A stretch of 64,000 nt of DNA, taken from contig CAVOHZ010000001.1 of the NCBI GenBank assembly GCA_963695855.1, forward strand, positions 1 through 64,000. Direction: 5' to 3'. The position numbers and the translations under genes were made by a program. Below, piece by piece: positions 1 through 64,000 of this stretch. Origin of the DNA: an uncultured Nitrososphaerales archaeon. Its GTDB lineage: Archaea > Thermoproteota > Nitrososphaeria > Nitrososphaerales > Nitrososphaeraceae. Every line of letters starts with the position of its first letter. Positions within the stretch are counted from its first letter, which is position 1. Under the pieces are notes generated by a model that saw only the letters and a program-made list of their open reading frames with translations, made no database searches and was not told where the DNA came from.

Positions 1-377
1 GAATCAAGTTTGGCTTGAATTGCCATAGTAGCTAAAGGAACGAACAATAAAATCCACAATGCTATTCCCTGAATTATTCCAAGCGGTATCCCTCGTCTGA
101 TGCCAGTTGGAAATACTTTATTCCAAAAGGATGTTACTTGTCCAAAAATATTGCCAGCCGCAGTTCCAGTTAGCGCGTGTAATCCAAAACCAATATACTG
201 AGCCACAACAGGATCTTCTATTCCAATTGATACTCCTGTGACCGAAAAGAATGTATCTGCAGGAGTATTTGAAACAATATCTACAATTACAAGTAATCCA
301 GATATTGTCCAAGCTGAAATGAAGCCAGCAATGGTACAATAAAGAATCACCATATTGCATCCTTTTTGTTTTAACAT
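1..377 (-). CDS. Multi-pass membrane protein, partial (runs off the window start)
   Basis: Manual translation from ATG at 377: MLKQKGCNMVILYCTIAGFISAWTISGLLVIVD...YIGFGLHALTGTAAGNIFG...GIALWILLFVPLATMAIQ. Open to the window edge with several hydrophobic helices; not the frame given in the ORF track. Confidence 0.75.
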   Translation of the reverse strand, partial: MLKQKGCNMVILYCTIAGFISAWTISGLLVIVDIVSNTPADTFFSVTGVSIGIEDPVVAQYIGFGLHALTGTAAGNIFGQVTSFWNKVFPTGIRRGIPLGIIQGIALWILLFVPLATMAIQAKLD

Positions 378-645
378 ATCATATCTTTTTCTTATTTATA
401 TAAAAACTAGAGGTAAAAAAATTAACATAGTGCCAACTTGTTAGAAAATACAATCACCCAAATTTTTGTACTTAACTAAAGAAAAACGTCGATTAATTAT
501 AACATTATTAACAAATTCAAAAGAAAAAAAGTCGCGTAAATTTGTCTATATTTTTATCAAAACCGATATTTTTAATTTACAATAAATTGAGTATTTCAAT
601 AAGTAAAAAAATCTTAATTTTCTCGATGGTATTAAATAATTGCTT

Positions 646-1541
646 ATGAAGATCGGTTATCCGTGTATAAATTATTCAATTGGAAAAAAACGGTATCAAC
701 ATTTCGATTATCTTCTTACACTGAAGAACGATTGATTCAATCCATATAATACAATCTTGACACTCTTGTTGAAATATTAAAGTATAATATAGAAAACAAT
801 CTCATGTTTTTTAGAATAAGTTCAGATTTAATTCCATTCGCATCTCATTCAATATGTAAATTCGACTGGAAAAAATCTTTTAGATGTGATTTTATAAAAA
901 TTGGCAGATTGATAAAAGAAAATGATATGAGAATATCTATGCATCCAGACCAATTCGTTCTCATAAATTCAAAAAATCCAGATATTGTGAATAATAGTAT
1001 TAAAGAACTAGAGTATCATACAGATGTTCTGGATCTAATGAGACTTCATACCTCAGCAAAAGTTCAAATTCATGTTGGAGGAGTTTATGGAGACAGAGAA
1101 GATTCAAAGAAAAAATTCATATCAAATTACAAGAATTTGCTTTCTGAAAAAGTAAAAAAAAGGTTGGTATTCGAAAACGACGATCATCTTTATAATTTGA
1201 ATGATTGTATAGAAATTCACTCGAATACAGATATACCAATTCTTTTTGACACATTTCATCATAAGTGTTTTGGAGATAATTTGTCATTAATTCATGCCTT
1301 GCAAAGGGCTAGCGATACATGGTATAATCATAGAGATGGAATAATAATGATTGATTATAGTAATCAGGAGCCAAATGAAAGAAAAGGAAAACATTCTGCT
1401 ACTTTGGATATGAAACAATTCAAGGAATTTGTTCTCGTCATTACTTCTGTTGATTTAGATATCATGTTGGAGATAAAAGATAAAGAAAAAAGTGCTAAAA
1501 ATGCACTAAAACTAATAAATCAAATTATGAGTGGTTTATAG
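646..1541 (+). pseudogene. uvsE: UV-damage endonuclease UvdE/UvsE, disrupted
   Basis: MKIGYPCIN start at 646, frameshift at the A7 run (684-690), in-frame TAA at 747-749, then FFRISSDLIP, SMHPDQF, HVGG, ENDD, FDTFHH and MLEIKDKE UvdE motifs. Confidence 0.85.
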
Positions 1542-1685
1542 GTCACTTAATTTGTTATTGGCTTGATAATTTGGTTTCATAATTTTAATTCTTAATTTAA
1601 GACAATATCTGGTTTTTTTATTATAAATTCTCTGAACCTCATCATATAAAGTATTACCGTAGCTTCACATTTAATAATTATTTAT

Positions 1686-1982
1686 TTATTTGATCTCAAG
1701 TGATAACTTTGATATGCTATCTAATGTATAGTCACTTATTTCTAAACCTTGTTCATAGGTAATAGTTTTACCAGTATAAAGATATGAAGAAACGAGGAAT
1801 TTCTCTAATATTGTACACCATATAGCTCCCATGATAAAGTCTCTTTGGTTAACGACTCCTATCTCTTCTTTGATTCTTTCATTTTGTACTTTAGATATTC
1901 TTTCTATCATGGGCAAGCATGAAATAACATTCTGGATTATTTTATCCAGTAACTTTCTGGTTAATTCATCTTCTAATACCAT
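1686..1982 (-). CDS. Hypothetical protein, 98 aa
   Basis: Clean ATG ORF with normal globular composition. Confidence 0.65.
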   Translation of the reverse strand: MVLEDELTRKLLDKIIQNVISCLPMIERISKVQNERIKEEIGVVNQRDFIMGAIWCTILEKFLVSSYLYTGKTITYEQGLEISDYTLDSISKLSLEIK

Positions 1983-2083
1983 ATGAAATTATTGCTTGTT
2001 CAAAGATTTAATGTTATCTTATATTTTCATCATTAGGTAAATTTAGATTTTTAAAAGGTGTGTAGAAAAAAATCATATGAGTC

Positions 2084-2398
2084 TCAATTTATTTTTTTAT
2101 GATCCTCAATCATAGCAGTGCCATATTTGTATGTGATTTGTACTTTATCTCCTACATCATAATTGCAGTTAGGAATGCTTCTTGGGTGATCTTGACTATT
2201 TACAACACAATCACCATCACTTTTAGTAACTATTACAACTTGCTCACTAACTGATTCACGAAAAAGATTTTGTATTGGGAAAATAAAAATAGCAAACACT
2301 AGAAAAATCCCTGTTATACCTAGTCCAAATATCAATGCAAGTTGTTTATTTGATAGACCCTGATTATCGCCGGGACCTATCTCGTATCCATAACTCAT
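2084..2398 (-). CDS. Small membrane-anchored protein with a possible OB-fold-like C-terminus
   Basis: One TM helix (LALIFGLGITGIFLVFAIFIFPI), then a beta-rich segment with two Cys and YDVGDKVQITY. Confidence 0.7.
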   Translation of the reverse strand: MSYGYEIGPGDNQGLSNKQLALIFGLGITGIFLVFAIFIFPIQNLFRESVSEQVVIVTKSDGDCVVNSQDHPRSIPNCNYDVGDKVQITYKYGTAMIEDHKKIN

Positions 2399-2515
2399 AA
2401 TCTTTAATATGTTACTTGTCCTATAAAGCGTATGACAAATTATTCATAGTCCCTAACCAATAAATGTGGAAAACAATGAATATTACAAATAAAATGAAGC
2501 TAATAGAAAGTAAAG

Positions 2516-2926
2516 CTAGCGTAAATCCACCAGATCTTCTTCGTTACGATAGTTTTCTGGATCAAGTCTAAAACCTAATGTTTTTTCATACGGTATTTCT
2601 TCTAGTTTCAAATAATAATCTAATTTTCTTTTTTTAAATCTTTTGGATAACCAAATTACGAAGCGTTGTTCTAAAGTAACTCCTACTTCTTTTTGCATCT
2701 CTGGAAAAATTTCGGATATTCGTTCGACAAAATTTTGCTCAAAATAAATCCGAAAAAAGTCCCATCCTAAAGAAGAGCCCTCTGATGACACTTCGTAATC
2801 AGTTTTTGTGTGTGATATCAATTCTAATTCGTTTATATGCTCAATTATCCTAATTCTTTCTTTGTCAAAATTAATACAAGAACCAGAAATCACCAGTGTT
2901 GGACCATTCGCTGTTGTTTTTGGCAT
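2516..2926 (-). CDS. Hypothetical protein, 136 aa
   Basis: Clean ORF, no recognised motif. Confidence 0.7.
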   Translation of the reverse strand: MPKTTANGPTLVISGSCINFDKERIRIIEHINELELISHTKTDYEVSSEGSSLGWDFFRIYFEQNFVERISEIFPEMQKEVGVTLEQRFVIWLSKRFKKRKLDYYLKLEEIPYEKTLGFRLDPENYRNEEDLVDLR

Positions 2927-3636
2927 ATCTTAATTTTGTTTTTATAGTATTAAAACATATATATAAAGTATAATTAGTGCCTAACAGACAAATAAATCCT
3001 GTTCGCCTTCCTCAAAAGTGCATCAATGACGGAATATAGAAAAATATATAGAGATTCTGTTCTGTTTGTTGTACCTCCCAGTATAGATTAAAATTTCATT
3101 TACTGAGAAAGGACTCAAAAACGAGTTCCTTGCAATAAATATTCCCAACTGTGAAGAGGGTAGGAAGGTGTATTCTCTGAATGTTAAGGTACACAACTAT
3201 ACAAAACAACATCGTTACATCAATGCTCACAGTATAGGTGAAATGTTATTTAGGAAAGTAAGAAGATTAAATATTTGTGAAAATAACAAGACGATCAAGC
3301 AGATAAAAAGTGTTACCCATGTTAAATGGTGAATCTGTTACCTCTCTATGGAAGTATAATATATAAGCAATGAATTAACAAGATCAAGAAAGAAGAGAGA
3401 TACAATACATTAAAATAAAATGGAAATCAGTAACATAATTGTTATCATATAATTCATGATTCATAAAATATTGATCATATTTATTCTGTTGTAATGGGTG
3501 CCTTGTTGCACAACTTGTTCTTCTCAACACATTTAGCTAACCAATTCTAGTCATATTATGTGAACTGGAGAAATTACAACGAATCTCTTGTTAAACGTGG
3601 CGAGGTATTACTGGATTTTGATATTATAGATAACTG

Positions 3637-4651
3637 TGCCTTGTTGCACAACTTGTTCTTCCCAACACATTTAGCTAACCAATTCTAGTCATATTATGTG
3701 AACTGGAGAAATTACAACGAATCTCTTGTTAAACGTGGTGAGGTATTACTGGATTTTGATGTTATAGATAACTGGAATACTGAACTAGAGAAGATGAATA
3801 AGGAAAAGGAAGGTAGGAAATTCGTATATCCAGATTCATTTGTCAAGTTATTGGGATACATGAGAGCATACTTTCACTTACCCTACAGACAAACTGAAGG
3901 AGTAGTAAGAGAACATGCTTCAAACACTTTGCCATCAATTCCAGATTATAGTAACATTAGCAGAAGAATAAATAGACTGGATATCAAGATTTCTGATGAT
4001 ATAACCAAATCTAACTTGCATGATGATAATTTTGTTATTGCAATTGATTCTACCGGTATAAAGGTATCTAAGAGGGGTGAATGGATTAGACACAAGTGGA
4101 ATGTAAAAAGAGGATATCTAAAGATACATTTAGCAGTCGATATAAAAAAGAAGAGAATTCTATCATTAGATGTTACTAGTGAAGAAGTACATGATGTAAA
4201 AGTACTTCCAAAATTGGTTGATTATATAGCAATAAAACAGAATAAGGTAATAGATACTGCTATCATGGATGGTTCCTATGATAGCAACAAGATCTTTCAG
4301 TTTCTATCATTTAAAGGCATACAACCAGCAATAAAGGTAAGAAAGAATTCTAGATGCAAAAAGACCAATCATTACCTTAGAAACAAGATGGTGAAAATGC
4401 AGAAGAATGATTTGCAAGAATGGAAAGATAGTGATACGCTATGGACAAAGATGGATGGTAGAATCTGTTTTTTCCTCTATGAAGAGAATGTTTGGTGAAT
4501 ATGTTACTGCTATCAGGTTAGAGAACATGATAAGAGAGATAATGTTGAAAGCATCATTGTATAACTGGTTTCAAAGTATAACTGTTACATAATTATCAAT
4601 CAATTATATAATAATGAGAACGATTGGTTAAACGAGTTATGCAACAAACCA
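3637..4651 (+). mobile_element. IS5-family insertion sequence (inner nested copy)
   Basis: Same TIRs; 8-bp target duplication GATAACTG at 3629-3636 and 4652-4659; sequence nearly identical to the outer copy. Confidence 0.92.
3698..4592 (+). pseudogene. IS5 transposase, frameshifted near the C-terminus (inner copy)
   Basis: ORFs 3698-4498 and 4407-4592; one extra A (GATAGTGATACG versus GATAGTGTACG in the outer copy). Confidence 0.85.
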
Positions 4652-4678
4652 GATAACTGGAATACTGAACTAGAGAAG

Positions 4679-5479
4679 ATGAATAAGGAAAAGGAAGGTA
4701 GGAAATTCGTATATCCAGATTCATTTGTCAAGTTATTGGGATACATGAGAGCATACTTTCACTTACCCTACAGACAAACTGAAGGAGTAGTAAGAGAACA
4801 TGCTTCAAACACTTTGCCATCAATTCCAGATTATAGTAACATTAGCAGAAGAATAAATAGACTGGATATCAAGATTTCTGATGATATAACCAAATCTAAC
4901 TTGCATGATGATAATTTTGTTATTGCAATTGATTCTACCGGTATAAAGGTATCTAAGAGGGGTGAATGGATTAGACACAAGTGGAATGTAAAAAGAGGAT
5001 ATCTAAAGATACATTTAGCAGTCGATATAAAAAAGAAGAGAATTCTATCATTAGATGTTACTAGTGAAGAAGTACATGATGTAAAAGTACTTCCAAAATT
5101 GGTTGATTATATAGCAATAAAACAGAATAAGGTAATAGATACTGCTATCATGGATGGTTCCTATGATAGCAACAAGATCTTTCAGTTTCTATCATTTAAA
5201 GGCATACAACCAGCAATAAAGGTAAGAAAGAATTCTAGATGCAGAAACAAGACCAATCATTACCTTAGAAACAAGATGGTGAAAATGCAGAAGAATGATT
5301 TGCAAGAATGGAAAGATAGTGTACGCTATGGACAAAGATGGATGGTAGAATCTGTTTTTTCCTCTATGAAGAGAATGTTTGGTGAATATGTTACTGCTAT
5401 CAGGTTAGAGAACATGATAAGAGAGATAATGTTGAAAGCATCGTTGTATAACTGGTTTCAAAGTATAACTGTTACATAA
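4679..5479 (+). pseudogene. IS5 transposase, 3' part of the outer copy (5' end stranded at ~3560-3636)
   Basis: Intact DDE core, but N-terminal NWRNYNESLVKRGEVLLDFD codons lie upstream of the nested insertion. Confidence 0.85.
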
Positions 5480-5966
5480 TTATCAATTATATAATAATGA
5501 GAACGATTGGTTAAACGAGTTATGCAACAAACCAGTAATGGGAGGTTTTCTTATATTCATCTGTTATGCCATGATTTTTGAGATAAATATATAGAACTTA
5601 TTCATCATTACAGCAATATCCACAAGAATCTTGTTCGTTTCAGAAGTTTTCACAATTCGATCTGATTAAAGTACTTTGTTTCATTTTCTTGTTTTATTAC
5701 TCTTTGAATAAATAAACTTTTCAGGAAAAATATTGAAGAATCATAACTTAGAATGAAATGATATCCTTATCATAAAACATAGGGATTATTGCGATTATTT
5801 TAAGTAATAATAGCTGTGCATGAGTTAGAGTGAATTGATCGGAAGAAAAGCAATAATTCAACATACTTCTCTAAAATATATATCATGCTTACTCGCATAT
5901 TAAATTGATTCAATTTATAATTATCTTAATGACAATGAAAAATATTAGTAGTAGTCGACAAAAAAA

Positions 5967-8864
5967 TTAGGATGGATTTTGCTGTTCCTCTGTCAGTTTG
6001 GTTTTCCACTCCTCAGGGAGGTTTTGAACCCAACCATCGTAAACAATAGGTATAGGTAGTACACCCATTCCTCCTGTACCAGGCAATGCAGTAACTTTGT
6101 CGTCTACCTGAGTTTCTGGAGAACCTACTAGAACAATTCGTCCTGCTACTTTTGCGTCACTTGGATCACCGTCATTGTTGGGATCTCCATCAACTATTAC
6201 TAGGTCATTTGAAAATGAACTAGAGACATATGCATAATATCCCCCGTCTTTCTTTGCACCAAAGTTTACTCCATGACATCCTGCACTACATGCTAAATCT
6301 TTGACCAATTCATCGGTTTCTGTATCAATTATTGTTATTGTAGCACTTCCTGTGTTAGCTGTCACCATGTACTGTCCATCTGGGCTAACTGGAGTTTGTA
6401 TTGGTAGGAAACCAATCGGTCCACTAATGTTTCCGGAAATAGGATCATAATTCTCCAGTAAGTTTATTTTCTTGATCAATGTACCATTGACAGTATCTAC
6501 TACACTTACCGTACTATCAAAGAAGTCTGCAACATATGATTTGCTTCCATCTGGGGTCATTCCTACAGCAATAGGACTATGACCTGTCTTTACTTTTCCA
6601 ACAATTTTGTCTTCCATCATGTCGTATATCGTCGCAGTACCGGTAAACTCGTCAGGTGTTACCATGTAACGACCATCTCCACTCATCCAATGTCCATGTG
6701 GATGAGATGGATCTTGTCCAGGAAATTGCATCGGTATAACTTTTTTTATTGATTCGCCTTTTGGACCAAGTACAGCAACTCCTTGTTCTCCATGTAATAC
6801 TATCATAAGTTCATCTGTTTTTGTACTTGTCATTACATGTGATGGATCATCTCCTACCTCAATGTTTTTGACAAGTTTTCCAGTGCTTCTATCAAATATA
6901 GATGTCTTATTATCAAACCATTGTGTTGCATATATCAAATTTTGATCCCTATCTGTCCACATGTTATGAGCATTGTTCATATTTATCTCTGGCAGGGCAA
7001 CTTTTTTTGTTATCTCCCATGTAGTAGCATTGACTGCACTTGCAGTACCGGGTTTTGTCTTGCTTGCTGTCTTTTCAAATTGGGTATCTATCCAAACTTC
7101 TCCTATTCCAGGAATATCTGGATTATTTACCTTATCTAAGGTCAAATTCTGACCGTATCTGCTTTCTAGAGTATCCTTTAGGTTCACGACTGTTCCATTA
7201 GTTATCCTTACGTCTACGTCAGGGTAAGATATTTGCCACGGTTTAGATGATGATGAAGTATAGTCCTGCCAATTGTTTGTAGCAGTAATTGTAAAGAATG
7301 TCTTTAAGAGTCTTGTAGCAAGGTCGCTGCTTGTTGGTACTGTAATACCGTTTATCAACGTAATCTCATCTCCAAGATCTAAACCCTCGGTAGAAGGATC
7401 ATCGGCTATAACAGCACCTAACATAAACGGATGTAATTTACAACCAAATACATATAGTCCTGCCTTGTCAAGTTTTACTATGCCTCCACCTGCATATGCT
7501 GTAACCTCGTCAAACGGCATGTTCATGGCACCTTTGGGATAGACAAAACTCGTAACCGTATGCACACCACTTACATCTGACATCATGAAATTGACGCTGC
7601 CTGTTTTGTTAATAACTGCAAGAGATTTTGTTCCTGTATTTGTTATATCTCCTGCTAGATTAGTAAACCATTTAGCAGGCTGATCTGTCAGTTCAAAGGC
7701 TGCAAAGTTCTTGTATGGTGAAGCACCAGGTTCACTTGGTAAATTTATAGTTGGATCTCCTGATACAACTTTAAATCCTCCCATCATTCCAGCTTCCATA
7801 TGTGCAAATACATGACAATGATATTGCCACGGTCCTGGTCCCACTCCCTCTCCTACATCAATTACAAATGAATGAGTTTTACCTGGAAGTATCTGTTTTA
7901 CATCTATTATATTGTTTGTTCCAGGGTCTACCCATCTATGTGCATGAAGATGGAAAGTGTGTTGATGTCCTATTGGATTTCCTGCATGACCTACTGCTAA
8001 AACATGGAAATTTATTTTTTGTTCTACTACTCCAACTATACTGGGATTTGTCCACAATGGAATCTGTTTATAATTATTTTTATTATCAATTTCCATACCC
8101 CAAAATGTGGAGCCAACCATGAATAGGAGTACATCTTTATCTATCTTGTTAAGAGGTAATTCTTGAATCTCACCTTTTATCAGACCTGTAGTAACATTAT
8201 TCTTTGGATTCACAATTACTGCTCCAAATAGACCATTCTCTCCAGCTTTACTATCATCTACATATAGAAAAGTTCCTGGTTGAGATGCTAGAAATTCTTC
8301 ACTAGTTATAAGGTTGCCATCCTTGTCTTTAATATTTACCTTCACATAATCACCTTCATTAAAAACTAATGTTGGACCAGGAATAGTAGCCAATTTGCTG
8401 TATTTAGGCGTCAAATCTATGTTATTACTACTACTAGTAACATCAGATGAAGAAGCACCGTTGCTTTTAACATGGCTGATCATTTTATAAGCTGGTTGTC
8501 CAGTTGGTAAAGTTATAACTACCATCTCAATCTTGTGCATAGCATTATTGCTAGTTGTATTATTAGTTGATGACGAAGAGGTATTACCTTCAGATGATGA
8601 AGATATAGACGTTAAAGTGTGAAATACTTCTTTTTTGTCATCTTTTATTTTTTCATTATGTATTTTCAATGAGTCACTATTATCTTGTTTTGATATTTGT
8701 GATTGTTTTTGTTCTTGTTCTGCATAAGATATATCAATAGAAGAAAGATTTGCAGAGATAGGAGTAGTAACTATTACAACTGTTATAAGGGCAGTTAGGA
8801 AAGTCTTATAGGATATTGCAGCAGATTTAGAATTAAATTTTTTATTTGTATTTCTGATTATCAT
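5967..8864 (-). CDS. Exported multidomain copper protein: two-domain multicopper-oxidase module, extra plastocyanin-like domain and YVTN-type beta-propeller
   Basis: Likely start MIIRN at 8864 followed by a hydrophobic signal/TM segment. HQHTFHLHAHRW and WQYHCHVFAHMEAGM (T1 plus T2/T3 ligands); HTVTS...GCKLHPFM (second T1 site); repeated propeller blades such as VKTGHSPIAVGMTPDGSKSYVADFFDSTVSVVD. Confidence 0.88.
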   Translation of the reverse strand: MIIRNTNKKFNSKSAAISYKTFLTALITVVIVTTPISANLSSIDISYAEQEQKQSQISKQDNSDSLKIHNEKIKDDKKEVFHTLTSISSSSEGNTSSSSTNNTTSNNAMHKIEMVVITLPTGQPAYKMISHVKSNGASSSDVTSSSNNIDLTPKYSKLATIPGPTLVFNEGDYVKVNIKDKDGNLITSEEFLASQPGTFLYVDDSKAGENGLFGAVIVNPKNNVTTGLIKGEIQELPLNKIDKDVLLFMVGSTFWGMEIDNKNNYKQIPLWTNPSIVGVVEQKINFHVLAVGHAGNPIGHQHTFHLHAHRWVDPGTNNIIDVKQILPGKTHSFVIDVGEGVGPGPWQYHCHVFAHMEAGMMGGFKVVSGDPTINLPSEPGASPYKNFAAFELTDQPAKWFTNLAGDITNTGTKSLAVINKTGSVNFMMSDVSGVHTVTSFVYPKGAMNMPFDEVTAYAGGGIVKLDKAGLYVFGCKLHPFMLGAVIADDPSTEGLDLGDEITLINGITVPTSSDLATRLLKTFFTITATNNWQDYTSSSSKPWQISYPDVDVRITNGTVVNLKDTLESRYGQNLTLDKVNNPDIPGIGEVWIDTQFEKTASKTKPGTASAVNATTWEITKKVALPEINMNNAHNMWTDRDQNLIYATQWFDNKTSIFDRSTGKLVKNIEVGDDPSHVMTSTKTDELMIVLHGEQGVAVLGPKGESIKKVIPMQFPGQDPSHPHGHWMSGDGRYMVTPDEFTGTATIYDMMEDKIVGKVKTGHSPIAVGMTPDGSKSYVADFFDSTVSVVDTVNGTLIKKINLLENYDPISGNISGPIGFLPIQTPVSPDGQYMVTANTGSATITIIDTETDELVKDLACSAGCHGVNFGAKKDGGYYAYVSSSFSNDLVIVDGDPNNDGDPSDAKVAGRIVLVGSPETQVDDKVTALPGTGGMGVLPIPIVYDGWVQNLPEEWKTKLTEEQQNPS

Positions 8865-8868
8865 TGCC

Positions 8869-9987
8869 TTATTTACCTCCTCCAACAAATGATATTTCTC
8901 CATCATTATCGTTACCATTATCTTGTATCTCTGGTGATGCACCAGGAATACTGGAAATACTATTAGCAGCAGTATCATTGCCTGCAACTACTTCAAATTT
9001 TCCTTTCATACCCGAAAGTAAGTGTATAGGCATTTTATCATAATATGAAGTACTTTTATCAGCATTAATAGTAAATACATGGTTTTCTAGTGGTCCAATA
9101 TTCTTCGAACTGGTTGTTTTATTAGTGCCAGGTTTTAGCCATTCATAACCATCAAGAACAAAATGATGAAAATCGGTACCAACTGATTGAATATGGAATC
9201 TAACTAAATCATTTTTTGATGCCACTAGTGTAGGATTTACCCATAATGGTGTATGTTTTTTGTTACTTGTATTGTCTATCTCTACACCCCAAAATGCATC
9301 ATCGGTGATAAATAAAACAAAATCTTTCTTTATATCTTGTATATCTACCTCTTTAGGTATTCCATTTACCAAAGCATTTACTTTGCCATTGGCAGGATTA
9401 ACTATTACGGTAGAGAAGAGTCCATTAGTTTCTACACCATTCACATGTGTTCCAGATGGATTTTTTCCAAATGTGTGATCATGCCAAGGCCATGATCCTC
9501 TGGTTCCATCTGCAGCAGTCCATACATATGTATATGATTTTTGAGGAGTTGCTGCTTGATCTGTGATTTTATTTATCATTTTTAATGTACCATCACTTGT
9601 AATCTTATAATGAACGCCATGTGTATGAAGACTTACTGCTCCACGACCTATCTCATTAACTAACGTCAATCTTGCAGCATCACCTTCTGTCATGACTAAT
9701 GTGGGACCAGGTATTGTTGGTAGTTTACTGTATCTTGACGTAATATCTTGTGTCCGATTTTCTTCATCAATTATCTTGTATTCTAACATTTTATATGCTT
9801 GATGTCCATCTGGCAATTCTATCGCAGCCATCTTTATCTCATGAAGTTTATTAGAAAAATGAATATCTTCTCCTTGACTTTCTGGTTCTGCTAGGGCATA
9901 TTCTGTCAAATTTGCCAAATAAGATTGACTCAGACCTATCATTGAAATAATATAGGCTGTCAATAACAATCTTTGTGAATTTAACAT
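8869..9987 (-). CDS. Exported two-domain small-laccase-like protein with an intact domain-1 and a degenerate domain-2 copper motif set
   Basis: Signal peptide; IPGPTL, SLHTHGVHYKITSDGT, WPWHDH...NGLF. C-terminal domain lacks HxH and HCH. Confidence 0.88.
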   Translation of the reverse strand: MLNSQRLLLTAYIISMIGLSQSYLANLTEYALAEPESQGEDIHFSNKLHEIKMAAIELPDGHQAYKMLEYKIIDEENRTQDITSRYSKLPTIPGPTLVMTEGDAARLTLVNEIGRGAVSLHTHGVHYKITSDGTLKMINKITDQAATPQKSYTYVWTAADGTRGSWPWHDHTFGKNPSGTHVNGVETNGLFSTVIVNPANGKVNALVNGIPKEVDIQDIKKDFVLFITDDAFWGVEIDNTSNKKHTPLWVNPTLVASKNDLVRFHIQSVGTDFHHFVLDGYEWLKPGTNKTTSSKNIGPLENHVFTINADKSTSYYDKMPIHLLSGMKGKFEVVAGNDTAANSISSIPGASPEIQDNGNDNDGEISFVGGGK

Positions 9988-10540
9988 ATTTTATTAAATC
10001 TTAATTTAACGATAAACTATTTAATTTCTATGTTTCTTTTGTAATTAATTGTAATTATATGTTTACACGGTAATTATAGTATTCATTTCGTGAGTAAAAT
10101 CATTAGAGTACCAGCTAATTACCTAATCCTTCTTATTACCAGCTAGTTTGTAACATGATTTGTTGAGCAAAAGTCAAAAATAAATGCACTACCACACGTT
10201 AATTCAGTCTAAAATTTTAAATACGTGACCTATGTTACCATTCAAAGAATGGAGAAATCTTGACATAAGTTTCGCAAAAATGTATATGATAATAATGCCA
10301 ATTACAAATGCATATTCAACTGAAGAAAGAATAAAGGTAGTTTTCATTATAAAAGAACTATACTCACTAACAAAAATTCATTTAGATATTCTTTCCGATG
10401 AAAAATGTTTGATATCCTTGGAAGTTGATATTTTGCATGTTTACAGAATACAGGATATTTAGCTAGCCTCCATAGATAAATATCGGATTGATGTTGATAT
10501 ACAATGATAATTCAAACGAGGGAAATTAGTTTTCAGACTA

Positions 10541-11083
10541 TTATTTTTGAAATCTAAATGTTAATATAAATTCGGATATTTCTATATCTATTCGTTTATT
10601 AAATACTTTATTAAAAATTTGCTCTAAAATTTTTTTATGATATATCGACCAATTTAATCCCATATCATGTTTTAGGACACATTTAAACTGATCATCTTCT
10701 TGAGCACTATTAAACTCTACAAAAGATCTTTTCATTCTGTTTTCAAGCCATATTAAAAAGGAATCAGTGTCTAAACCCATTTTCATAAAAAAAGAAATGT
10801 CTTGAATGATATTCTTCCCAAAATTGGCCACTAAATAAGATATTTCATCTTCTGACATCAGATTAAATAAACTCCTTATTACTGAGTTGGCCATTGGTAT
10901 CATATCTATTTTAGGCTCATATCTATCCCATTCTGCATATCTTTTTAGGATTTTATTAATAAGGGCATTTAGTGTTATATCTTGAGTATCTGACTCTGTC
11001 TGTAGAGATGTAAAAGTTTCGTTATCTATTCTCAAAGTAAATGTACTTGTTTTTGTCTTAATTTGCGAAGAACGATCCGTCAT
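10541..11083 (-). CDS. Putative transcription regulator with an N-terminal ribbon-helix-helix
   Basis: STFTLRIDNETFTSLQTESDTQDITLNALINKILKRYAEWD; paralog of the next gene. Confidence 0.75.
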   Translation of the reverse strand: MTDRSSQIKTKTSTFTLRIDNETFTSLQTESDTQDITLNALINKILKRYAEWDRYEPKIDMIPMANSVIRSLFNLMSEDEISYLVANFGKNIIQDISFFMKMGLDTDSFLIWLENRMKRSFVEFNSAQEDDQFKCVLKHDMGLNWSIYHKKILEQIFNKVFNKRIDIEISEFILTFRFQK

Positions 11084-11175
11084 CTTAACGATACTACTCG
11101 CACAATAAAAGATAAATAATTAACCGTTATATAGATATTAGTACTATAATGCATAATCTAAACTATTACATAAAT

Positions 11176-11706
11176 TTATTCATAAAATTCAAATGAAATT
11201 AGTCGATTATTATATCTGATTTCCACTGGCTTTTTATAATTTTCTTTAGCAAGTAATTCAAAGATCTTTTTATGGTAAAGTGACCAATTCTCTCCCATAT
11301 TATGTTTTATTATGAAAGTATGTTTTTTATTGTCTTTTCTATCATTAATTTCAATGGATGTATTCTTCATTCTCTTTTCAAACCATCTCACAAATGATTC
11401 CCAATCATTCTTTTTATTCATAAATAAAGAAGCATCTTCTAGTTCATATCTCCCAACTTTAGTAGCTAACTCGACAACTTCTTCTTTAGTTCGACCGTCA
11501 AAAAGTTTCTCTAACAGAACTTTTGGAATCGGCATCATGCCTACTTTAGGTTCGTACACATCCCATTCAACATACCTTTTCAGAATTTTATTAATGAGAT
11601 TACTAGTAGTCAGTTGTTCTCTTTCTCCTTCCTTTCTAATTGTTTCTAAAATGTTATTTTCTATCCTAAACGTAATAGGTTTTGCTTTTTTTACTGCAGG
11701 TTTCAT
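11176..11706 (-). CDS. Putative transcription regulator with an N-terminal ribbon-helix-helix
   Basis: PITFRIENNILETIRKEGEREQLTTSNLINKILKRYVEWD; shares KHxMGxNWSxYHKKI with 10541-11083. Confidence 0.75.
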   Translation of the reverse strand: MKPAVKKAKPITFRIENNILETIRKEGEREQLTTSNLINKILKRYVEWDVYEPKVGMMPIPKVLLEKLFDGRTKEEVVELATKVGRYELEDASLFMNKKNDWESFVRWFEKRMKNTSIEINDRKDNKKHTFIIKHNMGENWSLYHKKIFELLAKENYKKPVEIRYNNRLISFEFYE

Positions 11707-11811
11707 AACATTATATAAAAATACTGCTTCTGTAATTTTAGAATTTCTTGTATCTTGATGAAGGTGATTCTGATTAAAAGATATATTTATAAACGGTTTT
11801 AAAGATGAACT

Positions 11812-12294
11812 TTGATGGATGATTACTCAATTAAAAATTTTTACAAGAAACATAAATATATAATTCTCTTTAACAAGAATATCTTTGTAGCAGCAATAAT
11901 AACTGCAATACTGGATATTTTCATAGTAAATCATGCTGCACTTGTATTTACTACAAATTATGTGTTGATATCATCAGTTTCTTTAGCAGCAGACTTCACA
12001 ATTTATAATACTTCATTTATAATTTTATATTTTATAGATAATAACGGTCGATCACAAAATTTTGATCGTAGAAAAAATATACAGAAATTAAGATACAGTT
12101 TTGGAAAAATAATTACTGTAATTGGGTTCGCAGAGATATCTTATCTTTTTGCTAAATTTCTTTCAACATATTTAATTTTCGAATTCGTTATCCTTGATGC
12201 TTTTATAATCTCAATAATTACAACGTTATTTGCTTGGATTTTTTATGTTATTATAGCAAATATCATGGCTAGAAGAAAAAAACTATTCAATTAA
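11812..12294 (+). CDS. Four-TM membrane protein (GtrA-like topology)
   Basis: Two pairs of hydrophobic helices in 160 aa. Confidence 0.65.
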   Translation: MMDDYSIKNFYKKHKYIILFNKNIFVAAIITAILDIFIVNHAALVFTTNYVLISSVSLAADFTIYNTSFIILYFIDNNGRSQNFDRRKNIQKLRYSFGKIITVIGFAEISYLFAKFLSTYLIFEFVILDAFIISIITTLFAWIFYVIIANIMARRKKLFN

Positions 12295-12487
12295 CCTAGC
12301 AATATGATTCACAAAATTCTATGCGAAGTGTATTGCCCTGAATTAGCAGAGTCGATTTAAAAATTTCTAAAAAATATAATGGATATAGAAACCTTCAAGC
12401 CAAAAAAAATAAGGTTGTTTACCAAGGGAATCAAAGAATCAATAAACAATTTAGATTATTTTTTCACTAAATCCGTCAGATCCATTT

Positions 12488-13075
12488 TTAAGTGTCTTTG
12501 GGTCCATGATAATATTCTGGATATGCTTCCTCATCCAATTTTTCTATGGGTTCTCCGGTTGGCAATGGCGAATCCCTATCCACCTTGTAGACATCCAATT
12601 CTGGAAAATTCTTATCAACAACAACATTTCTTCCTACTGCTATTATTTCTGATTTTGGAATGTCGAATCTATCATTCCCTATTCCGAAAACTACGATTTT
12701 GTCAGAAGTTTCTTTCATTACATGTCCTACATAATCTTCATTTGCGGTTCTTACACCTTTATTAAATAAAGAATTCGGATATTTGCCTTCATATGAGCCT
12801 AAATCTACTTGATTATCTTCTGATCCCCAAGGGTCTCTACGGCTAGTTGGAAGTGGTTCCTCACGATTTACACTATATTTTCCTTCGATTTCTGCCAGAT
12901 TGAGATTAATAAGCACATTTGCACCCACTTGATTAATCTCCGAGATTGGAATATCATACCTTGTATTTTTGTCCCCAAAAACTACTATTTTATCAGGAGT
13001 TTCTCTTACTACACGTCCAATATCTGCTGAATCTAACGCTTTAACTCCCCTGTTGAAATATTTTCCCGATACCAT
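12488..13075 (-). CDS. Protein with two internal repeats of a PRC-barrel-like module
   Basis: IGRVVRETPDKIVVFGDKNTRYDIPISEINQVGANVLI and VGHVMKETSDKIVVFGIGNDRFDIPKSEIIAVGRNVVV; likely start MVSGKYFN. Confidence 0.75.
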   Translation of the reverse strand: MVSGKYFNRGVKALDSADIGRVVRETPDKIVVFGDKNTRYDIPISEINQVGANVLINLNLAEIEGKYSVNREEPLPTSRRDPWGSEDNQVDLGSYEGKYPNSLFNKGVRTANEDYVGHVMKETSDKIVVFGIGNDRFDIPKSEIIAVGRNVVVDKNFPELDVYKVDRDSPLPTGEPIEKLDEEAYPEYYHGPKDT

Positions 13076-13149
13076 ATGATCAATTCTTAATATCACAAAA
13101 CATGAATTTAAAAATTATGATAAACGAATTGATTTTCTCTTAGAAGTGA

Positions 13150-13677
13150 AGGAGAATTGAGAGGTAAAGGAGAAGACATATCAATCTTGTATACTGAGAG
13201 TCAGATCGAATACAATGCGAGTATCACATTTCTACCCATGGTAGCTATTTTTGATTTAGGGACATCATATCTAAAATTTTCGTGCTCAAATATAACTATT
13301 TTATCCTAAGTTTCTCTCATTACATGTCCTACATGATCCTCATTTTCAAGTCTTACCCCTTTAAATAGACATTTAGGATACTTTCCTTCATATGAAGCAA
13401 GATTCACGCTAGTGATTCCATTCCAAGAGGCATATTGCCTACTATTTGAAGGCAATTGTGCATTTCTGTTGAGCGAATAAAATTTTTTCCTATCATCGAA
13501 AGTCATGTCAATCAATACGTTTCTGCTTACAGATTTTATTCTAAAAATTGATATATCATATCTTGTATTTTTTTCCCCAAATACTACTATTTCATCAGGA
13601 GTTTCTCTTACTACATTTCCCACATAAGAAGTATCTAAAGCCAAGACATTTCTATTGAAATATTTTCATGTTGTCAT
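13150..13677 (-). pseudogene. Decayed tandem paralog of 12488-13075
   Basis: MTT*KYFNRNVLALD at the start (TGA), TAG at 13306-13308 followed in frame by DKIVIFEHENFRYDVPKSKI, then a frameshift to LSVYKIDMSSPLP. The 3' boundary is approximate. Confidence 0.8.
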
Positions 13678-14480
13678 TGTTCGAATATTATAATTTCAAT
13701 ATTTTATTGCAATAATAGTTTACTCAAAATATTGCTATTTTGAGAAGTAATAGGATATTATGATTATTTATTAAAAATTAATTTAGCAAAATGATAAAAA
13801 TATAATGTTCTTTATTGAAGTTACATTAATTAATACTAAGATAGATAGTATCTACTTTTGTTGATTATTTAAATTATTTGTAATTTAAATACATCTTTTT
13901 AGAATGTTTAATATATAAGAAAAGTTTAATTTATTTATAATATCAATTGAATTAGAAATTTCTAATACCTATATTAGGAGAATTTATATTAAAATTGAAA
14001 AATGGTCTAAAAACAAAGGAAAGAATATTTTCAATGCAAAATGTTATGCTGTTAAATATATAAATAAGTTAATAAATGATAATAATGAATATAACATTAA
14101 TTTTTCAAAGTCTGTTCCAACACCAAGTGATAAATTTCCCAATACAAATACGTTTATGTTTTCAGAAAAAAATGCTAATATTAGAACACGTAGAACAAGA
14201 AATGCTAGGAGATGATAAAGATGATTTTAACAATTCCTCCGAAAAAAACGAGTAAATTACATAAATATATAATAGTGCTAATTTTTCTGCATCGAAAAAT
14301 ATTTATAGAGATTTAGTATCTCGAGCAGAAGATATTATCCCCAGTAGAATTCAGAACTCTATTAACTAATTTATTTACACCGGGACCTTGATCATTTTTA
14401 AGTGAATCTAATATATTGCTAATTGATGTAATATTTGTATTTAGAGTCTATCCGAAAACACCTCCTCTCTTATATGTTAT

Positions 14481-14963
14481 CTAAGCACAGACAAAATGTA
14501 ATATTGCAATATAGTTATCTTCCTTTTTTTCCCATCTAATCAATAATCGCCTGAATCTATTCATCCATGAGTGTGTTCTCTCAACTACCCATCCTCTTGC
14601 CCTATATTTTGGTATCCTTCTTCTTCTCTTCTTCTTTTTGTTCCCATTATTGTAGTCTCCCCCTCCTCTCTTGCAAACATGCATGGTATAACCATTTTCC
14701 TCAAGTAACTCGTATACTTCAGGATAGTCATACCCATTGTCAAGACAGATGTGTTGTTGTTGGGTATTGGTTGTAAATGATGATGATGGTCTGAAAACCA
14801 CTATACTCTGAAGAGTTGCTTTTGTCATCTTCATATCATGTCTGTTAGCACCATCTACAGTAATTTCAAGAGGAATGCTCTGACCATCTACAAGAAGGCT
14901 ACGTTTGGTACCTGATTTACTTCTTCTGTCGGTTGGGTTTGGTTCTGTACTTTTTTCCCCCAC
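14481..14963 (-). CDS. IS5 transposase orfB (outer element)
   Basis: PNPTDRRSKSGTKRSLLVDG, LDNGYD, WVVERTHSWMNRFRRL. Confidence 0.8.
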   Translation of the reverse strand: MGEKSTEPNPTDRRSKSGTKRSLLVDGQSIPLEITVDGANRHDMKMTKATLQSIVVFRPSSSFTTNTQQQHICLDNGYDYPEVYELLEENGYTMHVCKRGGGDYNNGNKKKKRRRRIPKYRARGWVVERTHSWMNRFRRLLIRWEKKEDNYIAILHFVCA

Positions 14964-15352
14964 GCGGTGCTTTTGTTATTACACCATCCATTGATTGCCA
15001 TTTCCAGTTGATACCAACTTTTTTATCATATATTTTTAGACCATCAATCCACATACGTTTGAATACGCCATCTTGTCTCCATTCCTGAAATCTGTCATGT
15101 ACAGTACTGGATGCACCAAGACTTCCTTGTGGTAGTGCTTTCCACTGACATCCAGTACGTGTTATGTAGAAGATAGCATTCATTGCCTTTCTATCATCCA
15201 TTCTTGGACGACCTGTCTTCTTCTTCTTTCTTTTGGGGTTATGTACAAGAGGAAAAATTTGATTCCATAATTCATCTGGTATTTCATTAGATGAATCAAT
15301 TCCAGAAATTTCAGATATCAGACTGATCTCGTGATATATAGTGGAGAGACAC
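14917..15352 (-). CDS. IS5 transposase orfA (outer element; 5' end cut by the nested IS)
   Basis: IPDELW, GRPRMDDR, RTGCQWKALP, STVHDRFQEW; slippery GGGGGAAAAAA in the orfA/orfB overlap. Confidence 0.75.
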
Positions 15353-15407
15353 TTAGAGCCTATCCCAAAAATAGATAGGAATATAGCTCGTTGGTTTCCT
15401 ATCATAT

Positions 15408-15788
15408 ATGATAATGTTTAAGAATAAAAAGTATGTTAGAACAATTATACGTATTCCAGACGATCTTTGGAATGAAATTAAAAATATTTTACCAGACGAG
15501 AAAGCAGAGAATACAATAGGCCGTCCAATTGTTCCTTATAGAAAAGTACTTGATGGCATCATGTTTATCCTGAGGACTGGATGTCAATGGAAAATGTTAC
15601 CCAAAGAATATGGTTCTGGTTCTACATGTCATAGAAGATTTCAAGAATGGAGAGAATCAGATATATTTGATAAATTATGGAGCAGACTGTTAAAAATATA
15701 CGATAACAAGAGAGGAATCAAATGGACATGGCAATCACTTGATAGCATATCTGTAAAATCACCTTTAGGGGGCGATGACCGGAAATAA
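15408..15788 (+). CDS. IS5 transposase orfA
   Basis: IPDDLW, LRTGCQWKMLP, STCHRRFQEW, SLDS; G6 run near the orfB overlap. Confidence 0.85.
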   Translation: MIMFKNKKYVRTIIRIPDDLWNEIKNILPDEKAENTIGRPIVPYRKVLDGIMFILRTGCQWKMLPKEYGSGSTCHRRFQEWRESDIFDKLWSRLLKIYDNKRGIKWTWQSLDSISVKSPLGGDDRK

Positions 15789-16269
15789 TCCTACTGATAG
15801 AAGTAAATTAGGGACGAAAAGACATATCCTAACAGATAAAGATGGTATTCCTCTATCTACTGTTATAACATCTGCAAATACTCACGATGTTACTGTTGCA
15901 ACAAATACAATTGATAATATTGTTATCAAAAGACCACCACCTTCATCATCAATAGCAAAATATAGAAATAAGAAGAAGAATAAGAAGAAGAAGCAGAATC
16001 TATGTCTTGATAAAGCATATCATTCCAAGGAAATAGAACAAGAAGTTATCAAAAGAGGATATATTCCACATATACGACACAGAAGAGAAGAAAAGAAATA
16101 CAGCAATAGACATCCTGCAGTAAGAAGATGGGTGGTAGAGAGAACAAATTCTTGGCATAACAGATTCAGAAAATTATTTACAAGGTATGAAAAGAAGGAG
16201 GAGAACTATCTTGGTCTTGTACAGTTAGCAAGTAGCATTATTGTTTACAGGAGGCTAATTTTGGGATAG
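15775..16269 (+). CDS. IS5 transposase orfB
   Basis: NPTDRSKLGTKRHILTD, LDKAY, RWVVERTNSWHNRFRKL. Confidence 0.85.
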   Translation: MTGNNPTDRSKLGTKRHILTDKDGIPLSTVITSANTHDVTVATNTIDNIVIKRPPPSSSIAKYRNKKKNKKKKQNLCLDKAYHSKEIEQEVIKRGYIPHIRHRREEKKYSNRHPAVRRWVVERTNSWHNRFRKLFTRYEKKEENYLGLVQLASSIIVYRRLILG

Positions 16270-16433
16270 GCTCTTAGCTTTGCCGAATAAATCTATTGTA
16301 ACATAAAGGTAAATACTATAAACTACTTTTGGGATCGGCTCTTATATATCCAAAGAAATCCCATTCCGTTTTTTTCCAAATACTCTTTGAATGGGGTTTC
16401 GCTTTCTTCATCTACACACCTATCATATAATAA

Positions 16434-16859
16434 CTATACAAATTGATGTGCATAAAAAAAAGGAATTTTTTTGGAAAGTAAATGGATTACAATTGGTATG
16501 AGACGCCTCATTCTGCGTCGTTCAGATGAACCAAATCGTTCTTGCTCATCTGGAATAATTTGAGGATATGAATCTGAATAAGGATTATTGTAATTATTTA
16601 ATGGATAATCAGAATCTGATGGTGGGGGTTCAAAACTAAAATTTCTTGGTTCTTTTTCATTATCTTCATAAAAATTTTTCTTATAATTACCCTTGTCATT
16701 GACATGACGGGTAATATCATCTATGCTCCTATTGTTTCCTGGATAAGGTTTATCTGTTACATGCAACTGAAGAATTTTATGGAAATCTTGTAGATGGCGA
16801 TTCAGACTCCATTGACGTGTAAAACTATGCTTACAAATTTTACAAATATACCTTTGCAT
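16434..16859 (-). CDS. C2H2 zinc-finger protein (possibly prematurely terminated)
   Basis: YICKICKHSFTRQWSLNRHLQDFH matches C-x2-C-x3-F-x5-L-x2-H-x4-H. Confidence 0.8.
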   Translation of the reverse strand: MQRYICKICKHSFTRQWSLNRHLQDFHKILQLHVTDKPYPGNNRSIDDITRHVNDKGNYKKNFYEDNEKEPRNFSFEPPPSDSDYPLNNYNNPYSDSYPQIIPDEQERFGSSERRRMRRLIPIVIHLLSKKIPFFYAHQFV

Positions 16860-16906
16860 ACTATAATTTGGTCTTTTAATCTAATAAAGAAAAAAAAGTT
16901 CTAACT

Positions 16907-16931
16907 ACACGTGTACACGTGTAACACGTGT
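16907..16931. promoter_or_regulatory. Triple palindromic ACACGTGT array, candidate operator
   Basis: ACACGTGT at 16907-16914, 16915-16922 and 16924-16931, about 50 bp upstream of the C2H2 gene. Confidence 0.45.
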
Positions 16932-17034
16932 CATGAAATCTCTGCCTTTTATTTTAAAGAGAAAAATAATAATGTCATGTATAATCACTTTCAATATATA
17001 CAGAAGAATAAGGTAGAAGATATAATAAAAATAA

Positions 17035-18036
17035 TAGTTTGTAGCATAATTTTTATCATTTTCTTCCAATTATTCTAACACATGCCAGGAAACAAATCAT
17101 GGCATCATTATAATGAATCTTTGATAGAATGTGGACGTGTTCTAATAGATTTAGATTTCATCAGATCATCCTATGAAGAAATCAAGAAGATGAATAAAGA
17201 CAAAGTGGGAGCACCATTCCAGTATTCTGATAATTACATGCAGTTTTTAGCATTCTTAAAGATTGGTTTCAAGATTTCATACCGTACTGTGCAGGGAATA
17301 GTACGTGGATTATCTGACTACGTAAGAATTGAAGAGATACACTTTACACATATCAGGAGACGAATCATCAAAATAAAACCATCTGTTGGGAATCTAGATT
17401 TTCAAGATGATGATCCTATAACACTTATTGTTAATGCATCAGGTTTGACAATATCAAAGAAAGGTGATTACATATAATACAAATGGTAACATGAAAAGAA
17501 AGAGTTTGTAAAATTACATATATCTGTAGACGAAAAGTCAAAGAAAGTAGTATCATTTAGGATAACTAAAGGAGATGTGCATGACACAAAAAAGTTTGGA
17601 CCTCTAGTACAGGAAGCAGCCAATAAATATGATATAGACAAAGTGTACGGAGACAAAGCATATGATAACAGAAATAACTTTAACATACTTCACAAGATTA
17701 ATGCAGAACCAGCAATAAAGATTAGAAAAAATGCGTTAGCAAGATCAAAAGGTTGTCCATTAAGAAGAGATGAGGTCCTACTTATCAGGAAATTAGGATA
17801 TAATGGATGGAAGGATTTGAAAGATGCAGCTAGAAGAGATGGATAGCTGAAATAGTATTTTCTGCAATCAAAAGAGTATTTGGAGAGGATCTCTTATCAA
17901 AAAAGTTTAGTGCACAGAAAATTGAGGCTGGTCTAAAGATTATGCTTTACAATAAATACATGGCATTGTAAACATAAACGAAACCAGATCAAACTGGGGC
18001 ATAAAAGTAAACAATAGTGAATTAAGTTACAGACTA
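17035..18036 (+). mobile_element. Degenerate IS5-family element related to the 3499 element
   Basis: Imperfect TIRs TAGTTTGTAGCATAATT / reverse complement TAGTCTGTAACTTAATT. Transposase fragments SWHHYNESLIECG, KLHISVD, YGDKAYD and WIAEIVFS broken by stops and a frameshift; no matching TSD seen. Confidence 0.85.
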
Positions 18037-18059
18037 GTTATAATTATATACTTCTGATA

Positions 18060-19103
18060 GTGTATAAAGAATTATTGTCATATAAGAGTCTATTTCAGTC
18101 CCTTCTTGTCTTTATATTTATGATATTGATACTTTATCAGACAGCAGCAGGATTTTTTCAACAGGAACAGCGAAAAGAAATTTACGCTGTTGCTCAACAG
18201 GATAATAATAGTGGTAATAATTTTGTAGATAAAAAAGAAGCATTTAACCCTACCAAGAAAATAAAAATAGTTTTGGAAGATACTGAAATAGAAATAGCAC
18301 CAGGAAAGAAAATTAAAACGTGGGCTTTTAATGGCACAGTACCTGGACCTCCTTTGAGATTTACCGAAGGAGAAAACGTGAGCATTTTATTTGTAAATAA
18401 AGGATTGTATCCACACACTATGCACTTTCATGGAATACATGATGATAAAAATGATGGTGCATCGCCTTTTATAAATCCGGGAAAATCTTATACATATAAT
18501 TTAACTGCAGAACCTGCCGGTGCATTAATGTATCATTGTCATGTCCCCCCAGTTTCCGAACACATTAGAATGGGAATGTATGGAGCTTTAATTATCGATC
18601 CTAAAGATAAGCCATTAAAACCTGCTAAAGAGTATTACATGGTTTCAAGTGAATTTAGTACTGATGAAAAAAATGTTACCAAATTTCTAGCAGATTATTA
18701 TCCTATAAATGGATATGCTTATCAATATATGAGTCATCCGCTTGAAATAAACCAAGGGGATACACTCAGACTCTATATTGTTAATGAGGGAATTACTATA
18801 CCTGTCTCTATCCATTTACATAGCTCAATTTTTGATGTATATCCGTCAGGACTACTCTCCAACGAACCTTATCAAGCTCAGTCAATTGCTGTAGCTCCTG
18901 GCGATGCCACAATTGTAGAAGCAAAATGGAGATATCCTGGCAACTATATGTTCCATAGTCATGGATTACAAGAAGAACATGGAAATATGGGACATATAAT
19001 AGTCAAAGACAACGCTACCAAATTGACAAATAGTGTTTCAATGTTTGATTGGCAGTACAAGCTACAGAATGAATTACAGAAAGAAGAAATTACAGAAAAA
19101 TGA
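18060..19103 (+). CDS. Two-domain multicopper oxidase with the T1 site in domain 1 (type C-like)
   Basis: N-terminal TM; WAFNGTVPGP, HTMHFHG, YHCHVPPVSEHIRMGM; domain 2 HLHSS and MFHSHG. Confidence 0.88.
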   Translation: MYKELLSYKSLFQSLLVFIFMILILYQTAAGFFQQEQRKEIYAVAQQDNNSGNNFVDKKEAFNPTKKIKIVLEDTEIEIAPGKKIKTWAFNGTVPGPPLRFTEGENVSILFVNKGLYPHTMHFHGIHDDKNDGASPFINPGKSYTYNLTAEPAGALMYHCHVPPVSEHIRMGMYGALIIDPKDKPLKPAKEYYMVSSEFSTDEKNVTKFLADYYPINGYAYQYMSHPLEINQGDTLRLYIVNEGITIPVSIHLHSSIFDVYPSGLLSNEPYQAQSIAVAPGDATIVEAKWRYPGNYMFHSHGLQEEHGNMGHIIVKDNATKLTNSVSMFDWQYKLQNELQKEEITEK

Positions 19104-20130
19104 TTTGAACTATTACTTAATGGCCTCAACTAATAAGATCATTAAAATCTATCGATCAAAATGTATCATTACTCTTATAGAGTTGGTGAATACTTTAACA
19201 CCGAAAAGTATAATCTAGTACTCTATGAACATGAATTGTCTAATAAAATCATACTATTTTTTGGAAATGTAATTATATACTGCTAGACCCGGCTGTCATC
19301 AATATTTGGCTGAATATTCTATTTTTATGTGATAAATGAAACAGATCCAGAAAATCATATTTGTTGTATAACAGTCTGTGGCAGGAAACTAAAATTAAAA
19401 ACACTTGGCTAGTTTTGATTTGTAATAACTTAGTGTATATTTTTTCTCATTTTATTCCTTAATGACTGATATTGTTTACCTCTCATTATTTATTTAAATT
19501 CTATTTCCTTAAATTTAAGGAATTTTATATAATTTTAGATAGACTAACAACAATCCATTTATTCTCGGATAAAGATCTTAATTATGCTTGAAAACTTATA
19601 TTTTGCATCTTTATAGAAAATAGGAAATTTAGTTAGCCAGTATAATACCGTAATTTATAAGACAACCAATAGTTTTCTTGATATTATAAAATTTAGCAAA
19701 ACCACTTTAAGTTGTTTTAAAGAGATTCATATCAAGTATCTTTGTAACAAGCAACCTGAGATAAATTACCTGCCTTTATAACGCATGTACCACTTATATA
19801 TAAAATAACCAACTATTGCAATAATTAAAATAATTATTAGCGAGCTGAACACTTTTATTATTATCGCAGCAACAATTATCAAGATTATTATGATAATTAT
19901 GTCCTTGATATTGAGCATTTTTTTTATTCCTGACATCGTCTTATGATTATTTCTAATCCATTTATAAAATTTGGTTTTTACTGAATATTCGACAAATAAT
20001 CATCTAATAAAATGGTGAATAATATTCTATTTAGGTATAAGCATAGTTAACAGTTGCCGAAACTCAGGTCAAAAATTCTCTGTCAGACTATTTTAAAACT
20101 GGAAAGAAAAGACGCTCTGATAAATAATAT

Positions 20131-20604
20131 CTATCCATAGAGATCGTCTGCGAATCTTAGATCCTCTTCTGGGATAAGCGGAGACTGGTCATCAAATGAC
20201 GGAAGGTCTCGTTCGAATGGAGAATCAAAAGAACGCAGGTCATCTTCTGGGATATGTGGAGACTGGTCATCAAATGACGGAAGTTCTGGTTCGAATGGAG
20301 AATCAAAAGAACGCAGGTCATCTTCTGGGATAAGTGGATGTTCTTCCTCTCGAGGAAAATCAAAATCAAAACCATCTCCTCCATATGGAATAGGGGGAGG
20401 AAATGGAAATGGAAATGGCGAGCCATAGGGATAAGGTGCAGGAACAGGGACCGGATAGGGAGAATTTGGATATGGTGATTGTAGAGGATTGTATTGAACA
20501 TAATTACCTCTTGACATCAAGCCAATAACTACAAGGGTTACAACTAGAAGAAGAATAACGAGAGTTCCAAATACTATTATTCTTTTTGGCGAAGATCGAA
20601 ACAA
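20131..20604 (-). CDS. Membrane-anchored Pro-rich protein with acidic 26-aa repeats
   Basis: TM helix, PYP/FP-rich linker, IPEDDLRSFDSPFE..LPSFDDQSP. repeated about 2.3 times. Confidence 0.65.
   Translation of the reverse strand: MFRSSPKRIIVFGTLVILLLVVTLVVIGLMSRGNYVQYNPLQSPYPNSPYPVPVPAPYPYGSPFPFPFPPPIPYGGDGFDFDFPREEEHPLIPEDDLRSFDSPFEPELPSFDDQSPHIPEDDLRSFDSPFERDLPSFDDQSPLIPEEDLRFADDLYG
20155..20332. repeat. 78-bp tandem repeat, about 2.3 copies
   Basis: TCTTCTGGGATA recurs with a 78-bp period (~20165, 20243, 20321). Confidence 0.85.
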
Positions 20605-21050
20605 GATAGGATATTTTAAGTCAACACCTTGCCAATATTAAATTATTCCTTAACGCTATAATTATTTAAGGAAATACGAAAAATAAAACGTAACACAATT
20701 CACAATGTTATCAAATATCAAAATATTTTTCTAAGCAATAGTACAAAATCTTCCACATAATAAAAGACTTTCTGACAATTAAAACTAGCGATTCACTCAA
20801 TAGAATAGTTATACAATCATAATTATTATACCCAAAATAGATAGGCATCTGTGATGACAATTACAATAAAAGGAATAATAACAAGAAAAGAAGAACAAAG
20901 TTAAAGATATAGTTTCTGGAAAAAAAATTCTGATAACAGATAAAAATTGTTATGCCATAAGGGCATAAGCACTCTGCGTAGTTAATATCTATAAATGTCT
21001 TTTCGGGGGATAAAATATGTTCTTGGTTTCGGAATATACCATAAAAGGTA

Positions 21051-21497
21051 TTATTTACCACCAATCTCTATGTTAAAATGATCAAACAATGAACTGTTAG
21101 TAGAGATATCAATTCTAAATGGCGAATCATTACCTTTTTTACTTATATCCAAAATAGGAATCGTTTCATAAACTCCAATCAAATTATTGTTTTTGTCAAA
21201 GATAGTTGCTATTAGATGGATTTCACTGGATGTTTCATTTCCTATATTTTCAATTATCCCAAGAATTTCATAATTGTCTTCTATGTATTTACCCTTGTAT
21301 ACTGCAGTCATATTTGTAATTTTAAAATTCTCGCTTTCATAGCTTCCATATGGTACAGCAAAAATAGTAGGGGCATGAAAAATCAATATCATAAGAATTC
21401 CTAGAATAACAATCTTGAATGTCAATATTTTTCTAAAAAAGATAACGATATTTATCTCTTTATGATGTTTACAAGATATAAACACTTGATTCATCAT
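21051..21497 (-). CDS. Exported FxLYD-domain (Ig-like) protein
   Basis: Signal/TM segment, then GIIENIGNETSSEIHLIATIFDKNNNLIG...SPFRI. Confidence 0.75.
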   Translation of the reverse strand: MMNQVFISCKHHKEINIVIFFRKILTFKIVILGILMILIFHAPTIFAVPYGSYESENFKITNMTAVYKGKYIEDNYEILGIIENIGNETSSEIHLIATIFDKNNNLIGVYETIPILDISKKGNDSPFRIDISTNSSLFDHFNIEIGGK

Positions 21498-21751
21498 ATT
21501 TTTATATACGAATATAATTCAATTAGTTTTTAAAAATATTATTATTGATTTAAATACATATTTTATAGTATACTTATCTTATTAAATTAAAAGATAAACT
21601 GGAAAAAAATTAAAAATGATATCAAATATCAAGAATTATTATGTATTAAGTTGTTAGATACTAACATATCATTCAAAAACCTAAAACAATTCTTGTCTAA
21701 TATATCAACCAATAAACATTAATATAATCTTCACGTATTTTATTTAATAAG

Positions 21752-22465
21752 ATGGGTTTATTAGAAAGATTTACATCAATTTTTAAGGCAAAAGCTCATA
21801 ATATTGCTGAAAAATTTGAAGATCCTGAAGAACTTTTAAATTATTCTTTTGAGAAACAACACGAGCTGATAAACAAGTTAAGACAAGATATTACCCAAGT
21901 TGTAACTTCAAAGAAACGACTTGAGATGCAACGAGCAAAACTTGCTGCTAACATCGCCACTTTGGAAGATCAAGCTCGTCGCTCACTCAAATCTAACAGA
22001 GAGGACCTAGCGAAACTAGCATTAGAGAGAAAGAATATTATCACAATTCAGATAAACAACCTCGATAAACAGATAGAAGGAATACATAAAGACCAAGAAA
22101 AGTTAGAGGATGCTGAACGACGACTTACGACAAAAATTGATGAATTTAAAACCAGAAAAGAGATGATAAAAGCAGAATATTCTGCCGCAGAAGCACAGGT
22201 CAAGATAAAAGAAAATCTTTCCGGAATCTCTGAAGAGATGGGAGACATTGGGATGATTCTCAACAGGGTTGAAGAAAAGACTGACAGGATGAAGGCTAAA
22301 GCAGAAGCTCTTGACGAAATGATGGAGTCAGGAGTACTTACAGACTATACACAAACCTACGAGCCAAATGACTCAGATATCGAAAAAGAACTTAAGAAAG
22401 TGTCACTAGATAGTGCAGTTGAAGAAGAACTAGCGAAACTGAAGGCTGAAACAAATAATCCATAG
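21752..22465 (+). CDS. pspA: PspA/IM30 (Vipp1/ESCRT-III superfamily) protein
   Basis: MGLLERFTSIFKAK..EDPEELL, long coiled coil, REDLAKLALERK, VEEELAKLK. Confidence 0.92.
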   Translation: MGLLERFTSIFKAKAHNIAEKFEDPEELLNYSFEKQHELINKLRQDITQVVTSKKRLEMQRAKLAANIATLEDQARRSLKSNREDLAKLALERKNIITIQINNLDKQIEGIHKDQEKLEDAERRLTTKIDEFKTRKEMIKAEYSAAEAQVKIKENLSGISEEMGDIGMILNRVEEKTDRMKAKAEALDEMMESGVLTDYTQTYEPNDSDIEKELKKVSLDSAVEEELAKLKAETNNP

Positions 22466-22476
22466 ATTTCAGAGTA

Positions 22477-22818
22477 GTGATACTAATGTCTTCCGAAAGC
22501 GAAACTCAAATAGTCAGAATAACCAGTAAAGGTCAATTTAGAGTAAGCAACGAAATAATTAATGAAGTCAATACATTAGATAATGAGATAGTAGACTTGG
22601 TAAAAAAAATCAATAGCTCTGATGATGATTCCCTTGTTGATAACAAAAACGAAATACATAAAAAGATTGCAGATATGAATCAACTAGTAACTTCTAAAGG
22701 TAAAAAACTTGAAAGTTCTGAGATTTTTTCTTCTGATATTGTTATACCTGACGAAGATCTCACATTAGGCGACCTAAAAAAAATCTTTAAGGGCGAAGGA
22801 TTAATTCCAGAAAATTAA
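22477..22818 (+). CDS. PspA-associated protein PspAA-like
   Basis: IVRITSKGQFRV...SDIVIPDEDLTL...F.GEGLIP; immediately downstream of pspA. Confidence 0.8.
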   Translation: MILMSSESETQIVRITSKGQFRVSNEIINEVNTLDNEIVDLVKKINSSDDDSLVDNKNEIHKKIADMNQLVTSKGKKLESSEIFSSDIVIPDEDLTLGDLKKIFKGEGLIPEN

Positions 22819-22982
22819 AGGGAATACATACCTACCTAAATTTTTTGTCTACTTAGCAGTTCTATTTTTCTATTGATCTGATTTCTGAAGGTTTTTTATA
22901 TATTCACTTTCTTATGAAGACATCCGTTATATTTTCTTGTCTATAGTTATATAATCAAAATTATACCAGATATTTTTGGTTT

Positions 22983-23696
22983 TTAGAATGGTATATTCCA
23001 TATAGGATACCATTGAGAATAGTCCTCTTCAAATGGTATTTCCTTTGAAATCTTGTTCATAATTTTCATTTCTGTCTGGTTATCTCTCTTTTTTTTTTCA
23101 TACTGAGATGTCATACCCGTAGGAACAAAAGGATAGAATTTGTCACGCTTATAATTATAGATAAGATATTGATTACTTTTATTATTAATTTTTATATCTT
23201 CAACGTCACCCGCGGCTTCCTGACCGTTACGATTTTCATATCCACTCGTGAACTCAAAAACGGCAGCTAGTAATTGTCGAGAGAATCCCTTTTCATGAAT
23301 AGTATCGCCAACAGCATTAATTCCTGCTACTAAATCTTCTATTTTTTGTCCATTTAATATAAACCAGAGATAATTATATTCATCAAGCAAAGAGTTAAAG
23401 GAAAAGGACAGATTTTCATTCTTTTTTTCATTAGAAGCTATCCCGAGAAAATTTTCAACATATTTCTTCATATCGGTAAATGACTCTAGATTTACATCTT
23501 TGACACATATTCCACACCTTCCTGTACTTTTTATACCAAGCTCATCCTCTAATTTTAGAGATGCAGAAGATAAGGATGAGATAGAATCACTATCTATGTA
23601 AGAATTACTTATTTTGTCTTTTCTCTGATCGCTATCATACTGGCTACCTTTTATCATCTTTGTAAAAAATATCTTTATTTTGCGGAAAAAATTCAT
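22983..23696 (-). CDS. PspA-associated protein PspAB-like
   Basis: DEYNYLW, GFSRQLLAAVFEF, YLIYNYKRDKFYPFVP, WYPIW. Confidence 0.78.
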   Translation of the reverse strand: MNFFRKIKIFFTKMIKGSQYDSDQRKDKISNSYIDSDSISSLSSASLKLEDELGIKSTGRCGICVKDVNLESFTDMKKYVENFLGIASNEKKNENLSFSFNSLLDEYNYLWFILNGQKIEDLVAGINAVGDTIHEKGFSRQLLAAVFEFTSGYENRNGQEAAGDVEDIKINNKSNQYLIYNYKRDKFYPFVPTGMTSQYEKKKRDNQTEMKIMNKISKEIPFEEDYSQWYPIWNIPF

Positions 23697-24276
23697 TAGT
23701 TTTGTATTAACACCTGCTCTATGTGAACTTATCTTTTATTACCTCGATCTCCCAGTATATAAAACTACCGTTGCATTTGTAACCTTAAGGTCTTTCATCA
23801 AACACTAAATCTAGACCATTCTGAAATGTTCAAGGCGTTTAGCGTTCGTGTCAATCTTTATATTTTCGTCAAATCAGCCAAAATAGAAGTTGACATTGAG
23901 ATATACAAGATATGCTTTAATTCATTGAGGCGAAACCCAGAATATGAAAAGATCTTTAGATACTCATGAGAAACAAAAATTTCGCTTTCTCTATATCTGT
24001 TTTTAATTTAGGTTAAAACCTTCATTAAATAATCATAATCTAATGGGATTAGAGACTATGCCCAGGGAATTTTTTCGCAAACGTAAATGTGATTGTAAAA
24101 TATTTCGTGCAAATCCAAATATTTGTATGGGTTATATGTCGGAAAAAAAATTGTGCGCTGTCAAGGGATTCGATTTTTTAAAGAAAGGTTAAACTCGTGA
24201 TTGGCATTTAATAAAAAATTTTTGGGAATTCAAATAACGAGTCCTAACTGAATACCATACGACAGAAGAGTTCAAG

Positions 24277-25584
24277 TTATGAAAGTAGTTCACACAAACT
24301 CTTAGGCATAATCTTTAAACATTCTGAATACATATCTTTATTTGGAGAAGGTGGTTGTGAATCATCGAACAATTCTATACCAGATGATCTAGAAATATCC
24401 TGGTGAGTTGGTCTAGCGGTCAGCTGTAACTCGACATTAACAAATTTCTTGTCGCGGATTAAGGTTAAAATAACTTTGTCGCCCACTTTTTTCTCTTTTT
24501 CTAAATGAGTGAGTATATCATCTATTTTTCTAACCGGTTTTCCATCTATTCCAACAATTATATCTCCTTGAGCATCTATAAACTCCCCCCTGTTATTGTA
24601 AGATATAGTACCTTCACGCAGTCCCGACTTTTCTGCTGGACTACCTTGACTTATATCAGTAACTAGAAATCCGATCGTCTTTTCTAATCCAAACAGTTTT
24701 GCTAATTCAGGGGTAACGTCCATACCTATCACTCCAAGATATGGATGAGAATATTTTCCTGTTGCTATTATGGATTGAGTCACTTTCTTGACAATGTCAG
24801 ATGGAACTGCAAATCCGATGCCCGAATACGAACCTGTATTTGAAAATATTGCAGAGTTAACTCCAATTACTTCCCCCTTTAAATTCAGAAGAGGTCCTCC
24901 CGAATTACCGGGATTTATGGCAGCATCTGTTTGTATCACATCAGGAATATTGAATGTAGTTTGTTGTGATGGTCCAAAAGGAGGCCCACTGCTATTTTCT
25001 TCCGACGATGGAAGTAATCTACCCAAACCACTTACTACACCTACAGTAAGGGATCCTGAAAGTCCAAACGGATTTCCAATCGCAACGACCGTATTTCCGA
25101 CTTTTAGAGTAGATGAATTTCCTAATGGAAGCGGTATTAAATCAGAGGGAGAAGTATTAGAAATCTTTATAACAGCTAGATCGCTAAACTGGTCCTTTCC
25201 TACAATTTCTGCATTATATGTATTTCCGTTCGCGAAGGTGACAATATATTTAGCAAATTTTTGATCAATGGGAACAACGTGATTATTTGTTATTATATGT
25301 CCTTTTTTGTCGAAAACAAAACCAGAACCTAACCCTTGTTCTAATCCCGAGGATGGATCAATAATTGTAATCTGAACAACAGAGTTGGATGCACGAGTAA
25401 ATATCTCTTCAGGAGTTAAATCTAAAATATCTGTTGATTTTTCAAGTGACTTTGATATTTCTTGACCAAAGATTGGTTTATAATAATATATTGGTTCCAG
25501 AAATGCTAGCAAGCTAATTAGAAAAGTAATAGAAAAAATTATCAAGAAAACCCTAATATTCATGTAGTAATAGTTTTTGTACAT
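24277..25584 (-). CDS. htrA: HtrA/DegP-family serine protease with PDZ domain
   Basis: GSGFV, TNNHVV, SDLAVIK, IQTDAAINPGNSGGPL, PYLGV PDZ; N-terminal TM. Confidence 0.93.
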   Translation of the reverse strand: MYKNYYYMNIRVFLIIFSITFLISLLAFLEPIYYYKPIFGQEISKSLEKSTDILDLTPEEIFTRASNSVVQITIIDPSSGLEQGLGSGFVFDKKGHIITNNHVVPIDQKFAKYIVTFANGNTYNAEIVGKDQFSDLAVIKISNTSPSDLIPLPLGNSSTLKVGNTVVAIGNPFGLSGSLTVGVVSGLGRLLPSSEENSSGPPFGPSQQTTFNIPDVIQTDAAINPGNSGGPLLNLKGEVIGVNSAIFSNTGSYSGIGFAVPSDIVKKVTQSIIATGKYSHPYLGVIGMDVTPELAKLFGLEKTIGFLVTDISQGSPAEKSGLREGTISYNNRGEFIDAQGDIIVGIDGKPVRKIDDILTHLEKEKKVGDKVILTLIRDKKFVNVELQLTARPTHQDISRSSGIELFDDSQPPSPNKDMYSECLKIMPKSLCELLS

Positions 25585-26268
25585 TTATATATATGTGTTA
25601 TGAGAAGGATAGGTGCCTGGAATAGGTACAAAAAATATATTTATTTTTTTCAATATTAAGAACGGCAATATTTTCGTATTGGATATATTTAGAAAAAGTA
25701 TAATTTCTTAAGTCGAATAAATTGAGAGGCATATAACATTATGAGCAGTACGTTTTCAGAGACATATCCAGGTTAACTGGTTTTGGTAGGACGATGAAAA
25801 CTCTGAAAGTAATAATATATAGCTTCAGAGGAGGTTACTTCTATCCAGAGGTTTTATATAGAATACCATATAAAAAATAAAAAACGTCGAAATGATTTTA
25901 AAATTGTACTGATTGTAAGTAAGGAAAAAATCAGTTCATATTCACGCAATGATAAATGTAGTAAGTATATCAGATGATGGTCAAGATAAAGTATTTTAAG
26001 ATGATAGAAATAACGACATAACAAAAATGCGTGAACTAATAGACCAAGAAAAAAAGGATTATGCTGCTAATATTATAGTATTGTTACTTGGAAAAAGGCT
26101 AAGAGGATAAAGACCAAATAAATATCGGTAACAGCATGAGTCTATTGTTAATACCAACTTTGTTTTGGACCAGTGAGAAAAATAAATAAACGAAAAAATT
26201 GTATTTATTAATTTAGTGAAGTATGATATTTCTAAAGTATAGATTTAAAAAATAAAAATGAAAAAAAA

Positions 26269-26661
26269 TTATCGAGATCTTCTAGACATGTCTCTCAATG
26301 CTTCAAACAACTCGTTTTCATCTAATCCATCTGCCAGATTAATATTGGTATTTTGTTTGACAGCGTCTAATACTTGATCCGCAAAGTCATCCAATTTATC
26401 TATATCTTTTATATTAGTTACTTCAGATAACTTTTTTAATAAATCATAACGATTGAAGTTTTCTTGGGTTGTTGTAAATGCTCTTCTCTGATTGTCATCA
26501 AATTGGTCAGTGATATTCTTGGGCAATGAATGTAACAGTCCTGATGCAGCCTTGGGAGTTGATTTTTGAACGAACATTTTTGATGCTGCATTCACTGCGA
26601 GATTAGCTATCGAGGGATCGATTCCAAATGATTTTGCAAACGTTCCTATTAAACTATCCAT
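26269..26661 (-). CDS. Hypothetical helical protein (paralog A)
   Basis: Intact 130-aa ORF homologous to 26921-27318. Confidence 0.75.
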   Translation of the reverse strand: MDSLIGTFAKSFGIDPSIANLAVNAASKMFVQKSTPKAASGLLHSLPKNITDQFDDNQRRAFTTTQENFNRYDLLKKLSEVTNIKDIDKLDDFADQVLDAVKQNTNINLADGLDENELFEALRDMSRRSR

Positions 26662-27114
26662 ATCAAAATTTTACATTGCTTACTAATGAACTTTACTAGA
26701 ATTTGCGTGAATGAAGAGATTTCGTGTATTCAAAATTGCATCAATTAACTAATTTGAATTATTATTATCCTACAAACTCGTTATCCTTCTAATGTCCAAG
26801 AGAAACTGGTCTACATATAGTGAATCCCTCGTGCAACGTGATCATATTCTGATGTATATTGGGTTTAAGCAGTCTTTTCTCCCTCGAAATACTTATTAAT
26901 GTATATATTTTTAAAAGTTTATGAACAGTATAATTAGTAATTTAGCAGAATCATTAGGGATCGGCCCTGACGTGGCTAAATTTGCTATAGATGCTACAAC
27001 AAAAATATTCCTTCAAAAATCAACTCCCAAGGCTGCATCAGGACTGTTACATTCATTGCCCAAGAATATCACTGACCAATTTGATGACAATCAGAGAAGA
27101 GCATTTACAACAAC
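26468..27114. repeat. Perfect 103-bp inverted repeat (26468-26570 and 27012-27114)
   Basis: Both arms encode QKSTPKAASGLLHSLPKNITDQFDDNQRRAFTT with identical DNA. Confidence 0.9.
26792..26866 (+). mobile_element. Remnant 5' end of an IS5 transposase
   Basis: Translates as MSKRNWSTYSESLVQRDHILMYIGF, similar to NWRNYNESLVKRGEVLLDFD of the 3499 element. Confidence 0.65.
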
Positions 27115-27318
27115 TCATGAAGAGATTACGCGTGATGATTTGTTAAGAAAATTGTCTCAACAGGCATTAAAGAAATTGATAAATTGGATGAATTGGCTGA
27201 TCAAACGTTAGATGCCTTGAGACAAAATGCCAATACTAATGGAAAGACAGATGATGATCGAGAAGAGTTATTTGCCGCTATCAAGGACCTTTATAGAGGA
27301 AAATCTCATATATCTTAA
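26921..27318 (+). pseudogene. Paralog B of 26269-26661, frameshifted
   Basis: Frameshift near 27160; the alternate frame continues TGIKEIDKLDELADQTLDALRQN...ELFAAIKDL to TAA at 27318, matching paralog A. Confidence 0.8.
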
Positions 27319-27448
27319 ATAAATAATTAAATTAATAGAATTTATAGGAGATTTATTTAATTTATTTTTTTTAAAGCGCATCAAATTTTTTTTCAATTTT
27401 TAAAATTCCTATTTTAAAATATGGAGAATTACGGCTTTGTCTACGGGA

Positions 27449-28240
27449 TCATTTTAAGAATCCAAATATGTTGGAAGAAGGATCTTCTGTTCCATTATCC
27501 TGATCTTCTCGGCTACCTTGTTTAGCTACTAAATCAGTATTTAGATTTTTCAATTCAGATGTTTTTTGTTGGTCTAGGGTATTGGTGACTTTTGATTCTG
27601 ACTTACTGGAATTGTTTATGATTTCACAATCCTTATTCGGGATGACATCACCTTCTGTCTGATTAAAATCAATGATTGTGTCCCCTCCATTATTGCAAAT
27701 AAATTTATCTTGTCCTGGACCTCCAATCAATGTATCATTACCGCTGCCTCCCACTAATACGTCATTACCCTTGTCTCCAAATAATTTATCATTTCCTTTT
27801 CCACCATCTAGATGATCGTCACCAGTTTTTCCACGTAAGAAGTCTCTTCCATCTCCTCCATAAATCACATCAGATCCGTTTCCACCACTTACGTCGTCGC
27901 CTGCTTCTATCCCATAGAGAGTATCATTTCCTCCAAGTCCTTTAATAGTATCCTGATTAATGGTACCAGTAATATTATCTGCGTTCTCTGTTCCGTTTAT
28001 CTCTTCAGGGAATATCAATCTAAAGAAATCAGTATAACTTTTCGGATGTTTTTGACCATAATCTTCTGTTTCAATATCTGGTAGGAAAAAAAGTGTAAAT
28101 GAGATAGAAATCCCAACCAAAATGCTGAAAAAAAATCGTAACTCACCAGTTTGAAATAAATTCGATCTACGTGATCTTGATGTTAAAAAAATTTTAAAAG
28201 AATCTTCACGATTTACTTGTTTCTTTCTTTCTTTTTTCAT
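27449..28240 (-). CDS. Membrane-anchored RTX/hemolysin-type calcium-binding repeat protein
   Basis: One TM helix followed by about 10 GGxGxDxLx nonapeptides and DTIIDFN. Confidence 0.88.
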   Translation of the reverse strand: MKKERKKQVNREDSFKIFLTSRSRRSNLFQTGELRFFFSILVGISISFTLFFLPDIETEDYGQKHPKSYTDFFRLIFPEEINGTENADNITGTINQDTIKGLGGNDTLYGIEAGDDVSGGNGSDVIYGGDGRDFLRGKTGDDHLDGGKGNDKLFGDKGNDVLVGGSGNDTLIGGPGQDKFICNNGGDTIIDFNQTEGDVIPNKDCEIINNSSKSESKVTNTLDQQKTSELKNLNTDLVAKQGSREDQDNGTEDPSSNIFGFLK

Positions 28241-28351
28241 AAGTTACATCTTTGGGACAACGCTATTTTAATTAAGAGATTATTTCTTTATCTAGAAAAA
28301 TACCGGGTAGTGACTTTTAGATTTAAATTATCCTTTTCAAATACATCTACT

Positions 28352-28675
28352 ATGTCTGAAGAAGCACATGAAAATGTTACGGAAACACAACCCAACCAAG
28401 TTCAATTGAGAGATGCAATATACATTGGTAAAAAACCATTAATGGCATACGTTACATCAACATTAATTCAACTCGCGAACCAACCTATAGTAACAATAAA
28501 GGCAAGAGGATTGAGTATAGGAAGAGCAGTAGACGTATCTCAAATCATACTTAAGAGAATGGAAAACGCTGGTTATGTGATAGGAGATGTGAAGATTGGT
28601 TCTGAAACCGTACAATCTGAAGACGGAAGAACTAGAAATGTCTCAACCATAGAAATAGAAGTCAAAAGGACATAA
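28352..28675 (+). CDS. albA: DNA/RNA-binding protein Alba
   Basis: IYIGKKPLMAYV, IKARGLSIGRAVDV, RNVSTIEI; start taken at MSEEAH. Confidence 0.95.
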   Translation: MSEEAHENVTETQPNQVQLRDAIYIGKKPLMAYVTSTLIQLANQPIVTIKARGLSIGRAVDVSQIILKRMENAGYVIGDVKIGSETVQSEDGRTRNVSTIEIEVKRT

Positions 28676-28786
28676 GATAGCCAATAGTTAGTTAATTAGT
28701 TAGTTAATAAAACTAACATCAATTTTTGGATTTTGGATCAGTCTTTATATCTTTTCAGTTTTTATTGTGATTTGAAAATGATTTAA

Positions 28787-29467
28787 ATGGATAAAATTGC
28801 AGCACTGTACCTTGCGCATCTTAACCCTTTTACAAAAGCTCATGAGGAAATAATAAACAGGCTGAAAAAAAAATATACGGTATATATCTTCCCCGTGAGA
28901 TTTTTATTAAATGGCAAAGAAATCAACACTAGAAGTTTTCCTTTTTCGTATGAGTTAAGAAAATTCATGATCAGGGAGGTATTTCCTAATGATACTAATA
29001 TTGTTATATCTCCAAATTATACTTTTTACTCACCATTCATTAAATATTTTCCACCAATTTTCTCACCCTATTCGTGGAAGATAAGAGAACAAGTAGTAAA
29101 TACAATCTCTGAAAAGAACTTTATCTCATATACAGGTGACCCTGTGGAACGATATTTACTTAGAGTATATAGATTCAATCCAATCAAAGCAAAGAGGCTC
29201 CCTATTTCTGCGAGCCATATCAAGGAGCTAATCTATAAAGAAGCTACTGGCGTCAGATCCAGAAACAAGAATACTGCCAGAAACAAGAATACTGAAAGCA
29301 GCAAAAGAGAAAATCTGAACGAACGTGAAATGTGGGAAGAGGAAGTACCAACTAGGGTAGTGAAGATAATCAAAGAAAATTGGAGTGTTATCGACAAGTA
29401 TGCAACTGCACAGGATGAAACAATAAAAATATTAGGAGTAAAATTTCCGAGGAGAGGTTTTTTTTAG
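28787..29467 (+). CDS. Cytidylyltransferase-like (HIGH-superfamily) nucleotidyltransferase
   Basis: LAHLNPFTKAH, PFSYELR, ISASHIK, WEEEVP; short duplicated insert RNKNT.RNKNT. Confidence 0.75.
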   Translation: MDKIAALYLAHLNPFTKAHEEIINRLKKKYTVYIFPVRFLLNGKEINTRSFPFSYELRKFMIREVFPNDTNIVISPNYTFYSPFIKYFPPIFSPYSWKIREQVVNTISEKNFISYTGDPVERYLLRVYRFNPIKAKRLPISASHIKELIYKEATGVRSRNKNTARNKNTESSKRENLNEREMWEEEVPTRVVKIIKENWSVIDKYATAQDETIKILGVKFPRRGFF

Positions 29468-29514
29468 CATACTAAATAAACCTTTATTAATTCTCTAATT
29501 TACGTTTCTTAAAT

Positions 29515-30438
29515 ATGAAAACTAAAGGAGCTCAGTATGTGTGGCTTAATGGAGAGTTTGTTGAATGGGATAAGGCCCAAGTTCCAATAACAACTCATGC
29601 ATTACATTACGGAACTTCCGTTTTTGAGGGGATTAGAGCTTATAGTTCTAAAGACAATCTATATATTTTTAAATTAAAAGAACATGTAGAAAGGGTATTT
29701 CAGTCTGCTTCAATCTATTCAATCACTATTAATCATTCTATAGAAGAGGTAATGAATGGAATAGTAGAATTACTTCAAAAATGTAACATGAGACAATCTT
29801 GTTATATTAGACCAATTACGTTTGTAGGAACGCATGGTATAGATCTTAATGTAAACGTGAGATCTCCGACTCATACTGTAATCATAGTTTTTCCATTTGA
29901 TAAATACTTTAGTGCTGAAGGGATCAAAGTAGGAATTTCTTCTTGGAGAAGAATCCATGATTCTTCCACACCACCGATAGCAAAGGCAGGAGGAAATTAT
30001 CTGAATTCGGTATTGGCAACACAAGAATGCAAGAGAAATGGATATGACGAAGCAATAATGTTAGATAGAGAAGGAAATGTAAGCGAGGCTCCAGGGGAGA
30101 ATATATTTATTCTTAGAAACAACGTCATTCATACTCCCGATATGTCTTCATCAATCTTGGAAGGCATAACAAGGGATACTGTCATAACACTAGCAAGAGA
30201 TCTAGGTTATGAAATAGTACAAAGACCTATATCCCGTACTGAACTATATATTGCGGATGAAATCTTTCTCACAGGAACAGCGGCAGAGATAGTAGGCGTA
30301 ATAAGCGTAGATGGGAAGGAAATTAGCAAAGGTAAAGAAGGACAGATAACAAGGTCAATACGGGATTTATACCAAAAGATAGTTTCAGCAAGTAGTCCAA
30401 ACGAAAAGTACCGTCAATGGGTCACACCAGTATGGTAA
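29515..30438 (+). CDS. ilvE: Branched-chain amino acid aminotransferase
   Basis: HALHYGTSVFEGIRAY, AKAGGNY, EAPGENIF, ILEGITR, FLTGTAAEI. Confidence 0.95.
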   Translation: MKTKGAQYVWLNGEFVEWDKAQVPITTHALHYGTSVFEGIRAYSSKDNLYIFKLKEHVERVFQSASIYSITINHSIEEVMNGIVELLQKCNMRQSCYIRPITFVGTHGIDLNVNVRSPTHTVIIVFPFDKYFSAEGIKVGISSWRRIHDSSTPPIAKAGGNYLNSVLATQECKRNGYDEAIMLDREGNVSEAPGENIFILRNNVIHTPDMSSSILEGITRDTVITLARDLGYEIVQRPISRTELYIADEIFLTGTAAEIVGVISVDGKEISKGKEGQITRSIRDLYQKIVSASSPNEKYRQWVTPVW

Positions 30439-30507
30439 TAAGATTTACAAATGACAAGATAAAAGGAAGAAAACATATTTCAGAAAAATAAAAAAATAGA
30501 TACCATA

Positions 30508-31521
30508 ATGACACTCACGGAGGAAAAATCAATAGGTCTACCAAAGAAAAAGACAGAAGAGAAAGCAAGGATAGCAATTATAGGAGTTGGAGGATGGGGA
30601 AAAAATCATGTTAGAGTCCTTCATGATATCGGGGTACTAAGAAGTATTTGCGATACCGATATTAATAGAGCAAAGCTTCTCGCTGAAAAATATGATGTTA
30701 ATTACTTTGACTCAGTCGAAGATATGATAAATTCTGAAAAATTGGATGGATGTCTTGTCTGCACACCCACAAAAACACATCATATTGTTTCAAAAAAATT
30801 AATGGAGAATAAGATAAATGTATTCGTTGAAAAACCCCTGTCCTACTCGTTTAAGGAATGTGAAGAGATGATAGAAACTGCAAAAAAAAATAAAGTAATT
30901 CTGACCTGTGGATATATTGAAAGATTCAATCCCGCAGTACAAGACGTGAAAAAAATACTCGTAGAAAAAACTTATGGTGATTTATTAATGATGGAATTTC
31001 ATAGGGAAAACAGAATGCCATTACATATCAAGGATGTAGGAATAATCTACGACACATCAGTACATGACATCGATACTGCAATATACCTTTTCGGAATGAA
31101 ACCGCATGTTGTCTTCGCTCGTTCTGGAAAAATATTTCATTCATTTGAGGACTTTTCAACAATAATTCTTGGCTTTGGGATTGATAAAGTTGCAGTAATA
31201 TCATCTAACTGGATTACACCCAAAAAAGTTAGAAAATTTAGTGCTGTTTGTACTGATGGGATAATTAATGGCGATTTCATAAAACAGGAGATAACAATCG
31301 AAGACGAAAGATCCTCCATTACCCCAAGAAGATTAAATCTTGTTGAACCTCTTTCACTGGAATTAAATAGTTTTGTTAATGTAATAGAGGGAAGGAAAAA
31401 TGAGCCTGAGGTTTCTCCAATGGAAGCAGCAAATGTAACAAAAATAGCTGAAGCTGCAATTTTATCCAGTAAAACTGGAGCACCAATATATTTGAATTTG
31501 GAGAATGGTAGACACAGATGA
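30508..31521 (+). CDS. Gfo/Idh/MocA oxidoreductase (WbpB-like nucleotide-sugar 3-dehydrogenase)
   Basis: IGVGGWGKNH, VFVEKP, GYIERFNPAV, DTSVHDID. Confidence 0.88.
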   Translation: MTLTEEKSIGLPKKKTEEKARIAIIGVGGWGKNHVRVLHDIGVLRSICDTDINRAKLLAEKYDVNYFDSVEDMINSEKLDGCLVCTPTKTHHIVSKKLMENKINVFVEKPLSYSFKECEEMIETAKKNKVILTCGYIERFNPAVQDVKKILVEKTYGDLLMMEFHRENRMPLHIKDVGIIYDTSVHDIDTAIYLFGMKPHVVFARSGKIFHSFEDFSTIILGFGIDKVAVISSNWITPKKVRKFSAVCTDGIINGDFIKQEITIEDERSSITPRRLNLVEPLSLELNSFVNVIEGRKNEPEVSPMEAANVTKIAEAAILSSKTGAPIYLNLENGRHR

Positions 31522-31925
31522 AAAGAAACATCTTAGATATCTTGGCATGTCCAATCGACAAACATTATCCTCTTGAATTGATAGAGTTGGATACTAAAGA
31601 AGAAATTTACGAAATTAGAGAAAATAAGAAAAAAGGAATAGAAAACGATGAAAAAAATATTCAAAAAAACAATAATAACAATGATGTTGCTTTCAGAGAT
31701 AGCCGATTATCTGAGGAGTACACCCGTCAAGATAAGGCTATTGTAATTGTTGATGGTATTTTATACTGTGATAAATGTGTCCGTTTCTATCCTATAATAG
31801 ACGAGATACCTATTATGTTACCCGATGAGTTAAGAGAAAAAGAAAAAGATTTGGAATTTCTATCAAAATGGAAAGACAATATACCTGAAAAGATTCTAAA
31901 ATATGCAAATCCTTGGCACCTATAA
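31518..31925 (+). CDS. Trm112-family protein with a low-complexity insert
   Basis: LDILACPIDKHYPLEL...GILYCDKCVRFYPIIDEIPIML. Confidence 0.88.
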   Translation: MKRNILDILACPIDKHYPLELIELDTKEEIYEIRENKKKGIENDEKNIQKNNNNNDVAFRDSRLSEEYTRQDKAIVIVDGILYCDKCVRFYPIIDEIPIMLPDELREKEKDLEFLSKWKDNIPEKILKYANPWHL

Positions 31926-31995
31926 TAAAGATATAAAAATAATAATACTTACCTAAAAGGTAGGAACAGAGAAGGATAGAGATGAAATATTAAAA

Positions 31996-32598
31996 ATGAG
32001 CAGGAATAATAAAGAAAAGAAAAAGAAAATTGAATCAAAGAAGAGGAACAGTATCTCAGAAAATATTACCGGAAAAAATACAAAAAAGAAGCAGAAAATA
32101 TCTCAAGATGAAAAAAGATTTGTTACTCATTATATTTCTGATACAGCAAAGATTGGAAAGAATGTAAAGATTTGGCATTATTCATATGTTGGAGATAATA
32201 CAGAAATTGGAAAGAATGTTATGATTGGTTCTCTTGTACATATAGATTACAATGTAAAAATAGGCGATAATACTAGGATTGAAGGGTCTGTATATATTCC
32301 TCCACTCACTGTCATAGGAAAGAATGTATTCATAGGACCTGGAGCTACATTTACTAATGATCCTTATCCAATGAGTCCTAAGATGATTGGAACCGTAGTG
32401 AATGATGGGGCAATAATTGCTGCGAGAGCAGTAATAAAACCGGGAATCCTAATAGGAAAAAATTCTGTTGTAGGAATGGGTTCTGTTGTTACCAAAGATG
32501 TACTTGAAGAAACTGTGGTGATAGGACATCCCGCTATAGTTGTTTATTCTAGAAAAGAATATGATAAGAAAAAGTCAGAATGGGAATCAAAGAAGTAA
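31996..32598 (+). CDS. Hexapeptide-repeat N-acetyltransferase (WbpD-like)
   Basis: AKIGKNVKIWH, FIGPGATFTND, VVGMGSVVTKDV. Confidence 0.88.
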   Translation: MSRNNKEKKKKIESKKRNSISENITGKNTKKKQKISQDEKRFVTHYISDTAKIGKNVKIWHYSYVGDNTEIGKNVMIGSLVHIDYNVKIGDNTRIEGSVYIPPLTVIGKNVFIGPGATFTNDPYPMSPKMIGTVVNDGAIIAARAVIKPGILIGKNSVVGMGSVVTKDVLEETVVIGHPAIVVYSRKEYDKKKSEWESKK

Positions 32599-32733
32599 AT
32601 AAAAAGAAAACTAAAGAGTATAAAACAAAAACATCACAATGGATTTTATCATATATTGATATGTTCTTTATTTAAAAATTGCAAGATCTCTTGTTGTTAA
32701 TTTTTTAGCATACTTGGGTTGTTAAGTTAATAT

Positions 32734-33951
32734 TCAATATCTCTCAACATTTATCAGATCAGAATTAACCTCACAAATGGGATTTGCCTTTATGACTATT
32801 GAATCGACATTATTGCCTTTAGTTATGAGATGATAATCCGTTTTAGAACAGGCAATAAAGATTGTAGTCTTGTCACTAGGATAATTGTCCAGACTATTCC
32901 CTCCGCCATGCTCAACCTCGCCTATATAATCCCTCATTCGAGATTCTAATAATAAAGATATATCGATTTTATCGCCTCGCATTTCAAAAAAATCTAATGT
33001 CCAAAAAATTGAAATTTTGGTTTTACTTGCTTTCAATTCCTTCTTTTTTAGCAGGTAACGGATTTTATCTATCAAATTTTTCAGGTAGCTTTCTATGCTC
33101 TTAATGGTACCGTTAACCAGATATATCAATGGATTATTTCCTTGCAAGGAATGTTGAATTATCCTTAGATCATGTAATCCATTTGTAATATCATCTAGAT
33201 ATAGATCTTTGTAAAAATTATCGATTATTTGGTTATCACCTTCGTAGCTACTTGCATATTTACAAACTTCCAATACACTGGCAATACCAGAATAATGTCT
33301 TAGTATCCTGGAAACATAAGTCAATTCGGCAGATACAATATTTGTCAGATGTATCGGTTGATTGTTAATAATCTGGAGTATCTTTTCAAGGAATAAATCT
33401 TTTCTTGTATTAAAACCTCCTACTACCGTATTAGATGAGAGAATCGGTCCAGAGTTAATTGGCATATAATAATAAGGGATATTATCTCCGACCATCATTC
33501 CGGTAGTATGTTCCAATATATCGATATTTTCATGATTTCCACCAATCCCAGTTGGAAGTGTATATATAATTGAGGTATCTCTATCGATCGATCTAATGGC
33601 ATCTATAAATTTAGAAGAAATATCGATTTTTACATCTTGACCTATTTTCCTTATTTTTGGAGAAAAGAATAGGTAAGAAGCATTACCTATGATATCGTTT
33701 GAAGGTTGAATTGGAAGTAACGGCTCGTCCTCTATAAGATCACATACTGTAGCATAGGTTCTTGCAATATCATTGTTTAAAGTTATCCCCATCTTTGATG
33801 CTTCATCTATAATAGAAACTTTATAGCCAGCACTGACAAGCGATGTAGCAAAATTATAGCCCTCAGTACTTAATCCAAATATAGCTAATTCTGGGGACGG
33901 GGGCAATTTTACAATAAAATATGAAATTTCCTCCTTAGTAAAGTTATTCAT
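32734..33951 (-). CDS. Divergent nucleotide-sugar dehydrogenase-like protein
   Basis: Rossmann-like LAIFGLSTEG start, TLPTG, SAELT; canonical catalytic motifs not evident. Confidence 0.6.
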   Translation of the reverse strand: MNNFTKEEISYFIVKLPPSPELAIFGLSTEGYNFATSLVSAGYKVSIIDEASKMGITLNNDIARTYATVCDLIEDEPLLPIQPSNDIIGNASYLFFSPKIRKIGQDVKIDISSKFIDAIRSIDRDTSIIYTLPTGIGGNHENIDILEHTTGMMVGDNIPYYYMPINSGPILSSNTVVGGFNTRKDLFLEKILQIINNQPIHLTNIVSAELTYVSRILRHYSGIASVLEVCKYASSYEGDNQIIDNFYKDLYLDDITNGLHDLRIIQHSLQGNNPLIYLVNGTIKSIESYLKNLIDKIRYLLKKKELKASKTKISIFWTLDFFEMRGDKIDISLLLESRMRDYIGEVEHGGGNSLDNYPSDKTTIFIACSKTDYHLITKGNNVDSIVIKANPICEVNSDLINVERY

Positions 33952-34019
33952 TTTTTTTACCTAATTTTTTTATGGCAGAGGATGAATGCATAAACTAATT
34001 TTCTTTCAGATTCATCTTC

Positions 34020-35204
34020 TTGTTCTCAAGATCAAGAGAAAAGTATTCATTGATAAGTAATGGTAACTATCACAATAACTTGAGAATCTGGTTCGATATT
34101 CTTACTCCCAAACAGATAATGTTCTTCAAATATTTTGTTGAAGAACTGGAAGAATCTGGACATGAAATATTCTGTACTGGGCGAGACTACAGAGAGGCAA
34201 TAGAGTTAGCAAGAATAAAAAAAGTAAGAATAAAAATAGTTGGCAAACATGGAGGAAATGACAGATATGAAAAATTAGTAGCTAGCAGTGAAAGAATTCG
34301 AAAACTTGCAGACATTATCAACTCCTTTGAACCTGATCTAACTGTCTCCTTTTCCTCCCCAGAAGCTTCAAGAGTGTCATTTGGATTAGGTGTAAAACAT
34401 TATATCTTCAATGATTCTCCACATGCATTGGCTGTAGCGAAACTAAGTGTCCCAATTTGTGACCGGCTTTTCTGTCCATGGATTATACCATATAAGGCAT
34501 GGTTATGTCTAGGAATTAATAGAGAAAAAATTACTAGATATAGAGCAATTGACCCTGTTGTCTGGCTAAAAAGAGAGATGGAAAAAATTAAAGAATGTGG
34601 AGGATGGTCAACTACAAGATCGAAGAAAAATAAAACAGGCCAATTCACTATCTTAATTAGGCCGGAAGAAGTAAAGGCATCCTATATAACAGATAACAAG
34701 AATCTGAAAAATTCTGTAACATTGATTGATAGTATTGTTAAAAATTTTTCCTTGTACTCTAAGGTATTGATTTTGGGAAGATACCAGGATCAAATAGATT
34801 TTTTCAAACAGAGATATGAAAATAAAGTTCAAATGCTCGAAAATGTAGTGGATGGAACCTCGTTATTAAGAGAAATAGATCTGTTTATTGGTGCTGGAGG
34901 TACTATGAGTGCGGAGGCAGCATTACTTGGTAAACCAGTCATTTCTATTGCACCTATTAGCTTTTACGTGGAAAACTTTCTTATAAGATGCGGACTTGTA
35001 AAGAAAATCAGAAATGAAAAGGAGTTAACCAGGTATACGCACAACATTTTCTCTAAAATTAAAAACGAGAAAAAATATTTTAAAAATAACGATAGACTAA
35101 AAAAATACAAAGTACCGGCATTTCAAAAAAGATTGTTTGAAAAATCTTTAAAATTTATAGATAGCATGGAAGATCCAATAATTCAATTTAAGAAATTTAT
35201 TTGA
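34020..35204 (+). CDS. DUF354-family GT-B fold protein
   Basis: IWFDILTPKQ, VGKHGG, FSSPEASRVSFGLG, GAGGTMSAEAALLGKPVIS. Confidence 0.85.
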   Translation: MFSRSREKYSLISNGNYHNNLRIWFDILTPKQIMFFKYFVEELEESGHEIFCTGRDYREAIELARIKKVRIKIVGKHGGNDRYEKLVASSERIRKLADIINSFEPDLTVSFSSPEASRVSFGLGVKHYIFNDSPHALAVAKLSVPICDRLFCPWIIPYKAWLCLGINREKITRYRAIDPVVWLKREMEKIKECGGWSTTRSKKNKTGQFTILIRPEEVKASYITDNKNLKNSVTLIDSIVKNFSLYSKVLILGRYQDQIDFFKQRYENKVQMLENVVDGTSLLREIDLFIGAGGTMSAEAALLGKPVISIAPISFYVENFLIRCGLVKKIRNEKELTRYTHNIFSKIKNEKKYFKNNDRLKKYKVPAFQKRLFEKSLKFIDSMEDPIIQFKKFI

Positions 35205-35252
35205 AATTCATAACATTATAATTCAAGTTATTAATACGAAATAATGCCCGGA

Positions 35253-35350
35253 AGCCCGGTGGAGGGAAAAATAAATTTCCCGTCGAGTGTAGCGGCCAAG
35301 CATAAAGGCCTTTGGAGCCTTTGACCCCAGTTCGAATCTGGGCCGGGCTA
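35253..35350 (+). tRNA. tRNA-Gln(UUG) with a 25-nt intron (35263-35287) between positions 10 and 11
   Basis: Spliced product AGCCCGGTGG|TGTAGCGGCCAAGCATAAAGGCCTTTGGAGCCTTTGACCCCAGTTCGAATCTGGGCCGGGCTA folds as a cloverleaf: acceptor AGCCCGG/CCGGGCT, anticodon stem AAGGC/GCCTT, T-arm CCCAG-TTCGAAT-CTGGG. Confidence 0.92.
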
Positions 35351-35473
35351 ATTTTATGTAGTGCAATTAATGTTTCCGTTCATTTAGAACTTAATATCTG
35401 AATTACCTAATATTAATAAAACCTAAAAAAATATATTTCTTTCTCATTTTAAAGACACTATTAATAAAAAATA

Positions 35474-36982
35474 TTATTTATCGGATTTACATTTTTCAAT
35501 TACAAGTTGTCGGAGATTTTTAAAAGCCTCATCTACCATAGTAATTCTTTGAGATAAGATATGTTCTGTATCTATAAGTAAATTTTCTATTGATTCCAGC
35601 ATTCTTTTCTGTTCATTCGGATTCGGAGAACCTGTTGATTTTTTTAAGTAAATAGAATTTTCTGAAATTGTGCCTCTAATGATTGTATGTAAATCATCTG
35701 TATCTATATGTATATTAATAGAATCAAGGATCTTTGAAAGTTCTTCCTTTGGAATGTCCTTTAAACTAATACTATTGTTATTTTTTATCACATATTGTAC
35801 AAGATGTCCTACCAATTTGTGAGCTTGCCGAAATGGAATATTGTATTTCATCACCAACTGTTCAGCAATATCTAAAGAGACCGCATAGCTCTTATTAGCT
35901 TGCTCTAATGCGATGTTTTTATTCACTTTAAATGTATCTATTATCCCTACCATTATTATCAAAGAATTTGTTACTATAGCAGTAGATTTCCACAATAAGG
36001 GTTTGAGATCCTGCAGGTCTCTACTATAACCAGTTGGAAGGCTCTTTATTATTGTCAATGCTGAAAGGAGATTGCCGGTAACAATAGATGAATGTGAACG
36101 TAAAATTTCTAAGGGATCTGGATTTTTCTTTTGTGGCATTACACTCGATGTTGAACTATATTTGTCTGCAAGTTCGATATAATTAAATTCTGAAGTAGAC
36201 CAGAGAATAAAATCTTCGGCAATTCGACTTAAGGAAGTCATTAAGATTGCCTGTGAAGATAAAAATTCGATAAGTACATCTCTAGAACTAGTAGCATCAA
36301 TGGAATTGTCTACCAGTCCATCAAATCCTAGCAGAGAAGCGGTGTATTTTCTGTCTATAGGTATGCTAGTACCACCAATTGCACATGCACCCAAAGGAGA
36401 TTTATTTATCCTATCAAAAATCATATTAAAGCGTTCGAGATCTCTTAACAGACTGTAAGAATAAGATAGTAGATAGTGAGAATACGTGCCTATTTGTGCC
36501 TGCTGTAAATGAGTATATAGAGAGACAATCGTTGTTTGATATTCTTTTGATCTCGCTATCAAGGATCTTAGTAGGTTAATTATGAGGTTGGATATAACTA
36601 GGAGGTCATCCCTTGTTTTCATTATAATATCTAATGCCACCTGGTCATTTCTGGAACGTCCTGTATGCATCTTACCACCCACTTCTATGCCTATATTTTG
36701 GGTTACTACTGCTTCAATCTGTTCATGAATATCTTCAGAGGAATCTGATGATAGTATCTTTCTAACCTTCGCCTGATCAATATAATTATCCTTTAGTTCA
36801 CTTAAAGAAGAGAGAAGTCTTGATAATTCTTGATGGTCTAAAATTCCAATTTTGTTTAACATGATACAATGTGCTTGAGTTCCAACAATATCGTAATAAA
36901 ATAAGTTAATATCATCATCTAGGGAAGAAAGATAATCAAGAACATTTTTATCTAGATTTTCGGTCTGTCTAGATCTATACAA
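35474..36982 (-). CDS. argH: Argininosuccinate lyase
   Basis: EDIH, MHTGRSRNDQV, YTHLQQAQ, STSSVMPQKKNPD. Confidence 0.95.
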   Translation of the reverse strand: MYRSRQTENLDKNVLDYLSSLDDDINLFYYDIVGTQAHCIMLNKIGILDHQELSRLLSSLSELKDNYIDQAKVRKILSSDSSEDIHEQIEAVVTQNIGIEVGGKMHTGRSRNDQVALDIIMKTRDDLLVISNLIINLLRSLIARSKEYQTTIVSLYTHLQQAQIGTYSHYLLSYSYSLLRDLERFNMIFDRINKSPLGACAIGGTSIPIDRKYTASLLGFDGLVDNSIDATSSRDVLIEFLSSQAILMTSLSRIAEDFILWSTSEFNYIELADKYSSTSSVMPQKKNPDPLEILRSHSSIVTGNLLSALTIIKSLPTGYSRDLQDLKPLLWKSTAIVTNSLIIMVGIIDTFKVNKNIALEQANKSYAVSLDIAEQLVMKYNIPFRQAHKLVGHLVQYVIKNNNSISLKDIPKEELSKILDSINIHIDTDDLHTIIRGTISENSIYLKKSTGSPNPNEQKRMLESIENLLIDTEHILSQRITMVDEAFKNLRQLVIEKCKSDK

Positions 36983-37128
36983 GAATATTTATCAATATTA
37001 AACAGGATTTCAATATAATATATTTATCTATTCTCACAAGTTGGTATATGCAGTTAATAGTCTAACATCAATTCAGTAATAATCTGTTATTATATTGGAT
37101 TATCTTTAATCCACATCAATCATTAAAT

Positions 37129-37488
37129 ATGGTTTTTGATAAAATTTGTATGATGTCTGAAGATATTCAACAGACCCGTAGGTTAATCTTTGATGAATTG
37201 TCGAAAATAGTAGATCCGGAAATCGGAGTCTCGATAATGGAATTGGAATTGGTTGATAAGGTGGATATTGATGCTAATCAAGTAAACGTTGATTTACATT
37301 TAACAAGTCCCTTTTGTCCAGCAGTATTTGGTTTTAAAATTGCTCAGGATGTGAGAGATAACATTTACAAGATAGGAAGCATCGAACAAGTGAAGGTTAA
37401 TGTGAGTAATCACTTTATGGCAGAGGCAATAAACAAGCAGGTAAACGAAAGTAAATTGCCTGAAAAGGACAAAGCACAAGAAAAGTAA
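37129..37488 (+). CDS. MIP18/DUF59 Fe-S cluster assembly factor
   Basis: IVDPEIGVSIMELELV, LTSPFCP. Confidence 0.88.
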   Translation: MVFDKICMMSEDIQQTRRLIFDELSKIVDPEIGVSIMELELVDKVDIDANQVNVDLHLTSPFCPAVFGFKIAQDVRDNIYKIGSIEQVKVNVSNHFMAEAINKQVNESKLPEKDKAQEK

Positions 37489-37949
37489 TATATTAAATTC
37501 AAACCTTGTTCAAGTGATATAAATCATGTTGTTAAAAGGAAAGGACGCTCTAAATGCAATATCTTTTTAAGACTTATTTGTTTATTTTATAGAACATTTG
37601 AATTTAAAGTTTAGAAACATGAAAAAATAGAAATATTCATTTCATTAATATTTTTTATTGCAAAGATGTAGATGGTAAAGTCAATATAAAAAATTTTTTA
37701 TTTTTCCATTTTATATCATGTACAAGATTTAATGAGTATATGGTGTATTATCATTCTGATACTGATTCTATAGATTTGAGATCTATACTGAAGCACTTGC
37801 TAAAATCAAGCGTCAAATAGAGAAAATGTGTTGTATTAAATACACTATATTGAAATAACCCGAAACCTAAATCACATGCTTTAAACAAGGAGATAGATTA
37901 AAAATTTGATAACAGAAGTTTGAAAAAATAAAATATTATTATTCGTATT

Positions 37950-38864
37950 TTATTTATCGTTTTTTGTTTTGTCTTTAGATGATCTATCTTGCAAGGAAGA
38001 TATCTTTTTTTCATTTTTTGAAAATCCTAGCATGTGGTTTCTTAGTAGTTGTATTCCTAAAGCTGGATCAACCCCTTTTGGACAGACAACACTGCAGGAA
38101 CCTGCAAAATGACATCTCCATATACCATGTCTATCATCAATGACATTCAGTCGATTGGTTTTATCTGAATCCCTCGAATCGGAAAAATACCTATACACCT
38201 GTGATAGTGATTGCGGCCCAGGAAATTTTGTGTCTGTTGCAACTGTTGGACATGCCGAATAACACAATCCACATTTAATACAATATGAGAATTGTAAGAA
38301 TTTGTCTACATCTTCAGGACTCTGTGAATATTCAGATAGTTCGCTATTATCTTTCATGTCTGCATTTTCATTCTGTATGTAAGGCATGATATTTTTATGG
38401 TGTTGAAAGAACTGCGAAAAATCAGTAACAAGATCCCTGATGTAGGGAAAGTTTGCCAAGGGTTCACAAGTAATAGTATCTCCTTCTAATTCAGATATTT
38501 TAGTATAACATGCCAGTCTTGGTTTTCCATTTATTTTCATTCCACAAGATCCACATGTAGCCATCCTACAGGAGTACCTTATACCAATGCTACTATCCTG
38601 ATAGCTTTTTGCATGCAATAAAGCATCAAGTACAGTTGTCCATCTTTTAACAGGTATTTGGAATTCATCGAAATGTGGATGGTCTTTCTTTGTGTCGTTG
38701 ACAGCATTTATCCTGAAAACTTTAAGCTTGATGCTTTCTTTAAAATATTCATCGTCATTTCCCTTATTTTTTATATTTTCTTTCTTATTCTTGAACCTGA
38801 TTTCTTCTTCAATATTACTTTTGTTCTCATTATCAAAATTATTTTTGTTTTTAATATTTTTCAT
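37950..38864 (-). CDS. sdhB: Succinate dehydrogenase iron-sulfur subunit
   Basis: SCRMATCGSC, CIKCGLCYSACP, CHFAGSCSVVCP. Confidence 0.95.
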   Translation of the reverse strand: MKNIKNKNNFDNENKSNIEEEIRFKNKKENIKNKGNDDEYFKESIKLKVFRINAVNDTKKDHPHFDEFQIPVKRWTTVLDALLHAKSYQDSSIGIRYSCRMATCGSCGMKINGKPRLACYTKISELEGDTITCEPLANFPYIRDLVTDFSQFFQHHKNIMPYIQNENADMKDNSELSEYSQSPEDVDKFLQFSYCIKCGLCYSACPTVATDTKFPGPQSLSQVYRYFSDSRDSDKTNRLNVIDDRHGIWRCHFAGSCSVVCPKGVDPALGIQLLRNHMLGFSKNEKKISSLQDRSSKDKTKNDK

Positions 38865-38892
38865 TCTATTTCATTCCATCTTTCGCATTCTT

Positions 38893-39321
38893 TTAACCTA
38901 AAGATAAGCCATTTGCAACTATTATCGTTCTAGTTCCAAAGGCGATTATTCCTATCATCGCAATTATTACAATAATGTTTACACTTTTCTCCCATAGTTC
39001 ATTCTGCCTAAACTCCAATAATATAATCCTGAGGCCGTTAAAGCCATGTATAGCAATAAGCACTAGAATCGTTTCTAGCAAAATAGCATAAAATATATTC
39101 TTGTAGTTTAAAATAACATTTTCAAATTCCAAAGACATATTGTATGGCATGATTAAACGCATCATGATATGTATTGCTACAACAAAAAGTGCACAAACTC
39201 CAGTGATATAATGGATCTTCATAATTTGGCTTTCTTTTAAAAGAGATGTGCTAATTCCACTCCTCCTTCCTGAATCGTTCTTCAATTTTTTATTCCCCTC
39301 CGAACAAGACGCTTGCACCAT
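38893..39321 (-). CDS. sdhD: Succinate dehydrogenase membrane anchor subunit (true start probably further downstream)
   Basis: Three TM helices, HYITG, IHGFNGLR. Confidence 0.85.
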   Translation of the reverse strand: MVQASCSEGNKKLKNDSGRRSGISTSLLKESQIMKIHYITGVCALFVVAIHIMMRLIMPYNMSLEFENVILNYKNIFYAILLETILVLIAIHGFNGLRIILLEFRQNELWEKSVNIIVIIAMIGIIAFGTRTIIVANGLSLG

Positions 39322-39790
39322 ACAGCATCGCTACAGCTGCCAATAGAAGAGCTATCCATATTCCAGAACGCTGTTTTTTATTGATAGAAGTAGGATCGTA
39401 TGGATAATCTGGTCTACCGGGTTTACCTAAACCCATTCCAACGTGTGCAAAGATAAGTCGTATACCGTTTATAGTATGAAAGGTACTTGAACCTATGACA
39501 GTCATCAAGAAGAGATGTCCCCATATTGTCTGGGTCATTTCGAGCATTGCAGCCCATGCATCAGGACCACTAACAAGAGAGCTAGTTTCATAAACATGAC
39601 CCACAAAGTATACTAAAAGAAATACGCCTGTCAGACGCTGCAACCAATATGATACTCTTTCCCATCCATATCGCGAAGGGTTTAGCCATCCTTTCAACCC
39701 CTCCCTGTTTGATCTAAGATTTGCTTCAATGCTCTTTTTGTTCATATTAGAGTCAGACGATGATGAATCTAAATTCTCAGATACAGTCAT
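39290..39790 (-). CDS. sdhC: Succinate dehydrogenase cytochrome b subunit
   Basis: LQRLTG, GHV, FHTINGIR. Confidence 0.88.
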   Translation of the reverse strand: MTVSENLDSSSSDSNMNKKSIEANLRSNREGLKGWLNPSRYGWERVSYWLQRLTGVFLLVYFVGHVYETSSLVSGPDAWAAMLEMTQTIWGHLFLMTVIGSSTFHTINGIRLIFAHVGMGLGKPGRPDYPYDPTSINKKQRSGIWIALLLAAVAMLYGASVLFGGE

Positions 39791-41608
39791 TCAGTATTTC
39801 CTCTCCACAGGGGCATATCTAGTAATTATCACAGGATGCCACGTCATTTTAGGATCCCCATCTGCATTGTAATAGGCAAGAGTATGGTTTAAAAAGTTAA
39901 CATCATCACGATGAGGAAAATCTAATCTGGAATGAGCTCCTCTAGATTCTCTTCTATTTATTGCGCCTAATAAGACTACTTCTGCAGTTCTCATCATTGC
40001 ATCAACCTCCATGACGTTTACAAAGTTAGTATTATATTCTTTTGATTTATCATCTACATGCTTCCATGTTTGAGTCTTTAATTCTATTATTTTTTTCAGT
40101 CCTTCAACAAGAGACTCTTCATTTCTAAAAACATAGGATTTTGCATCCATAGTATCAGTTAGTTCTTTTCTGACCTGGTATGGATTTACTTCTCCTCTTC
40201 CTCTGAAAATCCCATCATAGATCCTCTTTTCCTCTGTCTGAATCTGTTCTGTTGAAGAATCATCAGTTCTATTTTTTTCTTTACTATCAAGTGCAAAACG
40301 TGCAGCATGTTCGCCAGTTATTCGTCCCCATACGATACATTCGGAGGTAGAGTTTGCTCCCAAACGATTGGCACCATGGGTACTGTTACATGCCGCCTCA
40401 CCCGCCGCCCACAAACCAGCCAATTCTGTCCTGCCATCGACATCAGTATGAATTCCTCCCATCATGTAGTGACAGACGGGTCTTATCTCTATCGGTTCAT
40501 CTATTACATCTACACCAGAAAATTTGATTCCAATTTCTCTTATTCCAGCTAATCGTTCCTTTATCTTTTCATCTCCAAGATGCGTTAGATCCAATTTCAA
40601 ACAATCGTAACCTGATTCATGTTTAAATCCACGACCAGCCTCTATCTCCTTTATCATCGATCTAGAGACCACATCTCTTGGCGCGAGTTCCAATTTTTCT
40701 GGAGCATAATTTTTCATGAATCTTTCCCCAGTATTATTTATCAAATAACCGCCCTCTCCTCTAGCGCCTTCTGTTATTAAAATACCTGAAGGAAGGATAC
40801 CGGTAGGATGGAACTGAACAAATTCCATGTCCTTCAAAGCAAGTCCAGCTCGAAATGCCATATCAATTCCATCAGGAGTAGAAGAATATGCATAAGTGGA
40901 GAAACTGTAGATACGACCTGCTCCTCCAGTACAGATAATTCCGGCTGGAGATTTCACCGTGATAAAGTTACCGTTTTTTAGCTCTATTGCAGTAAGACCT
41001 CTAAATTTACTGGTGTCTTTTAAAATACTTGTACAGAACCATTCATTGTAAAAATGAATATTATCAAACTTAAGACAGGTGTCGTATAGAGTTTGCATCA
41101 GGTAGAATCCAACCTTGTCTTGCGCAAATGTTGCTCTCGGAAAAGAATATCCTCCAAATTTCCTTTGTCCTATTCTACCATCTTCTCGCCTGGACCAAGG
41201 CATACCCCAATGATCAAGTTGGTATATTTCATGAGGGATATTGCTTGCTAGTCTTTCAGCAACGTCTTGATCTGCGAGAAAGTCACTTCCTTTGATTGTA
41301 TCGTAAATATGAGATTCTTGGTTATCTCCTTCGTCTTCAAAGATAACTGCTGCAGTACCTCCCTCCGCAGAAACTGAGTGTGACCGCATGACCTGTACCT
41401 TTGAAAAGACACCGATGCTAGTCTTGTTTTTTCCTGTAGATGCAGCAGCGATAGCAGCTCTAAGACCTGCTAGTCCCGAACCAATTATAACAACATCATG
41501 ATGAATTGAATCTGTCACAGTAAATATTATCCCAAAAACGAATAGATATGTAATACAAATATACCTTTTGCTTGATTGGTAGGTATTTTTAGTGCTTATA
41601 ATGACCAA
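39791..41608 (-). CDS. sdhA: Succinate dehydrogenase flavoprotein subunit (true start probably near 41519)
   Basis: IGSGLAGLRAA, RSHSVSAEGG, QFHPT, HYMMGG, HGANRLG, ESRGAH. Confidence 0.95.
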   Translation of the reverse strand: MVIISTKNTYQSSKRYICITYLFVFGIIFTVTDSIHHDVVIIGSGLAGLRAAIAAASTGKNKTSIGVFSKVQVMRSHSVSAEGGTAAVIFEDEGDNQESHIYDTIKGSDFLADQDVAERLASNIPHEIYQLDHWGMPWSRREDGRIGQRKFGGYSFPRATFAQDKVGFYLMQTLYDTCLKFDNIHFYNEWFCTSILKDTSKFRGLTAIELKNGNFITVKSPAGIICTGGAGRIYSFSTYAYSSTPDGIDMAFRAGLALKDMEFVQFHPTGILPSGILITEGARGEGGYLINNTGERFMKNYAPEKLELAPRDVVSRSMIKEIEAGRGFKHESGYDCLKLDLTHLGDEKIKERLAGIREIGIKFSGVDVIDEPIEIRPVCHYMMGGIHTDVDGRTELAGLWAAGEAACNSTHGANRLGANSTSECIVWGRITGEHAARFALDSKEKNRTDDSSTEQIQTEEKRIYDGIFRGRGEVNPYQVRKELTDTMDAKSYVFRNEESLVEGLKKIIELKTQTWKHVDDKSKEYNTNFVNVMEVDAMMRTAEVVLLGAINRRESRGAHSRLDFPHRDDVNFLNHTLAYYNADGDPKMTWHPVIITRYAPVERKY

Positions 41609-41880
41609 TTATAAAAAAATTTTCATGTAAGAATATGAGAGATTAGCTTATAACATAAAGATAAAAGCATTATTCGAAGAATCAAATGGAAAGCGAGAAG
41701 AGCAATGACTTATAAAAAGAAAAAGATGAAAGGAATAAAACAGATTAGACCACCATGACAAGTCAACGAAAATTTGATTTTACTAATTTCAAAAAAAAAG
41801 ACAATTAGATGGATAAAAGAATCTAGTGTTATTTCTTACATTTAATTATTGGTTATTCAAGGATCTTGTTGTTAATAATT

Positions 41881-42138
41881 ATGGTATTAAATTATTCAAA
41901 GAGAGTCTTTCTAGCTCCTAACACATCGGATGAAGAGATAATACAAAAGGCCAAAAATTTACTTGTCGACAATGGTATTGATGAGGATGATATCCGGATT
42001 AGCTATAACACCAATGAGTTAGAGGAAGGAGATTTATTCATAAGTTATGATCCACCTGACCTTGTTATCAGAAATGTATACGAGAAAAAACAAAGTGGAT
42101 TCATAAAAATGAAAAGTATTAAAATGTTAAGATTATAA
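41881..42138 (+). CDS. Hypothetical protein
   Basis: ATG at 41881 within a 90-aa ORF; acidic globular composition. Confidence 0.6.
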   Translation: MVLNYSKRVFLAPNTSDEEIIQKAKNLLVDNGIDEDDIRISYNTNELEEGDLFISYDPPDLVIRNVYEKKQSGFIKMKSIKMLRL

Positions 42139-43422
42139 TAAAAGAAGTTCAGATATCCTTTTTTCTATTCCATTTATTTTCTCGATTGATTCTGAACCTG
42201 TTTTCATATTACGTAACTTTAAATTTTGACGGCTTATTTCTTCTGGTGCGACTATGATCGCAATTTTTGCATTTTTTGATGAGGCATCACTTAATTGCTT
42301 TTTTAGTGTCCTATTGGAGATATCATATTCTATAATAAACCCTTTTTTTCTCAGAAAATTTACCAGACGCAATAAATGATTGCGAACCTCCTTTCCTGAA
42401 TTTGCAAGATAAATTATATTTTTTTCCTCAGATGGGAGGATATTTTCGCGAGATTGCAATGCTAAAATTATCCTTTCTACTCCTCCAGCAGCACCAGCTG
42501 CTCCAATATCTGATCTTCCAAACACGCTTGTAAGTTTGTCGTAACGACCTCCACCAACCAGAGAGCCTACATCAGATTTGGTATCAAATACTTCGAAAAC
42601 CATTCCAGAATAATAGTCCAGACCTCTAACTATTCCCAGATTTATTCTAACGTTTGTGACATTTCTGTATTTTAAGGATAAAAGCAGTTCTTCAAGGTAT
42701 TTTATACATTCTAGATTATTTATTTTTGGATTGGATTTCAAATCTTCCAGATCTCCTTTAAATGAGAAAACTTGTAAAAGATCTTTTAATAAAGTTTCAT
42801 CTATTACTTCTTTGTATTCCTGACAGACTTCTTGTATGCCCTTTTTAGGTACTTTATCTATAGCCCTAAAGATTTCAGATAACAGACTCTCATTTTCTAT
42901 ATTGAAGTTTAATTTGATATATTCTTCAAGTATCCTTCTATCACTTACCTCCATTATAATACTATTACCAATGCCAAGTTTGTCAAAGAAATTGGAAACA
43001 AATTCTATTATTTCTGCATCTGAATCGATGTCGAAGCTATCATAAAGCTCAATATCCCATTGATGGAAATATCTATATCGCCCTGCCTGAGGTTCATCAT
43101 ATCTCCAGACTCCACCAAAGGATGCTAGCTTTATTGGAAGACGCATATCACGTCTTGAGGTTGCAAACCTTGTCATTCCAACTGTAAGGTCATAGCGAAG
43201 TGCTATACTTCTTCCACCTTTATCAGTAAATCCATAAATCTCATTTATTATCGAAGATCCACTCTTTACCTCGAGTGTAGACAAAAGTTCTAGTGGAGAT
43301 GGTTCTAATATCTGAAAATTGTAAGTTGATACAACTTCAAAAAATTTTCTCTTTATGTAATCAACATAGTATGAATCGTTACCGGTTAAATCCCTCATTC
43401 CTCTTGGAAGATCTACTTTCAA
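42133..43422 (-). CDS. hisS: Histidine--tRNA ligase
   Basis: PRGMRD, LRYDLT, RYDEPQAGRYRYFHQ, VRGLDYYSG, GGGRYD. Confidence 0.96.
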   Translation of the reverse strand: MKVDLPRGMRDLTGNDSYYVDYIKRKFFEVVSTYNFQILEPSPLELLSTLEVKSGSSIINEIYGFTDKGGRSIALRYDLTVGMTRFATSRRDMRLPIKLASFGGVWRYDEPQAGRYRYFHQWDIELYDSFDIDSDAEIIEFVSNFFDKLGIGNSIIMEVSDRRILEEYIKLNFNIENESLLSEIFRAIDKVPKKGIQEVCQEYKEVIDETLLKDLLQVFSFKGDLEDLKSNPKINNLECIKYLEELLLSLKYRNVTNVRINLGIVRGLDYYSGMVFEVFDTKSDVGSLVGGGRYDKLTSVFGRSDIGAAGAAGGVERIILALQSRENILPSEEKNIIYLANSGKEVRNHLLRLVNFLRKKGFIIEYDISNRTLKKQLSDASSKNAKIAIIVAPEEISRQNLKLRNMKTGSESIEKINGIEKRISELLLL

Positions 43423-43516
43423 AGTATGATAAGGGATGAAAAGTTTGGGATTTAGATTTTCCGATTTATTAAAATATTATATAGAATATACGGTATCTTT
43501 TTCTGGTATTGATATA

Positions 43517-44263
43517 ATGCTGGTAGAAAGTTATCAAGGATCTTTAGACGATAGCGATAACAGTAATGTATTCAGCAATGATTTAAAAAATGAAAAGGAA
43601 AATGGTATCAATGAAGACCAATACCTAAATGGTAAAAATAATGGGAGAAAATTTGAGAATGAAGGAGGAGGAGAAGAAGAAGAAGATTCGGTTGAGAAAA
43701 AAGGATATAGATATCTAGATCATATGACTGACTTGATAGTCGAAGCATACGACATGACTCTAACAGAAACTTTTCTCAATGCAGCAATAGGTACGTTGAA
43801 CGCTATGTTTGATGTAGAAAAGGTTGAATCTAAAACCAGCACAAAAATAGTGGCACAAGGACATGATCTGAAAAGTTTGTTATATGATTGGATCGAAAAG
43901 ATACTCTTGGCAATTTATATTGATAAAATAATCATAAATCATTTTGAATATTTGGAACTGCGTATGGTCATAAAAGATGGTAACGGTAACAGAATTAAGA
44001 GTCAGATTGTTTCTACTTTTAAGAACAATCATGAAATTCAATACAAACCAGAAATGAATTTAATTCTCGAAGAACAAAAAATAGAATTGGGGCGAAGAGG
44101 ATCTGTCACCTATGAAATTGAATGTGTATGTTCGGGAGAATCTCCTGATATTTCTAAACATAATTATAAATTGGAAATAAAGTCGGTTACTTACCATGAG
44201 ATGGAAATTGATTATGATAAGAATACAAAGAAATATAGAGTAAAATTTTTGCTTGACCTTTAA
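43517..44263 (+). CDS. Archease with an acidic N-terminal extension and internal insert
   Basis: YRYLDHMTDL, LLYDWIE, IKSVTYHEM, FLLDL; start taken at MLVES. Confidence 0.88.
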   Translation: MLVESYQGSLDDSDNSNVFSNDLKNEKENGINEDQYLNGKNNGRKFENEGGGEEEEDSVEKKGYRYLDHMTDLIVEAYDMTLTETFLNAAIGTLNAMFDVEKVESKTSTKIVAQGHDLKSLLYDWIEKILLAIYIDKIIINHFEYLELRMVIKDGNGNRIKSQIVSTFKNNHEIQYKPEMNLILEEQKIELGRRGSVTYEIECVCSGESPDISKHNYKLEIKSVTYHEMEIDYDKNTKKYRVKFLLDL

Positions 44264-44695
44264 TTTGATATTTCAGTATTATTTACTGAATGTTACAAAT
44301 ATTTCACTAAATAATGCAGATCAAAAATCTTGATTTTCATAAATAGCAAGTTACTCTAAAAATGTTGCGAAATATTCGAATTATTTTATATGATTTTCTT
44401 TACCTTTACAAGAATAAAGAAATATAAATAGAGATGATATTTTCGAAAAAAGAAAAATTTGAACGAATTAAAAATTTAGAGAATTATCATAAAAAGAATG
44501 TAATAAAAAATTTCAGAATCAAAAGTAGACCAGCTTTATTATCTTTAATAATAGAGTATAAAAAATAAATATAATTTCTTGATATTCAGTTTTGTATTTG
44601 AATAATAATCTTTTTGAATATGGTAACAAACAGTAAAAGAGGTGTATTACAATTATTACAATAAATTAATATTTATAAAAATAAAATAATTATAA

Positions 44696-45244
44696 ATGAC
44701 ATATAACAAAATACGACTGATATCCATTGGATTATTTGCAATAGCTATTTCATCTTCCATTTATTCTCATTCATAAGAAAGTAGTAGGGTCTTGGCTCAA
44801 GCAGCAACTTCTAGTTATAATGCAGTTGTCGGCGAACTAATTTTTGAATCAGAAGGTAAAATTGTAAGTCAAAGGGTTATAGACTATGAATATAGGAACG
44901 AATTACCAAAAATTGAAACTTCATATTCAGGTAATGGATATCTAAATGGCGTAGGGAATGTGACCGAGATTTGGACCTTTGTTGATACCCAGATCTCCAG
45001 TGGAATTACTCAGGGACTCGGCCATGGCGTCATAACTAGCACAGATGGAAAGGGAATATCAACAGCTACCGAACTCGGTAGAGGATTTCTTGGTGAAGGT
45101 GGTGAAATGAATTATCCTGCAGCTCGTTTTTTTACTACACAATCAAGTGGAAAGATGGCTTTTCTAAATCAAATAGTATGATTAACTCACTGGGAGGTGG
45201 ACAATTCTGGAAATTATTTCTTTAAAATGTGGCAATGAAACTAA
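44696..45244 (+). pseudogene. Exported beta-rich protein, inactivated by nonsense mutations
   Basis: Signal peptide MTYNKIRLISIGLFAIAISS; in-frame stops TAA 44774, TGA 45179 and TGA 45236, with plausible coding sequence continuing across each. Confidence 0.7.
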
Positions 45245-45587
45245 TAACCATAAATCGGTATAATTATTTTCGGTCCTCATTTTTGCAATTTTTTAGAGAA
45301 ATATTATGAAAAATATTTAATTTTTATAGGTTATCGATCTACCATTTTTAATGACCTTTAAAATATTTCATAAAATATATGTTTATTGAAACTAATATTT
45401 ACTTTTATTAGATGTACTTTTTCATAAAATGGGTATTTAACTACTTTTTGCAGAACTTTACATCCATTAAATGCTTTTATATCACGAGTTTTTTATTTTT
45501 TGATCAATATTAGTGATTTTAATGTATTTGGTTGAGTTGCTGTTTTTCTACAATAAATTTTAAATATCATTTTTTAAAAAAGAATCT

Positions 45588-45962
45588 ATGTATGAAGAGA
45601 ATGAAGATATTGGAAAATACCCTAATGATATGGATGAAAACAAAGCTGAGATTATAGAGTTATCCGAAAAAAATTTTGATTATGCAATAAAAAGTACTAA
45701 GCCTTTATTAGTTGACTTTTGGGCTACGTGGTGCGGTCCATGTAAATTTATGCTGCCTGTATTTGATAAGCTCTCGAGTAAATATTCAGATAAAATAAAT
45801 TTTGGGAGGCTCAATGTGGATGAGCACCAATCAATTGCTGTAAAATATGATGTTTATGCGATTCCAACTTTCATTGTATTTTTAAATGGAGAAGTTGCCG
45901 AAAGGGCCGTAGGTGCAGTTGGTGAAAAAGGATTAGAAGGAATACTAGAAAAATACAAATAA
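45588..45962 (+). CDS. trxA: Thioredoxin
   Basis: LVDFWATWCGPCK, AIPT. Confidence 0.95.
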   Translation: MYEENEDIGKYPNDMDENKAEIIELSEKNFDYAIKSTKPLLVDFWATWCGPCKFMLPVFDKLSSKYSDKINFGRLNVDEHQSIAVKYDVYAIPTFIVFLNGEVAERAVGAVGEKGLEGILEKYK

Positions 45963-46218
45963 AGAGTATTAGAATTTGAAAGAGGTTAGAAACTCATCTT
46001 TCACATAGTGGAAAATGAAATTCATGTATCATAATTAGAGTCGCAAGATACTATAGGAGAAGTTACTTGCATTGTTATTTAGATATCATGATTTCAGGGA
46101 TCTTCAGTTTCTATTAGAAAGGATATCAAATTCTATAAATTTTATGGTAGAATAAATTTTAACTTTACACACAAGAGAGTACTAACCACTGTTAGAAGAA
46201 AAAGAGAAAGTATTAAAG

Positions 46219-46527
46219 CTAAATTTCGTTATTTAATCCAAAATATTTCTTTATTTCGCATACTCGGTCAACGGCACCATTATTTTTTAATAAATCAGAA
46301 AATGTCGGATCTCCTTCTATTTTTTGCAAAAATGAAATAACTTCATGGCTTGTTACACCGTGAACAATATCATGATTTATTTGTCTTCGAATATTATAAA
46401 TAGTACCATATTTTCTATGCATTCTCCTTTCGTAATTAGTGGAGTTTTCAGACAGTCCCTTTACAAATTTGACTACTGTTTTTTCCATATGTTTGAGATG
46501 CCAATCTCTAAGCGGAAAAAATGACAT
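46219..46527 (-). CDS. Hypothetical protein, 102 aa
   Basis: Clean ATG ORF. Confidence 0.65.
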   Translation of the reverse strand: MSFFPLRDWHLKHMEKTVVKFVKGLSENSTNYERRMHRKYGTIYNIRRQINHDIVHGVTSHEVISFLQKIEGDPTFSDLLKNNGAVDRVCEIKKYFGLNNEI

Positions 46528-46879
46528 TTTTTATCCTAAATCTAGTAATATATTATATGCTAAACTGATATATATAATGATCTAATTTTTTCAAAGTCAT
46601 TAAATTCATGAATGTTTTAATTTTCAAAAAAATCCATTATACAATTATAAAATCTTACTAAAATTGAAAATGAATTTAGAAAGTGAAATAGGCATCTAGG
46701 TTTCTTCTTTAAATTAACAAGAATAATAATGAATAAGATATCAAATTCCATATAATATACTAATATTTAGAAAATAACAATATTCAACACTCAATACCCT
46801 AAGATTAAAATGATTTTCTAATTCTTTATTTTATTACTAGAACTAAATTGATCAATAAAATCTAACCTAATAGTTATCT

Positions 46880-48063
46880 GAGGCCGGGTCATAATTATTC
46901 CATTTTCATAACGAATAAAGCTAGTTTATTGGTGTATGATGTTTTGGTGAAAAACTATCATTCAATCCAACAAACTAGCACAGAAAAGATCTACATCTAT
47001 TCTAATTAGTATTTTGTATTTGATTGGTTTGATTCGTTGGCCACATAATAATAATAATAATAGAGGAGGAGGAGGGCGTGGTAGACCATATGTCTATCCT
47101 CCTACTGTTATACTACGATGTTTTATAGTACGTGTATGGTTCCGATTGGATTCGAACAGAGCATTACATGAATACCTTGCAATGGACCTATCATATAACA
47201 GAAAGGTAATGAAGGGATGTGGACTATCCAGAATACCAAGCAGAAGAACATTTGATAGACGTCTTGCTACACTATCTATCTGATGATATCAAAAACAGGA
47301 TTACTACAATGGGTGAAGTTTTTGTTCATGAAAAAATAATCGATACATCTATCCTCTCAGCAGACAGTACCCTTATCAAGGCTAGAGGTTATGTCTGGCA
47401 CAAATCATCTATGGAAGAGGGAGTAGTACCACATTCTGGTATTGATATAGATGCAATGTGGGGATTCAGCCATACAAAGGAGGGTTGGATATTTGGATAC
47501 AAATTACATTTGATATCAAGTACTGGGTCTATCATTGTACCTTTGGCAGCAGATTTTACAACTGCTAACATACCTGACAATCAAATGTACAGTATATTGA
47601 CAGCAAGTCTACCTGTTACAATCATTAGAGAAATATTATTCATGTCTGCAGATCCTGGATACGATGATCATGAATTGTATGATCTCAGTACAGATATGGG
47701 ATTTAGATTGGTATGTCCAGTAAAGAGATATAAAAATACACATGCTGATAGGATAAAACTGATAGAATTTTATGAATCTAATGTTGGACAGGCTATCTAT
47801 TCCTTGAGAAGTATATCAATTGAACTGTTGATAGGGCATATCAAACCTGTGTTCAGGATAGATCCATTACCTGTCAGGGGATATGTCAAGAGTTGTGCAT
47901 CAGTATTATTGTCAGTACTGTTATACCAGATACTTGTCTATTATAACTGTAAAACTAACAAAAAGAATCCCAGAGCAATCAAATACATACTAGGAACATA
48001 ACGATTGACTATATGCTATTGTTAACATTACCATATTTATTTTATGAATTATGACCCAGTCTC
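46880..48063 (+). mobile_element. Insertion sequence with a DDE transposase (DDE_Tnp_1 type), frameshifted
   Basis: 17-bp TIRs GAGGCCGGGTCATAATT / reverse complement GAGACTGGGTCATAATT; 8-bp TSD AGTTATCT at 46872-46879 and 48064-48071; SADST, GYKLHL and ADPGYD motifs split over ORFs 47014-47283 and 47219-48001. Confidence 0.9.
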
Positions 48064-48118
48064 AGTTATCTATTCTCTTTATAAATATCTTTATTTATTT
48101 GTAAATGCTAATAAATTT

Positions 48119-49093
48119 ATGGTAGATTTAATCTATGGCCGTGGAATAACTGATTTAATACACGAGATGCCATTTTATCTTAATTTCATAAAAAAAATTA
48201 TAGGAATAAAGGTATTTCATTCTAAACAGACATTATATGGTTCGGTAGATATCAATAATGTCTGCAATTTACATTGTTCTCATTGCTACTGGTGGCTTAA
48301 TAGAAAGGAAGAACATGATCTAGGTCTTGAAGATTGGAAAAAGATAATTGATAATACATTTAAAAAGCAAAATATCTTTGTGGTTACCCTCGTTGGAGGT
48401 GAACCATTGTTAAGGCCCGATATCATACAATTGTTCTGTAATGAAATGCCTAGAAGGGTTTGCGTGGTCACAAATGGTACGTTTCCTTTAAAGAGGTTTG
48501 AGAATCTATATTTTTATTGGGTCTCACTCGATGGAACAGAAGAAGTTCATGATAGTATCAGGGGAAAAGGATCCTATTCAAAGACAAGAAATAACATATT
48601 AGAATATATCGAAAAAGAAGGAGACAGGAAAGGAAAACCTGCTTGGAAGGACATATGGATTACTATGACCATCAATTCTCTTAATTATACAACGGCAATT
48701 CCTTTAGCACAAGAATGGAGGGGAAAAGTGAACAAAATAGGATTTCAATTTCATACTCCATTTATAAAAGATGATCCTCTTTGGCTGCCTTTTGGGGATA
48801 TTCGTGACAGTGTGGTAGATGAAATTATATCAATGAAACGACTATATCCTGATTATATAGTGAATTCTGAGAAACAAATATCTTTGATGAAAGGTAACTG
48901 GGGAGGGGTCGAAACCACCCCTGTTCAATGTCCTTCATGGGCTATTATTTCTCTGGATCACATGGGAAGAGTCAAACAGCCCTGTTGTATAGGAAGTGCA
49001 GATAATAAAGGATTAAAACCCATATGCGAAAAATGCGGTCTTGGTTGTTATTCCATCCTAGTTGCACAAGGAATCAAAGGCCTTCAAAAGTAA
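48119..49093 (+). CDS. Radical SAM protein with a C-terminal SPASM/twitch-like Cys cluster
   Basis: CNLHCSHC, GGEPLL, VTNG, VSLDG; C-terminal CPSW...CCIG...CEKCGLGC. Start moved to MVDLIYG because the ATG at 48044 lies inside the IS. Confidence 0.9.
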   Translation: MVDLIYGRGITDLIHEMPFYLNFIKKIIGIKVFHSKQTLYGSVDINNVCNLHCSHCYWWLNRKEEHDLGLEDWKKIIDNTFKKQNIFVVTLVGGEPLLRPDIIQLFCNEMPRRVCVVTNGTFPLKRFENLYFYWVSLDGTEEVHDSIRGKGSYSKTRNNILEYIEKEGDRKGKPAWKDIWITMTINSLNYTTAIPLAQEWRGKVNKIGFQFHTPFIKDDPLWLPFGDIRDSVVDEIISMKRLYPDYIVNSEKQISLMKGNWGGVETTPVQCPSWAIISLDHMGRVKQPCCIGSADNKGLKPICEKCGLGCYSILVAQGIKGLQK

Positions 49094-49214
49094 TAAATTT
49101 GATTTACATTAGTATACTGAATTCTAGCCAATGTCTTAATTCTATGAATTGTGTTCTAAATATTCACCAAACTCGTAGAAACATATAGATTAAAGGAAAT
49201 GTATTATATATATT

Positions 49215-49403
49215 ATGTACACAGAAAAAACAGAGAAAATATTTGAAGATAAAGATGGAAAGAACGAAATCTTAGCAATATACGAAGGAGACTTTGTAAG
49301 ATTTTATAAAAAAGATGGAGACCAGTTGTTGGATGAAGATGTTCTTATAGTTGCAGATTTTGAAATGATGACTAAAGAAGAAGGATGGAAGGAATTAAAA
49401 TAA
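49215..49403 (+). CDS. Small acidic hypothetical protein, 62 aa
   Basis: Clean ORF with purine-rich coding bias. Confidence 0.65.
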   Translation: MYTEKTEKIFEDKDGKNEILAIYEGDFVRFYKKDGDQLLDEDVLIVADFEMMTKEEGWKELK

Positions 49404-49862
49404 TGATGAACTGTTTCAATAAATTCAATATTCAATAATTCTATAATCTTGACAAGGCAAGATTAATAAAGATTCGTATAAAAGGCCTGGCATATAATTA
49501 TGCTGTAACGTTCTTATCTTATGTCACATTACTTTTCTAGTGTCTAAAAATAATACTTCATAACATTACTTTAATAGGTAATTTTATTTTGTTGAAGAAT
49601 GGACTGATCTTTGATATACTCTTTACACAATTTCTACTATAATTCAAGAATTCAACAAGATCAAAATTTATAAAAACTCGATGAAAAACTGAAAATATAA
49701 CACTTTTTTAATTTAATTTAATTTAATTTAATTTTTATAATTGAACATAGCATCTGTAGGATTTCAAATGACTGTTAACTAAGAATTAATCTTTTAATAG
49801 ATCAGATTTTTCATACCAAAGTGATTATGGTTGTTTGAATTAAATTTTTAATCTAAATGACG

Positions 49863-50156
49863 TTATTGTAATTTGATTATCTCATCCCATGTCCCAGTTA
49901 GAGAGAGCATGTAATATTTGCTTTCATTTTCACATTCCAAATGTATTATATCACCAGTTGTTATGTGAATTTGAAATAATTTGTTCAAGAACATCAAAAA
50001 ACTAGGACCCGCTACTATGCTTTTGGCTTCCCTTTCAAGTGGTTTATCGTAATACTTCTTCAGAGTATCACCAAGTCCGGAACTGCTAATATCTCCAACC
50101 AGATCGGACAAATCTACAAACTTTAAGTTTCTTTTGTATACTTTAAGTAAGGCCAT
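49863..50156 (-). CDS. Hypothetical protein, 97 aa
   Basis: Clean ATG ORF. Confidence 0.65.
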   Translation of the reverse strand: MALLKVYKRNLKFVDLSDLVGDISSSGLGDTLKKYYDKPLEREAKSIVAGPSFLMFLNKLFQIHITTGDIIHLECENESKYYMLSLTGTWDEIIKLQ

Positions 50157-50284
50157 GTTAAATGATTCCTATCACTGTACTGTTATACTAACATATATTG
50201 TTTACCAACATAAAAAAGTATTTTGTATTTAAAATTGTTCAAATCCAAACATGATATTTATTTAAATCGTTGTTTTGAATTGCC

Positions 50285-51180
50285 ATGTTTCTATTGGAAA
50301 AACTCGTACAGTACTATTACCATTATCCCACAGAAAATAGTGATAATAATCTGGATGAACAAATAATAGAATGTGAGCAATCTTTCTTGTCTGAGTTAAA
50401 GAAATTATATGACAAGAAATTGGCAAGTCTGGTGCTTGATTCTATAAAAAAGGAGTTTGGAGACTTTACAAAACTTTGTAAGTAGATAGCAAATGGTCAT
50501 GTAAACAGACAACAACTCGAACATATTTTAGACAGTCTGTTTTTTGATAGTGTGAAGAACAAAAATAAATCCACGGAATCACCAAAATATAATATTAAAG
50601 AAAACGATTTTTCATCATATTCGGACTATCAAGATGGCAAACAATCATCATCATTATCAGTAGATGATGAAGAAAAGGAATATTCTCCATCATATCATCA
50701 AAAATAAAAACTAGACTATGATAATGAATACGGTTACCAATCTAATGGACACTCTTACGATAAAAATTCAGGTTATGAAGAAACCTATAAGGTGAAAGAC
50801 GACAAAGACGACAGGCAGAAGAGCTACGAGAAAGAGGACAACAGAGAGAAGAGCTATGACAACGATAAGAGGTACAACAAATACTCCTATCAAAAAAATG
50901 CATATGTTGATAATAGTGATGGTGTGTATGATGGGAAGTCATATTCATATAATGAAATGCAATACAAACCAATCATATATGAAGGTGGTTATCATGAAGA
51001 TAAATAATCCAAATACGATCTATATAACAATAACGAAAATAACTATAATACAATAAATATCACCATTCAAAAGATACTAACATAAATGATAATTATACTT
51101 ACAGTAATACTAATAAGAACACACAGCATGGTAATAATTACAACTACTATAATAAAGATGTAAATGGAAAAGAGAAAATT
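50285..51180 (+). pseudogene. Fragmented low-complexity (Tyr/Asp/Asn/Lys-rich) coding region
   Basis: Consecutive short plus-strand ORFs (50285-50485, ~50493-50707, 50792-51007, ~51010-51190) with coding-like composition broken by stops and frameshifts. Confidence 0.45.
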
Positions 51181-51225
51181 GAATTCATTTAGAATGTTTT
51201 AAAATGTTTGTTTAAACCACCGATT

Positions 51226-51378
51226 ATATACGTTGTATGGCGAGACGATATACCCGGTAACAATGATATCTTCTTTTCAAGGAGTACAGACAATGGTGCA
51301 CCATCAACGTTCAGCCAGCCTGATAATATAAGTGATAACGCGGATGCATCATTCGGCCTACTGATAGCCCTATCTTAA
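51226..51378 (+). pseudogene. C-terminal fragment of a BNR/sialidase-like repeat protein
   Basis: IYVVWRDDIPGNNDIFFSRSTDNGAPSTFSQPDNISDN with an Asp-box SxDxG and no start codon. Confidence 0.7.
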
Positions 51379-52131
51379 TTCATTTTTATTAATTTTTTTC
51401 AAGAAAAAAATAAAATGCAAATGCAAATTTAAAAGTTTAAATAAAAATACCTAGCAAAATAATAATTGTCCAAATCTTAATTATTAAATAATCAATTCCT
51501 AAAATATAAAGCAATGAGGTTAAACATATGGAATATTTTTGTCACCGAGCATTTTATTTATCTTCTAGTTGCATTGTAGTGTATTATATATAAATTCCTT
51601 TAATACGAACAAACGTTTTGCATACAGAATCATTTAATCAAATTATTAAATTCCCCAAAAAATAAAAGAAATTAAAATGATCTCAAATGAATAATGAATA
51701 AACTCAACGGGTGTAAACATAAAATTGCTTCAAAGTAGAAAAATATTCAAACATAGCTATTGGATAGACCGAAGGCATTGTCTTTAGTTAAATGATATTC
51801 TACTGGTACTATATTAATTATCCAGAAAGAATCTCGACTAAAATAGTGATGTTCAACATCTTTTCAGTCTTCTACAATTTGTTCTATTTCTTTTTTGTTA
51901 AATTTTCTGATGAGATTTTTGGCTAATTCTACTTCGCTTTTCTTTATCAACTTTATCAATTTATGCTAAGGATTACCAGACAGAGTCAGCTTATGATAGT
52001 CAGTTCTTTGCTACATAAAATCTTTTTGAATAAATACTGAAATAATAATTATTGAACTAAAATTTAAGAAAAGTATTTTTTAGTAATTTTTTTAAATTAT
52101 CTCTATTTTATTCAGGATATCAATTAAGAAC

Positions 52132-53346
52132 CTATCTCTGAATTATTACCTGTTCGTCCTTTTCTTCAATAGGTGAATGTGTTCTCATTATTGTATCAAC
52201 ATAGATTTTCATATGTTGATTGGCAATACTATTCCAATCTAATCTCACTTTAAATTTCCCTATAGCAGATATATAAGATAAATAATTTTCATCCATCTGT
52301 TTTAATGCTTTTACAAATTCATCTGGTTTTCTTTTTACTACTATTCCCAAGTTCATTTCTTTGAATTCTTTAAAAAAATCCAAGTCAGAGGCAATAAATG
52401 GCGTACCATGTGCTAATGCATCAAACATTACTCCTGAACCAGAACATACTATATACGGCAAAATAACAACATCTGATGCATAGAATAATAATGATAGTTC
52501 AGATTCAGAAAGATACTTTTTGTCGAGATTGATTATTCTGTTCTTATTTTTACTGTTAACAATATCTATATCAAAATTCTGTTGACTATAATGATTTTTT
52601 GAATGATTTAAAACTATCACCCAATCATCCGGAATTTTCATCTTGTTAATAATATCCCATCCCTTAGTAGAAGTAAAAAATCCTTGCGCTAAAGCGATTT
52701 TTGAACTGGTGGGTAAAGACAATTTCGTCCTTGCTTCTTGTTTAGAAACATTTTGAGACAAATACGAATTTGCACCATGATATATCACTTTACATCCTGG
52801 TATCAACTTTGATAAATAATCAGAACATACTATATTGGCCCTACTTTGACGGAAAATTCGCTTATTTAAATCATGAAATGCTTTATAGTTTATAACTCGT
52901 TGCCAATATTCAGTTATTTTTTTGATATTGAATTTATGTTGGTTAATAGACACTAAATTTAACCATTGTTTAAAGTCATATGAAGAATGGAAAGTAGTAA
53001 TTATGGGTTGAGCATATTTGGAATAAAAATAATCTAGCGAAGTAGTTATGCGACCTGGTAGCAAAGAATTAAGTTCCAATCCATATAGTCCATGTTCCAT
53101 TTGAATATGTACAATATCTGGGTGCAATTGATCTACAACTTTAAGTAAAAATTGAGAATTATTTGTATTGTGTGGAGATAGTCCTTTGTATTCTCCATTT
53201 CCTTCACTTCCAGAACACACATAGACATCAATGTCAATATTTCTTAGGGCATTTACTAAATTATTTGTATATCTTCCTATTCCTCCCTGCATCGGAGGAT
53301 ATTCGGTGGAAACCATCAGTACTTTTAAATTATTTTCATTTTTCAT
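52132..53346 (-). CDS. Glycosyltransferase family 4
   Basis: VSTEYPPMQGGIGRYT, TTFHS, ASDVVILPY, SGVMFDALAHGTPFIASD. Confidence 0.9.
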   Translation of the reverse strand: MKNENNLKVLMVSTEYPPMQGGIGRYTNNLVNALRNIDIDVYVCSGSEGNGEYKGLSPHNTNNSQFLLKVVDQLHPDIVHIQMEHGLYGLELNSLLPGRITTSLDYFYSKYAQPIITTFHSSYDFKQWLNLVSINQHKFNIKKITEYWQRVINYKAFHDLNKRIFRQSRANIVCSDYLSKLIPGCKVIYHGANSYLSQNVSKQEARTKLSLPTSSKIALAQGFFTSTKGWDIINKMKIPDDWVIVLNHSKNHYSQQNFDIDIVNSKNKNRIINLDKKYLSESELSLLFYASDVVILPYIVCSGSGVMFDALAHGTPFIASDLDFFKEFKEMNLGIVVKRKPDEFVKALKQMDENYLSYISAIGKFKVRLDWNSIANQHMKIYVDTIMRTHSPIEEKDEQVIIQR

Positions 53347-53830
53347 TTTTTCTTCTCTTCATTAATTTTATAGGTAACAAGCAATAAATTAATTACAAAT
53401 ATTTGGAATTTTTCTATTTCTAATTACTACGTTTATATATTATTCAATCAAATATATTAATATTTTATACTGGCCCTATCAAATTGGTTGAGTTTGATAC
53501 TAGATAACAATTATTGAAAGGAAAAGATAGTTGATGGGCCCTAATTTTGATTTTTGCGACTATTGATAATACTTTCTTGTTGATATTTTTCCTTACAACG
53601 ATTTTATCAGAGACAGATTCAAAGCTAGTTTTTAATGCATGGCCAATTACATTATATGTAAATGAAATCGACTTACCAATTAGAGTGTTTCTTCATGTTC
53701 TGATTCTAAAACCATGCCAAGAATGCGAGGACTCGGTTCTAAAGCAATCAGAAACTCCTACAATTTCTTCTAATACTTTTTTTTAAAAGTATATTTTAAA
53801 ATCTAAATATAAAAATTAATAGGAATATTG

Positions 53831-54910
53831 TTACTTTCCGTGGTTATTTGAATACGTGTCTATTATTGTCTTTAATTTATGTATTCCATATCCACTCATC
53901 GAAGATATTGCTATTGGATTTGAAATTCTTAAATCTTTTATAATCTCCTCAATTTTATCTGTATTAACCCTGTCTAATTTAGTTAATAGTATTAGAACTT
54001 TTGATTTATCCACATTTAGCTCATTTAGAACTTCACGACAGCTATTATACTTTATTCTGATATCTTCTATTTTCTCTGACGAATCAATTAAAAGTAAAAT
54101 CAGATCCGCGGCAATGGATTCCTCTAATGTTGATTTAAACGCGTCGATCATATAATGAGGTAATCTGCTAATAAAGCCAATTGTGTCTGTAAGCAACAAT
54201 CCTTTATCGTTTATTTTAAATGATCTTGTCGTAGTTGTTAGTGTTGTGAATAAATTATTTGATATTTCCTTGTTTTGATCTGTTAACAGATTGAATAATG
54301 AAGTTTTTCCAGAACTTGTATATCCTACCAGAGAAATAACTGGCATTTTACTTTTCAATCTTTGTTGATGATAAAGTTCTCTTTTTCGTTTTGCATTATC
54401 TAATTTTTCTTTGATAAACGAAGCCCGTCTTTTTAGATCTCTAAACTTTACATCGACTACGTACTCACCCATTCCGCCTTTTCCCGCTCGTTCAGTTCCT
54501 GAAGAAATCCTTGCGCTTTCTCGGACTCGAGGCATTTCGTATTTAATTTCAGCAAGTTGAATCTGCAATTTTGATTCATTCGTAGTAGCTTTAGAATAAA
54601 ATATGTTAAGTATTAATCGCTCTCTATCGATTACATTTGTATTTGTATGATCCTCTAGATTGTATGTCTGTTTAGAAGTCAATCGCTCATCAACAATTAT
54701 TTGATCCGCTCCTGATTCTTTGACTAAATTTTTAATTTCATCTGCTTTACCAGAACCCAGACCAAATTTAGAGTGGTTTAAAAATTTATGAGTAACCACT
54801 TTCACAATTTTATATTTTTTTTCTGCAAATGAAGATTCTATTAGACTTTTAGCTTCTTGTAATCTAAAATTATCTGGATACGATACTAGTACTACTTTGG
54901 TAAGGCTCAA
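53831..54910 (-). CDS. hflX: GTPase HflX
   Basis: GSGKADE, IDRERLILNIF, VGYTSSGKTSL, LFTTL, DTIGFI, TKLD. Confidence 0.93.
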   Translation of the reverse strand: MSLTKVVLVSYPDNFRLQEAKSLIESSFAEKKYKIVKVVTHKFLNHSKFGLGSGKADEIKNLVKESGADQIIVDERLTSKQTYNLEDHTNTNVIDRERLILNIFYSKATTNESKLQIQLAEIKYEMPRVRESARISSGTERAGKGGMGEYVVDVKFRDLKRRASFIKEKLDNAKRKRELYHQQRLKSKMPVISLVGYTSSGKTSLFNLLTDQNKEISNNLFTTLTTTTRSFKINDKGLLLTDTIGFISRLPHYMIDAFKSTLEESIAADLILLLIDSSEKIEDIRIKYNSCREVLNELNVDKSKVLILLTKLDRVNTDKIEEIIKDLRISNPIAISSMSGYGIHKLKTIIDTYSNNHGK

Positions 54911-54913
54911 AAA

Positions 54914-55090
54914 TTATGACAAATCCGTATAATCTGGGGAATTATATTTATTCTCATGTCCCCTTGAACAGGTATAAAGAGTATCAGTATTTGTATTAGC
55001 TGATTTGTAAGAATCAGTACTACCTTCAGGGACATAAAGTCCTGGAAAAACCTGGCCACAGGTTTTGCATTTTAACATAAGCATCGGCAT
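54914..55090 (-). CDS. Small zinc-ribbon protein, 58 aa (below the ORF-track cut-off)
   Basis: MPMLMLKCKTCGQVFPGLYVPEG...YTCSRGHENKYNSPDYTDLS; CxxC...CxxGH; stop 3 nt before the hflX start. Confidence 0.75.
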   Translation of the reverse strand: MPMLMLKCKTCGQVFPGLYVPEGSTDSYKSANTNTDTLYTCSRGHENKYNSPDYTDLS

Positions 55091-56220
55091 TTTTTTTCGT
55101 TATCCTATACCTTATAATAGGCGTTCCACATTATTATACTTATATCAAAATACATTACCTGAAAATAGGAAATTAAATACACTAGAGCTGAATTTAAATA
55201 AATGCATCAATTAACCATGTTTTCTGATAAAATGTCCGCAACAGTCAGACCTGACTGCTAGAAGAAGATTTTTCTAGATATATTTTCTGGTTTGTTTATT
55301 TGAAATAATATTCCAAAAATGAATTTTTTAGATTAAATAAGAGAATTGAATTCATAAGTAAAGGTCTCGTTTCAAATGCTATACCTGATGGCTTATTCTA
55401 GATTATAAACCATACGGATTTACAATATCATATTTTAGTTTGCCATATTCGATGACCGTGAAGGAATAAGTTCACTATATAACAAAATAAATAGTATATG
55501 ACAGATATGCAAAATTGATATTATATTACTTCCTATAAATAACAAATTGCCTATCAATATAAATATACTTTCTATCTGCTTGAATGCCCCAAAGGTAGAG
55601 AATTATTTAATATTCAATTTATAAGGAACATTTTAAGAGTAAATAATGATTGATACCAACATGATGTTATCTGGGTATGAATCCTTTGTAATTAGAACTC
55701 TTTGAAATAGGTTGTTTTCACTACTGTTACTGCAATTATAGTAGGTTGTACAAGCATCAGAAGGCAAGAAAAGGATTGTGACTAAATCATTTACTATAAA
55801 TATTACAAGTATTGAACCATGCAGAAAATACAAACTCAATCCAGATGAATCTCATAATTGCAAGCACTAATTTATGGAATGTTTTAAGATAATACTGCCA
55901 GGTTCCGGTCAGGAGAACACAATAAACAAGAACAAGGAAGAAGAGATTGAATTTCGAAAGATGATGCGTAGATAAAAAACAATATAATAGATAACAAATA
56001 ATAGCAAAACGTCAAAAGGATTACTTATAATGGTTTCCAGTTCACTCTGTTGTAAAGAACGGTGTTGCAGGGCACTCTATAGCTAAAGAAGGCTAAACGG
56101 AAATGAAAGTAACACTATACAGATAGATTTTCATATATTTAGAGATAATATCTTTTCTGGTATTCAATTATTTCTATAACAGTTATAAGGATAATACAAA
56201 ACAATCTTAGTGTTGGACAT

Positions 56221-56379
56221 TTGATTAAGTGGAGTTATATCATTACGTGTAAAAAATGTGGCCATATTTCTATGGAAAAGCTATCTAAGGAAAAAGCAAA
56301 GGAACTTTTACATGCTCACATTGGGGGTTCACATAACTGTACATCAGGTGACATTGAACTAATGAAGGTACGAACCTAA
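56221..56379 (+). CDS. Small zinc-finger-like protein, 52 aa (below the ORF-track cut-off)
   Basis: TTG start; MIKWSYIITCKKCGHISMEKLSKEKAKELLHAHIGGSHNCTSGDIELMKVRT. Confidence 0.65.
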   Translation: MIKWSYIITCKKCGHISMEKLSKEKAKELLHAHIGGSHNCTSGDIELMKVRT

Positions 56380-56579
56380 ATTTCCTGCAGATCTTGTACT
56401 TTTTTATACAACATTTTTACACATTCAGAGTAGGTCCTATACTTAAATTTGATTTCTTGAATAGATGCATCTTTGCTTAGTCGATCTTTTGAAGTATCAA
56501 TGGTGTATTTTTTAGCAATGTCATCGAGAATTGTGTTTACAGTTGAATTTTGATACGATTCTATGATAAGACTTGACAT
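56376..56579 (-). CDS. Small hypothetical protein, 67 aa
   Basis: ATG ORF convergent with 56221-56379, 4-bp overlap at the stops. Confidence 0.55.
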   Translation of the reverse strand: MSSLIIESYQNSTVNTILDDIAKKYTIDTSKDRLSKDASIQEIKFKYRTYSECVKMLYKKVQDLQEI

Positions 56580-57178
56580 AATATATAATTTCCTCCATTG
56601 TAGATATATTACTGTATTTATTTCAATTTCTCTTTATATTTTTAATCATATCCTTGGAATGACTAGGTTAATGAAATAATAGACAAGATATTATTCTTTA
56701 AATATGTTTATTACTCGATTTTAAGCGAATTTTTTATTTTTAGTTAGTAGATTCCCTTAAGTAAACACAGCTATGGTAATATTCAAATGGTCGAATCAGC
56801 AGATTTAATGCTTGTTTCATACAATCAATTTAGGTTGTATATAAAGAAAAATTATATTCGTCGAACAGCTTGATAATATTAATAGTATCCGGATGCCAAT
56901 TTGACATATTATTAATAAATCACTAGACAAATTGTAACAACTCTATTATGATTTAGATAGATAATTACTTTTATAACTGCGATTATAATCAATTGGGGAA
57001 ATATAATACAGATAAGTAAAATAAAAATAAAAAATAGTAATAGAAGAACCGAATCAAAAGTTAAAATTGAATTATTTACAAACACGTTTGTAAATATTAT
57101 AAGATTAAACAAGCTAAATTAAATAAATTTCTAAAAGATAGATACTATAAATATAGTATCAAATATAATATATATATT

Positions 57179-57388
57179 ATGTCAGACAATTCAGACGAAA
57201 TAAAAGAAGAAGAATTTAGAATATTGTATATTAACGAATTACGTAGCAAACACTCTTTGTATGAAGATAAATTAGAAGAAGAATTTAGAAGGGTTAAACA
57301 ACAAATTATGAAAACTCCAGGACGAAAGGGTGAACAAATAAAACTGGAAGAAATAAATAATGAGATTCTTAGAAGGTTGTCTAAATAA
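57179..57388 (+). CDS. Small charged coiled-coil protein, 69 aa
   Basis: Internal duplication EEEFR x2 (AGAAGAAGAATTTAGAA twice). Confidence 0.6.
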   Translation: MSDNSDEIKEEEFRILYINELRSKHSLYEDKLEEEFRRVKQQIMKTPGRKGEQIKLEEINNEILRRLSK

Positions 57389-58641
57389 TTAAGCGGGCAA
57401 AATCTAACATTAACATCTACGTGTAAATAAAACAACAAAATACCAGTATACCAATGGTATTTGATTCTCTGGTATAACATAATGAAATAATGCCAAAAAG
57501 TGGCTATAATTAAATCTAATTATATGGGTTAGTGGCCTCTATTTTATAGATTGAGTAATGCTGGCATTACAATTTCGGAATCAACCATAAAAGTAAAATG
57601 GTCACAAAGTATCTATAAACATCGTATAAAAATTTATTTTTATAGCCATTTTCTTTTTTTATTTTATTTATTTACAAACTAACCTATTCACAGAAAGAAA
57701 ATGTTGCGATTTGATAAAAATGAATAATAAATAAGATTTTTCTTATGTTAAGAGCATAAAATATATTTAGATTTCACATATTATCATTTAAAATATGAAT
57801 CTATCAAGATAGGATCGAAATTACGTTTAAAATTTGAATTATTTCAACATATAAATCATTATACATCTTCATGAATAAATTTTGTTTCATATAGTTATTT
57901 ATTACCTACTGTAATAAGTTATGATCGAATTCGGGTGGGCCTGTAATGCGTTAATTCCTAATTTGTAACCCATAAGATATCAAATACATATCAAGTCTTG
58001 ATTGTAATACAATGTTCTTATTTGCTGGATTCTATTTTGGAAAATAATTTCTTTGAAGAGATATTTTCGTGTTATAACAGAATTTACAAAAGTAACATGC
58101 TGTAATTAAATCGTCACAATAGTTTTCATGACGATGAATTAAAGAAACAGATATATTTGTAAAATGCATTTAAAACATACAAATTATACCACTTAGCATA
58201 TATTTTCTAATCAATTCGTTTTTGGAATACTTTATAGTAGTTTAACATTACTATAATTAAATACGATAGCAAATATTTTTTCCTGCTTATATGATATTAT
58301 AAGTAAATAGGATTAGAGAATATAGGCTAATTGGTATAATAGATAATTAATAATTCTAATTTTAAATTTAATCCTCAGGTGGGTTTCCAGGGTGTTAGAA
58401 GTTCTGTCAATAACATTTAAAATTTTTTTTAACATTCTAGTGAATTACTGGATCTTTTGTTCCTTCAACTATTCAGCAAATGATGTCTTTTTTGGTTTCT
58501 CTTAATATTTATTTGGACATTGATAATAATAGTGATATCAGGAATATTACCGGTGTACAAAATTCAATTTAATTTATATAAACATTAAATAAATATAGCA
58601 TTTACAGCAGTCAAATATATCGTGCGGGGTTAGTCATTATA

Positions 58642-60495
58642 TTAAAGATAACCAAAAGCTTGATCTTTTGCTCTTTTGAGTCGAAGAATAGTTTCAAAGA
58701 TCTCCTTTTCCTCTTCGTTCAATCTGTGTTCAAACCTCTCTAACAAAAGTTTGGCCTGTTTACTTGAAAGATCAGTTAAAAATATTTCACCTTCGTTTAT
58801 CTGTCTTCCTATGGTAGGTCCTCGAATCGAAACCGCAACCTGCATTCCCTTTGTAGCTTCGTCAAGATTCTTGCCCTTATCTTGAATTTGGTGAATCGTC
58901 CCTATTTTTGCACCATCCTCATTTATAACGTTAATTTTTTGTCTTAATTTCCCCACAAGAATTTCAGCTCCAAATACTGCAGGATCGTTTCGTCGGAACA
59001 CAAATCCTTTCATGAACTGGAATTTACATATTGGAGGTATTTCATTAAATATTATTGAATCAGCATGACCTCTCTGGTACTGAACCCAGTCAGTATACGA
59101 TCTAACTAGATTATATATTATATTTTCATTAAAAATGGTAACATTTCTTTCAAAAGCCTCTTTAGTCGCATCTTCCAGAACTTTAACATTGAACCCCAAG
59201 ATCACACCTAGATATCGATCCTTTTCTTTAACCGCATAGGATGAAAGAACATCTCTCCTTGTAATATTACCGATATCCGCAGTCTGGATTGGAATATGTT
59301 CCTTTTTAAGCATATCAATTATAGCTTCAAGAGAACCAAGTGTATCGCATTTTAAAATCACGCCGTTAGAGTCTGTATTGCTAATGAATGTTCCCTTTAC
59401 CTCAGATTCTATTAATAACCTTATTGTTTCCTCCTCGCTTTTACTATTTACAACATAGATAGGAGTACCTGCAAGAACTCCATCAAGGTCTGGAGAGACA
59501 ATTTTCAATCCTGCCGCAGAGACAACTTCGTCGACGGATCTAAATTTATCGCGGGGATCCCTCATTTCATCGAGTGGTTTTGGAAGAAGTAATGCTTTTA
59601 ATTTTGTTACTACAATCTCATCTCGTTTAGAAACCATAACCATGTCACCCTGTCTTAAAGTACCATCCAACAGAATTATGTTGGCAGATGGTCCTAAGCC
59701 TGTTTCCTCTTTGACTTCAAGAACTATTCCCCTTACTTGATCAGATCGTCGTTCTAATCTTTTTTTCATATATTGCTGGGTTAGTCCAACCAATACCGTC
59801 AAGAGTTCTGGTATCCCAACACCAGTAACAGCACTCATAGGAACTATTGCAAGTTCCTTATCAAACTCTTTTACTCTCCAGAATGCCTCAGAAGTATATC
59901 CTAACCTCGAAAGAGATCCTACAACTGTGTAAATTTTTTCATCTAATTGTGTAAGAATATTCGCGTCTTGATCTTTTATCTCTTCAGTAATGAATGGTAA
60001 TTTGATATCTTTATTACCATAACGGGCGCTAGCGGCTGTTTTTTTTGAAATTTTTTTTCTTACTCCTCCTAATGCTCTCCATCCTGATATCATGTCGATT
60101 TTATTTAGCGCTACAACGAACGGAACTTTTCTTTTCTTTAAAATCTCGATACTTTCCAGCGTTTGAGGTTCAAAACCTTTATTCACATCTGCTACGACAA
60201 TAGCTATATCTGCAGCGGAACCCCCTCTGCTTCGAAGATTTGCAAAGACCTCATGTCCAGGAGTATCGATAAATAAAAGACCAGGAATCTTTTCATCGGC
60301 TTTGGCAATTTTCTCATATAGAATTCCTGTTATTTTTTTTATCGTTTCAATTGGAAAAAAACTGGCGCCAATGTGTTGTGTGATTCCCCCTGCCTCTCTA
60401 GCTTGGACTCCTGTTCCTCTAATTTTATCTAGCAATGAGGTCTTTCCTGAGTCGACGTGACCCAAAACTACAACAACGGGCTGTCTTAAATTCAC
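58642..60495 (-). CDS. infB: Translation initiation factor aIF5B (IF-2)
   Basis: LRQPVVVVLGHVDSGKT, EAGGITQHIGA, IDTPGHE, NKID. Confidence 0.97.
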   Translation of the reverse strand: MNLRQPVVVVLGHVDSGKTSLLDKIRGTGVQAREAGGITQHIGASFFPIETIKKITGILYEKIAKADEKIPGLLFIDTPGHEVFANLRSRGGSAADIAIVVADVNKGFEPQTLESIEILKKRKVPFVVALNKIDMISGWRALGGVRKKISKKTAASARYGNKDIKLPFITEEIKDQDANILTQLDEKIYTVVGSLSRLGYTSEAFWRVKEFDKELAIVPMSAVTGVGIPELLTVLVGLTQQYMKKRLERRSDQVRGIVLEVKEETGLGPSANIILLDGTLRQGDMVMVSKRDEIVVTKLKALLLPKPLDEMRDPRDKFRSVDEVVSAAGLKIVSPDLDGVLAGTPIYVVNSKSEEETIRLLIESEVKGTFISNTDSNGVILKCDTLGSLEAIIDMLKKEHIPIQTADIGNITRRDVLSSYAVKEKDRYLGVILGFNVKVLEDATKEAFERNVTIFNENIIYNLVRSYTDWVQYQRGHADSIIFNEIPPICKFQFMKGFVFRRNDPAVFGAEILVGKLRQKINVINEDGAKIGTIHQIQDKGKNLDEATKGMQVAVSIRGPTIGRQINEGEIFLTDLSSKQAKLLLERFEHRLNEEEKEIFETILRLKRAKDQAFGYL

Positions 60496-60917
60496 TTAGG
60501 TATACTACTATCAAAAATGACTTGCGACTCTTTTATGAAGCTTTCATAAGAGTCTGACGCGTGTATAATATTATCAGTTACTCCCAGACCATAATCACCA
60601 CGAATAGTACCTGGTTGGGCATCAAAAGATCTAGTAGAACCGATCATAAGTCTAACAGTGTTTATAGCGTTTTCACCTTCCAAAATGCAAGATACCACTG
60701 TGGATGATGAAATAAAAGCGACAAGGTCGCCGAAAAATGGTTTATTTTTGTGTGCAGAATAAAACTCTTCTGCTCTCTCCTTTGTAAAATTGAAAGTTTT
60801 TAGTTCCTTTATAACAAAACCCTTATCTTCAAATCGTGACAGGATTTTTCCAGTCAATTTTCTGGAAAAGGCATCTGGTTTAATAACAATTAAGGTCTGT
60901 TCAGACATCAAATTCAT
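60492..60917 (-). CDS. ndk: Nucleoside diphosphate kinase
   Basis: IKPDA, PGTIRGDYG, NIIHASDS. Confidence 0.96.
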   Translation of the reverse strand: MNLMSEQTLIVIKPDAFSRKLTGKILSRFEDKGFVIKELKTFNFTKERAEEFYSAHKNKPFFGDLVAFISSSTVVSCILEGENAINTVRLMIGSTRSFDAQPGTIRGDYGLGVTDNIIHASDSYESFIKESQVIFDSSIPK

Positions 60918-61002
60918 CTCTCTATTTTGATCATTATTATTTTTTTGAAACTCTGCTTTATTTTTTCCTTTAATGATAATAGATATTTGTTTAGCTATTC
61001 GG

Positions 61003-61218
61003 TTATCCTTTAGCGGCTTTTAACCCGCCTTTTACGTATTTCTTTGTCCATTTGAATTTCCTAGGATCTCTTTTTAGGATTCTAAGATTTTTTTTACATT
61101 TATTTGAACAGGTCCATTGAATCGAGCCATCATTTTTGACTAGCATAATACCAGTTCCAGACTGAATACGTTCACCACAGAAGAAGCAATTACGTAAAGA
61201 TGCAGCTGTTCTACTCAT
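61003..61218 (-). CDS. rpl24e: 50S ribosomal protein L24e
   Basis: CFFCG..I..GTGIMLVKNDG...CSNKC...PRKFKWT. Confidence 0.95.
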   Translation of the reverse strand: MSRTAASLRNCFFCGERIQSGTGIMLVKNDGSIQWTCSNKCKKNLRILKRDPRKFKWTKKYVKGGLKAAKG

Positions 61219-61287
61219 TTTTAGTTACCTAAAACACAATGTAGCTGTTTATAATTTAATAACGTTACGTTTCCACCGCTTTTCTTA

Positions 61288-61503
61288 TTACTTGATCTTT
61301 CTTGCCTCGCGTTCGGTTTCTCGGAGTATAAGAACGTCGTTCATGCGAACTGCGCCTTTTACATTTCTCGTCAGTATCCTTCCCTTGTCTTTTCCGTCTA
61401 ATACCTTTACTCTGACCTGAATTACCTCTCCAGCAATTCCAGTCCTACCAACAATCTGAATAACTTCGGCAGGAACAATCCTTTCTTCCATAGTCTTACT
61501 CAT
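61288..61503 (-). CDS. rps28e: 30S ribosomal protein S28e
   Basis: [37 protein letters not shown]. Confidence 0.96.
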
Positions 61504-61528
61504 AGATCATTTTTCACCTCAGAACTAA

Positions 61529-61927
61529 CTATGGTTGTTGCTGTTCTTTATCTGATTTGGGATTCTGATTCTTTAAAGCGTTAATTATTTCGTCAACAAT
61601 ATGTTGAGAATCACCCGCATCTATTATCGTTGCCGCAGCAGAGCCTACAGAAATTCCAAGAGATTCACCCAGTTGCTGTTTACTTGGCACAAAAACATAA
61701 GGTGTATTTCTTTCTTCACATATAATTGGAAGATGAGCAACAACTTCCGGTGGTTCGACATCCTCTGCTATGACGGCCAATTTGCTTACTCCACGTTCGA
61801 TAGCTTTAGTTGTTTCATTTGTTCCTTTTCTCACTTTTCCACTTTCCTTAGAAACTCTAACTGCCTCGTAAATAGCCGTTACCAAATCCTTTGGAACTTG
61901 AAATTTAACATAATACGGTTTACTCAT
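61529..61927 (-). CDS. rpl7ae: 50S ribosomal protein L7Ae
   Basis: KGTNETTKAIERG, IAEDVEPPEVVAHLP. Confidence 0.96.
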   Translation of the reverse strand: MSKPYYVKFQVPKDLVTAIYEAVRVSKESGKVRKGTNETTKAIERGVSKLAVIAEDVEPPEVVAHLPIICEERNTPYVFVPSKQQLGESLGISVGSAAATIIDAGDSQHIVDEIINALKNQNPKSDKEQQQP

Positions 61928-62386
61928 TAGTTAATATCACCCTTTGGGATCATCCATCTTTCTACAAAATATAGCATATTAAAACGTTACCTCAATCGGA
62001 ATTCTTTTGAATATTCGTTTATAGATACAAAAGTTTTGATAATTTTTAAATCATTCATTCCATTTCCTATAAAAAAGATTCTTTTCCGGCACACATTAAT
62101 TCCTTTTTTACAAACTAATTCTAAATAATAATATGCTGATCAAAAATTGATATATAGTTAAAAATAAAATTTCAATGCACATTATAAAATAAGAATATTT
62201 TTTGTATACGATCATTGAAGCTAAAACTAATATAATAGATTGATTAATATTTAAAGAAATTTGAAACAAACTATAAAGTTGTATCCAGAATATGGAAAAC
62301 CCTCGAAATATTCTCAAGTATAAACAAGGATGTGTATTATTTGAAACCACAATCGGTTATTCATATTGAGTAAGGAGAAGATTTAG

Positions 62387-62584
62387 ATGAAACGTGGATC
62401 AACCGGTCATAGCACTAAACTAAAGCCGGGTCCAAAAAAGGGCAGAAAAGATTACGACCATAACAATCCAGTTAGAAGATGTAGTGTTTGTTATACTTTG
62501 TCAGGTTGGCATTGTTATGACTGCGATAAAGATTATTGTGGTCAACATTATCAGGCACACAAAAATAACAATCAATGCAAATAG
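62387..62584 (+). CDS. Small basic protein with a B-box/AN1-like zinc finger
   Basis: CSVC...WHCYDCDKDYCGQHYQAH...C after a Lys/Gly-rich tail. Confidence 0.7.
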   Translation: MKRGSTGHSTKLKPGPKKGRKDYDHNNPVRRCSVCYTLSGWHCYDCDKDYCGQHYQAHKNNNQCK

Positions 62585-63011
62585 AGAGAAATTTTGATAT
62601 TACTGAAGTCAGATATTGTATTGTAATTTAGCAGAGTTACCCTTAAAAGAAAATGATTACCAATAAAAGAACATCTTTCAGAAAATAAATGCACAGATTA
62701 ATGAATACATTTGATGTTTGGACAGGATTAGTTTGATTCTATTTACCGCCACCAGAAACCTGTATCAAAATCTTTGTACCTCTCTAAAATGGATACACCT
62801 TCCAGACTGTTGTCCGTAAGAAGTAAATCCTTCTCTCCTCTTCAGAGCATTGATCGTTTTATCTCCAACAGACCCAACAATAGTAGTAAGTTTGATTGCC
62901 TCCATCCTATCTCTTAACAGTTCATAGACAATTTTTGTTGTTGTTTTGTTGTCGGTCCAAGCATTTTATAACACAAGTCTAACTACATGAAATATATATT
63001 GACAATATCTC

Positions 63012-63437
63012 TTGGCAATTTATTTAAATACTACAAATAATAAACTGACATCGTTGAAAATATTTTTGTGGCTAATTTTTTTGGTTATTAATATCCTCTT
63101 GATTACTTTACAAGTGCCTGTATATGGAGAACTTAATGCTACTGTTACTCCTAATTGTGGACCAATAGAAGGTTTTAATATTGTTTTGGAAACTGGAGGA
63201 TTTTTGCCTAATAGCAATGTACACTGGGATTTGATTAATGCAGAAGACAATTCTACTGGTCTTTCTGGATATTTTAATACAAATGGCACAGGAGGTTTTG
63301 AAGAACCTACTTTTGCTGATGACCTTCCTCCTGGAAAATATATAATAAATTTCTTCAATGATATTAATAATGATGAGAAAGTTGATTCTGGAAGAGCAGT
63401 AATATTCACAAATCTATCTATACCATGTGTTAATTGA
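63012..63437 (+). CDS. Exported Ig-like beta-sandwich protein
   Basis: Signal/TM segment, VTPNCGP, GGFLPNS, TNGTGGF, LPPGKY, terminal IPC. Confidence 0.7.
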   Translation: MAIYLNTTNNKLTSLKIFLWLIFLVINILLITLQVPVYGELNATVTPNCGPIEGFNIVLETGGFLPNSNVHWDLINAEDNSTGLSGYFNTNGTGGFEEPTFADDLPPGKYIINFFNDINNDEKVDSGRAVIFTNLSIPCVN

Positions 63438-63461
63438 ATACAATGGAGATAATAAATTCAG

Positions 63462-64000
63462 ATGATGAGAAAAATGAAAGTTAGAAATTTTAAATTTATC
63501 ATTGAAAGCAATATCATCATGATAACAATGGCATCATCGTTGTTATTCATTTTTGGAATTTTGGTAAACATTCCTCAATCTTATTCAGTTACGCCTGATT
63601 TTAACTTTGCAGCAGTCGGTGACTGGGGTTGTAATTCAAATACTGATGCAACCGCAAAGGGAATAGCAAGTGAAAGTAATAAAAACAAACTAGGCTCTCC
63701 AGAACTAGTGTTAGGTTTGGGAGATTATTCCTATCAACCTACAGCCGGCTGTTGGTTGACCAAAGTAGGAAATATTGATGATAACATGAAAATTGCTGTT
63801 GGCAATCATGAAAGTACTACCAAGTTAGGATTTAATCAATACATGCAAAAATTCCATTTTCCATCTAATGCATATTATTCATTCGATTATCAGAATGTTC
63901 ATTTCATTGTCATGAATACGGAAACATCTTACTCGCCAAATTCATCTCAATATAAATTTGTAAAAAGTGATCTAGCAAAGGCGATTAATGGGAAAAATAC
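63462..64000 (+). CDS. Exported metallophosphoesterase (purple acid phosphatase-like), partial
   Basis: Manual translation: signal region then FAAVGDWG, LGLGDYSY, AVGNHE, YYSFDYQNVHFIVMNTE; runs off the window end. Confidence 0.88.
   Translation, partial: MMRKMKVRNFKFIIESNIIMITMASSLLFIFGILVNIPQSYSVTPDFNFAAVGDWGCNSNTDATAKGIASESNKNKLGSPELVLGLGDYSYQPTAGCWLTKVGNIDDNMKIAVGNHESTTKLGFNQYMQKFHFPSNAYYSFDYQNVHFIVMNTETSYSPNSSQYKFVKSDLAKAINGKN

Follow-up and report, generated by a model that had tools for sequence, protein, structure and literature searches.

The closest described relatives of the gene pair considered here are the type-B two-domain multicopper oxidases (MCOs), i.e. the SLAC-like small laccases (PDB 3cg8 and 3t9w), which provide the best PDB sequence matches of both its members, here termed A and B. 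The pair shares with them two cupredoxin domains, a T1 copper site in domain 2, the HxH, HxH, HxxHxH and HCH motifs and, as argued below, probably a cluster located between chains. In this architecture the oxygen-reducing trinuclear copper cluster is coordinated by eight His, one chain contributing four through its domain 1 and the neighboring chain another four through its domain 2. The solved two-domain MCOs are described, in the accessible text of the sources, as trimers of a single gene product (PMC11761707; PMC13151041). Whereas the known type-B MCOs are homotrimers with eight His per chain, in A and B the eight are divided over two gene products; A further differs in having no T1 site and B in having a shortened domain 1. 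In the searchable published work, A/B-type genes are tallied as a single oxidase type in two copies and their families are labeled archaea-exclusive; our literature searches found no paper describing the split ligand set.

The window, i.e. the whole 64,000-nucleotide stretch analyzed from an uncultured Nitrososphaerales archaeon (contig CAVOHZ010000001.1), encodes A (8869..9987; 372 aa ORF) and B (5967..8864; 965 aa ORF). Both ORFs were recovered where the initial annotation had placed them, on the minus strand and with a 4 nt spacer (8865..8868) separating the stop codon of A (8869-8871) from the ATG of B (8864-8862); the run GGAGGAGG lies inside the 3' end of A, just upstream of this spacer. 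The translations contain all the motifs quoted in that annotation, both those of the shared scaffold (HEIKMAAIELPDGHQAYKM / HKIEMVVITLPTGQPAYKM, YSKLPTIPGPTLV / YSKLATIPGPTLV, NGLF and PLWVNP / PLWTNP) and those bearing the ligands or their remnants (SLHTHG, WHDH, HHFVLDGYEW, YYDKMPIH, PGTFLYVDDS, HTFHLHAHRW and YHCHVFAHMEAGM). A and B are paralogous to one another, with a match of A to the frame of B far beyond chance (E 4.9e-30, 41% identity), and the same genome encodes a second A/B pair, 48% identical, with the same reciprocal ligand pattern. Hydrophobic segments read from the sequence at both N-termini (about residues 7-24 in A and 21-36 in B) are consistent with a predicted export or anchoring of the two proteins. 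The A/B junction in the window is bridged by RNA-library contigs in three runs from one of two studies, a bridging that does not in itself prove a single transcript.

Beyond its hydrophobic N-terminus, A shows a SLAC-like two-cupredoxin body, of which Pfam recovers only Cu-oxidase_3 (E 1e-11, 45.4 bits; cut-off 21). In HMMER alignments A matches both domains of the small laccase 3t9w, through residues 90-196 (E 2.5e-13) and a second stretch, 252-300. Within domain 1, SLHTHG pairs with slhphg and WPWHDH with whyhdh of 3t9w: the first HxH (H121 and H123 in SLHTHG; 9619..9627, minus strand) and the second (H169 and H171 in WHDH; 9475..9483, minus strand) are invariant in alignment A1 (30 sequences), and both are also invariant in 80/80 A-like genes of named bacterial records. 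Domain 2 preserves remnants of the two remaining motifs. At the HxxHxH position, FHHFVLDGYEW (9139..9171, minus strand), aligned by HMMER to fhtfhlhghrw of 3t9w, keeps the first T1 His (H274), with the cluster His replaced by V277 and D279; the HCH...H...M motif (9007..9042, minus strand) is represented in the ligand tables by Y316 D317 K318 ... H322 ... M327, with neither cluster His remaining and the T1 Cys also lost. With D317 in place of the Cys in the ligand table, domain 2 of A has no T1 copper site, and all 28 archaeal A rows extending over the T1 Cys column have an Asp there. A holds 4/8 of the trinuclear-cluster His, all of them in domain 1.

B is organized as a hydrophobic N-terminus, a Ser/Thr/Asn-rich linker, a short His-free domain 1, a complete domain 2, a probable T1 cupredoxin, a helical linker and a propeller. 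Pfam recovers Lactonase (29.6 bits) and Cu-oxidase_2 (22.5 bits), and the AF2 model of the whole protein (pLDDT 80, pTM 0.80) contains the beta-sandwiches. The two-domain MCO portion comprises only residues about 108-378. Its shortened domain 1 (about 108-222; 8199..8543, minus strand) aligns to 3t9w only through TIPGPTLV and shows a gap or a non-His residue at the four ligand columns, with none of its residues falling on the four ligand His of domain 1. HMMER matches residues 289-373 to 3t9w at E 1.1e-16, HTFHLHAHRW pairing with htfhlhghrw and YHCHVFAHMEAGM with yhchvqnhsdmgm. The HxxHxH motif (7944..7961, minus strand), comprising the T1 ligand H302 and the cluster ligands H305 and H307, is invariant in alignment A2 (36 sequences) and in 75/75 B-like genes of named bacterial records. 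The HCH...H...M motif (H349 C350 H351 H355 M360; 7785..7820, minus strand), invariant in A2 and the bacterial rows, supplies two cluster His together with the T1 Cys, His and Met, so that domain 2 of B has a full T1 site (H302, C350, H355, M360). B holds 4/8 cluster His, all in domain 2, and A and B together hold 8/8. The HMMER alignments of both proteins to 3t9w thus bear out the reciprocal loss of ligands proposed in the initial annotation. Its description of the locus as a split small laccase stands as regards the split ligand set but not as regards B, a 965-aa multidomain protein with an MCO core, a T1 cupredoxin and a propeller rather than a small laccase. As A has only the domain-1 four, and B only the domain-2 four and the T1 site, a complete cluster could form solely where domain 1 of A meets domain 2 of B.

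Domain 3 of B (residues about 385-510; 7335..7712, minus strand) is probably a small cupredoxin, a beta-sandwich in the AF2 model, with the T1-type set H435, C475, H478 and M481 (His...Cys-x2-His-x2-Met) invariant in 103/103 sequences. Its matches to pseudoazurin and amicyanin are weak and non-significant (E 0.2-1.4; pseudoazurin best, E 0.21), and a Pfam search of the domain-3 stretch gave no match. A linker that is partly helical by DSSP of the model (residues about 511-575; 7140..7334, minus strand; helices 514-526 and 562-570) leads to a seven-bladed YVTN/lactonase propeller (about 576-965; 5970..7139, minus strand; AF2 pLDDT 95.5), recovered above cut-off by PF10282 (29.6 bits; 21.7) and TIGR02276 (51.9 bits; 27.85). 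Structurally it aligns with 1l0q (Z 38.1, rmsd 2.1, 296 residues aligned), and resembles only generic 7-bladed folds: the Z scores with NosZ (30.2) and thiocyanate dehydrogenase (28.9) are no better than those with WD40 proteins. We rejected the identification of B as a nitrous-oxide reductase (NosZ, clade III L-NosZ), since NF052460 gives 51.7 bits, below its cut-off of 700, and matches the propeller repeats only. Eight propeller residues (H633, H676, H723, H725, H864, C859, C863 and Q823) are conserved in 101-103 of 103 sequences, and the model places these five His, two Cys and the Gln at the starts of innermost strands; their conservation suggests a putative metal site in the propeller hub. 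Genes with the cupredoxin and propeller and no MCO part occur in other genera (L137-L142).

The reciprocal pattern extends well beyond this genome. Among archaeal sequences, the four domain-1 His are present in 28/28 A rows covering domain 1, and a domain-2 cluster His or T1 Cys in 0/28 A rows covering domain 2; the complete domain-2 set is seen in 32/32 B rows covering domain 2, with domain-1 His in none. This table includes one A and one B row from the unpublished genome G035, and the result is the same without both. The bacterial count covers 80 A-like and 75 B-like genes from named Nitrosomonas, Nitrosospira and Nitrosovibrio records. Here the A-like genes uniformly retain the four domain-1 His (80/80) and lack the T1 Cys (0/80), with the domain-2 cluster His absent in 79/80 and a single His in the remaining one; the B-like genes have a complete domain 2 in 75/75 and never more than one of the four domain-1 His. 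In 27 of 29 archaeal loci, and likewise in 76 of 78 genome-contig loci, A has B after it on the same strand; the four exceptions are all contig ends. Conservation of the pair and of the reciprocal loss, a check proposed along with the original claim, therefore holds across the archaea and bacteria examined. The pair is common in betaproteobacterial ammonia oxidizers, including many Nitrosomonas and Nitrosospira, as well as being found in soil ammonia-oxidizing archaea, and so is not confined to Nitrososphaerota; both the count of two copies and the archaea-exclusive label in the published work would need revision.

An unsplit sister family is represented by 14 loci (L116-L129; L129 is incomplete), in which one chain of 878-1255 aa bears all four ligand motifs. 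These relatives (e.g. P0249, P0255 and P0258) resemble B in their N-terminal motif, MCO core, third cupredoxin, linker and propeller, with about 40-45% identity over the shared parts; unlike the A/B pair, they have the four motifs on one chain and no A gene. No A-like ORF was found in the flanks of the 14 loci, and in 5/5 genomes with an unsplit gene (each 99% complete) the sole strong match of A is the unsplit gene itself. They are presumably ordinary homotrimers. In phylogenetic trees, A and B form separate clades of 26 rows each (SH-aLRT 99 for both), each with archaea and bacteria and with mirror topologies. In the free tree B is sister to the unsplit clade (SH-aLRT 95) and not to A; an origin of A and B by simple tandem duplication would still be allowed, being compatible with the sequences at p-AU 0.307 for a group defined after inspection of the tree.

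The modeled A-B heterodimer scored an ipSAE of 0.88 in three runs, against 0.01 for the best of 3 controls, with partner pLDDT of at least 89 and at least 95% of contacts common to the runs; the pass mark for such models is reached by 116/157 solved complexes and 2/215 mismatched pairs. The modeled interface includes H121 and H123 of A and H305, H307 and H351 of B. The model thus selects the canonical interface between domain 1 of A and domain 2 of B, with the HxH of A facing the HxH and HCH of B, a preference that does not tell a heteromer apart from homomers; the high score may also reflect memory of, or likeness to, the solved homotrimeric small laccases. The earlier proposal that this interface supplies all eight His nevertheless finds support in the invariant halves, the strict pairing, the A-less unsplit relatives and the heterodimer model together.

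We therefore favor, with a probability of roughly 0.75, the reading that A and B are two different subunits of one exported, likely obligate heteromeric multicopper oxidase with a SLAC-like trimeric core. A ring of three members cannot hold A and B in equal numbers, so every A/B ring leaves one orphan half-site, and each would have one cluster instead of three, as in ceruloplasmin. A substrate might be oxidized at the His-rich metal site of the B propeller hub, from which electrons would reach the shared A/B cluster, and finally O2, by way of the two T1 coppers. What the data show directly is the ligand pattern, its conservation, the gene pairing, the unsplit relatives and the co-expression of apparent orthologs (below); the joining of A and B into a complex, their copper content, the task of the propeller, the substrate and the A:B ratio (A2B or AB2) are inferred.

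Alternatively, A and B could act separately, with B serving in electron transfer or catalysis through its two T1 sites, its propeller and an external acceptor, and having no O2-reducing cluster, and A as an unrelated copper-binding protein whose adjacency stems merely from duplication. We consider this improbable: although the products of adjacent genes often do not bind, and the MCO-less genes noted above imply that the propeller module is workable without an MCO core, it gives no reason for the invariance, in two domains of life, of the domain-2 His of B (75/75 and 32/32) and the domain-1 His of A (80/80 and 28/28). Nor does it account for the strict pairing, the absence of A beside the unsplit forms or a model that sets the two halves face to face. 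A might also be a non-catalytic partner of B, either filling the trimer ring or serving as a copper-delivery or maturation factor, its domain-1 His holding copper transiently or making a smaller site of their own. That B needs four more His for a cluster, with its own domain 1 giving at most one, and that A retains precisely the four His that canonically bind the cluster, H121 and H123 of which sit in the modeled interface with H305, H307 and H351 of B, makes this quite unlikely, even if losses like those of the T1 site and C-terminal domains of A are frequent in pseudo-enzyme subunits, and four His alone could hold one or two coppers. Homo-oligomers A3 and B3 with novel partial copper sites, i.e. 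two independent specializations without complementation, would follow the one-gene trimers described in the accessible text on solved two-domain MCOs (PMC11761707; PMC13151041) but are highly improbable, as they give no reason why a B whose domain 1 is His-free is never seen without A, yet complete forms are, and leave the mirrored A and B trees unaccounted for.

Expression data from a related archaeon bear on the possible importance of the shared A/B oxidase. The accessible text of PMC12448741 uses the archaeal lineage name "MCO3" and reports, for Nitrosocosmicus franklandianus, the adjacent MCO genes NFRAN_2029 (with a beta-propeller arCOG) and NFRAN_2030 as induced together, with log2FC of 3.16 and 3.17, and biofilm TPM of 14073 and 9353 (ranks 5 and 9). 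By annotation and adjacency these are apparent A/B orthologs, which on that report would place the pair among the most highly expressed biofilm genes; P0210, a 945 aa MCO-domain protein with the source name Ca. Nitrosocosmicus franklandus, is 58% identical to B. The pair is a testable candidate for the unexplained copper-dependent redox chemistry of nitrifiers. More speculatively, and with the odds against it, A/B may be a dedicated respiratory-type oxidase of ammonia oxidizers, exchanged between Nitrososphaeraceae and Nitrosomonadaceae as a two-gene unit, in which a hitherto undescribed His/Cys copper center of the propeller oxidizes a nitrogen intermediate (for instance NH2OH or NO) or another small reductant and the two T1 sites feed the single two-chain cluster; it would then be a surviving intermediate form linking the homotrimeric two-domain oxidases to enzymes of the ceruloplasmin type.

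Among characterized proteins, Nmar_1354 of Nitrosopumilus maritimus (MCO4, PDB 9CCK) resembles B in combining a two-domain MCO with a C-terminal T1 cupredoxin. Foldseek matches the whole-B model to 9cck_A (E 1.9e-13), and the sequence match of B to Nmar_1354 is weak (E 7e-4). The accessible account of Nmar_1354 describes a dangling T1 cupredoxin at a distance of 13.5 A from the T1 site of the core, and O2 consumption with NH2OH (PMC11761707); by analogy, this spacing would offer a precedent for a T1 relay in B. Unlike A/B, Nmar_1354 is one gene with complete ligands and no propeller, and its 'heterotrimer' arises by proteolysis of one chain.

N2O reductase, with its CuZ site, and thiocyanate dehydrogenase share with B a 7-bladed propeller, a cupredoxin and conserved His on the innermost strands. 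However, B shows no specific similarity to either, the Z scores being within the range of unrelated propellers, and its domain order and electron direction, towards O2, would differ from those of these propeller copper enzymes.

The ceruloplasmin-type enzymes present a parallel of a different kind: in their six-cupredoxin ring, the trinuclear cluster is kept at only one inter-domain interface. Sequence matches link A to the A domains of factor V (E 2e-11) and B to ceruloplasmin (E 1.7e-4). Whereas ceruloplasmin and factors V and VIII, with their copper-poor A domains, are single chains that arose by triplication, the comparable asymmetry of A/B would arise from two separate chains. If the cluster is indeed shared, the pair would be the first multicopper oxidase with its catalytic cluster split over two gene products, and would illustrate in nature the proposed step from homotrimeric two-domain oxidases to six-domain one-cluster enzymes.

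Genes A (8869-9987; P0002, an ORF of 372 aa) and B (5967-8864; P0001, 965 aa) are arranged head to tail on the minus strand, with 4 nt between the stop codon of A and the ATG of B and a GGAGGAGG run immediately before this spacer. A longer frame that starts with TTG and reaches 8987 overlaps A, and the ATG at 8864 is in line with the N-termini of homologues. The initial annotation had read these genes as a split small laccase with reciprocal loss of copper ligands; every motif it quoted is found in the translations, and the reciprocal loss is confirmed by HMMER alignment to the small laccase structure 3t9w. In A, residues 90-196 align to the latter (E 2.5e-13) with SLHTHG over slhphg and WPWHDH over whyhdh, and residues 252-300 place FHHFVLDGYEW over fhtfhlhghrw; thus, A retains both domain-1 HxH motifs, and its domain-2 HxH is replaced. 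In B, residues 289-373 (E 1.1e-16) place HTFHLHAHRW and YHCHVFAHMEAGM over the canonical motifs. A joint alignment of the two proteins has Y-D-K of A at the H-C-H columns of B, and gaps or non-His residues of B at the four domain-1 ligand columns. The Pfam assignments are likewise different: A matches only Cu-oxidase_3, and Cu-oxidase_2 is the only MCO family above its cut-off in B, where Cu-oxidase_3 scores 16.2 bits vs a cut-off of 21.

At the four positions of the old T1 site (window 9007-9171; residues 274, 317, 322 and 327), archaeal versions of A display His, Asp, His and Met, with Asp at the position of the T1 Cys in all 28 rows. A conserved mononuclear site in A was rejected, as this His-Asp-His-Met set is absent in the bacterial versions, where the second His has not been retained; archaeal A may have kept such a site as a leftover.

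The gene pair and the reciprocal ligand loss both recur in other Nitrososphaerota and in bacteria. Within its own family A is found in 25 of 121 sampled genomes, spanning 8 of 18 genera, and in all 13 other genomes of its own genus. At 27 of the 29 archaeal loci with A the next gene on the same strand is B, and the remaining two are cut by a contig end. All four domain-1 His are present in A in each of the 28 archaeal rows covering domain 1, and the domain-2 His and Cys are all absent in 28/28; B has a complete domain 2 in the 32 of 32 rows that cover it, and none of the domain-1 His. One row each of A and B in this comparison comes from an unpublished genome (G035), and the result is independent of both. 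The genome at hand itself encodes a second pair on another contig (C10:517518-522910; L009:3518-8910), namely a 382-aa A', 48% identical to A, and a 1413-aa B', with the same reciprocal ligands; B' ends in a C-terminal tail of about 350 aa that is Gln-rich and carries PQQQ repeats.

An exhaustive profile-free search with A recovered 263 relatives at E up to 0.001, and a search of one genome per species returned 329 stretches coding for a relative of A, from which 78 loci were kept. Nearly all of these are titled Nitrosomonas, Nitrosospira, Nitrosovibrio or beta-/proteobacterial MAGs, along with one Nitrososphaera and one 'Nitrospirae bacterium' MAG. In 76 of the 78 loci A is followed by a B-like gene that encodes about 900-980 aa and shares the three-part architecture; the other two end right after A, and at a few bacterial loci A or B is split into two frames. 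The A-like genes of this set possess all four domain-1 His (80/80), never the T1 Cys (0/80), and lack the domain-2 cluster His in 79 of 80 cases, with a single His in the remaining one. Their B-like partners have a complete domain 2 (75/75) and at most one of the four domain-1 His, with exactly one in 43 of the 75. Two loci (L088, L095) contain two A-B pairs in tandem each. The A-like gene of the 'Nitrospirae bacterium' MAG (L115) lies at a contig end, and in the tree it falls in a tight group with Nitrosomonas marina and a Burkholderiales MAG; the contig may be misbinned and the gene not from a Nitrospira. Our literature search, which covered subscription papers thinly, found no description of the pair in ammonia-oxidising bacteria.

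The only recurrent neighbor in the 78 loci (L038-L115) is a LuxR-type response regulator of ~240 aa, encoded upstream of A and in the same orientation at 43 of them; no chaperone, cytochrome or third subunit was found. In the window, the pair is flanked by transposases and by small proteins that are RHH-like: two DDE transposase genes (PF01609, PF13737; 3698-4498 and 4679-5479, plus strand) directly downstream of B, which may be linked to the occurrence of the pair twice in the genome, and two paralogs of 176-180 aa (10541-11083 and 11176-11706, minus strand) upstream of A, whose weakly CopG/ribbon-helix-helix-like N-terminus (E 0.0026) indicates that they could be regulators. A separate two-domain MCO of 347 aa (18060-19103, plus strand) has a complete ligand set in another arrangement, with HTMHFHG and YHCH in domain 1 and IHLHS and FHSH in domain 2; two genes similar to it occur elsewhere in the genome (L007, L008).

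Relatives in which the core is not divided provide a further line of evidence. Among the 263 relatives recovered with A, P0249 (978 aa), P0255 (1049 aa) and P0258 (1112 aa) combine both ligand halves, the cupredoxin and the propeller in one chain. A search of 401 genomes of the class with P0258 located such unsplit genes at 14 loci, which belong to a second family of the order; each has all four motifs, and no A-like ORF was detected in their flanks of about 1.5 kb. All five of the unsplit genomes compared with A, 99% complete each, contain no strong match to it other than the long gene. Yet other genomes lack A and encode a form of ~640 aa in which the cupredoxin and propeller stand without the MCO part; six such genes (L137-L142), from other genera of the family and order, are 58-62% identical to the C-terminal part of B, with neither MCO domains nor an A gene nearby, which indicates that the propeller module can exist without the oxidase core. 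Thus, A accompanies every core whose domain 1 is His-free, whereas complete cores, like the forms that lack the core, occur without it, which is the distribution predicted by complementation. In a metagenomic protein of 722 aa (P0260), an A-like module and a propeller-less B-like module share one ORF with a signal-like segment and a Thr-rich stretch that contains a membrane segment. Either two genes have truly fused here or a gene pair was miscalled as one ORF, and the protein was excluded as evidence; its relatives in a metagenome scan (7 loci) are only 31-42% identical, and both its modules lie on long branches outside the main clade, potentially reflecting an independent split.

A heterodimer of A 44-352 and B 105-385, each with its own alignment, was modeled with ipSAE values of 0.88, 0.88 and 0.89 against 0.01 for the best of three controls, a partner pLDDT of at least 89 and at least 95% of contacts shared between runs. 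Of 157 solved complexes 116 pass the mark set for such models, as do 2 of 215 mismatched pairs; with custom alignments such as these, the counts are only a rough guide. The confident interface comprises residues 121, 123-124 (first HxH) and 166 of A, and 305, 307-308 (HxH) and 351-357 (HCH region) of B; hence, of two possible interfaces, the model picked the one uniting both ligand halves. To that extent it agrees with the interface between domain 1 of A and domain 2 of B proposed from the sequence, but since solved homotrimeric small laccases resemble the A/B pair, its high score could reflect that resemblance and not an actual interaction.

B had been taken for a small laccase, yet its core is followed by a third T1-type cupredoxin (residues about 385-510), a small beta-sandwich with the T1-type set H435, C475, H478 and M481, a partly helical linker (about 511-575) and a seven-bladed YVTN/lactonase propeller (about 576-965). 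The latter matches PF10282 (29.6 bits), TIGR02276 (51.9 bits) and 1l0q (E 5e-29), and has an AF2 pLDDT of 95.5, against 80 for the whole of B. In an alignment of 103 C-terminal regions from split, unsplit and MCO-less forms of archaea and bacteria, the T1 set of the third cupredoxin is invariant, as are H676, H723, H725, C863 and H864 of the propeller (103/103), with C859 and Q823 (102/103) and H633 (101/103) nearly so. The modeled secondary structure puts these propeller residues at the start of the innermost strand in successive blades, suggesting a metal site at the hub; the chances that the hub binds a metal seem evenly balanced. Foldseek against the PDB and a wide structural search retrieved only generic seven-bladed propellers. 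Neither NosZ (Z 30.2) nor thiocyanate dehydrogenase (Z 28.9) ranks above WD40 proteins, and the selenium-binding protein is no closer than these; the fold, therefore, does not point to a function.

In a quick IQ-TREE analysis of 80 MCO cores (307 columns), A and B form separate clades of 26 rows each (SH-aLRT 99 for both). The unsplit genes of the second family form the sister clade of B (SH-aLRT 95), and the other unsplit forms lie at an unresolved base, all inside a group with support 99. The inner branching of the A and B clades is mirrored, and in both the bacterial sequences adjoin the pair of a Nitrososphaera record; hence, the pair has passed between ammonia-oxidising archaea and bacteria as a unit. 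With its nearest unsplit relatives in archaea, an archaeal origin is the simpler reading. The two genes may stem from a single duplication with subsequent reciprocal loss: a tree constraining A and B to one clade, a group named after the tree had been seen, is not rejected (p-AU 0.307).

The names MCO1-4 reportedly originate with Kerou et al. 2016. In Nitrosocosmicus franklandianus two adjacent 'MCO3' genes are among the most upregulated in biofilm (PMC12448741): NFRAN_2029, an MCO-domain protein with a beta-propeller arCOG (log2FC 3.16; TPM 14073 in biofilm and 2296 in the control; TPM rank 5), and NFRAN_2030, an MCO-domain protein (log2FC 3.17; TPM 9353 and 1514; rank 9). The supplement labels both as exclusive to ammonia-oxidising archaea, and neither its rows for the two genes nor the passages of the paper on them mention divided ligands; PMC7785015 yielded no passage on MCO2, MCO3 or trinuclear sites. 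Annotation and adjacency, rather than sequences, suggest that NFRAN_2029 is the ortholog of B and NFRAN_2030 that of A; P0210, which its source assigns to that species, is 58% identical to B. In the window, both genes are covered by contigs of four metatranscriptome runs from the rhizosphere (two studies), and their junction is bridged by contigs of three runs of one study (X7 to X9; 8733-9337, 8484-8935 and 8677-8953), which attest presence in RNA libraries and are not proof of a single transcript. Stretches 5900-6040 and 9989-10100 are uncovered, gaps that are not evidence for transcript ends.

In the trimers of type-B two-domain oxidases, domain 1 of one chain faces domain 2 of its neighbor, each of the two domains contributing four His to the T2/T3 cluster, and the T1 Cys, flanked by two domain-2 His, forms the electron path. 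By analogy, B would contain the T1 site along with the Cys-His link from it to the half of the cluster in domain 2, the other half being supplied by A. A three-membered ring, A2B or AB2, would then have a complete cluster at exactly one of its interfaces, an orphan half-site at another and nothing at the third. The propeller would presumably oxidise a substrate, with electrons running from the T1 site of domain 3 via that of domain 2 to the shared cluster and O2; a nitrogen intermediate is an improbable candidate for this substrate. We put the probability of a heteromeric A/B core at roughly three in four, supporting the initial interpretation of a split oxidase, though the system is broader and more elaborate than that account.

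With subscription papers thinly covered and an earlier mention hence possible, we found no published description of a two-domain oxidase with its cluster ligands divided between two gene products; the sole 'heterotrimer' met in a literature search on split or heteromeric two-domain MCOs is proteolysed Nmar_1354. The pair can be likened in its working to the small laccases, but unlike that family, neither A nor B has the defining eight His per chain. Ceruloplasmin, with one cluster in a six-domain ring, is the closest analog for a single cluster in such a ring. For the extra cupredoxin of B, the closest characterised analog is Nmar_1354, the Nitrosopumilus maritimus MCO, whose cluster is located where two units meet and whose dangling T1 cupredoxin is 13.5 A from the core T1 (PMC11761707). 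The closest relatives of the pair are the unsplit proteins P0249, P0255 and P0258.

What the first reader, a model, noticed from the sequence alone, without database searches (positions are those of the whole stretch)
5967..7720. Extra blue-copper domain plus His-lined beta-propeller fused to the laccase half: a candidate second catalytic metal site
Seen: after the MCO module there is a plastocyanin-like domain (HTVTS...GCKLHPFM, a complete His/Cys/His/Met set). It is followed by a YVTN-like propeller whose blades carry His at equivalent positions (NNAHNMW, DPSHVM, PSHPHGHW, AGCHGV, plus LHGE and GHSP). Established: the cupredoxin-plus-propeller enzyme NosZ binds its CuZ cluster with propeller histidines. 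Ammonia-oxidising archaea lack a heme HAO, and a copper enzyme has been proposed for hydroxylamine oxidation. Inference: the polypeptide could wire a propeller metal site through two T1 coppers to the shared trinuclear O2-reducing site, making a self-contained extracellular redox chain. Nitrogen-oxide or hydroxylamine chemistry, or copper handling, are speculative possibilities; the substrate cannot be read from the sequence.
Basis: partly seen in the sequence, partly recalled or inferred. Interest (0 to 1): 0.78.

Follow-up and report, generated by a model that had tools for sequence, protein, structure and literature searches.

The report
Candidate nitric-oxide-removing copper propeller oxidase
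A likely exported protein of an ammonia-oxidising archaeon joins half of an oxygen-reducing copper oxidase, a blue-copper domain and a predicted seven-bladed propeller with four nearly invariant histidines; its relatives are concentrated in ammonia and methane oxidisers, some beside nitric-oxide sensor genes, so it is likely an unstudied copper enzyme that would destroy nitric oxide or a related nitrification by-product.

Summary
Observation confirmed, with corrections. The gene (5967-8864, minus) is half a two-domain laccase + T1 cupredoxin + seven-bladed propeller (AlphaFold pTM 0.92). Four propeller His are nearly invariant (157-159 of 160-161), a fifth 142/160; the LHGE and GHSP His are not conserved. 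The upstream gene supplies the missing laccase ligands. It is the ortholog of published 'MCO3' NFRAN_2029, more transcribed than amoA in N. franklandianus biofilm. It is not NosZ and not the universal archaeal Cu-HAO (34/301 Nitrososphaeria). The module occurs in 104/151 Nitrosomonadaceae, 62/93 amoB-positive versus 10/158 amoB-negative Nitrospiraceae, 22/52 HAO-positive versus 6/89 HAO-negative Methylococcales, and 2/250 background Gammaproteobacteria; non-nitrifiers also carry it. In methanotrophs the operon lies beside NorR (1/30), NsrR-like genes with boxes (5/30, one lineage) or NnrS/qNor (1/30). Best reading: an accessory O2-coupled oxidase removing NO or NH2OH/HNO (0.42); metal binding and substrate untested. 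The scan found this family three times before on other DNA; the NO-regulator, HAO and expression links were tested here.

The parts
5967..8864 (-). Fusion gene, 965 aa from the ATG at 8864 (start inferred; the ORF finder's TTG at 8987 overlaps the upstream gene): leader, half two-domain MCO, T1 cupredoxin, helical/strand insert, His propeller; ortholog of MCO3 NFRAN_2029
   Evidence: 65% identity (566/870) to P0077 = WP_197731161.1 = NFRAN_2029
8745..8864 (-). N-terminal basic plus hydrophobic leader (signal peptide or membrane anchor, inferred)
   Evidence: sequence; highest 19-residue hydropathy window of the protein, 1.85 at residue 23
7761..8540 (-). Two-domain MCO half: domain 1 has lost its Cu ligands; domain 2 keeps HQHTFHLHAH (7967-7938) and YHCHVFAHMEAGM (7823-7785), i.e. 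a T1 site and half of the trinuclear-site ligands
   Evidence: alignment with intact methanotroph orthologs; PF07731; nearest solved structures are small laccases, E 7e-38
7395..7715 (-). Amicyanin/plastocyanin-like T1 cupredoxin; ligands H61 (7562), C101 (7442), H104 (7433), M107 (7424)
7131..7394 (-). Conserved insert (helices and short strands) between cupredoxin and propeller; no function assigned
6033..7130 (-). Seven-bladed YVTN/lactonase-like propeller; conserved H259 (6968), H302 (6839), H349 (6698), H351 (6692), H490 (6275), with E223, N256, N260, T273, W275, Q449 and a C485/C489 pair; candidate Cu site (inferred)
8869..9987 (-). Upstream partner gene (372 aa): complementary MCO half with domain-1 ligands SLHTHGVH (9633-9610) and WPWHDH (9492-9475), domain-2 ligands lost; counterpart of NFRAN_2030 (inferred from order)
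   Evidence: 4-base gap to the fusion gene

Best explanation
The two genes likely assemble into an exported copper oxidase in which a predicted copper site at the propeller hub would oxidise nitric oxide to nitrite (or, less likely, hydroxylamine/nitroxyl), passing electrons to oxygen. Shown: the domain order, the complete T1 ligand sets on both cupredoxin domains, the complementary split of the trinuclear-site ligands between the two genes, the near-invariant propeller His, and the genomic partnership with an MCO. Inferred: one or two Cu ions held by H259/H302/H349/H490 (plus H351, E223, Q449 or N260); an electron path propeller site -> module T1 -> MCO domain-2 T1 -> trinuclear cluster at the interface of partner domain 1 and fusion domain 2 -> O2; and an accessory, non-energy-conserving clean-up role where reactive nitrogen builds up, such as aggregates and biofilms. 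I put the architecture (Cu propeller donating electrons to an MCO) at about 0.65 and the N-oxide substrate on top of it at about 0.42 overall.
For: His conservation. One rigid predicted unit, pTM 0.94 for the module and 0.92 for the 858-residue mature chain. MCO partner in four arrangements: split and fused in soil AOA and in 6/6 AOB loci read, intact and fused in Nitrosopumilaceae loci L104-L106, intact and separate directly upstream in 28/30 Methylococcales loci, one of them cut by a contig end, and an unrelated three-domain MCO upstream in 4 of 6 Nitrospiraceae loci read. Distribution: Nitrosomonadaceae 104/151; Nitrospiraceae 62/93 amoB+ versus 10/158 amoB-, and 9 of those 10 have HAO or amoC; Methylococcales 22/52 HAO+ versus 6/89 HAO-, so it accompanies the NO-producing HAO rather than replacing it; background 2/250 Gammaproteobacteria. 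NO-sensor context in methanotrophs: NorR above cut-off (672.8 vs 476 bits), divergent, with an exact sigma-54 box (1 in 10,000 shuffles) and GTCA-N3-TGAC in L156; NsrR-like Rrf2 with three Cys, divergent, with two ATGYAT-N5-ATRCAT boxes in 5 loci; NnrS and qNor flanking L157. Haem-NO-binding gene next to 7 Ca. Angelobacter copies; flavohaemoglobin-like and globin genes next to one actinobacterial copy. Precedents: AOA MCO4 Nmar_1354 oxidises NH2OH to HNO with a T1 dangler 13.5 A from the MCO T1; TcDH oxidises its substrate at three Cu in a propeller tunnel; ceruloplasmin has NO oxidase activity. Ortholog NFRAN_2029 at 2,296 TPM planktonic and 14,073 TPM in biofilm, rank 5, amoA 8,939.
Against: No metal, geometry or activity was measured. 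Fold scores do not single out Cu propellers: NosZ Z 30.6, SBP56 30.0, TcDH 28.8 lie below metal-free propellers at 32-39. Explicit NO sensors cover only 7 of 30 methanotroph loci and about three independent events; the NsrR-like proteins are under the NsrR cut-off and score nearly as well for RirA; 13 loci have a SufR-like Fe-S regulator of unknown signal. No NsrR-type box upstream of 6 AOB or 4 Nitrospiraceae loci, and the window's own neighbours give no NO clue. 32 of 94 HAO-positive Nitrosomonadaceae and 31 of 93 amoB-positive Nitrospiraceae have no match. Acidobacteria, Chloroflexi and Actinobacteria carry stand-alone copies with no AmoB found (0/5), and G737 has the MCO plus module pair with no AmoA/PmoA or AmoB/PmoB found. 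Kin are not independent, so the 2x2 tests overstate. All enriched lineages also use a copper monooxygenase, which fits copper handling equally.
Confidence: 0.42

Rival explanations
1. Copper capture: the propeller binds Cu(I) and the T1-MCO chain oxidises it to Cu(II) for uptake or detoxification, serving the copper demand of AMO/pMMO.
For: Every enriched lineage uses a copper monooxygenase. AOA MCO4 genes rise under Cu limitation and Cu(I) oxidation was proposed for them; biofilms are argued to limit copper. A heavy-metal ATPase lies next to one copy (L030) and a tyrosinase with a Cu chaperone next to another (L062).
Against: No recurring cop genes among 240 neighbour proteins scanned, about 230 of 373 cluster representatives. 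The N. viennensis Cu-limitation motif is not upstream of the pair (3 matches elsewhere, 3.2 expected). NorR/NsrR-type control and the tie to HAO inside pMMO-bearing Methylococcales are not predicted by it.
Confidence: 0.2
2. Oxidase for an organic or sulfur substrate (thiol, thiocyanate-like, phenolic or cell-surface glycan), working like TcDH or methanethiol oxidase, perhaps cross-linking the biofilm matrix.
For: Same fold class as TcDH and SBP56; stand-alone copies in soil heterotrophs; the biofilm study proposes surface modification for MCO3; small laccases are the nearest solved MCO relatives.
Against: Does not explain the comammox-versus-NOB split, the HAO tie or the NO-sensor neighbours; no conserved sulfur or aromatic pathway genes nearby.
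Confidence: 0.18
3. Reductase direction: the propeller reduces an N-oxide (NO, N2O or nitrite) with electrons brought by the T1 domain, NosZ-like, and the MCO link is secondary.
For: H349 aligns with a NosZ PHG histidine (probability 93); weak L-NosZ profile match (57 bits); NorR and NsrR regulons commonly hold NO reductases (recalled); many copies stand alone without an MCO.
Against: Only 4-5 His against 7, no CuA, L-NosZ cut-off 700; fusion to an O2-reducing trinuclear site would drain electrons from a reductase.
Confidence: 0.1
4. The propeller is a metal-free binding or adhesion domain that positions an ordinary laccase-like enzyme.
For: Best fold matches are a surface-layer propeller and lactonases; the genome's paralog has H259 replaced by Tyr.
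Against: Four His, E223, N260, W275 and Q449 are among only 37 of 366 propeller positions conserved at 95% or more, and stand-alone copies keep the T1 electron-transfer site, which needs a redox partner.
Confidence: 0.07
5. It is the missing core archaeal copper hydroxylamine dehydrogenase.
For: Copper-only, exported, highly transcribed in one AOA.
Against: Found in 34/301 Nitrososphaeria (14/42 and 19/192 in the two main families); MCO3 reported absent from N. viennensis and N. maritimus; most common in bacteria that already have HAO; coupling to O2 yields no energy.
Confidence: 0.03

Closest known systems
AOA multicopper oxidase lineage MCO3 (N. franklandianus NFRAN_2029/NFRAN_2030)
   Same: Ortholog: 65% identity to NFRAN_2029 (WP_197731161.1), same two-gene layout; arCOG02562 propeller label in the supplement.
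   Different: The main text of that paper has no occurrence of 'propeller'; it calls the pair two copies of MCO3. The complementary ligand split, the His hub and the bacterial range were not in the passages and supplement rows I saw.
AOA MCO4 (Nmar_1354, PDB 9CCK)
   Same: Two-domain MCO plus an appended T1 cupredoxin; the module's T1 domain matches the dangler (E 1e-4); NH2OH-to-HNO activity is a functional precedent.
   Different: MCO4 is intact on one chain, ends after the dangler and has no propeller; N. franklandianus MCO4 genes are other loci.
Nitrous oxide reductase NosZ and clade III L-NosZ
   Same: Seven-bladed propeller with His at the same kind of blade positions plus a cupredoxin electron-entry domain.
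   Different: 4-5 His instead of 7; mononuclear T1 N-terminal instead of binuclear CuA C-terminal; linked to an O2-reducing MCO; 57 bits against an L-NosZ cut-off of 700.
Thiocyanate dehydrogenase (TcDH)
   Same: Oxidative copper chemistry in the tunnel of a seven-bladed propeller with electrons leaving to an outside carrier; Z 28.8-30.2.
   Different: No sequence match in the PDB searches; TcDH has no fused T1 or MCO and uses a cytochrome; residue-level ligand match not tested.
Streptomyces small laccase (type B two-domain MCO)
   Same: Closest solved relative of the MCO part, T1 in domain 2 (E 7e-38).
   Different: Here the ligands are split over two genes and one half carries a 590-residue extension.

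Membership tests
MCO3 (AOA lineage 3) | Orthology to a gene assigned to MCO3 | tested here: met
   65% identity to NFRAN_2029, labelled MCO3; the original lineage definition (Kerou 2016) could not be read
Type B two-domain MCO (small laccase) | T1 site (His, Cys, His, Met) in domain 2 | tested here: met
   HQHTFHLHAH and YHCHVFAHMEAGM
Type B two-domain MCO (small laccase) | Trinuclear-site His in domain 1 of the same chain | tested here: not met
   lost in the fusion chain, present in the upstream gene
Type B two-domain MCO (small laccase) | Oligomer placing domain 1 against domain 2 of a neighbour; O2 reduction | not testable with these tools
T1 blue copper (amicyanin/plastocyanin) | His...Cys-x2-His-x2-Met ligand set in a cupredoxin fold | tested here: met
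NosZ / L-NosZ | Seven-bladed propeller | tested here: met
   Z 30.6 to 2IWF, rmsd 2.8, 309 aligned
NosZ / L-NosZ | Seven conserved CuZ histidines | tested here: not met
   seven invariant propeller His in three NosZ sequences against four invariant plus one here; NosZ PLH aligns to A392
NosZ / L-NosZ | C-terminal binuclear CuA domain; family score | tested here: not met
   no such domain; NF052460 57 bits, cut-off 700
Thiocyanate dehydrogenase | Three-Cu ligand set in the propeller tunnel | not tested
   fold match only; no TcDH sequence was in hand and the primary paper was not held
Methanethiol oxidase / SBP56 | SBP56 family sequence and its metal ligands | tested here: inconclusive
   fold Z 30.0 to 2ECE, rmsd 3.5; no SBP56 hit in Pfam or NCBIfam scans
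Core archaeal hydroxylamine-oxidising enzyme | Present in all AOA | tested here: not met
   34/301, 34/278 among near-complete genomes
MCO4 | Intact two-domain MCO ending in a T1 dangler | tested here: not met
   split MCO with a propeller extension; ortholog is labelled MCO3, not MCO4

The most novel reading that the evidence does not exclude
The T1-plus-His-propeller module is a third kind of copper-propeller nitrogen-cycle enzyme, an NO oxidase: paired with an MCO it burns NO to nitrite with O2, and in its stand-alone form (Nitrosomonas, comammox Nitrospira, Nitrososphaera) it passes the electron to respiration, doing part of the work of the unidentified NO oxidoreductase of nitrification, notably in comammox, which lack nitrosocyanin.
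Probability: 0.17. Interest if true: 0.92.

Novelty: new variant of a known kind. Interest (0 to 1): 0.72.

Why it matters
The enzyme that oxidises NO to nitrite in ammonia oxidisers is unidentified, and comammox lack the leading candidate, nitrosocyanin. Here is an uncharacterised copper protein family shared by archaeal, betaproteobacterial and comammox ammonia oxidisers and by HAO-bearing methanotrophs, tied by gene context to NO sensing in some of them, with an ortholog transcribed above amoA in biofilm. Whatever removes NO or NH2OH in these organisms affects N2O yield from soils and treatment plants. The prediction is cheap to test: the methanotroph version is two soluble genes in culturable hosts. 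Even if the substrate is different, a new His-hub copper site wired to a heteromeric split laccase would be new bioinorganic chemistry.

Tried and rejected
Direct measurement of His clustering: the structure tool returns no coordinates (one search listed the files). Fold searches returned generic propellers and did not test the MCO or T1 parts. Complex prediction of the methanotroph MCO with the module was not available, so no binding result exists. ESM Atlas (run on homologue P0108): nearest clusters are automatically named 'copper oxidase', lower ones carry the nos_propeller family; a lead only. Forced propeller alignment to NosZ is reliable only around the PHG blade; other pairings are low confidence. 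The guess that the AOB gene is NE0315/mnxG was not supported; NE0563-0565 gave no paper. Literature searches with no relevant description of the His propeller: MCO4+multicopper oxidase+Nitrososphaera (12), L-NosZ (22), comammox+YVTN+copper (59, none), TcDH homologs (72), NO oxidoreductase candidates (82), methanotroph+NsrR+MCO (101, none), MCO3+propeller (124; the AMO preprint hit was unrelated, 127); subscription papers are not covered. The Cu-limitation motif is not upstream of the pair. The tree is a quick run of 67 rows; my motif filter dropped the window's own protein, L001 and L123 and mis-trimmed L120, and the deep branches are unresolved, so no donor or order of events is claimed. Nitrosococcus, anammox, alphaproteobacterial and verrucomicrobial methanotrophs were not surveyed.
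Full report
Host and gene. The window comes from an ammonia-oxidising archaeon: its genome has archaeal amoA and the closest relatives of the protein are from Nitrososphaeraceae. The finding is the C-terminal 591 residues (P0003) of one open frame, 5967-8864 on the minus strand. A second gene (8869-9987, P0002) ends four bases upstream. Contigs from four rhizosphere RNA runs of two studies cover 5962-10119 and nothing in 5500-5961 or 10120-12400, and three contigs bridge the gene junction; contigs cannot prove transcription or a single transcript, and these are close relatives, not this strain.

Anatomy. After a hydrophobic leader comes a two-domain MCO whose nearest solved relatives are small laccases. 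Aligned with intact methanotroph orthologs, the fusion chain has lost the domain-1 His and kept the domain-2 T1 and trinuclear ligands; the upstream gene is the mirror image. A motif count over all fetched loci found 33 rows of the fusion type, 20 of the partner type, 4 intact and fused, 35 intact and separate, and 5 that fit neither pattern (some loci are repeats). A working trinuclear site therefore needs both gene products (inference from small-laccase architecture, recalled). Next is a T1 cupredoxin with H61, C101, H104, M107 kept in 141-142 of 144-145 relatives and matching amicyanin, pseudoazurin and the dangler of Nmar_1354. The rest folds as a seven-bladed propeller. The module is modelled at pLDDT 96.0, pTM 0.94 and the whole 858-residue mature chain at 94.5 and 0.92, which suggests fixed packing of all domains, but gives no distances.

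The histidines. In 161 relatives under 90% identity, H259, H302, H349 and H490 are kept in 157-159, H351 in 142 of 160; H317 (13/160) and H388 (22/160) are not conserved (111-sequence check). E223, N256, N260, T273, W275 and Q449 are conserved at 95% or more. The four His sit at or near the start of the first strand of blades 1, 2, 3 and 6 (my blade numbering). Profile alignment pairs H349 with the PHG histidine of NosZ (probability 93); NosZ's PLH histidine pairs with A392. Three NosZ sequences have seven invariant propeller His plus CuA ligands. So the site resembles the NosZ/TcDH hub in position but is not CuZ. Fold scores do not help: NosZ 30.6, SBP56 30.0 and TcDH 28.8 rank below metal-free propellers.

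What is published. P0077, 65% identical to the fusion, is WP_197731161.1, which the supplement of PMC12448741 lists as NFRAN_2029, labelled MCO3 with a propeller arCOG. It has 2,296 TPM in planktonic and 14,073 TPM in biofilm cells (rank 5; log2FC 3.2), its partner 1,514 and 9,353, amoA 10,287 and 8,939. I saw passages and supplement rows of that paper; 'propeller' does not occur in its main text, which proposes surface modification or copper sequestration and notes nitrosative stress for MCO4a. PMC11761707 (parts 1-2 of 5 read) shows MCO4 Nmar_1354 making HNO from NH2OH slowly, as a waste path. PMC7785015 (passages) shows MCO4 induced by Cu limitation. PMC6478695 (passages) states that the NO oxidoreductase is unknown and that comammox lack ncyA. 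PMC9456337 and PMC13746201 (passages) gave the TcDH and ceruloplasmin precedents. The scan's own index holds three earlier reports on this family from other genomes; they agree on anatomy and range and are not independent support. One names N. europaea NE0564, which I did not verify.

Distribution. Class Nitrososphaeria 34/301 (at most four candidates scored per genome). Nitrosomonadaceae 104/151, of HAO-positive genomes 62/94 (unpublished G372 is one of the 32 negatives). Nitrospiraceae 72/251: 62 of 93 with amoB, 10 of 158 without; of those ten, seven have HAO-level matches and two more amoC, one has none; five control genomes without amoB or module had no HAO-level match. Methylococcales (order of a pmoB-bearing genome) 30/151; among the 141 also searched for HAO, 22/52 versus 6/89. 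Gammaproteobacteria at large, centre excluded: 2/250, one with pmoB, one without a detected copper monooxygenase (unpublished G742 is among the negatives). A motif scan of 185,579 species genomes confirmed 427 stretches; the best 79 loci include Acidobacteria, Chloroflexi and Actinobacteria, five of which had no AmoB. In the quick tree these non-nitrifier copies fall in one 41-row clade (SH-aLRT 99) with stand-alone nitrifier copies, while the MCO3-linked copies lie outside it. Kin are not independent and MAGs lose multi-copy amo/hao genes, so the ratios are indicative.

Gene context. AOB: the same split pair in 6 of 6 loci read. Comammox-type Nitrospiraceae: a three-domain MCO directly upstream in 4 of 6. 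Methanotrophs: an MCO3-type gene directly upstream in 28 of 30 (27 whole, one cut by a contig end). Divergent regulators there: NorR in 1 (above cut-off, with sigma-54 box and a GTCA-N3-TGAC palindrome), NsrR-like in 5 related loci, each with two ATGYAT-N5-ATRCAT boxes between regulator and MCO (below cut-off; consensus recalled), a four-Cys SufR-like regulator in 13 (below cut-off; two recognised by eye), one of which also has NnrS and qNor beside it. One locus sits among nitrate and nitrite assimilation genes. The boxes could serve the regulator gene itself. No such boxes were found upstream of the AOB or Nitrospiraceae loci. In Nitrosocosmicus-type loci the neighbours are a ferredoxin, an ABM protein and a hemerythrin; in the window they are insertion sequences and two small regulators.

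Verdict. The evidence supports a copper-propeller redox module that usually works with an O2-reducing MCO (about 0.65), accessory rather than core. Recruitment beside three different NO-stress elements and co-occurrence with HAO make an N-oxide, most simply NO, the best substrate guess (0.42 overall); copper capture (0.2) and organic or sulfur oxidation (0.18) remain open. It works like TcDH or an inverted NosZ but belongs to neither family; it is the published but uncharacterised MCO3. Novelty: new variant of a known kind; interest 0.72.

Noticed in passing
G000:C10:517518-522910 (L103, L081): A second split pair in the same genome; the 1,413-aa fusion has a long Gln/Pro tail and H259 replaced by Tyr with a His two residues earlier.
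   Followed up: partly
window 3490-5540: Nested, tandemly repeated IS5-like transposase copies directly downstream of the fusion gene, one frameshifted; more transposase fragments at 14481-17477 and 47219-48001.
   Followed up: no
window 10541-11706: Two tandem paralogous small regulators with a ribbon-helix-helix-like start upstream of the pair; a similar gene lies near the pair in L004, L012, L013 and L021.
   Followed up: no
window 18060-19103: A separate two-domain MCO/NirK-like gene (PF07732 and PF07731) unrelated in layout to the split pair.
   Followed up: no
L034, L041, L042, L048, L061-L063: A haem-NO-binding (HNOB) gene lies tail to tail with the stand-alone module in seven Ca. Angelobacter loci.
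   Followed up: partly
L051, L057, L060, L064, L069, L074, L076, L078; L071, L125: Stand-alone copies in Nitrosomonas and some Nitrospira recur with DUF5666 and DUF6502 genes.
   Followed up: no
L148, L150, L154, L157-L159, L164-L167, L175, L178, L179: A four-Cys SufR-like HTH regulator is divergent from the MCO-module operon in 13 of 30 methanotroph loci; its signal is unknown.
   Followed up: partly
P0171, P0190, P0191, P0199, P0204 and similar: A shorter (about 400-500 aa) distant subfamily keeps four His but lacks H351 and most of the insert.
   Followed up: no
L006: A contig filed under a Chitinophagaceae MAG carries an 89%-identical copy of the archaeal fusion, probably a binning error.
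   Followed up: no

Follow-up and report, generated by a model that had tools for sequence, protein, structure and literature searches.

The gene for tRNA-Gln(UUG) in the window, the whole 64-kb stretch of DNA that we analysed, carries in its 5′ leader a copy of its own 5′ acceptor strand and, ten bases into the tRNA, an intron. The leader copy, which we call the decoy, is conserved among relatives, and it probably acts as a cis-acting surrogate 5′ acceptor strand that holds the 3′ strand while tRNA-Gln is being spliced. We observed the anatomy of the gene, the co-conservation of intron and decoy, their covariation with the acceptor stem and the energetics predicted for the precursor; from these we infer transcription of the leader, pairing of the decoy in vivo and a processing order in which splicing comes before 5′ trimming. 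A pairing of the leader copy with the 3′ acceptor strand that would free the real 5′ strand had been put forward in a first-pass annotation of this DNA, and the idea finds support in the co-conservation, in a concerted change shared by two relatives (L028 and L088) and in the folding calculations.

The window is AT-rich, with a G+C content of ∼30%. The host genome contains a gene for the archaeal ammonia monooxygenase subunit A, and the host is therefore an ammonia-oxidising archaeon. The tRNA-Gln(UUG) gene is contiguous and collinear, and is the single tRNA gene between a DUF354-family gene and an argininosuccinate-lyase-like gene (Table 1). A match to CRISPR-DR44 on the minus strand at 35146-35172, at the end of the DUF354 gene, scores 21 bits against a cut-off of 35 (E 0.85); it is weak and most likely a chance match.

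Table 1. Positions in the window of the tRNA-Gln(UUG) gene, its parts and its neighbours.
Feature	Position	Strand	Remarks
DUF354-family gene	ends 35204		5′ neighbour of the tRNA-Gln gene
Promoter-like block CATAACATTATAAT	35209-35222	+	conserved within the genus
TATA-like octamer	35215-35222	+	-38 to -31 relative to tRNA base 1
Leader decoy GCCCGG	35246-35251	+	copies tRNA bases 2-7; complements 3′ acceptor bases 66-71
Spacer of 1 nt, decoy to tRNA base 1	35252	+
tRNA-Gln(UUG) gene	35253-35350	+	contiguous, collinear
Exon 1, tRNA-Gln positions 1-10	35253-35262	+	AGCCCGG at 35253-35259, then U8, G9 and G10 at 35260-35262
Splice-helix 5′ strand CGGU, tRNA bases 5-8	35257-35260	+	inside exon 1
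Intron of 25 nt, position 10/11	35263-35287	+	last two bases AG
Inner hairpin of the intron, 6 bp	35264-35269 / 35276-35281	+	constrained fold
Central-helix 3′ strand GUCG	35282-35285	+	in the intron
Exon 2, tRNA positions 11-73, anticodon UUG	35288-35350	+	D-arm resumes at 35288
3′ acceptor strand CCGGGCU	35343-35349	+	complements AGCCCGG at 35253-35259; discriminator A35350
T-run directly 3′ of the tRNA	35352-35355	+	likely transcription stop
Argininosuccinate-lyase-like gene	35474-36982		convergent

When positions 35263-35287 are deleted by coordinates, ARAGORN recovers a canonical 73-nt tRNA-Gln(UUG) cloverleaf starting at 35253. With the intron in place, ARAGORN positioned the gene wrongly at 35278-35349, with a poor acceptor stem, and the Rfam match was restricted to 35286-35342 (model positions 9-63); both the erroneous call and the partial match are due to the intron. 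An A1-U72 pair and A73 are typical of archaeal tRNA-Gln. In the tRNA-Gln genes that we parsed from relatives, U72 ends the 3′ strand and the discriminator is A in all but one (G in L145). The first tRNA base is A35253, not G35254, and the repeat therefore corresponds to tRNA positions 2-7. In some orthologues the last base of the intron is A, U or C; G10 is therefore part of exon 1, and the intron lies at position 10/11. Oligo-T tracts serve as terminators in archaea, and the T-run that follows the tRNA is a likely stop of this kind.

In a constrained fold, CGGU (tRNA bases 5-8) pairs with GUCG in the intron to form a central helix of 4 bp, and the 5′ cut is carried by a 3-nt bulge, G9-G10-A, between this helix and the 6-bp inner hairpin. 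No outer BHB helix was found past the 3′ bulge (A-N-U11), where only C4-G12 could pair and C3-U13 cannot, nor was one found that would make use of the leader. Lacking an outer helix of 2 bp or more, the motif is relaxed (HBh′) rather than strict (hBHBh′), and by this predicted structure the intron is a member of the relaxed BHB (HBh′) class of archaeal tRNA introns. It resembles other members of the class in being short, in lying outside the anticodon loop and in its 4-bp central helix, 3-nt bulge and inner hairpin. As in other relaxed-BHB systems, removal of the intron leaves a normal tRNA, and the genome encodes two EndA paralogues. These match PF01974 in open frames of 188 and 132 aa, sizes that fit a putative pair of catalytic and structural subunits. 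Thaumarchaeota possess an alpha2-beta2 endonuclease according to a review (PMC4090602), and PMC6379350 states that relaxed motifs, known from D-loops and T-loops as well as from acceptor stems, are cut only by (alpha-beta)2 and epsilon2 endonucleases.

All four pairs of the central helix can form in 96 of 99 intron-bearing genes, and three pairs can form in the others (L066, L120 and L121); in the gene of the window this helix is unusually weak, with two G.U pairs. Because bases 5-7 are also needed in the acceptor stem, the splice helix cannot coexist with a complete acceptor stem. That the splice motif requires bases 5-8, three of them shared with the acceptor stem, had been pointed out in the first-pass annotation, and the sequence and the fold both agree.

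The two copies of GCCCGG, at 35246-35251 and 35254-35259, are separated by AA (35252-35253). Their occurrence in otherwise AT-rich DNA, as originally described, is confirmed by the sequence and its base composition. On both strands together, the window contains this hexamer three times, each time at the tRNA-Gln locus: as the leader copy, as tRNA bases 2-7 and, in reverse complement, at 35343-35348 in the 3′ acceptor strand. By expectation it would occur 1.8 times per window, and the chance of finding the hexamer in a given 20-nt upstream stretch is ∼3 in 10,000. We also screened the genome for tRNAs using a T-arm plus acceptor filter, which 38 candidates passed, some of them false positives. 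A strong duplex between leader and 3′ strand was found in just two of the 38, both of them tRNA-Gln genes (-13.9 and -9.9 kcal/mol), the next-best duplex having an energy of -6.0 kcal/mol. No copy of the acceptor strand was found in the leaders of the other intron-bearing tRNAs of this genome. The restriction of the decoy to tRNA-Gln suggests that the element is tied to introns that compete for the acceptor strand, and not to introns in general. Six bases make a short repeat, of a kind that could arise by chance; given its placement in the window, the genome-wide uniqueness of the duplex and the conservation of the copy in relatives, a chance origin is next to inconceivable.

The genome also contains a tRNA gene with a D-loop intron on the plus strand of contig 10 (640840-640930), which has a partial Rfam match and a leader without an acceptor copy. 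In addition, several tRNAs of this genome are followed, 8-12 nt from their 3′ end, by G-rich trailer segments that resemble their own 5′ strand, with ATATAC-like bases next to them (examples lie on contig 8 near 2830, and on contig 10 near 1147430, 689250 and 1611155). These trailers occur at intronless and intron-bearing tRNAs alike, and may be able to fold back on the 3′ acceptor strand as a hairpin.

The second tRNA-Gln gene, with anticodon CUG, lies outside the window, on the minus strand of contig 10 at about 631150-631290 (locus L112:58-190), and was overlooked by both ARAGORN and Rfam. It has three introns: one at 10/11, one in the D-loop and one next to the anticodon. In the 10/11 intron, CGGU pairs with GCCG, and the leader contains AGCUCG, which complements bases 67-72 with one G.U pair. 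A family-wide search found the CUG gene in 71 of 71 genomes, and a 10/11 intron together with a leader of the AGCUCG kind is present in all 30 CUG loci fetched from the family, although the hairpins in the introns are not related in sequence. We also noted an intronless CUG-type tRNA-Gln (L107, genome G072) whose leader contains a perfect 6-bp hairpin, GUCUGG ... CCAGAC.

BLAST searches found the gene in 36 of 41 related genomes, and its 3′ exon in 371 of 401 genomes of the same order. Loci were chosen so as to span as many genera and families as the hits permitted, and included a sample from other orders of the class. The parsed set, after removal of duplicates, comprises 158 distinct tRNA-Gln gene copies, drawn from 137 genomes that represent 82 genera in 25 families; two loci that the parser could not read (L155 and L175), repeat fetches and two endonuclease loci were omitted. 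We scored a decoy as present when at least six contiguous pairs with bases 66-72, at most one of them G.U, could be formed within the 25 bases upstream of the tRNA. One locus (L029) has just seven leader bases before the contig end, yet is scored as lacking a decoy.

According to this score, 97 of 102 intron-bearing tRNA-Gln genes (relatives and paralogues taken together) have a decoy and five do not, and only two of 56 intronless genes have one, the remaining 54 being without. A joint conservation of leader duplicate and intron had been named beforehand as a check on the proposal, and it is what these counts reveal. The five intron-bearing genes that fall short carry weakened decoys, with an inserted base in L067, one mismatch in L122, two G.U pairs in L125 and L132 and a one-base deletion in L165; none is wholly without complementarity. 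Duplex energies of -9 kcal/mol or lower were found for 101 of the 102 intron genes, against 6 of the 56 intronless ones. Since the sampled species are related, the gene counts are not independent, and p-values from Fisher tests on them exaggerate the association. Split by genus, for genes with a U-R-G start of the D-arm region, the data cover 76 genera, of which 38 have both intron and decoy, 35 have neither, two have the intron only and one has the decoy only.

A stronger point is provided by four families in which the intron is polymorphic. The numbers of genes with and without the intron are six and one in f4, one and three in f12, four and 19 in f13, and one and three in f20, the last belonging to another order of the class; in each of these families the decoy follows the intron, the two being gained or lost jointly. 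The spacer between decoy and tRNA is mostly 1 nt long across relatives, and measures 2-4 or 9-11 nt in some. Such variability (1-11 nt) agrees better with a competitor strand than with an invariant component of the motif.

The sequences of the decoys vary in a manner that points to the 3′ acceptor strand as their partner. L028 and L088, which come from two genera of family f15, have C-G in place of G-C as their sixth acceptor pair. The acceptor strands of these genes read AGCCCCG/CGGGGCU, their leader copy is AGCCCCG, and in the intron strand GCGG replaces GCCG. All four partners have changed in step, a compensatory change. The other variant decoys (GUCCGG, GCUCGG, GCCUGG, AGCUCG, AGUCCG and AGCUUGG) differ from the tRNA strand by C-to-U substitutions only, so that pairing with the G-rich 3′ strand is kept in the form of G.U pairs. 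No G-to-A variants of the decoy were found among the parsed genes, and the single mismatch among decoys, in L122, is a C-to-A substitution. Both the covariation and the C-to-U pattern are predicted by pairing with the 3′ strand, and neither is predicted by a DNA repeat or a protein-binding site.

Other partners and roles for the leader copy were considered and rejected. A duplex with the real 5′ strand, formed via the palindrome CCGG, does not agree with the decoys of L028 and L088 (GCCCCG), which lose the palindrome and keep the complementarity to the 3′ strand. Pairing with the 3′ segment of the intron is weak, amounting to at most three pairs in the gene of the window, and the leader AGCUCG of the CUG gene lacks the bases needed for it. 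Nor can the upstream copy be the true exon 1 in this genus: the base that precedes it is U, which would create a U-U72 mismatch, and bases 8-10 would not be supplied by any splice product.

Two intronless genes retain a decoy. In L104 (genome G054) a full leader copy lies 25 nt upstream of a gene without the 10/11 intron, and in L154 (genome G460) 9 of the 10 bases that begin the tRNA recur in the leader. A second intron was sought by eye in L104, with its distant copy, and no convincing motif was found. Both genes may represent recent intron losses. Their copies look like relics, and the direct repeat adjoins its source; one could accordingly regard the leader copy as an evolutionary leftover, a small functionless duplication dating from the origin or a move of the intron. 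We consider this quite improbable, as the copy has persisted across the order, and in one family belonging to another, despite complete divergence of the flanking leader and the intron loops. The compensatory change in L028 and L088, the variation restricted to C-to-U and the repeated loss of the copy after loss of the intron likewise argue against a functionless duplication.

The promoter-like block upstream of the gene is near-invariant in 21 orthologues from the same genus, while the neighbouring bases vary, and ATTATAA(A/G)-like boxes are found at an equal distance in other intron-bearing families. The TATA centre of archaeal promoters usually lies about 26 nt before the transcription start. 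Applied to the TATA-like octamer, this spacing predicts a start near 35244-35247, where the decoy begins, and we take a position near 35245 as the predicted start. In family f13 the promoter box ends at -22 to -25 in 14 intronless genes, and at -25, -28 and -29 in three intron genes; the spacing was extracted by a regular expression that missed two of 19 loci (L072 and L075, by eye near -24 and -29). This shift suggests that the leaders of decoy genes are longer by roughly the length of the decoy. A copy sitting at the predicted transcription start could also be a DNA-level or protein-binding element, such as an initiator, a promoter-proximal site or a site for a factor that also recognises the tRNA 5′ strand. 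However, the copy is absent from the other tRNA promoters of the genome, it stands anywhere between 1 and 11 nt from the tRNA, it has changed together with the acceptor stem in L028 and L088, and it tolerates C-to-U and not G-to-A changes. Such an element is, in our estimation, highly improbable.

The energetic effect of the decoy was assessed by folding the precursor of the gene in the window (35253-35350), with the start of the leader set at 35244. The minimum-energy fold of the precursor with leader (-40.8 kcal/mol) already has the leader paired with the 3′ strand; the conformer with the normal acceptor stem has an energy of -40.0 kcal/mol, and the best conformer with the splice helix, which uses the decoy, has an energy of -36.3 kcal/mol. 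For the leaderless precursor, the minimum-energy fold is at -39.7 and the best splice-helix conformer at -27.4 kcal/mol. Forming the splice helix in this gene costs 4.2-4.5 kcal/mol with the leader, 12.0-12.3 kcal/mol without it and 8.6 kcal/mol with a shuffled leader. The pair probabilities between the decoy and the 3′ strand are 0.71-0.74; for the central helix they do not exceed 0.004 even when the leader is included, so that the splice conformer is not favoured. A comparison of folds with and without the leader had been proposed in the first-pass annotation, and its outcome is in line with the expected help from the leader, the cost falling from ∼12 to ∼4.5 kcal/mol with the splice conformer still above the minimum. 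These calculations come from a model that ignores tertiary structure, proteins and co-transcriptional folding.

The same procedure, extended to 99 intron genes, gives a median cost for the splice helix of 0.0 kcal/mol with the native leader, 4.9 kcal/mol without a leader and 2.9 kcal/mol with a shuffled one; as the shuffled leader provides part of the benefit, some of the effect is due to composition. In 80 of the 99 genes the splice helix is cheaper by more than 3 kcal/mol with the native leader than in the leaderless precursor. In the model the leader is of no help in L099 (1.5 against 0.0), L120 (2.2 against 1.6), L122 (4.6 against 4.9) and L067 (0.0 against 0.1).

Several of these results count against a surrogate strand that assists splicing: in the gene of the window the splice conformer remains 4.2-4.5 kcal/mol above the minimum fold, L104 and L154 have a decoy without the intron, and the decoys of five intron genes are weakened. 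The same pairing might serve another purpose, namely keeping the precursor tRNA-shaped, protecting its 3′ end, or blocking RNase P, CCA addition or charging until the intron has been spliced out. The helix between leader and 3′ strand would then act in quality control or as a scaffold, and not as an energetic aid to the splice helix. The minimum-energy fold indeed pairs the leader with the 3′ strand with or without the splice helix, which in the gene of the window is unfavourable in the model even in the presence of the leader, and the association of intron and decoy fits such a purpose equally well. However, in most relatives the splice conformer is the minimum-energy fold only with the native leader (medians of 0.0 against 4.9 kcal/mol), and no other intron-bearing tRNA of the genome has a leader of this kind. 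We consider a purpose other than assistance to the splice helix unlikely.

If the decoy does stand in for the 5′ acceptor strand during splicing, its action can be pictured as follows. The leader, exon 1 and the intron would be transcribed first, and the splice helix could form at once. About 60 nt later the 3′ acceptor strand would emerge and pair with the free decoy, so that the splice helix would not be displaced; GCCCGG in the leader would satisfy acceptor bases 66-71, and the real 5′ strand would stay in the splice helix. The endonuclease and the ligase would then remove the intron. Thereafter the real 5′ strand, with seven pairs and contiguous with the tRNA body, would displace the six-pair decoy, and RNase P would trim the leader. 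In Methanopyrus kandleri, according to PMC3695527, the ends are trimmed before the intron is removed, and a splicing-first order would therefore be an exception.

The arrangement is reminiscent of split and permuted tRNA genes (Nanoarchaeum, Thermofilum, Cyanidioschyzon), in which, as described in PMC4090602 and PMC4033280, a leader outside the mature tRNA pairs to give the endonuclease substrate. The partner of the leader is there a trailer, and the leader belongs to the BHB itself and is cut away by the endonuclease. The tRNA-Gln decoy, in contrast, would pair with the 3′ acceptor strand of the mature tRNA, is no part of the motif and would presumably be removed by RNase P. A split or permuted tRNA was rejected as an explanation for this locus, the gene being contiguous and collinear and the complement of the leader being the mature 3′ acceptor strand. 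In bacterial pre-tRNAs, too, pairing of the leader with the 3′ acceptor side alters processing and slows RNase P, as reported in PMC9433436. The bacterial leader extends the real acceptor stem, whereas the tRNA-Gln decoy would take the place of the real 5′ strand and goes together with an intron.

Transient pairing of a leader that is later discarded is also known from the leader-assisted folding of precursor rRNA and from attenuators with mutually exclusive helices. The RNAs and enzymes involved are different, and the likeness to the tRNA-Gln decoy is one of analogy only. The literature covers non-canonical introns and the leader-trailer helices of split and permuted tRNAs, and tRNAscan-SE 2.0 has a dedicated thaumarchaeal intron model, as far as the accessible texts go. 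A leader element that replaces the 5′ acceptor strand in splicing is not described in the available parts of PMC4090602, PMC3218864, PMC4033280, PMC8450103, PMC6379350, PMC3728597 and PMC3241643. Our full-text literature search, the scope of which stopped short of Marck and Grosjean 2003, Sugahara 2008 and Tocchini-Valentini 2005, found no description of a leader decoy.

In tRNAs with introns near the 5′ end, one set of bases is needed for the acceptor stem and for the splice signal alike, a folding conflict for which the literature that we searched has no answer. A conserved leader decoy that covaries with the acceptor strand is a simple solution to this conflict. It is conceivable, although on balance somewhat doubtful, that spare acceptor strands reflect a general and hitherto undescribed rule in archaea, under which introns with a splice helix that takes up the 5′ acceptor strand (positions ∼3/4 to 10/11) need a decoy in cis and are spliced before RNase P acts. 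If such a rule holds, the leader would be a disposable, built-in RNA chaperone, and the presence of a decoy could help annotators to locate true 5′ ends and introns that are otherwise hidden. ARAGORN and Rfam mis-called the UUG gene and missed its CUG paralogue; if the decoy acts as proposed, it would give gene finders a signature to work with. The decoy is short, open to compensatory mutation and found in relatives of cultured ammonia oxidisers, which makes its role directly testable. Should that role be confirmed, the order of processing of decoy-bearing tRNAs would be reversed relative to Methanopyrus and eukaryotes, and the 5′ leader of some archaeal tRNAs would be a functional part of the precursor and not just a stretch to be trimmed.

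Follow-up and report, generated by a model that had tools for sequence, protein, structure and literature searches.

Within the window, by which we mean the whole 64,000-nt stretch of DNA analysed, a gap of 270 nt separates a DUF354-family gene (34020-35204, + strand) from an argininosuccinate-lyase-like gene (35474-36982, − strand). It holds a tRNA body with anticodon UUG that is displaced 25 bases from its own 5′ acceptor strand. That strand, AGCCCGG at 35253-35259, and its exact complement CCGGGCT at 35343-35349 are complementary at 7/7 positions, and the heptamer has just two occurrences in the 64 kb (both acceptor strands), against 0.68 expected. The stretch 35253-35350 is a real tRNA-Gln(UUG) gene from an archaeon of the ammonia-oxidiser type, predicted to be split by a 25-nt archaeal intron between tRNA positions 10 and 11, and is laid out as follows:

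35253-35262, + strand: exon 1, tRNA positions 1-10 (acceptor 5′ strand 35253-35259, then U8, G9 and G10)
35263-35287, + strand: intron of 25 nt, exactly the stretch missing in the intron-less orthologues L025 and L026
35288-35350, + strand: exon 2, tRNA positions 11-73 (anticodon UUG 35312-35314, 3′ acceptor strand 35343-35349, discriminator A 35350)
35352-35355, + strand: T-run directly 3′ of the gene, a likely archaeal transcription stop

The flanking genes are an ordinary chromosomal context with no sign of a mobile element.

Removal of the insert in silico yields a 73-nt product with a 7-bp acceptor stem, D, anticodon and T arms and the anticodon UUG, which ARAGORN calls as tRNA-Gln(ttg). 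It is identical at 66/73 and 65/73 positions to L025 and L026, respectively, which come from other families of the same order, and the first 18 nt are the same in all three. The sequence-only reading had proposed the gene, the intron bounds 35263-35287, a cutting rule (after the second base of each bulge) and the resulting spliced 5′ end, and the comparison with intron-less orthologues and with relatives upholds each of them. The steps through exon joining rest on sequence and comparison, and splicing in vivo is predicted; among the RNA-labelled sequencing runs listed, shares were small (≤0.13).

Standard scans mishandle this gene, as had been anticipated. On the window, ARAGORN calls tRNA-Gln(ttg) at 35278-35349 and so puts the 5′ end wrong, with an acceptor stem that, by our reading of the sequence, pairs at 2/7 positions. 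The Rfam tRNA model gives a match above its cut-off at 35286-35342 (35 bits) which is partial, covering model positions 9-63 only. The poor stem at the ARAGORN start and the Rfam match beginning at model position 9 both agree with the earlier observation that the tRNA body lacks its 5′ acceptor strand at the expected place. Taken at face value, the ARAGORN call would favour an intron-less gene or pseudo-tRNA starting at 35278, the upstream AGCCCGG being a coincidence. We give this practically no credence: only 2/7 acceptor pairs could form, the upstream heptamer is a perfect partner and unique in the window, and the intron architecture is conserved and covaries in many genomes. Moreover, the genome (3.55 Mb in 11 contigs, ~31% G+C, 99.9% complete) holds no other tRNA-Gln(UUG) gene that could be found by ARAGORN with and without introns, the Rfam tRNA model, an acceptor-pair search, or intron-less and intron-bearing 5′-end patterns. 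A separate intron-less copy, which the sequence-only reading had named as evidence that would speak against an intron here, is thus not to be found by these searches. Genomes with such genes appear to lack tRNA-Gln, which distorts the tRNA counts used for genome quality. ARAGORN also made odd calls elsewhere in this genome, at G000:C8:2734-2821 and C8:91508-91603, reporting a tRNA-??? with a 2- or 4-base anticodon or a 'tRNA-Stop(tta)' with an intron; at both places the program has probably misparsed an additional tRNA gene with an intron.

The predicted splice motif spans the 5′ part of the gene and the intron:

35257-35260, + strand: central 4-bp helix, 5′ strand C5 G6 G7 U8 (paired in 100% of cells, 46 sequences)
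35261-35263, + strand: first 3-nt bulge GG/A, with the predicted 5′ splice site after 35262 (cutting rule from a review)
35264-35281, + strand: intron hairpin, arms GGGAAA 35264-35269 and TTTCCC 35276-35281 (6 bp), loop 35270-35275
35282-35285, + strand: central helix, 3′ strand GUCG (GCCG in 127/128 distinct 5′ segments, this gene included)
35286-35288, + strand: second 3-nt bulge AG/U, with the predicted 3′ splice site after 35287, so that U35288 would become U11

The hairpin, the helix CGGU/GUCG, the segments GGA and AGU and the heptamer AGCCCGG, all noted in the sequence-only reading, are present at these coordinates. According to the available part of a review, the archaeal bulge-helix-bulge (BHB) motif is a 4-bp helix with a 3-nt bulge on either side, and at the canonical site the first two anticodon bases belong to the 4-bp helix; it follows that the helix has its exon strand immediately 5′ of the first bulge, cleavage coming after the second base of a bulge. 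The geometry here fits that rule, the helix being built from the exon bases immediately before a 3-nt bulge: there is a 4-bp central helix with two opposite 3-nt bulges and its exon strand directly 5′ of the first, and an inner helix h′, here 6 bp, closes the intron side. The central helix is weak in this gene, with 2/4 pairs being G.U wobbles where relatives mostly have GCCG, and this counts against the motif. Among 128 distinct sequences the window's GUCG is the only one-sided central-helix variant. Two further one-sided variants were seen, ACCG in L198 (G034:C47), which turns U8.G into U8-A, and GCUG in L003 (G014:C12), which makes a G6.U wobble.

An outer helix of the strict hBHBh′ motif was looked for and amounts to at most 1 bp (C4-G12), C3 and U13 being unpairable. 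Because only C4-G12 can pair there, the predicted motif is of the relaxed HBh′ kind and not strict hBHBh′. It shares with the HBh′/hBH relaxed motifs (Marck and Grosjean 2003, as presented in the available part of the review) a single bulge between the central helix and the intron hairpin, while at the other splice site, which abuts the central helix, no proper outer helix is present; it differs from them in that the exon strand comes from the acceptor stem, nt 5-7, plus U8. With the outer helix missing, cleavage would depend on a broad-specificity enzyme.

The genome encodes proteins suited to this. There are two tRNA_int_endo proteins, an EndA alpha subunit of 184 aa (PF01974 and PF02778), whose nearest solved relatives are 2cv8, 3p1z_B and 2zyz_B, and an EndA beta subunit of 113 aa with PF01974 only and no N-terminal domain, together with one RtcB ligase. 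The larger subunit is closest to solved crenarchaeal enzymes. The review associates relaxed motifs and non-canonical introns with the alpha2-beta2 type of endonuclease found in Crenarchaeota and Thaumarchaeota, and the subunit make-up of the host EndA would accordingly suggest broad specificity.

In this gene the position of the junction is ambiguous by one base. G35262 and G35287 are identical, so that a 9/10 junction (intron 35262-35286) would give the same product as a 10/11 junction. Relatives separate the two: among the 128 distinct 5′ segments (both Gln genes of this genome are counted), the base matching 35287 varies (A 56, G 31, C 24, U 17), and a 9/10 junction would place this variable base at position 10 and break the 10-25 pair, whereas a 10/11 junction always takes G10 from exon 1. 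The bulge rule, with its cut after the second bulge base, also speaks against 9/10. We consider a 9/10 junction very unlikely and place the predicted junction at 10/11, because only this choice, with G10 from exon 1, preserves the D-stem in relatives.

The intron structure is conserved beyond chance, and both helices covary. At position 6 and its partner, the 128 distinct sequences show 109 G:C, 19 C:G and 0 mismatched combinations, the search pattern having permitted all four combinations. Formal pair counts over 46 distinct relatives show pairing in 100% of cells for the central helix, where one pair has changed on both sides, and in 94.5% for the first four hairpin pairs, of which 4/4 have changed on both sides; these both-sided changes in the hairpin resemble those in the anticodon and T stems counted alongside. 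For the whole 18-pair structure, 0/500 shuffles reached the observed values and all slid controls were far lower. The hairpin itself is highly variable in sequence (127 distinct cores), and its closing stem reaches at least 3 bp in 122/128 genes versus 10/128 after shuffling. This pattern bears on whether the insert might be retained in the mature tRNA as an extra D-stem hairpin. We hold retention to be highly improbable: some orthologues do without the insert and agree with the spliced product, the helix would upset the acceptor stem and the G10-U25 pair, and selection preserves a 4-bp helix with acceptor bases and two 3-nt bulges that would be useless in a mature tRNA. An intron spliced out at 10/11 is the reading that we retain.

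The same site is used elsewhere in this genome. The paralogue tRNA-Gln(CUG) (G000:C10:631158-631289, − strand) shows this architecture at the identical site, its hairpin being unrelated in sequence. It carries three predicted introns: at 10/11, in the D-loop (flanked by repeated GGCTAA) and at the canonical 37/38 position. This gene is missed by ARAGORN, scores 18.9 bits (E 0.48) with the Rfam tRNA model, and has its own leader element, AGCUCG. Within the genus, a full-length match to the window's gene was found in 20/24 other sampled genomes, the four without a match being 69-87% complete. BLAST searches in sixteen other families of the order returned tRNA-Gln with the intron in 10 cases and without it in 15 (14 with enough upstream sequence to score).

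A pattern scan of species representatives returned at least 119 stretches, all tRNA-Gln by inspection; those listed comprise 107 UUG, 11 CUG and one unassigned gene. Depositor labels for the 119 matches listed are 50 Nitrososphaeria-type, 41 Bathyarchaeia or Bathyarchaeota, 9 Woesearchaeota, 5 Thermoproteota, 4 'Methanosarcinales', 2 Nanoarchaeota, 2 unspecified archaeon, 2 bacterial, and one each of Aenigmatarchaeota, Methanomethylicia, Hadarchaeota and Sifarchaeum, figures that come from a pattern fixing much of the motif and from related genomes that are not independent, some with doubtful MAG labels. Some of these labels are probably binning errors. L134 (CP070692.1) and L137 (DASPPK010000076.1) carry bacterial-MAG labels, yet hold archaeal intron-bearing tRNA-Gln genes, and the sequences of L104 and L059 are almost identical to genes whose archaeal labels differ from theirs, which points to mistakes in the binning or assembly of public MAGs.

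Among the 201 genomes of a phylum sample drawn evenly, 5 (the present one counted) show the intron pattern and 114 the intron-less pattern. Because of these proportions, the predicted 10/11 intron is best described as widespread but patchy. The rarity of the site implied by the sequence-only reading does not hold, since many genomes of the genus share it, other families of the order have it again, and it turns up under further phylum labels. Nor is 10/11 exceptionally far 5′, as that reading had supposed: the available part of the review already knows introns at position 3/4. In everything that we sampled, the 10/11 site is limited to tRNA-Gln, and it is common to distant lineages.

As far as the available parts of the reviews go, non-canonical protein-spliced introns, relaxed motifs, multi-intron tRNAs and the link to a heterotetrameric endonuclease are well described in Crenarchaeota and Thaumarchaeota, and such introns are regarded as late and mobile. 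Catalogues of crenarchaeal and thaumarchaeal examples are credited there to Sugahara et al. 2008/2009 and Chan et al. 2011, and the positions named in the review text available are 3/4, 20/21, 22/23, 25/26, 29/30, 30/31, 45/46, 53/54, 56/57 and 59/60. The accessible description of tRNAscan-SE 2.0 reports a Thaumarchaeota-trained intron covariance model, an extension of candidates by 60 nt to cover introns close to the ends, and a count of 107 non-canonical introns for the genomes of Thaumarchaeota. The intron described here resembles those known from Crenarchaeota and Thaumarchaeota, as the same part of the review presents them: it is short, lies outside 37/38, has a BHB-type motif, occurs in a genome with alpha and beta endonuclease subunits and has D-arm introns in several other tRNA genes for company. 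It differs from the non-canonical introns of that text in its position, 10/11 not being among those named there, in being Gln-specific in our sample and in its spread across distant lineages. In the literature searched, partly available as it was, we found neither a 10/11 tRNA-Gln intron nor its recurrence across phyla nor a leader that mimics the acceptor strand, a weak negative given that tRNAscan-SE 2.0 Tables S2/S7, GtRNAdb and SPLITSdb may list the site. Databases probably already contain the copies of this intron in relatives. As an intron it belongs to a known class and is unremarkable within it; what is new is a conserved leader element coupled to it.

Two features lie upstream of exon 1:

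35209-35222, + strand: BRE/TATA-like promoter block CATAACATTATAAT, conserved upstream at loci of the genus (putative promoter role)
35246-35251, + strand: leader hexamer GCCCGG, which repeats tRNA nt 2-7 and is able to pair with nt 66-71 of the 3′ acceptor strand

Transcription would start at about the first base of the leader hexamer, if the start lies ~26 nt from the TATA centre. A hexamer was scored as present when it pairs at 6/6 positions (Watson-Crick or G.U) with nt 66-71 and lies within 30 nt upstream. The counts were made by script and not as column-wise pair counts, because the spacer is variable and MAFFT leaves the hexamers out of register. By this measure, 128/132 distinct intron-bearing genes have the hexamer, the other four pairing at 5/6, compared with 0/34 intron-less genes and with 3/132 intron-bearing genes after shuffling of the upstream sequence. 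The BLAST-derived set from other families, which was not selected for the motif and is hence less biased, gives 10/10 intron-bearing versus 1/14 intron-less genes. Intron and hexamer also go together inside single genomes: both accompany the UUG gene of G031 and of G037 and are absent from the CUG gene there, while G030 shows the reverse. An intron-less tRNA-Gln(CUG), L196 (G035:C12), has a G.U-rich upstream hexamer, GUCUGG, that pairs at 6/6 with the 3′ acceptor strand; it may be the relic of a lost 10/11 intron or a matter of chance.

The hexamer follows the acceptor stem, and genes with CGGGGC as their 3′ strand have GCCCCG. Where the hexamer is not an exact copy, it differs by C-to-U changes only (GCUCGG, GCCUGG, GCCCUG, GUCUCG, GCUUCG, GUCUUG and GCUUUG), and these variants still pair with the G-rich 3′ strand. 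The spacer between hexamer and position 1 ranges from 0 to 22 nt. Because the variants are all C-to-U, the pairing is kept and the spacer varies over this range, selection on a leader RNA helix, rather than a decaying DNA repeat, is probably real.

Several other uses of the leader copy were tried and rejected. Pairing with the true 5′ strand through the CCGG palindrome is not available to genes with an AGCCCCG acceptor, which nevertheless pair with the 3′ strand. A composite acceptor stem (nt 1-4 with 69-72 plus three leader bases with 66-68) would leave a 1-nt spacer to span the helix, which we judge it could not do. The copy is not a true exon 1 either, since no U8-G9-G10 follows it at the other junction.

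Three other genes of the same genome have D-loop introns: tRNA-Arg(CCU) (G000:C10, ~640840-640935, + strand), tRNA-Glu(UUC) (G000:C3, ~92640-92737, + strand) and tRNA-Asp(GUC) (G000:C8:1-136, − strand, at the contig end). Their Rfam matches are partial. By inspection, none of these Arg(CCU), Glu(UUC) and Asp(GUC) genes has a leader copy of its acceptor strand.

Nucleotides 5-7 of the central helix belong to the acceptor stem, and because of this the splice motif and the cloverleaf are mutually exclusive. We propose the following sequence of events. In the precursor, the leader hexamer (35246-35251) would occupy the 3′ acceptor strand and thereby release tRNA nt 5-8 (part of the acceptor stem plus U8), which would pair with the last four paired bases of the intron. 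The resulting 4-bp helix with two 3-nt bulges, together with the inner intron hairpin, would form a relaxed BHB of the HBh′ kind; the heterotetramer-type splicing endonuclease would cut after the second base of each bulge, and RtcB would join the exons into a normal 73-nt tRNA. With the intron strand gone after splicing, the true 7-bp acceptor stem would form and RNase P would remove the leader. As in the split and permuted tRNA genes of Nanoarchaeum equitans and Thermofilum pendens, at least as the available sources describe them, sequence absent from the mature tRNA would pair within the precursor and shape the endonuclease substrate; unlike those, whose leader and trailer pair to build the motif, the leader here lies outside the motif and copies the 5′ acceptor strand. 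The account as a whole, namely a sole tRNA-Gln(UUG) gene with a protein-spliced 10/11 intron and a relaxed BHB, with the leader decoy step included, is with high probability the best explanation of the locus. For the particular role of the hexamer as a decoy partner that frees nt 5-8, we lean only slightly towards acceptance.

Folded freely with its leader, the precursor adopts a minimum-energy structure that contains the leader helix (−40.8 kcal/mol), versus −40.0 kcal/mol when the true acceptor stem is forced. If leader helix and central helix are both imposed, the energy is −36.6 kcal/mol, a less stable state than that of the free fold. By ViennaRNA pair probabilities, leader pairing is preferred in 99/100 unspliced genes and also in 97/100 genes spliced in silico. 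With the leader favoured both before and after splicing, two-dimensional energies therefore do not show a switch. Such energy models are poor on bulged protein-binding motifs and on tRNA tertiary structure.

The persistence of leader pairing after in-silico splicing (97/100) is also what a different role would lead one to expect, the hexamer being real and selected yet serving to delay or guide RNase P, to protect the 3′ end, or surviving as a slowly decaying relic of the intron's origin; intron-less L196, with its G.U-rich 6/6 hexamer, would be a possible relic of this sort. A relic, however, would not keep its pairing across phylum-level labels and over spacers of 0-22 nt with only C-to-U changes. 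Any role apart from splicing has to face the near-complete coupling of the hexamer to the one intron whose helix needs acceptor bases, and the D-loop-intron genes for Arg, Glu and Asp in the same genome, which by inspection do without a leader copy. On this evidence we rate such other roles as rather unlikely, though deserving of some weight, and keep the decoy partner as our working explanation of the hexamer.

A broader joint reading, which we put forward tentatively and with less than even confidence, is that of an old, isotype-specific 10/11 intron of Nitrososphaeria, Bathyarchaeia, DPANN and others, which would be spliceable only by means of a leader mimic and so would amount to an undescribed switch enforcing splicing before 5′ maturation. 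The decoy model makes a simple prediction, that splicing of the precursor depends on the leader decoy. A non-canonical site confined to a single isotype under several phylum labels is a poor fit with the late, transposable introns of the reviews, and the joint reading, if true, would contradict the view of non-canonical tRNA introns as recent and mobile.
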